Shown here: positions 1 through 15,486 of the stretch, piece by piece
Layout of the letters: every line of letters starts with the position of its first letter
How positions within the stretch are numbered: the first letter of the stretch is position 1
Origin: Octopus sinensis
Lineage: Eukaryota
Reading direction: 5' to 3'
DNA: 15,486 bases
Assembly (NCBI RefSeq): GCF_006345805.1
Contig: NW_021825452.1
Span: 1 to 15,486 of the forward strand
Notes under the pieces: model-generated
The model's input: only the letters and a program-made list of their open reading frames with translations
Told to the model about the DNA's origin: nothing
Database searches by the model: none
Made by a program: the position numbers and the translations under genes

Positions 1-860
1 GGTGCTTTTTAATGTGCCACCGGCACAGAAGCCAGTCGAGGTGGCGCTGGCAACGGCCACGTTCGGATGGTGCTTTTTATGTGCCACCGGCACAGAAGCC
101 AGTCGAGGTGGCGCTGGCAACGGCCACGTTCGGATGGTGCTTTTTATGTGCCACCGGCACAGAAGCCAGTCGAGGTGGCGCTGGCAACGGCCACGTTCGG
201 ATGGTGCTTTTTATGTGCCACCGGCACAGAAGCCAGTCGAGGTGGCGCTGGCAACGGCCACGTTCGGATGGTGCTTTTTATGTGCCAGGCCCACCGGCAC
301 AGAAGCCAGTTGAGGTGCGCTGGCAACGGCCACGTTCGGATGGGGCTTTTTATTATGTGCCACCGGCATGGAAGCCAGCCAAGGTGGCGCTGGCATCGGC
401 CACGTTCGGATGGTGCTTTTATTTTTATGTGCCACCGCCGCACAGAAGCCAGTCGAGGTTGGCGCTGGCAACGGCCACGTTCGGATGGTGCTTTTTATTT
501 GCCCATGGCCACCTGCACAGAAGCCAGTCGAGTGGCGCTGGCAACGGCCACGTTCGGATGGTGCTTTTTATTGTGCCACCGCACAGAAGCCAGTCGAGGT
601 GGCGCTGGCAACGGCCACGTTCGGATTGTGCTTTTTATGTGCCACCGCACAGAAGCCAGTCGAGGTGGCGCTGGCAACGGCCACGTTCGGATGGTGCTTT
701 TTATGTGCCAACCGGCACAGAAGAGACCAGTCGGGGGCGCTGGCAACGGCCACGTTCGATGGTGCTTTTTATGTGCCACCGGCACAGAAGCCAGTCGAGA
801 GGTGGCGCTGGCAACGGCCACGTTCGGATGGTGCTTTTTATGTGCCAGTGGCCACGGCAC
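1..860 (-). repeat. Tandem array of a 67-bp GC-rich unit (about 12.5 copies visible) in the RTE 3' UTR
   Basis: Unit (+) ggtgctttttatgtgccaccggcacagaagccagtcgaggtggcgctggcaacggccacgttcggat starts at 1, 69, 136, 203, 270, 342, 412, 487, 560, 627, 693, 761 and 830. Confidence 0.97.
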
Positions 861-985
861 AGGTATCACAACTACTATTTCCATTGATATTTGGTTTGAT
901 GTTCATGTACATGCACTTGACACAACAGGTCTCCTCAAGCACAGCGAGATGTTCCGGGATCCAAGGTACTTTGAATGGGCAGGGG

Positions 986-3720
986 CTATGCAGAACTGGT
1001 GCCGGAAGCATCCCGGGTCTTTGCAGTCACAGCACATCTCCAGAGATCTCGGTCCTTCGCCATTGCCTCAGTGAGGCCCAACGTCATCCCATGTCTTCCT
1101 GGGTCTACCTCTCCCCCTGATTCCTTCAACTGTTTGGGAGCGGCACTTCTTCACACATCTCTCCTCATCCATCCGCAGCACATGACCATACCATCGCAAG
1201 TGTCACTCTTGCACACCACATCTGATGCTTCTTATGTCCAGCATTTCTCTCAGGGTGCTTACACTCTGTCGTGCATGCACACTGACATTACACATCCAGC
1301 GGATCATGCTAGCTTCATTTCTTTCAAGTCTACGCATGTCCTCTGCAGTCACGGCCCATGTTTCACTACCGTGAAGCATGGCAGTTCGCACACATGCATC
1401 ATACAATCTACCTTTCACTCTGAGTGAGAGACCCTTTGTCGCCAGTAGGGGTAGGAACTTTCTAAACTTTGCTCAGGCTATTCGTATTCTAGTGGTGACA
1501 CTCTCTGAGCATCCACCTCCACTACTAACTTGGTCACCCAGGTAGCGGAAACTATCAACTACTTCTAGTTTCTCCCCCTGGAGTGTGATGGAATCTGTTT
1601 TCTGAGTATTTGTGGTGTCTATTGTCCCTGTGCATCTGCCGCACATGAAAGCTATCTTATCAGTTAATTTCCCTTTGATGTTGCTGCACCTCTTATGCGT
1701 CCATAGCTTACACTGGGTGCATCTTATGGAGTTCCTACCTACACCTTTCCTACAGATCGAGCAAGGCCACCTGCCCGATGGGGTGTGTGCTGAGTTCGCC
1801 TTTCTGCTTACTATAACTTTGGTCTTCGCTACATTTACTCTAAGGCCCTTTGATTCTAACCCTTGTTTCCACACCCGAAATTTCTTTTCTAGTTCTGGTA
1901 GTGATTCTGCTATGAGAGCCAGGTCATCAGCACAGAGGAGCTCCCAGGGGCAACCTGTTTTGAATTCCTCTGTTATTGCCTGGAGGACTATGATGAATAA
2001 AGGGGACTGAGGGCTGAGCCTTGGTGTACACCTACTTCTACCCAGAATTCTTCACTATATTCGTTGCCAATCCTAACCTTGCTGATAGCCTCTCTGTATA
2101 GGGCCTGTACAGCCCTTATTAGCCATTCGTCAATCTCCAGTTTCTGCATCGACCATCAGATAAGGGATCGGGGGACCCTGCAAAAGGCTTTCTCCAAGTC
2201 CACAAAAGCTATGTAGAGGGGTTTATCTTTAGCTAGGTACTTCTCCTGCAGTTGTCGGACCAGGAATATAGCATCAGTGGTGCTTCTACCTGGCACAAAA
2301 CCGAACTGCATCTCATGTAAGCAAATTCTCTCCCTAATGAGATGGGTTATGACCCTCTCTGTGACCTTCATCACCTGATCCAACAGTTTAATACCCCTGT
2401 AGTTATTTCTATCTAGAGCATCACCCTTACCCTTGTAGCAGTTGACTATGGTGCTGCTCCGCCAGTCATTGGGTATGACTCCATTATGAACTACCTGGTT
2501 TACAATATGGGTGACTAGGCCATAGCCCACATAACCAGCTGTTTTAAGCATTTCAGCAGTGATACCTGATGGGCCGGGGGCTTTACCTGGTTTCATACAC
2601 TTAATTGCCTTAACTACAAGGGAGCTGTCTATTTGGATAGCTGGTCCCTCTACTGGGTCAACATTTGGCAGGCTCTCCTCCTCCCATTCATTCTCCACAT
2701 TCAGCAGTCTTTCCTAATGGCTTCTCCAAGCCTCTTTCTTTTCACTAACATTAAAAGCAAGTGCCCCATCATCCATGCGGACACATTTCTCTCCTGTAAC
2801 ATCACTATTTTCTCTCACACACTGTCTAGCAATCCGAAATACCTCAGTTCTTTGGTCCTCACGTCGCTGGACATTGGCAAACTTCTTCTTTTCTGCTATA
2901 TCTTTGGCTATGTATACCTGCCGCCCGGCCTCCCTTTTGGCTACTTGGTACAGTTCCCTGCTACCCCCATCCCTCCAGGCTCTCCAGGCCTGTTTCTTTG
3001 CACTAATGGCTTTGTCTACTGCACTATTCCACCACCACGCAACTCTAGGTCTGGAAGGGACTTTGCACCATCCACAGACTTGGTCTGTGGCACTCAGCAA
3101 ATTGTCCCGTAGGAATTTCCAGCCACCTTCTATGTCCGACGTCCGTAGCTCCTCCTCCCTCTCATCAAATTTCTTGATGAGGATGTCCCTAAATCTCTGA
3201 CCATGTGAAGGGTTCTTTAGCTTCCAAATCCTTCTTTTCTGGATGGTCTGTTTCTTGGAGTCCTTCTGGCCTCAAGCCTAAAGTCACTAATGATTAGCCT
3301 ATGCTGAGGGATACATTCTTCACCCGGGAGGGTCTTTGTATTTAAGAGCGACCCTGCATCCCGCTGTCTGGTGAGGATGAAGTCTATTTGGCTAGCGGAG
3401 TCTCCTGACTGATAAGTTATAAGGTGGCAGTCAGGCTTCCTGAAGTTAGTGTTGCAGATTAAAAGGTTACATGCATCACAGAATTCCAGTAGTCTAGTTC
3501 CCTCATCATTTCTGGTGCCAATACCATGGCCACCGTGTACCCCAGTGAAGATACCCGATTCCCGCCGAACATGCCCATTAAAGTCTCCACCCACAAAGAT
3601 GAGGTCCTTGCCACTAGTCTTTGAGGTAGCCTGTAGAAGGGTATCATAAAAGTGGTCCTTCTGATCATTTGGTAGCCCCGCATGTGGGGCATAGGCGGAG
3701 ATAATCGTAGCTGTGCCACG
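986..3720 (-). pseudogene. Disrupted RTE ORF: AP-endonuclease + reverse transcriptase + PHD-like finger + C-terminal domain
   Basis: EN motifs: IISAYAP, GDFNGHV, SQIDFIL, QHRLIISDF. RT motifs: KAPGPSGI, NYRGIKLL, QFGFVPGRSTTDAIF, FVDLEKAF, GVHQGS.LSP, ELLCADDL (YADD changed to CADD, about 1922-1945), FRYLG. C-terminus: LHGSETW, LRWYGHVLRM, RGRGRPRKTW, DRDLWR, stop at 986-988. In-frame stops at about 2714, 2156, 1473 and 1203; frameshifts or deletions near 3235, 2010 and 1085. Confidence 0.93.
1632..1763 (-). other. C4HC3 PHD-type zinc finger coding segment inside the RTE RT region
   Basis: CSIC-x10-CTQC-x4(KLWT)-H-x2-C-x14-CGRC, lying between LRVNVAKTKV and LEVVDSFRYLG. Confidence 0.8.
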
Positions 3721-3732
3721 TATATATATAAA

Positions 3733-3883
3733 TAAGTTCAGCAAAAATTTAGTTACAAATGAATATGGTACTTAATTTAGATGCACCAGAATTCTGTATG
3801 GTGTTATCCATAAAAATCCGTGGGGTGATTATAATCAAAATAAGCAACAAGAATGACCCCGGTAATTTGGTACGATCGTTTCG
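3733..3883 (-). mobile_element. Probable Penelope-like element terminal fragment with the 3' half of a hammerhead motif
   Basis: Minus strand begins CGAAACGATCGTA (GAAA + palindromic stem III + GUA). Bounded by (TA)n on both sides. The CUGANGA half is absent. Confidence 0.35.
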
Positions 3884-3909
3884 TAATATATATATATATA
3901 TATATATAT

Positions 3910-4119
3910 CGCCATGTTGATTCGTTAGTTACTGCACGCATTTTTTTCTCTCCTTCTTTCTGTGTTTTTTTTCTCTCTGTGTATCTTTCTGTTGAAGAGC
4001 GTAGGCTCGAAACGTTAAAGACTTGTTTTATTTATATTTCCTGAGCGCCATACTAATACAATTGTTTGTTTGTTTCCTACCTGCCTTCGTCTTTTGTCTA
4101 TTTTCATAAAGCTTCCCGT

Positions 4120-4120
<1 letters not shown>
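3910..4120 (+). mobile_element. Probable Penelope-like element terminal (pLTR) fragment
   Basis: Contains a minimal hammerhead-like motif at 3984-4021, has T-rich flanks and sits between two (TA)n runs. Confidence 0.5.
3984..4021 (+). ncRNA. Minimal type-I hammerhead ribozyme-like motif (variant core)
   Basis: UCUUU-CUGUUGA-A-GAGC(GUAG)GCUC-GAAA-CG-UU-AAAGA: stem I UCUUU/AAAGA, stem II GAGC/GCUC, palindromic stem III. The core has U where canonical A6 is expected. Confidence 0.55.
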
Positions 4121-4155
<35 letters not shown>

Positions 4156-4243
4156 ATATATATATAATATATATATATATACATATATATGTGTGTGTGT
4201 GTGTATATGTTTGTGTATCTGTGTTTGTCCCCCAACATTGCTT
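4121..4243 (+). repeat. (TA)n(TG)n microsatellite plus a short internal fragment of SINE family A
   Basis: gtgtttgtcccccaacattgctt matches the post-microsatellite part of the SINE at about 11046-11070. Confidence 0.65.
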
Positions 4244-4791
4244 TACTCTGACTATGGCAGTTTTCAAAGAATCTTTGGTGTTATGGATATGTTCATTGAC
4301 CTCTCTCTCAACAACGCTCCACATGTAATAGTCCAATGGATTGAGATCTGGAGAATTAGGAGGCCAAATGTTAGGGGTTATGTGATCAGGAAAATTTTCA
4401 GCCATCCATTCCTGTGTTACTAGAGCCATGTCTGATAGTGCACAGTCTTACTGAAACACATATGGCCTTCCATTGCATACACTGTCTATCCAGGGCTTAA
4501 CAATTGTTTCCAGGACCCCAATGTAGGCAGCAGAGTTAACTCTAAGGCCTTGTGGAAATAAGTAAGGAGGCATCACATGTCCTTCATTGCTGACAACCCT
4601 TAAAACCATGACAGTTACAGGAAACTCTGTATGCACAACACTTGGGACTTCAGAAGGGTCTGCATATAACCATCGGTCATTTCTTCTGTTGACTTTTTGA
4701 TCTTGGTTGAAGTTTTTCTCGTCTGAGTAAATCCAAATCAAATCTTCTTCTGTTGGATTTTTCAGTTTGTTTAAGAGCCTTTTAGATCTGA

Positions 4792-5164
4792 CTAGCAGTA
4801 TCGCCCAGCGTTGCTTGGGTTTGTAAGGGAAATAACTATATAAGCATTTTTAGAGAGTTATAGCCAAAAAATAGCAAAAAAATGCATTAAAAATGGAAAA
4901 AAAATTATGGTAATTTTTTTAAAAAATCCTTGACTCTTCGTAGACATTTTTAGAGAGTTACTTCCCTTATATAATAGCGAAAAAATTGCATTAAAATGGA
5001 AAAAAATGATGGTAAATTTCTTTTTAAATCGTAGACTCATCATAGACGCGCACTAATACCCAGGAAGGCTCGATATGAATCACGACTGCACCGCAAAATG
5101 TGGGAGTAGTTAGGAATCTAAATCGTAGGACACAGACACACAACTTGACTTTTATATATAAAGA
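4792..5164 (-). mobile_element. Non-autonomous Helitron
   Basis: Minus strand starts TC(TTTATATATAAAAG) and ends with hairpin CCCAAGCAACGCTGGG followed by CGATACTG-CTAG. Inserted between host A and T with no TSD; removing it restores the transposase frame. Confidence 0.88.
4845..5046. repeat. Two diverged ~100-bp tandem copies inside the Helitron
   Basis: catttttagagagtta...aatagc.aaaaaa.tgcattaaaa.tggaaaaaaa.t.atggtaa.tt...gactc.tc.tagac occurs twice. Confidence 0.85.
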
Positions 5165-5312
5165 TATCATGATTTTCTTTTGCTTTTTCTGACAAATTAA
5201 CCTTTTTCTCTTCATATAAGACTTATATCTGATGTCTTTGTGGATAATATTTCTGTCTGTTCCTTCTGACACATGGAGGTCTTCTGCAAACTTCTTACCA
5301 CATGGCCATACG

Positions 5313-5480
5313 CATGTGTGTGTGTGTGTGTGTGTGTATATGTATATTTGTATATGTATGTGTGTGTGTGTCTGTGCATGGGTCTATGTGTATGTATCAT
5401 TAAGTCTGTGTGTGTACCCACGGGGCAGTGCATTTGTCTGAATCTGTATGTGTTTGTCATTCTGTGTGTGTGTGTGTTGG
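5313..5480. repeat. Degenerate (TG)n/(TATG)n microsatellite
   Basis: Direct reading of the sequence. Confidence 0.85.
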
Positions 5481-5557
5481 TCTTCATTATGTTAAGGTGT
5501 ATCCCTTTGGGGGTCGATGCATTTGTCTCTGAATCCGTTAGTCTATATTTGTCTATA

Positions 5558-5585
5558 CGATGATGATGATGATGTTGATGACAAC

Positions 5586-5619
<34 letters not shown>

Positions 5620-5670
5620 TTGATGATGATGATGATGATGATGATGTTGATGACAACGATGATGATGATG
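5558..5670. repeat. (GAT)n microsatellite
   Basis: Direct reading; recurring gttgatgacaacgat interruption. Confidence 0.95.
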
Positions 5671-5977
5671 CTGTTTAAATGGATGAATATGTTATGTGTC
5701 TATCTTTGTATCTGTGGTTCAATGTGTCTCTGCATCCGTGTGCACATCTGTGTGTGTGTGTGGTGTGTGTGTGTATTTGATCCCATGGCTGTGTCTGTGC
5801 GTTTAAGTGTGTATTTGTTGTTTAAATACCATCTTGACTTTAAACTTTTGAAATTCAAATACTTTTAAAAAATTATTTGTTTTGCTGTGAGTGGAAGTGG
5901 GGTGGGGGGTGGCGGGGTTTTTTTCTTCTTTGTTTATTTTTTCTGTTTATTTTTTTGACTTCATTGCTTTCAGTCTG

Positions 5978-6494
5978 TCATCATCATCATCATCATTGTT
6001 ATCCTCCTCCTCCTCAAAATCATTATCGTAATCATCATCACCATCATCATCATTATTGCTGTCATCCTCCTCCTCCTCCTCATTGTTGCCATCCTTGTCA
6101 TCTTCCTCATCCTCATCATTGCCATCTTCATTGTTGTTATTGTCATCATCATCATCATCCTCATCCTTGTTGTTATCACCATCACCGTCTTCCTCATCAC
6201 CATCTTCCTCTTCTTCCTCACCATCACCCTCCTCCTCCTCTCTTCCTCTTCTTCCTCACCATCACCCTCCTCCTCCTCTCTTCCTCATCTTCCTCCTCCT
6301 CCTCCCTCTCGTCTTTCTCTCTCTTCCTCCTCCTTCACCTCCTCCTCCCTTTCATCTTTCTCTTCCTCCCCTCCTCTTCTTCCTCACCACCACCCTCCTC
6401 CTCCTCTCTTCCTCATCTTCCTCCTCCCCCTCGTCTTTCTCCTCCTCCTCATCTTCTTCCTCACCATCACCCTCCTCCTCTTCCTCCTCATCTT

Positions 6495-6528
<34 letters not shown>

Positions 6529-6560
6529 TTCCTCCTCCTCCTCCTCATCTCCCCCCCATC
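5978..6560. repeat. (CAT)n grading into a (CCT/CTT)n pyrimidine-rich tract with internal duplications
   Basis: Direct reading; tcttcctcaccatcaccctcctcctc recurs at about 6210, 6250, 6378 and 6455. Confidence 0.9.
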
Positions 6561-6561
6561 T

Positions 6562-6702
6562 TCTACCAAATCCACTCACAAGCCTTTGGTCGGCCCGAGG
6601 CTATAGTAGAAGACACTTGCCTAAGGTGCCAATACAGTGGGACTGAACCCGGAACCATGTGGTTGGTATGCAAGCTACTTACCACACAGCCATTCTTGTG
6701 CC
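6562..6702 (-). mobile_element. tRNA-derived SINE family A, 5' half
   Basis: Reverse complement of the head at 10850-10980: A box TGGCTGTGTGG, B box GGTTCAGTCCC, then GGCAAGTGTCTT. Confidence 0.9.
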
Positions 6703-6710
6703 TATATGAA

Positions 6711-7027
6711 GGCACGTAGCTAAGTAGTTGAGTATTTGGCTTATGATCACAAGGTCATGAGTTCAATTCTTGGTGATGTGTTGCGTCCTTGAGCAAGACA
6801 CTTTATTCCACATTGCTCCAGTACACTCGGCTAGCAAAAATTAGTTCTACCTATAATTCAAAAGGCCAGCCTTGTTGCATTCCGTGTCACGTCTAATCTG
6901 GCCGAGAACTACGATAAGCGTGTGCAAGTCTGTGGGGTACTCAGCCACTTGAAATTTAATTACACGAGCAGGCTGTTCTGTTGATCAGATCATCTTGATC
7001 ACTCAGCATTGTAATCAATGGAGAGCC
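6711..7027 (+). mobile_element. tRNA-derived SINE family B, near full length and diverged
   Basis: A-box-like TAGCTAAGTAG, B box GAGTTCAATTC (6759-6769), CORE-like GTCCTTGAGCAAGACACTT. Its 3' part is repeated at 7038-7160. Confidence 0.8.
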
Positions 7028-7037
7028 TGGCCTTAGC

Positions 7038-7160
7038 CTGAGAATTATGTTAAGATCTTCATACATCTGTGGAGTACTCAGCCACCTGTACAATAATTTA
7101 ATGAGTTGGTGGTTCAGTGGATCAGACCAATGAATGGTCAATGCTGTCACCAACCAATGA
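7038..7160 (+). mobile_element. Second, 5'-truncated copy of the SINE family B 3' tail
   Basis: gagaa.ta.g.taag...tctgtgg.gtactcagccac.tg...taatt...gag...gttc.gt.gatcaga aligns with 6902-6995. Confidence 0.7.
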
Positions 7161-7238
7161 TTCATCATTAGGGGTGGGCTACCTATAACCCAGTTCCCTG
7201 GTGGGGGTCAGTGATAATGGCAGCTCTGCTTGCTGATG

Positions 7239-7609
7239 GTTTGTTTGTTTGTTGAGCGGTCTTCGTCCCTGTGGGAGAAGTCCGAAATGTGGTCCTTTGC
7301 TATTTGTAAGACCTGCAGAAGAGAAAGCAGGTCAACCCCCGACACCAAGAGCATCGACGGATGGTTGAATGCTCATCCAGGCTCAGCGGTTGCATAGGAA
7401 GTCGGGGGACAAGAAACAGGAAGAAAGAGTGGGAGAAAGTTGGAGCGAAAAAGTACAACAGGGGTCGCCACCACCCCCTCAGCAGGAGCCTCGTGGAATT
7501 TTAGGTGTTTTCGCTCAATAAACACACACAACGCCCAGTCTGGGAACCGAAACTGCGATCCTCTGACTGCGAGTCCGCTGCCCTAACCACTGGGCCATTG
7601 CGCCTCCAC
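7239..7609 (-). mobile_element. tRNA-derived SINE family D, full length with (AAAC)n tail
   Basis: Minus strand: GGAGGCGCAA-TGGCCCAGTGG (A box)-TTAGGGCAGCGGACTCGC...AGTTTCGGTTCCC (degenerate B box); ends CTCAACAAACAAACAAAC. Confidence 0.8.
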
Positions 7610-7614
7610 TCTTG

Positions 7615-8088
7615 CTGATGGTGATGATGGTGGCAGGGTGGGTAGTGATGAGGAGGTGGGTGGTTGGCATGGTAGTGGTAGAGGGTGTTGAGGATGCAGT
7701 AGTAGCAGCAGTAGTGGAGATGTTATGAGGATGAAGGGGATGAGAAGTAAGAGGAGGGGATTGATTGGGGTGGTGGTGGTGGTGAAGGTAGAGGAGGTGT
7801 CATGGTAGCAGCAGGGACAACAGTAGTAGCAGTTGTAGTGGTGGAAGCAGTGGTGGTGGTTGTCATGGTATGGATGAGGATGAAGAGGATGGGAAAGAAG
7901 AAGAGGGGAATGACTGGTGTGGTGGTGATGGTGGTGGTGATGGGAGTAGAGGGGGGTCGTGGTAGCAGTAAAATTGGGACTAGCAGCATCAGGGGTGGCA
8001 GTAGTAGCAGTGGTGGAGACAACAGTGTAGTGGTGGCAATGGTGGTTGTGAGGATGGAGAATGATGATGATTCCGAGGAGGAGGAGAA
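7615..8088. repeat. Degenerate (GGT/GAT/AGT/GAG)n trinucleotide low-complexity tract
   Basis: Direct reading of the sequence. Confidence 0.85.
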
Positions 8089-8179
8089 TGCCCATCTCGT
8101 CAGGCCCACCACTACAGAAATTACCATCCATTTTAACACTGTAAACTCAATCCCTCATGGAATGAGACAAACGATAAAG

Positions 8180-8190
8180 CACACACACAC

Positions 8191-8232
<42 letters not shown>

Positions 8233-9232
8233 AAAAACATACACACACATACACACACATAAACATAATCACATGCACACACACAGACACATGCACACAC
8301 ACATACCTGCACAACATACATGCACACACACGCACACATACAGATACACATACACATGCACACACACACATACACACACACACGCATATAGACACACAGA
8401 CACACACACACATACACATACACATGCACACACATACACACACACGCATATAGACACACAGACACACACACATACAGATACACATGCACACACATACACA
8501 CACGCGCATATAGACACAGACACACACACATACAGATACACATGCACACACATACACACACACGCATATAGACACACAGACACACACACATACAGATACA
8601 CATGCACACACATACACACACACGCATATAGACACACAGACACACACACACATACAGATACACATGCACACACATACACACACACGCATATAGACACACA
8701 GACACACACACATACAGATACACATGCACACACATACACACACACGCATATAGACACACAGACACACACACATACAGATACACATGCACACACATACACA
8801 CACACGCATATAGACACAGACACAACACATACAGATACACATGCACACACATACACACACACACGCATAGACACACAGACACACACACATACAGATACAC
8901 ATGCACACACATACACACACGCGCATATAGACACACAGACACACACACATACAGATACACATGCACAACATACACACACACGCATATAGACACACAGACA
9001 CAACACATACAGATACACATGCACACACACATACACACACACGCATATAGACACACAGACACACACACATACAGATACACATGCACACACATACACACAC
9101 ACGCATATAGACACACAGACACACACACATACAGATACACATGCACACACATACACACACGCGCATATAGACACACAGACACATACAGATACACACACAC
9201 ACACACACATAGACACACAGACACAGACACAC
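8180..9232. repeat. (CA)n microsatellite with a higher-order ~60-bp minisatellite (about 14 copies, ~8330-9200)
   Basis: Unit cacacacacatacagatacacatgcacacacatacacacacacgcatatagacacacaga; 8521-8580 and 8581-8640 are identical. Confidence 0.95.
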
Positions 9233-9322
9233 GCAAAGGAGCACATGTTAAGACTGTCTCTTCAGGTGATCTGAGAAATGATACAAATGATGATGTTAAA
9301 TGTTAAACTTAGAGCTCAGAAG

Positions 9323-9323
9323 C

Positions 9324-9357
<34 letters not shown>

Positions 9358-10150
9358 TCATCGTCTTTGTTGTTGTTGTTCTCGCCATTGTTGTCTTCCT
9401 CTTCCTCTTCCTCCTCCTCATCATCGCCATGATCATGATGACCACCACCACCACCACCACCATCATCATTATTATCATCATCGTTATCGTCGTCATTGTT
9501 GTTGTTGCTGTCATCCTCCTTCTCATCACATCATCACTGCCACCACCAACACCACCACCACCACCACCATCATCACCACCATCATCACCACCACCACCAC
9601 CACCATCATCACCACCACCCACCGCCACCACCACCACCATCATCACCACCACCACCACCACCATCATCACCACCACCACCACCACCATCATCACCACCAC
9701 CACCACCACCACCACCACCACCACCACCATCACCACCACCACCACCATCATCACCACCACCACCACCACCATCATCACCACCACCATCACTGCCACCACC
9801 AACACCACCACCACCACCACCATCATCATTATTATCATCATCGTTATCGTCGTCATTGTTGTTGCTGTTATCCTCCTTCTGATTACATCATCACTGCCAT
9901 AACCATCACTGCCACCACCAACACCGCCATCACCACCACCACCACCACTGCCATTATCATCAAGGTCGTCATCATCTTGGAGGCCTCCTTCTATTCATCA
10001 ACACACCCCACTACCATCACCAACACCAACACCTCTACCATTATCATCAAGGTTGTCATTATTGTCATCGCCACCACCTCCACTACCATCATCATCATCA
10101 TCATAGTCCTCCTTCTCATCATCACCATCACCACCATCATCACCATCCTT
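9323..10150. repeat. (CAC/CAT)n trinucleotide tract containing a ~90-bp direct duplication
   Basis: catcatcattattatcatcatcgttatcgtcgtcattgttgttg...atcctccttct...acatcatcactgcca at about 9461-9540 and 9821-9899. Confidence 0.92.
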
Positions 10151-10244
10151 TCTCTTCAGTTCCATCTGTTGATTGTTTCAATTGACATATTCTTAAATCC
10201 TCCTCCACCACACAACAGTTCATTGTTCAATGACCTTTTAATCT

Positions 10245-10770
10245 AACCATCCAAACCAGCCAACCAGACAACCAGCCAGCCAACCAACCAACCAGCCAGT
10301 CAGTGATTCAGCCAGCCAGCCAGCTAGCAGTTCAGCCAACCGGCCACTCCTTCAGCCATTCCATTGGACCATGTATCCAGTCAGCCACCCAACCACCTAG
10401 TTAACCAACAAACTGGCCAACCAGCCAGACAACTATCCATCCATCCATCCATCCAAATCTTCAGTCATCCATCAAACCAGTCTTCAATCCATTAATCCGA
10501 TCCATCCATCCATCCATCCATCCATCAATCCATCCATCCATCCATCCATCCATCCATCCATCCATCATCAATCCATCCGTCCATCCATCCATCCATCCAT
10601 CCATCATCAATCCATCCGTCCATCCATCCACCCACCCATCCATCCATCCATCCATCCAAATCTTCAGTGATCCATCAAACCAGTCTTCAATCCATTAATC
10701 TGATCCATCCGTCCAACCATCCATCCATCCCAGCCAGCCACCCAGCCAGATACCCCCAGATACCCAACCA
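10245..10770. repeat. (CCAG/CCAA)n and (CCAT)n tetranucleotide tract with a ~60-bp direct duplication
   Basis: ccaaatcttcagt.atccatcaaaccagtcttcaatccattaatc.gatcc at about 10453 and 10656. Confidence 0.9.
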
Positions 10771-10849
10771 CCTATTCATCTATTTAGCTATGGTCTCTAA
10801 TAGATCAATCATCTCGCTCATATAGCTGTTCATAAATAAATAACAAACT

Positions 10850-11011
10850 GCAGGAGTGGCTGTGTGGTAAGTAGTTTGCTAACCATGGTTCCGGGTTCAG
10901 TCCCACTGCGTGGCATCTTGGGCAAGTGTCTTCTGCTATAGCCTCGGGCCAACCAAAGCCTTGTGAGTGGATTTGGTAGACGGAAACTGAAAGAAGCCTG
11001 TCGTATATACG

Positions 11012-11050
<39 letters not shown>

Positions 11051-11251
11051 TTGTCCCCCTAGCATTGCTTGACAACCGATGCTGGTGTGTTTACGTCCCC
11101 GTCACTTAGCGGTTCGGCAAAAGAGACCGATAGAATAAGTACTGGGCTTACAAAGAATAAGTCCCAGGGTCGATTTGCTCAACTAAAGGCGGTGCTCCAG
11201 CATGGCCGCAGTCAAATGACTGAAACAAGAAAAAGGGAGAAAGAGAGTAAA
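10850..11251 (+). mobile_element. tRNA-derived SINE family A, full length, with internal (TA)n(TG)n
   Basis: A box TGGCTGTGTGG 10857-10867, B box GGTTCAGTCCC 10894-10904, CORE-like TTGGGCAAGT, 3' hairpin CAGTCAAATGACTG and a purine-rich tail. Several homologous copies occur in the window. Confidence 0.92.
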
Positions 11252-11340
11252 TGAAGGGCACCAAAGATACACTAAGGCTTTCTCTGCTGCTGCTACTACT
11301 ACTACTACTACTACTACACATATATATGTATATTTTTCGC

Positions 11341-11742
11341 TTTCTCTTTTACTTGTTTCAGTCATTTGACTGTGGCCAAGCTGGAGCGCCACCTTTTAGT
11401 CGAGCAAATCGACCCCAGGACTTGTTCTTTGGAAGCCTAGTACTTATTCTATCGGTCTCTTTTGCCGAACCGCTAGGTACGGGGACGTAAACACGCACCA
11501 TCGGTTGTCAAGTGATGTTGGGTGGGGGGGACAAACACAGACACACAAACATATACACACACATATATATACATATATGCGATGGGCTTCTTTCAGTTTC
11601 CGTCTACCAAATCCACTCACAAGGCTTTGGTCGATTCGAGGCTATAGTAGAAGACACTTGCCCAAGGCGCCACACAGTGGGACTGAACCCGGAACCATGT
11701 AGTTGGTAAGCAAGCTACTTACCACACAGCCACTCCAATGCC
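11341..11742 (-). mobile_element. tRNA-derived SINE family A, full length, inverted relative to 10850-11251
   Basis: Reverse-complement match along the whole length. Confidence 0.92.
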
Positions 11743-11761
11743 TATATGTTGGTATTATATA

Positions 11762-11975
11762 TTCTTTTATTCCTTTACTTGTTTCAGTCATTTGACTGTG
11801 ACCATGCTGGAGCACGGCCTTTAGTCGAGCAAATCGACCCCTTACAAAGGACTTATTCTTCGTAAGCTTATTACTTATTCTACTGGTCCCTTTTGTTGAA
11901 CCGCTAAGTTATGGGGATGCAGACATACACCAACATCGGTTGTCAAGCGATATTGGGGTGGGGGGACAAACACAC
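11762..11975 (-). mobile_element. SINE family A, 3' half
   Basis: Direct repeat of 11341-11540. Confidence 0.9.
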
Positions 11976-12000
11976 ATATATATAATATATATATATATAT

Positions 12001-12146
12001 GTGGTAAGTAGCTTGCTTACCAACCATATGGTTCCAGGTTCAGTCTCACTGCGTGGTACCTTGGGCAAGTGTCTTCTACTATAGCCCCAGGCTGACCAAA
12101 GCCTTGTGAGTGGATTTGGTAGATGAAAACTGAAAGAAGCCCGTCG
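12001..12146 (+). mobile_element. SINE family A, 5' half (A box clipped)
   Basis: Direct repeat of 10864-11003. Confidence 0.9.
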
Positions 12147-12218
12147 TATATATGTATATATATATATATATATATAAATATAGGGTTTTTATAGAGGTTT
12201 TTCTCTAAATTATATACA

Positions 12219-12450
12219 GGGCGGTGAGCTGGCAGAAACATTAGCATACCGGGAGAAATGTGTAGCTGTATTTCGTCTGCCGTTACGTTCTGAGTTCAAA
12301 TTCCGCTGAGGTCGACTTTACCTTTCATCCTTTCAGGGTCAATAAATTAAGTACCAGTTACACACTGGGGTTGATGTAATCGACTTAATCCGTTTGTCTG
12401 TCCTTGTTTGTCCCCTCTGTGTTTGGCCCCTTGTAGGTAGTAAAGAAATA
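12219..12450 (+). mobile_element. tRNA-derived SINE family C, full length
   Basis: GGCGGTGAGCTGGCAGAA head, B box GAGTTCAAATTCC 12292-12304, central GAGGTCGACTTT.CCTTTCATCCTTTC domain. A second copy lies at 13222-13320. Confidence 0.85.
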
Positions 12451-12575
12451 TATATATATGTATATTTTATATTGTGAAATTTGATTTAAAATTGTTAAAT
12501 TGAATTTTTCCCTGTAAGTTTTGGAATTATATTCCCTACTATTATTATTATATATATATGTATATATATATATAT

Positions 12576-13150
12576 GCTGTGCGTGAGAAGACCCGGCAGG
12601 ACTAGTGAGACCATAACCCGTGGCCTCTACCTGGGATGTAGCCAGTTGACTTATGTATACCTTTCCTTCTTGGGACACAAAACTCCACTTGTGAAGACCC
12701 GTTGAGGCAAGTGAAAATCAGAGCCAAAATCGAAGTCGATCAACATCAATGGAAATTGCAGCTGTGATACCAGTGCCGGTGGCACGTAAGCGAACGATCC
12801 GATCGTGGCCGTTGCCAGCGCCGCCCCGACTGGCCTCCGTGCCGGTGGCACGTAAAAAGCACCATCTGATCGTAGCCGTTGCCAGCCTCGCCTGGCCCCC
12901 GTGCCGGTGACACGTAAATAGCACCATCCGATCGTGGATGTTTGCCAGCCCACGTCTGGCACCTGTGCCAGTGGAATGTAAAAAGCACCCACTACACTCA
13001 CGGAGTGGTTGGCGTTAGGAAGGGCATCCAGCTGTAGAAACACTGCCAGATCAGACTGGGCCTGGTGCAGCCTTCTGGCTTCCCAGACCTCCAGTTGAAC
13101 CGTCCAACCCATGCTAGCATGGAAAGCGGACGCTAAATGATGATGATGAT
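12576..13150 (+). mobile_element. Severely 5'-truncated RTE LINE of a related subfamily: last ORF codons, 3' UTR with ~3.4 repeat units, terminal stem-loop and (TGA)n tail
   Basis: Starts AVREKTRQD* (compare AVTAKTR in the first copy). atcaatggaaattgcagctgtgatacc matches the reverse complement of 862-889. Units at 12773-12989; ends taaatgatgatgatgat. Confidence 0.88.
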
Positions 13151-13221
13151 ATAAAATAATAATGAAATTATTGTATACAGTGCTCAGGTGCACCACAACA
13201 TAATTAAATAATCTGTACATG

Positions 13222-13320
13222 AAAGTCGACCTCGGCGAAATTTGAACTCAAGACTTAGAGAAGCACGAAATACCGATAAGCAGCTCACCCGGCGTGCTAA
13301 CGTTTTTGCCAGCTCTCCGC
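13222..13320 (-). mobile_element. SINE family C, 5' fragment
   Basis: Minus strand GCGGAGAGCTGGCAAAAACGTTAGCACGCCGGG...TGAGTTCAAATTTCGCCGAGGTCGACTTT aligns to 12221-12319. Confidence 0.85.
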
Positions 13321-13353
<33 letters not shown>

Positions 13354-13354
<1 letters not shown>

Positions 13355-13655
13355 TTTTTTCTTCCTGAAGAGAAAGACACAATATGGTCCCATTATTCAA
13401 TCGGATTTTGGTAATTTGTGCCTTCGAAACACGTGTAGAATGAAATAAAACGATTTCTGTTCAATCTGCGTTCGGCTCCATTTCTTCATTCACCAATAAT
13501 GTTTTAATTTCAATTATCCGCACCAACGCACGGTTGCAACGCCAGATGGTTGTACCTCCAACCGTGCTGTTTACTGCTGTGATTTTTGCTACTAAGGTAT
13601 CGGTTAAACTTTTGATTAATCTACTACAAGATTATTCATCTTTCTATTTCACATA
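13354..13655 (+). mobile_element. Probable Penelope-like element terminal repeat fragment
   Basis: Hammerhead plus polyA signal in a ~300-bp island bounded by (TA)n on both sides. Confidence 0.5.
13357..13445 (+). ncRNA. Type-I hammerhead ribozyme with an intact core (Penelope-like element type)
   Basis: CUGAAGA 13365-13371; stem II GAAAGACACAA/UUGUGCCUUC; GAAA 13426-13429; palindromic stem III ACACGUGU; GUA cleavage triplet 13435-13437; stem I UUC/GAA; AATAAA at 13444-13449. Confidence 0.75.
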
Positions 13656-13713
13656 ATATATATATATATATATTATATATTATATATATATATACATATA
13701 TATATGTATATCT

Positions 13714-13770
13714 GTAAGATCGTGAGGTTGTGAGTTTGATTCCCAGACCGGGCTGCATGTTGTGACTGCT
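13714..13770 (+). mobile_element. Short tRNA-head fragment of a SINE related to families B/D
   Basis: gatcgtgaggttgtgagtttgattcccagaccgggc resembles the T-arm/B-box regions at 6746-6775 and the reverse complement of 7532-7565. Confidence 0.5.
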
Positions 13771-13924
13771 GGTCTTCCACAAACAAATTAGCCGAGTTTG
13801 GCTTCTTGTTTAGCAAAATAGATAAAAGTTGGATAAGGGAGTCTACAAAAATAGCCAACGAATAATGAACATTTATATACATATATATATATATTTTATT
13901 AAAAAATAAAACAATCTGTATAAT

Positions 13925-14075
13925 GGTTGTTGTTGTTGCTGCTGCCGTTGCTGCTGTTGTTGTTTTGTTGTTGCTGTTGTTGCTGCTGCTGCTGCTGTTC
14001 TTTTTCTTGTACTCAGTGTTGTTACTATTCGTGTTGTTGTTGCTGCAGTTGCTGCTGTTGTTGTTGTTGTTTGTG

Positions 14076-14106
<31 letters not shown>

Positions 14107-14280
14107 TTTGTGGTTGCTGCTGCTGTTGTTGTTGTTGCTGCTGTTGTTGTTTGTGGTTGCTGCTGCAGTTGCTGTTGTTGTTGTTGCTGCTGCTGTTCGT
14201 GTTTGTTGTTGCTGCTGTTGTTGTTGCTATAGTTACAGTTTTTGCTATTGTTTGTTGTTGTTTGTAGCAGCTTCTGTTGT
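13925..14280. repeat. (GTT/GCT)n trinucleotide tract
   Basis: Direct reading of the sequence. Confidence 0.92.
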
Positions 14281-14361
14281 CATGGTTGCATTTACTTCCA
14301 ATCAAAAAATTAAAACATCATATTTTTTTTAAAATCTAAAATATTTATTTCACTTCTGTGA

Positions 14362-14576
14362 TAGAGAGAGAGAGAGACAATGATCATAATGATGATGATG
14401 ATGATGATGGTGATGAGGTAGATGTTGGGGTCGGGGGATGATGATGATAATAACACTGATGAAGAGGGTAACATTGATGATGATGATGATGTTGATGAAG
14501 ACGATGACAATCATGATGACAATGATGATAACGATGGTGATGATGATGATAATGATGTTGGTGATGATGATGATGT
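14362..14576. repeat. (GA)n followed by degenerate (GAT)n
   Basis: Direct reading of the sequence. Confidence 0.88.
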
Positions 14577-14868
14577 TTACTGACATACTCCACAAAACCA
14601 CAATAATTTCAGGGAAAAAAAAAACTTCCCAAAAAAACATACTTCAAAAGCATGAGTAAAAATATTTAAAAGTTTTTTTTTTTAAATATTGTAAAGAAAA
14701 AAACATAAAAAGGAAAAGATAGAAATTATAATAATAATAATAATAATAAAAACAAGATTTCCAGCACAAAAAACACCAAAATAAAAAAGTAGTAAAATGG
14801 AAGAACATAAAAAAAAAAGTGGTGATACGAAAGACTTGGGTTACACAATCATAATTCCAGGTCAGAAA

Positions 14869-14937
14869 ATTCTTCTTCTTCTTCTTCTTCCTTCTTCCTT
14901 CTTCTTCCTCTTCCTCCTCCTCTTCTTCTTCTTCTTC

Positions 14938-14986
<49 letters not shown>

Positions 14987-15008
14987 CTCTTCTTCTTCTT
15001 CTTCTTCT
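14869..15008. repeat. (CTT)n microsatellite
   Basis: Direct reading of the sequence. Confidence 0.95.
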
Positions 15009-15132
15009 CATGTATACTATATATATATATATATCTTTATATTTATATCAGTAGAAAATTATAAAAGTTCTTCCTTTTATTTCTTGTTTTTCTTCTTCTT
15101 CTAAGATAGAGAGAGAAAGAAAGAGTGTCTAC

Positions 15133-15145
15133 GTGTGTGTGTGTA

Positions 15146-15193
<48 letters not shown>

Positions 15194-15252
15194 TATACAC
15201 ACATGCATGTATGTACATATATTCAATATATAAATATATATACATATATAAG

Positions 15253-15324
<72 letters not shown>

Positions 15325-15407
15325 AGTATACACACATGTATGTATGTACATATATTCAATATATAAAATATATACATATATAAGTATATATTATGTGTGT
15401 GTGTGTG

Positions 15408-15444
<37 letters not shown>
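15133..15444. repeat. Compound (TG)n(TA)n array with a ~135-bp higher-order duplication
   Basis: taagtatacacacatg.atgtatgtacatatattcaatatataaa occurs at about 15190 and 15323. Confidence 0.9.
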
Positions 15445-15447
<3 letters not shown>

Positions 15448-15486
15448 GATGCAGTGAATATATTGTCATCTAAATTACGCAAAGAT

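What the first reader, a model, noticed from the sequence alone, without database searches (positions are those of the whole stretch)
1..860. RTE 3' UTR built from an expandable array of 67-nt units that each can fold as two tandem H-type pseudoknots
Seen: on the element's sense (minus) strand each unit reads AUCCGAAC-[GUGGC-CGUU-GCCAG-C-GCCAC-CUCGA-CUGGC]-UUC-[UGUGC-C-GGUG-GCACA-UAAAAAG-CACC]. Both bracketed parts have H-type geometry. PK1 has S1 GUGGC/GCCAC and S2 GCCAG/CUGGC. PK2 has a 5-bp S1, 1-nt L1, 4-bp S2 and a 7-nt A-rich L3, like compact luteoviral pseudoknots. The related copy at 12773-12989 shows a compensatory U-A to C-G change in PK2 S1 (CGUGC/GCACG, 12838-12863) and a U-A to U-G change in PK1 S1. 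Inference: this may be a structured RNA module multiplied inside a retrotransposon transcript (nuclease block, RT or protein loading, or self-processing) rather than an inert satellite. I know of no description of it. Folding was done by eye and the covariation rests on few units.
Basis: partly seen in the sequence, partly recalled or inferred. Interest (0 to 1): 0.8.

Follow-up and report, generated by a model that had tools for sequence, protein, structure and literature searches.

The report
Pseudoknot repeat in octopus LINE tail
A jumping gene in this likely-octopus genome repeats a short RNA segment in its tail that is predicted to fold into a tiny knot, which related jumping genes carry once near their start, so the knot likely helps the RNA get copied into the genome.

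Summary
The 67-nt array is real and lies in the 3' UTR of a young, very abundant RTE-type LINE. Only 3 of the 12 window units match the quoted text exactly, and most genomic copies hold 1-5 units. The two claimed pseudoknots fare differently. PK2 is a 25-26-nt motif with about 64,000 exact core hits. Other LINE families carry it in the same spacing, mostly in their 5' UTR about 40 nt before the start codon. Across families stem 1 shows two double-sided changes and loop 1 is the variable site. Stem 2 stays complementary but only through G-C to G-U changes, and genome-wide counts found no compensatory stem-2 lineage. PK1 can form in this unit type, but its stem 1 is lost in 102 of 114 terminal units. 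Best reading: a likely 5'-UTR pseudoknot module moved to the 3' UTR, where it probably serves RNA stabilisation or RT loading. It was duplicated by slippage and stretched into long arrays by DNA-level expansion that ignores structure. No known ribozyme family matches. Function is untested.

The parts
1..829 (-). 12 tandem units (66-75 nt, modal 67) of hairpin/PK1 segment + PK2; cut by the contig start
69..94 (-). PK2 in an exact unit: stem 1 UGUGC/GCACA, loop 1 one nt, stem 2 GGUG/CACC, A-rich loop 3; the conserved motif
98..127 (-). PK1 segment of the same unit: GCCAG/CUGGC hairpin; the extra stem GUGGC/GCCAC exists only in some unit types
830..861 (-). first, partial unit: a lone PK2 disrupted by a short insertion
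   Evidence: intact at this position in other copies
862..985 (-). unique 3' UTR spacer between the stop codon and the array
986..3715 (-). 5'-truncated, broken single ORF of an RTE-type LINE (endonuclease, RT with internal PHD finger); stop at 986-988
   Evidence: full-length relatives
12577..12772 (+). ORF end and 3' UTR spacer of a 5'-truncated copy of a sister subfamily
12773..12989 (+). 3.4-unit array of the sister copy; PK2 at 12838-12863
13008..13047 (+). PK3: a further predicted H-type knot in the constant tail after the array, shared with LINE UTRs in other samples
13100..13151 (+). terminal stem-loop and (ATG)n tail of the element

Best explanation
The array is a tandem repeat in the 3' UTR of a likely RTE-clade LINE, and its conserved core is a 25-26-nt motif predicted to fold as one compact pseudoknot (PK2), which likely moved there from a LINE 5' UTR and likely acts as a docking and stabilising site that helps the RNA get loaded with the element's reverse transcriptase. 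Shown: position, copy number, the same motif in 5' UTRs of other LINE families and in ORF-less elements, and stem-1 covariation between families. Inferred: stem-2 pairing, the move from 5' to 3' together with PK3, and the function. The docking role is argued from ORF-less elements keeping the motif and from its apparent tolerance of position; my odds for that step alone are about 0.35. Copy gain is inferred to run in two stages. RT would pause and slip back at the knot in source elements, giving 2-5 units. Unequal DNA exchange after insertion would then give the rare long arrays. PK1 is an optional fold of one unit type; its kept part is a hairpin.
For: 63,920 exact hits of the 20-nt core against 0 for the reversed pattern. 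A register-shifted older form has 1,631 hits and PK2-only 26-nt units. Other families in the same genome hold the motif with stem 1 GUGA/UCAC or GAGA/UCUC (329 hits). With both stem-2 strands free, 98 of the first 100 of 228 hits keep the variable stem-1 pair (my hand count; one lineage split counted many times). A start-codon context follows 38-49 nt downstream in 14 of 25 such loci, 10 with an intact ATG. Metagenome locus L154 has PK2+PK3 just before an endonuclease ORF 44-53% identical to this family's. In L181 a twister-P1 match (E 4.4e-07, below the gathering score) abuts PK3. L149/L182 and L205 carry PK2 with no ORF of 90 aa or more found (L149) or none visible before the tail (L182, L205). 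In 35 haplotypes stem 1 has 3 double-sided pairs, and the extra pair of the rival hairpin breaks in 7 of 35. Loop 1 is the most variable column: C216, T113, A53, G15 of 397. With the stem-2 3' strand free, 290 of 323 instances keep all 4 pairs. Base 11 pairs with base 5 or base 22 in 314 of 323. Stack energies are -9.9 and -7.9 kcal/mol against -7.8 for the hairpin. 49 of 67 non-simple tandem repeats in 162 3' regions contain PK2.
Against: No double-sided change in the four core stem-2 pairs. Partner double mutants were 26 per 1,096 single mutants against 20 per 1,059 for a non-partner control. The U-A pair was compensated in 1 of the first 100 of 698 hits. G-C to G-U changes are common transitions. 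The 35-row alignment was selected with stem 2 constrained, so its 100% stem-2 pairing is by construction; it holds 35 of 104 haplotypes. Only 3 of 56 metagenome upstream regions held a strict knot, against a shuffle mean of 0.65, and 1 of 20 shuffles reached 3. The outer stem-1 pair is unpaired in 13 of 35. Nested folding of one unit is no better than shuffles (z -0.44). There are no data on expression, probing or function. Slippage during reverse transcription was not observed.
Confidence: 0.5

Rival explanations
1. Only stem 1 forms. PK2 is a short hairpin followed by a conserved single-stranded A-run and CACC, read as sequence by a protein.
For: All double-sided changes in the core are in stem 1. 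No compensatory stem-2 lineage was found. The hairpin is the best nested fold, at -8.0 kcal/mol.
Against: Family-level stem-2 changes are all G-C to G-U, the spacing is fixed across families, and the junction pair is C-G in the older family and U-A in the 5' families. Loop-1 variants A and G break the sixth hairpin pair.
Confidence: 0.2
2. The knots are a translation enhancer. They recruit ribosomes from the 5' UTR of uncapped, ribozyme-cut RNA, and in this lineage act from the 3' UTR in place of a poly(A) tail, with more copies giving more protein.
For: Position about 40 nt before the start codon in other families. A twister lies next to PK3 in L181, and cleaved twister-led RTE RNA is translated (PMC8501958, passages). 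The element ends in (ATG)n, not poly(A). TMV's three consecutive 3' knots act in translation (PMC4683447, passages).
Against: ORF-less elements keep the motif. No ribozyme was found in 6 5' regions of this family. Long arrays decay.
Confidence: 0.17
3. The array is a neutral minisatellite. The motif is inherited sequence, or a DNA-level factor-binding site, and the knot geometry comes from repeated GGC/GCC words.
For: The family is young (97-99% identity). Long arrays copy stem-breaking variants: PK1 intact in 13 of 30 and PK2 in 22 of 30 units in L026. Stem-2 mutants occur at background level. RTEs are known to spread simple repeats (PMC2887409, abstract). Kojima suggests factor binding for conserved RTE 5' sequence.
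Against: Two double-sided stem-1 changes between distant families. Geometry in 0 of 2000 shuffles. Wobble changes fit the RNA sense strand only.
Confidence: 0.1
4. The units self-cleave and release 67-nt or circular RNAs, as in ribozyme-bearing retroelements.
For: Tandem structure; twister and hammerhead matches occur in metagenome loci that hold PK3.
Against: No ribozyme family matches the window at E up to 5. Unit length and content vary from about 20 to 167 nt. Cleavage inside the 3' UTR would separate the ORF from the tail needed for insertion (inference).
Confidence: 0.03

Closest known systems
[quoted passage not shown]
   Same: A LINE 5'-UTR module kept by SINEs and ORF-less elements, also seen in an R4 and an Ingi element. 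In L149 the PK2 homologue ends a similar domain; 6 of 25 octopus 5' loci have that domain upstream. By eye the domain's 3' end has the same CUAG lead-in, a GAG/CUC to GGG/CCC double change, GG...CC and an A-run.
   Different: The word pseudoknot is absent from that paper's main text. The exact PK2 and PK3 motifs were not found in its supplement. Homology is by resemblance only. Here the motif is in the 3' UTR and repeated.
RTE-2_OV of Octopus vulgaris (PMC9115989, section 6 read)
   Same: RTE with a repeat that makes up most of its 3' UTR.
   Different: Reported as 1109 aa with a C2H2 finger and a repeat starting at the ORF end. This family has an internal PHD finger, a ~125-nt spacer and a longer 5' UTR. 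Its sequence was not found in 4 of 8 supplements searched, so identity could not be tested.
TMV upstream pseudoknot domain (PMC4683447, passages)
   Same: Consecutive small pseudoknots in a 3' UTR, upstream of a structured terminal replication signal.
   Different: Viral and experimentally probed. No sequence relation was tested or is claimed; function here is untested.
Twister / HDV-like ribozymes at RTE 5' ends (PMC8501958, passages; Ruminski 2011 not held)
   Same: Structured RNA in RTE UTRs; a twister sits next to PK3 in L181.
   Different: PK1 and PK2 match no ribozyme model and lie in the 3' UTR.
Compact luteoviral frameshift pseudoknots (recalled, no call)
   Same: Very short loop 1, short stem 2, A-rich loop 3.
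   Different: No slippery site or overlapping ORF is involved; resemblance of geometry only.

Membership tests
RTE-clade LINE | single ORF with AP endonuclease then RT, no ORF1 | tested here: met
   Pfam; 788-aa open frame; no ATG-started ORF over 60 aa upstream of the ORF start in one flank; ~1,050-aa relatives
RTE-clade LINE | short tandem-repeat 3' tail instead of poly(A) | tested here: met
   (ATG)n after a stem-loop in the copies read
RTE-clade LINE | RT phylogeny inside the RTE clade | not tested
   no named reference proteins among the 120 listed hits; the clade label rests on architecture and recalled motifs
H-type pseudoknot (PK2) | stem 1 supported by covariation | tested here: met
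   two double-sided core pairs between families
H-type pseudoknot (PK2) | stem 2 supported by covariation | tested here: inconclusive
   only G-C/G-U changes plus one double-sided junction pair; no excess of compensatory mutants
H-type pseudoknot (PK2) | both stems form at once in RNA | not testable with these tools
   needs probing or a structure
H-type pseudoknot (PK1) | stem 1 kept across the family | tested here: not met
   4 bp or more in 169 of 320 internal and 12 of 114 terminal segments
Known self-cleaving ribozymes (Rfam) | match to a twister, HDV-like, hammerhead or other model | tested here: not met
   none in the window at E up to 5; none in 14 loci at E up to 0.05
Kojima RTE 5'-UTR / Ceph domain | sequence homology to the domain | tested here: inconclusive
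   positional and by-eye resemblance; exact motifs absent from the supplement
TMV-like 3' translation enhancer | raises translation of non-polyadenylated RNA | not testable with these tools
   needs a reporter assay

The most novel reading that the evidence does not exclude
Compact pseudoknots with an A-rich loop are the hidden functional unit of LINE UTRs and of the unexplained conserved SINE bodies (RTE-5'/Ceph, Meta/Deu). They are position-independent modules that tether the RNA to the ribosome or the RT. This octopus lineage moved one to its 3' end and tunes its mobility by copy number, which would turn every 5'-truncated copy into a SINE-like substrate.
Probability: 0.2. Interest if true: 0.85.

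Novelty: new variant of a known kind. Interest (0 to 1): 0.55.

Why it matters
Why RTE 5'-UTR fragments and SINE central domains stay conserved is an open question (PMC4824008 passages and PMC5786205 say so). A 25-nt motif with natural compensatory variants, found in 5' UTRs, 3' UTRs and ORF-less elements, gives a small break-and-restore test of that question. The family is also young and very abundant in an animal group where LINE activity in the brain is debated. Ten searches of the held library listed no paper describing this knot or array. Subscription papers and Repbase entries were not searchable.

Tried and rejected
Rfam on the window gave only simple-repeat noise. Nested folding cannot model knots and was neutral; no pseudoknot folder was available. 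An apparent excess of compensated stem-2 mutants among the first 100 hits vanished in exact counts. PK2 and PK3 were not found in the 5' UTR of this family in 6 of 6 flanks. Viral collections gave nothing. Nine prokaryote-bin hits of PK3 look like animal repeat contamination (inference). Sequencing runs: no RNA holder listed on record; four contig sets hold the family but say nothing on expression, strand or RNA ends. No earlier scan findings. Ruminski 2011 was not held. Overlapping loci, the L056 satellite and the 20 loci selected for a stem-2 double mutant were dropped from some counts. Most loci were chosen by similarity to a motif; only the 40 arbitrary 10-kb stretches are unbiased. Unsearched supplements of PMC9115989 (4 files) and PMC4824008 (1 file) may bear on identity and novelty.

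Full report
Observation. Tandem Repeats Finder gives an array at 1-847 with period 67 and 12.3 copies, and a related one at 12773-12989. The window is the start of contig C1923 of a 2.72-Gb genome, so the array is cut off. That the animal is an octopus is my inference from genome size and repeats. On the minus strand the array follows, by about 125 nt, the stop codon at 986-988 of a broken frame with endonuclease, RT and PHD matches. Of 12 units, 3 match the quoted text, 7 keep PK1 and 4 keep PK2 with exact spacing. Both geometries are real: two separate Watson-Crick knots of at least 9 bp arose in 0 of 2000 shuffles, and one in 60.

The element. The best 40 genomic matches to the endonuclease region are 97-100% identical, so the family is young. 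Relatives of about 1,050 aa with the same domains are widespread, with 1,632 hits among 8,000 scored. Arrays are followed by a constant tail of about 160 nt ending in a stem-loop and (ATG)n. The 20-nt PK2 core has 63,920 exact hits against 0 for the reversed pattern. Copy number per element is usually small. In 40 arbitrary stretches, 34 of 35 motif-bearing elements had 1-4 copies and one had 7; 18 further tail matches had none. In 14 copies chosen by their endonuclease, counts were 2-5 except one 0 and one 7. The second window copy is a 5'-truncated end of a sister subfamily.

PK1. Among 434 segments from 99 loci, stem 1 of at least 4 bp is possible in 169 of 320 internal and 12 of 114 terminal segments; lineages with a 6-nt loop lack it. 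The GCCAG/CUGGC hairpin is kept, but the search required it. Stack energies (-11.8 and -10.9 against -8.0 for the best nested fold) allow PK1 in the window's unit type. It is therefore an optional fold with no covariation support.

PK2, evidence for. Within the family loop 1 is the most variable column, and its A and G forms break the sixth pair of the rival hairpin (7 of 35 haplotypes). An older family shifts one pair from stem 1 to stem 2 and repeats PK2 alone in 26-nt units. A pattern taken from metagenome homologues found 329 hits in other families of the same genome. With stem 2 left free, the first 100 of 228 hits were 79 GUGA/UCAC, 19 GAGA/UCUC and 2 mixed (hand count). Against the window's GUGC/GCAC these are two double-sided changes in an ungapped register. 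Stem 2 keeps all four pairs in 290 of 323 instances with its 3' strand free, and base 11 pairs with base 5 or base 22 in 314 of 323. The 11-22 pair is C-G in the older family and U-A in the 5' families. A structure-only scan gave 403 hits in 1.18 Mb of held loci, many of them chosen for the motif, against 3 in reversed sequence.

PK2, evidence against. Stem 2 shows no double-sided core change. One pair was compensated in 1 of the first 100 of 698 mutants. For another, double mutants were 26 per 1,096 against 20 per 1,059 for a non-partner control. The 35-row alignment had stem 2 constrained when it was chosen. Only 3 of 56 metagenome upstream regions held a strict knot, with a shuffle mean of 0.65. 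Stem 2 is therefore likely but unproven.

Origin. In the other octopus families the motif precedes a start-codon context by 38-49 nt in 14 of 25 loci. Their proteins show RT and restriction-like motifs, which I read as Dong/R4-like from recalled motifs, without a tree. The constant tail holds a further predicted knot, PK3. A scan with it gave 68 metagenome loci; the free strand of its stem 1 pairs in 58 of 60 distinct cases and an A-run follows in 52. In L154, PK2 and PK3 lie just before an endonuclease ORF 44-53% identical to this family's. In L181 a twister match abuts PK3. L149, L182 and L205 look ORF-less. This family's own 5' UTR lacks both motifs in 6 of 6 flanks. The simplest history is capture of a 5'-UTR module plus tail as the 3' UTR, in the way Kojima describes for bipartite RTE derivatives. 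This is inference.

Expansion. Of 162 3' regions, 67 hold a non-simple tandem repeat and 49 of these contain PK2, with periods from 20 to 167 nt. Most of the other 18 are a degenerate satellite, decayed units or flanking repeats. Repeated gain around one motif fits RT pausing and slip-back, which I did not observe. Long arrays repeat blocks of variant units, with PK1 intact in 13 of 30 and PK2 in 22 of 30 units in L026. That fits DNA-level expansion blind to structure.

Mechanism and verdict. I favour a cis-acting knot that stabilises the RNA and docks it for RT loading, because ORF-less elements keep it and it appears at either end of LINE RNAs. A translation-enhancer role like TMV's upstream knots and a plain hairpin are the main rivals. 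Self-cleavage is unlikely. Expression could not be judged. Repeats in RTE 3' ends and a conserved RTE 5' domain are published; a structure for this motif and its relocation were not listed in ten searches of the held library. Papers seen: PMC5786205 (three of five main-text parts, passages, one supplement part), PMC9115989 (section 6, passages, 4 of 8 supplements searched), PMC13282606, PMC4683447, PMC8501958 and PMC4824008 (passages; the last also 2 supplement files searched), PMC2887409 (abstract). Verdict: new variant of a known kind, interest 0.55.

Noticed in passing
window 13008-13047 (+); L146-L213: PK3, a predicted H-type knot in LINE UTRs from many metagenome samples: stem 1 free strand paired in 58 of 60, stem-2-like GC(C/T) in 41 of 60 against 7-11 for controls. 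No Rfam family matches it.
   Followed up: partly
PMC5786205 supplement part 13; PMC4824008 supplement file 2: By eye, the 3' end of the RTE-5'/Ceph domain and a segment of the bivalve Meta/Deu SINE body both fit compact H-type knots with an A-rich loop and show double-sided stem-1 changes. Few sequences, not counted.
   Followed up: no
L264, L267, L154: LINE 5' regions with two PK2-like copies about 170-300 nt apart; in L264 the two copies differ by a compensated stem-1 pair.
   Followed up: partly
L056:2400-3500: A 99-nt satellite made of a decayed PK2, a hairpin and PK3.
   Followed up: partly
window 10860-11200 (+), 11380-11720 (-), 11990-12175 (+), 6560-6720 (-): Copies of an abundant SINE-like repeat (tRNA-head and CORE resemblance recalled, not tested). 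Its 3' part in L017 and L057 also scored as a compact knot.
   Followed up: no
window 12221-12460 and 13222-13320: A second short repeat family, present as an inverted pair around the sister RTE copy.
   Followed up: no
window 4028-4849 (-): Broken frames resembling a Tc1/mariner transposase (recalled motif); one of them scanned gave no Pfam hit.
   Followed up: no
L181:718-795 (-); L182:42-221 (-): A twister-P1 match in an RTE-like 5' region, and two hammerhead HH9 matches in a flank, all below gathering scores.
   Followed up: partly
L234-L242: Nine loci in prokaryote genome bins carry the PK3 motif, several with LINE-like tails; likely eukaryotic contamination.
   Followed up: no
L215, about 1.1-1.9 kb upstream of the endonuclease anchor: Tandem duplication of the first ~450 nt of this family's 5' UTR in one copy.
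   Followed up: no
window 4119-15444: Dense micro- and minisatellites, including a 60-nt CA-rich array at 8179-9219.
   Followed up: no
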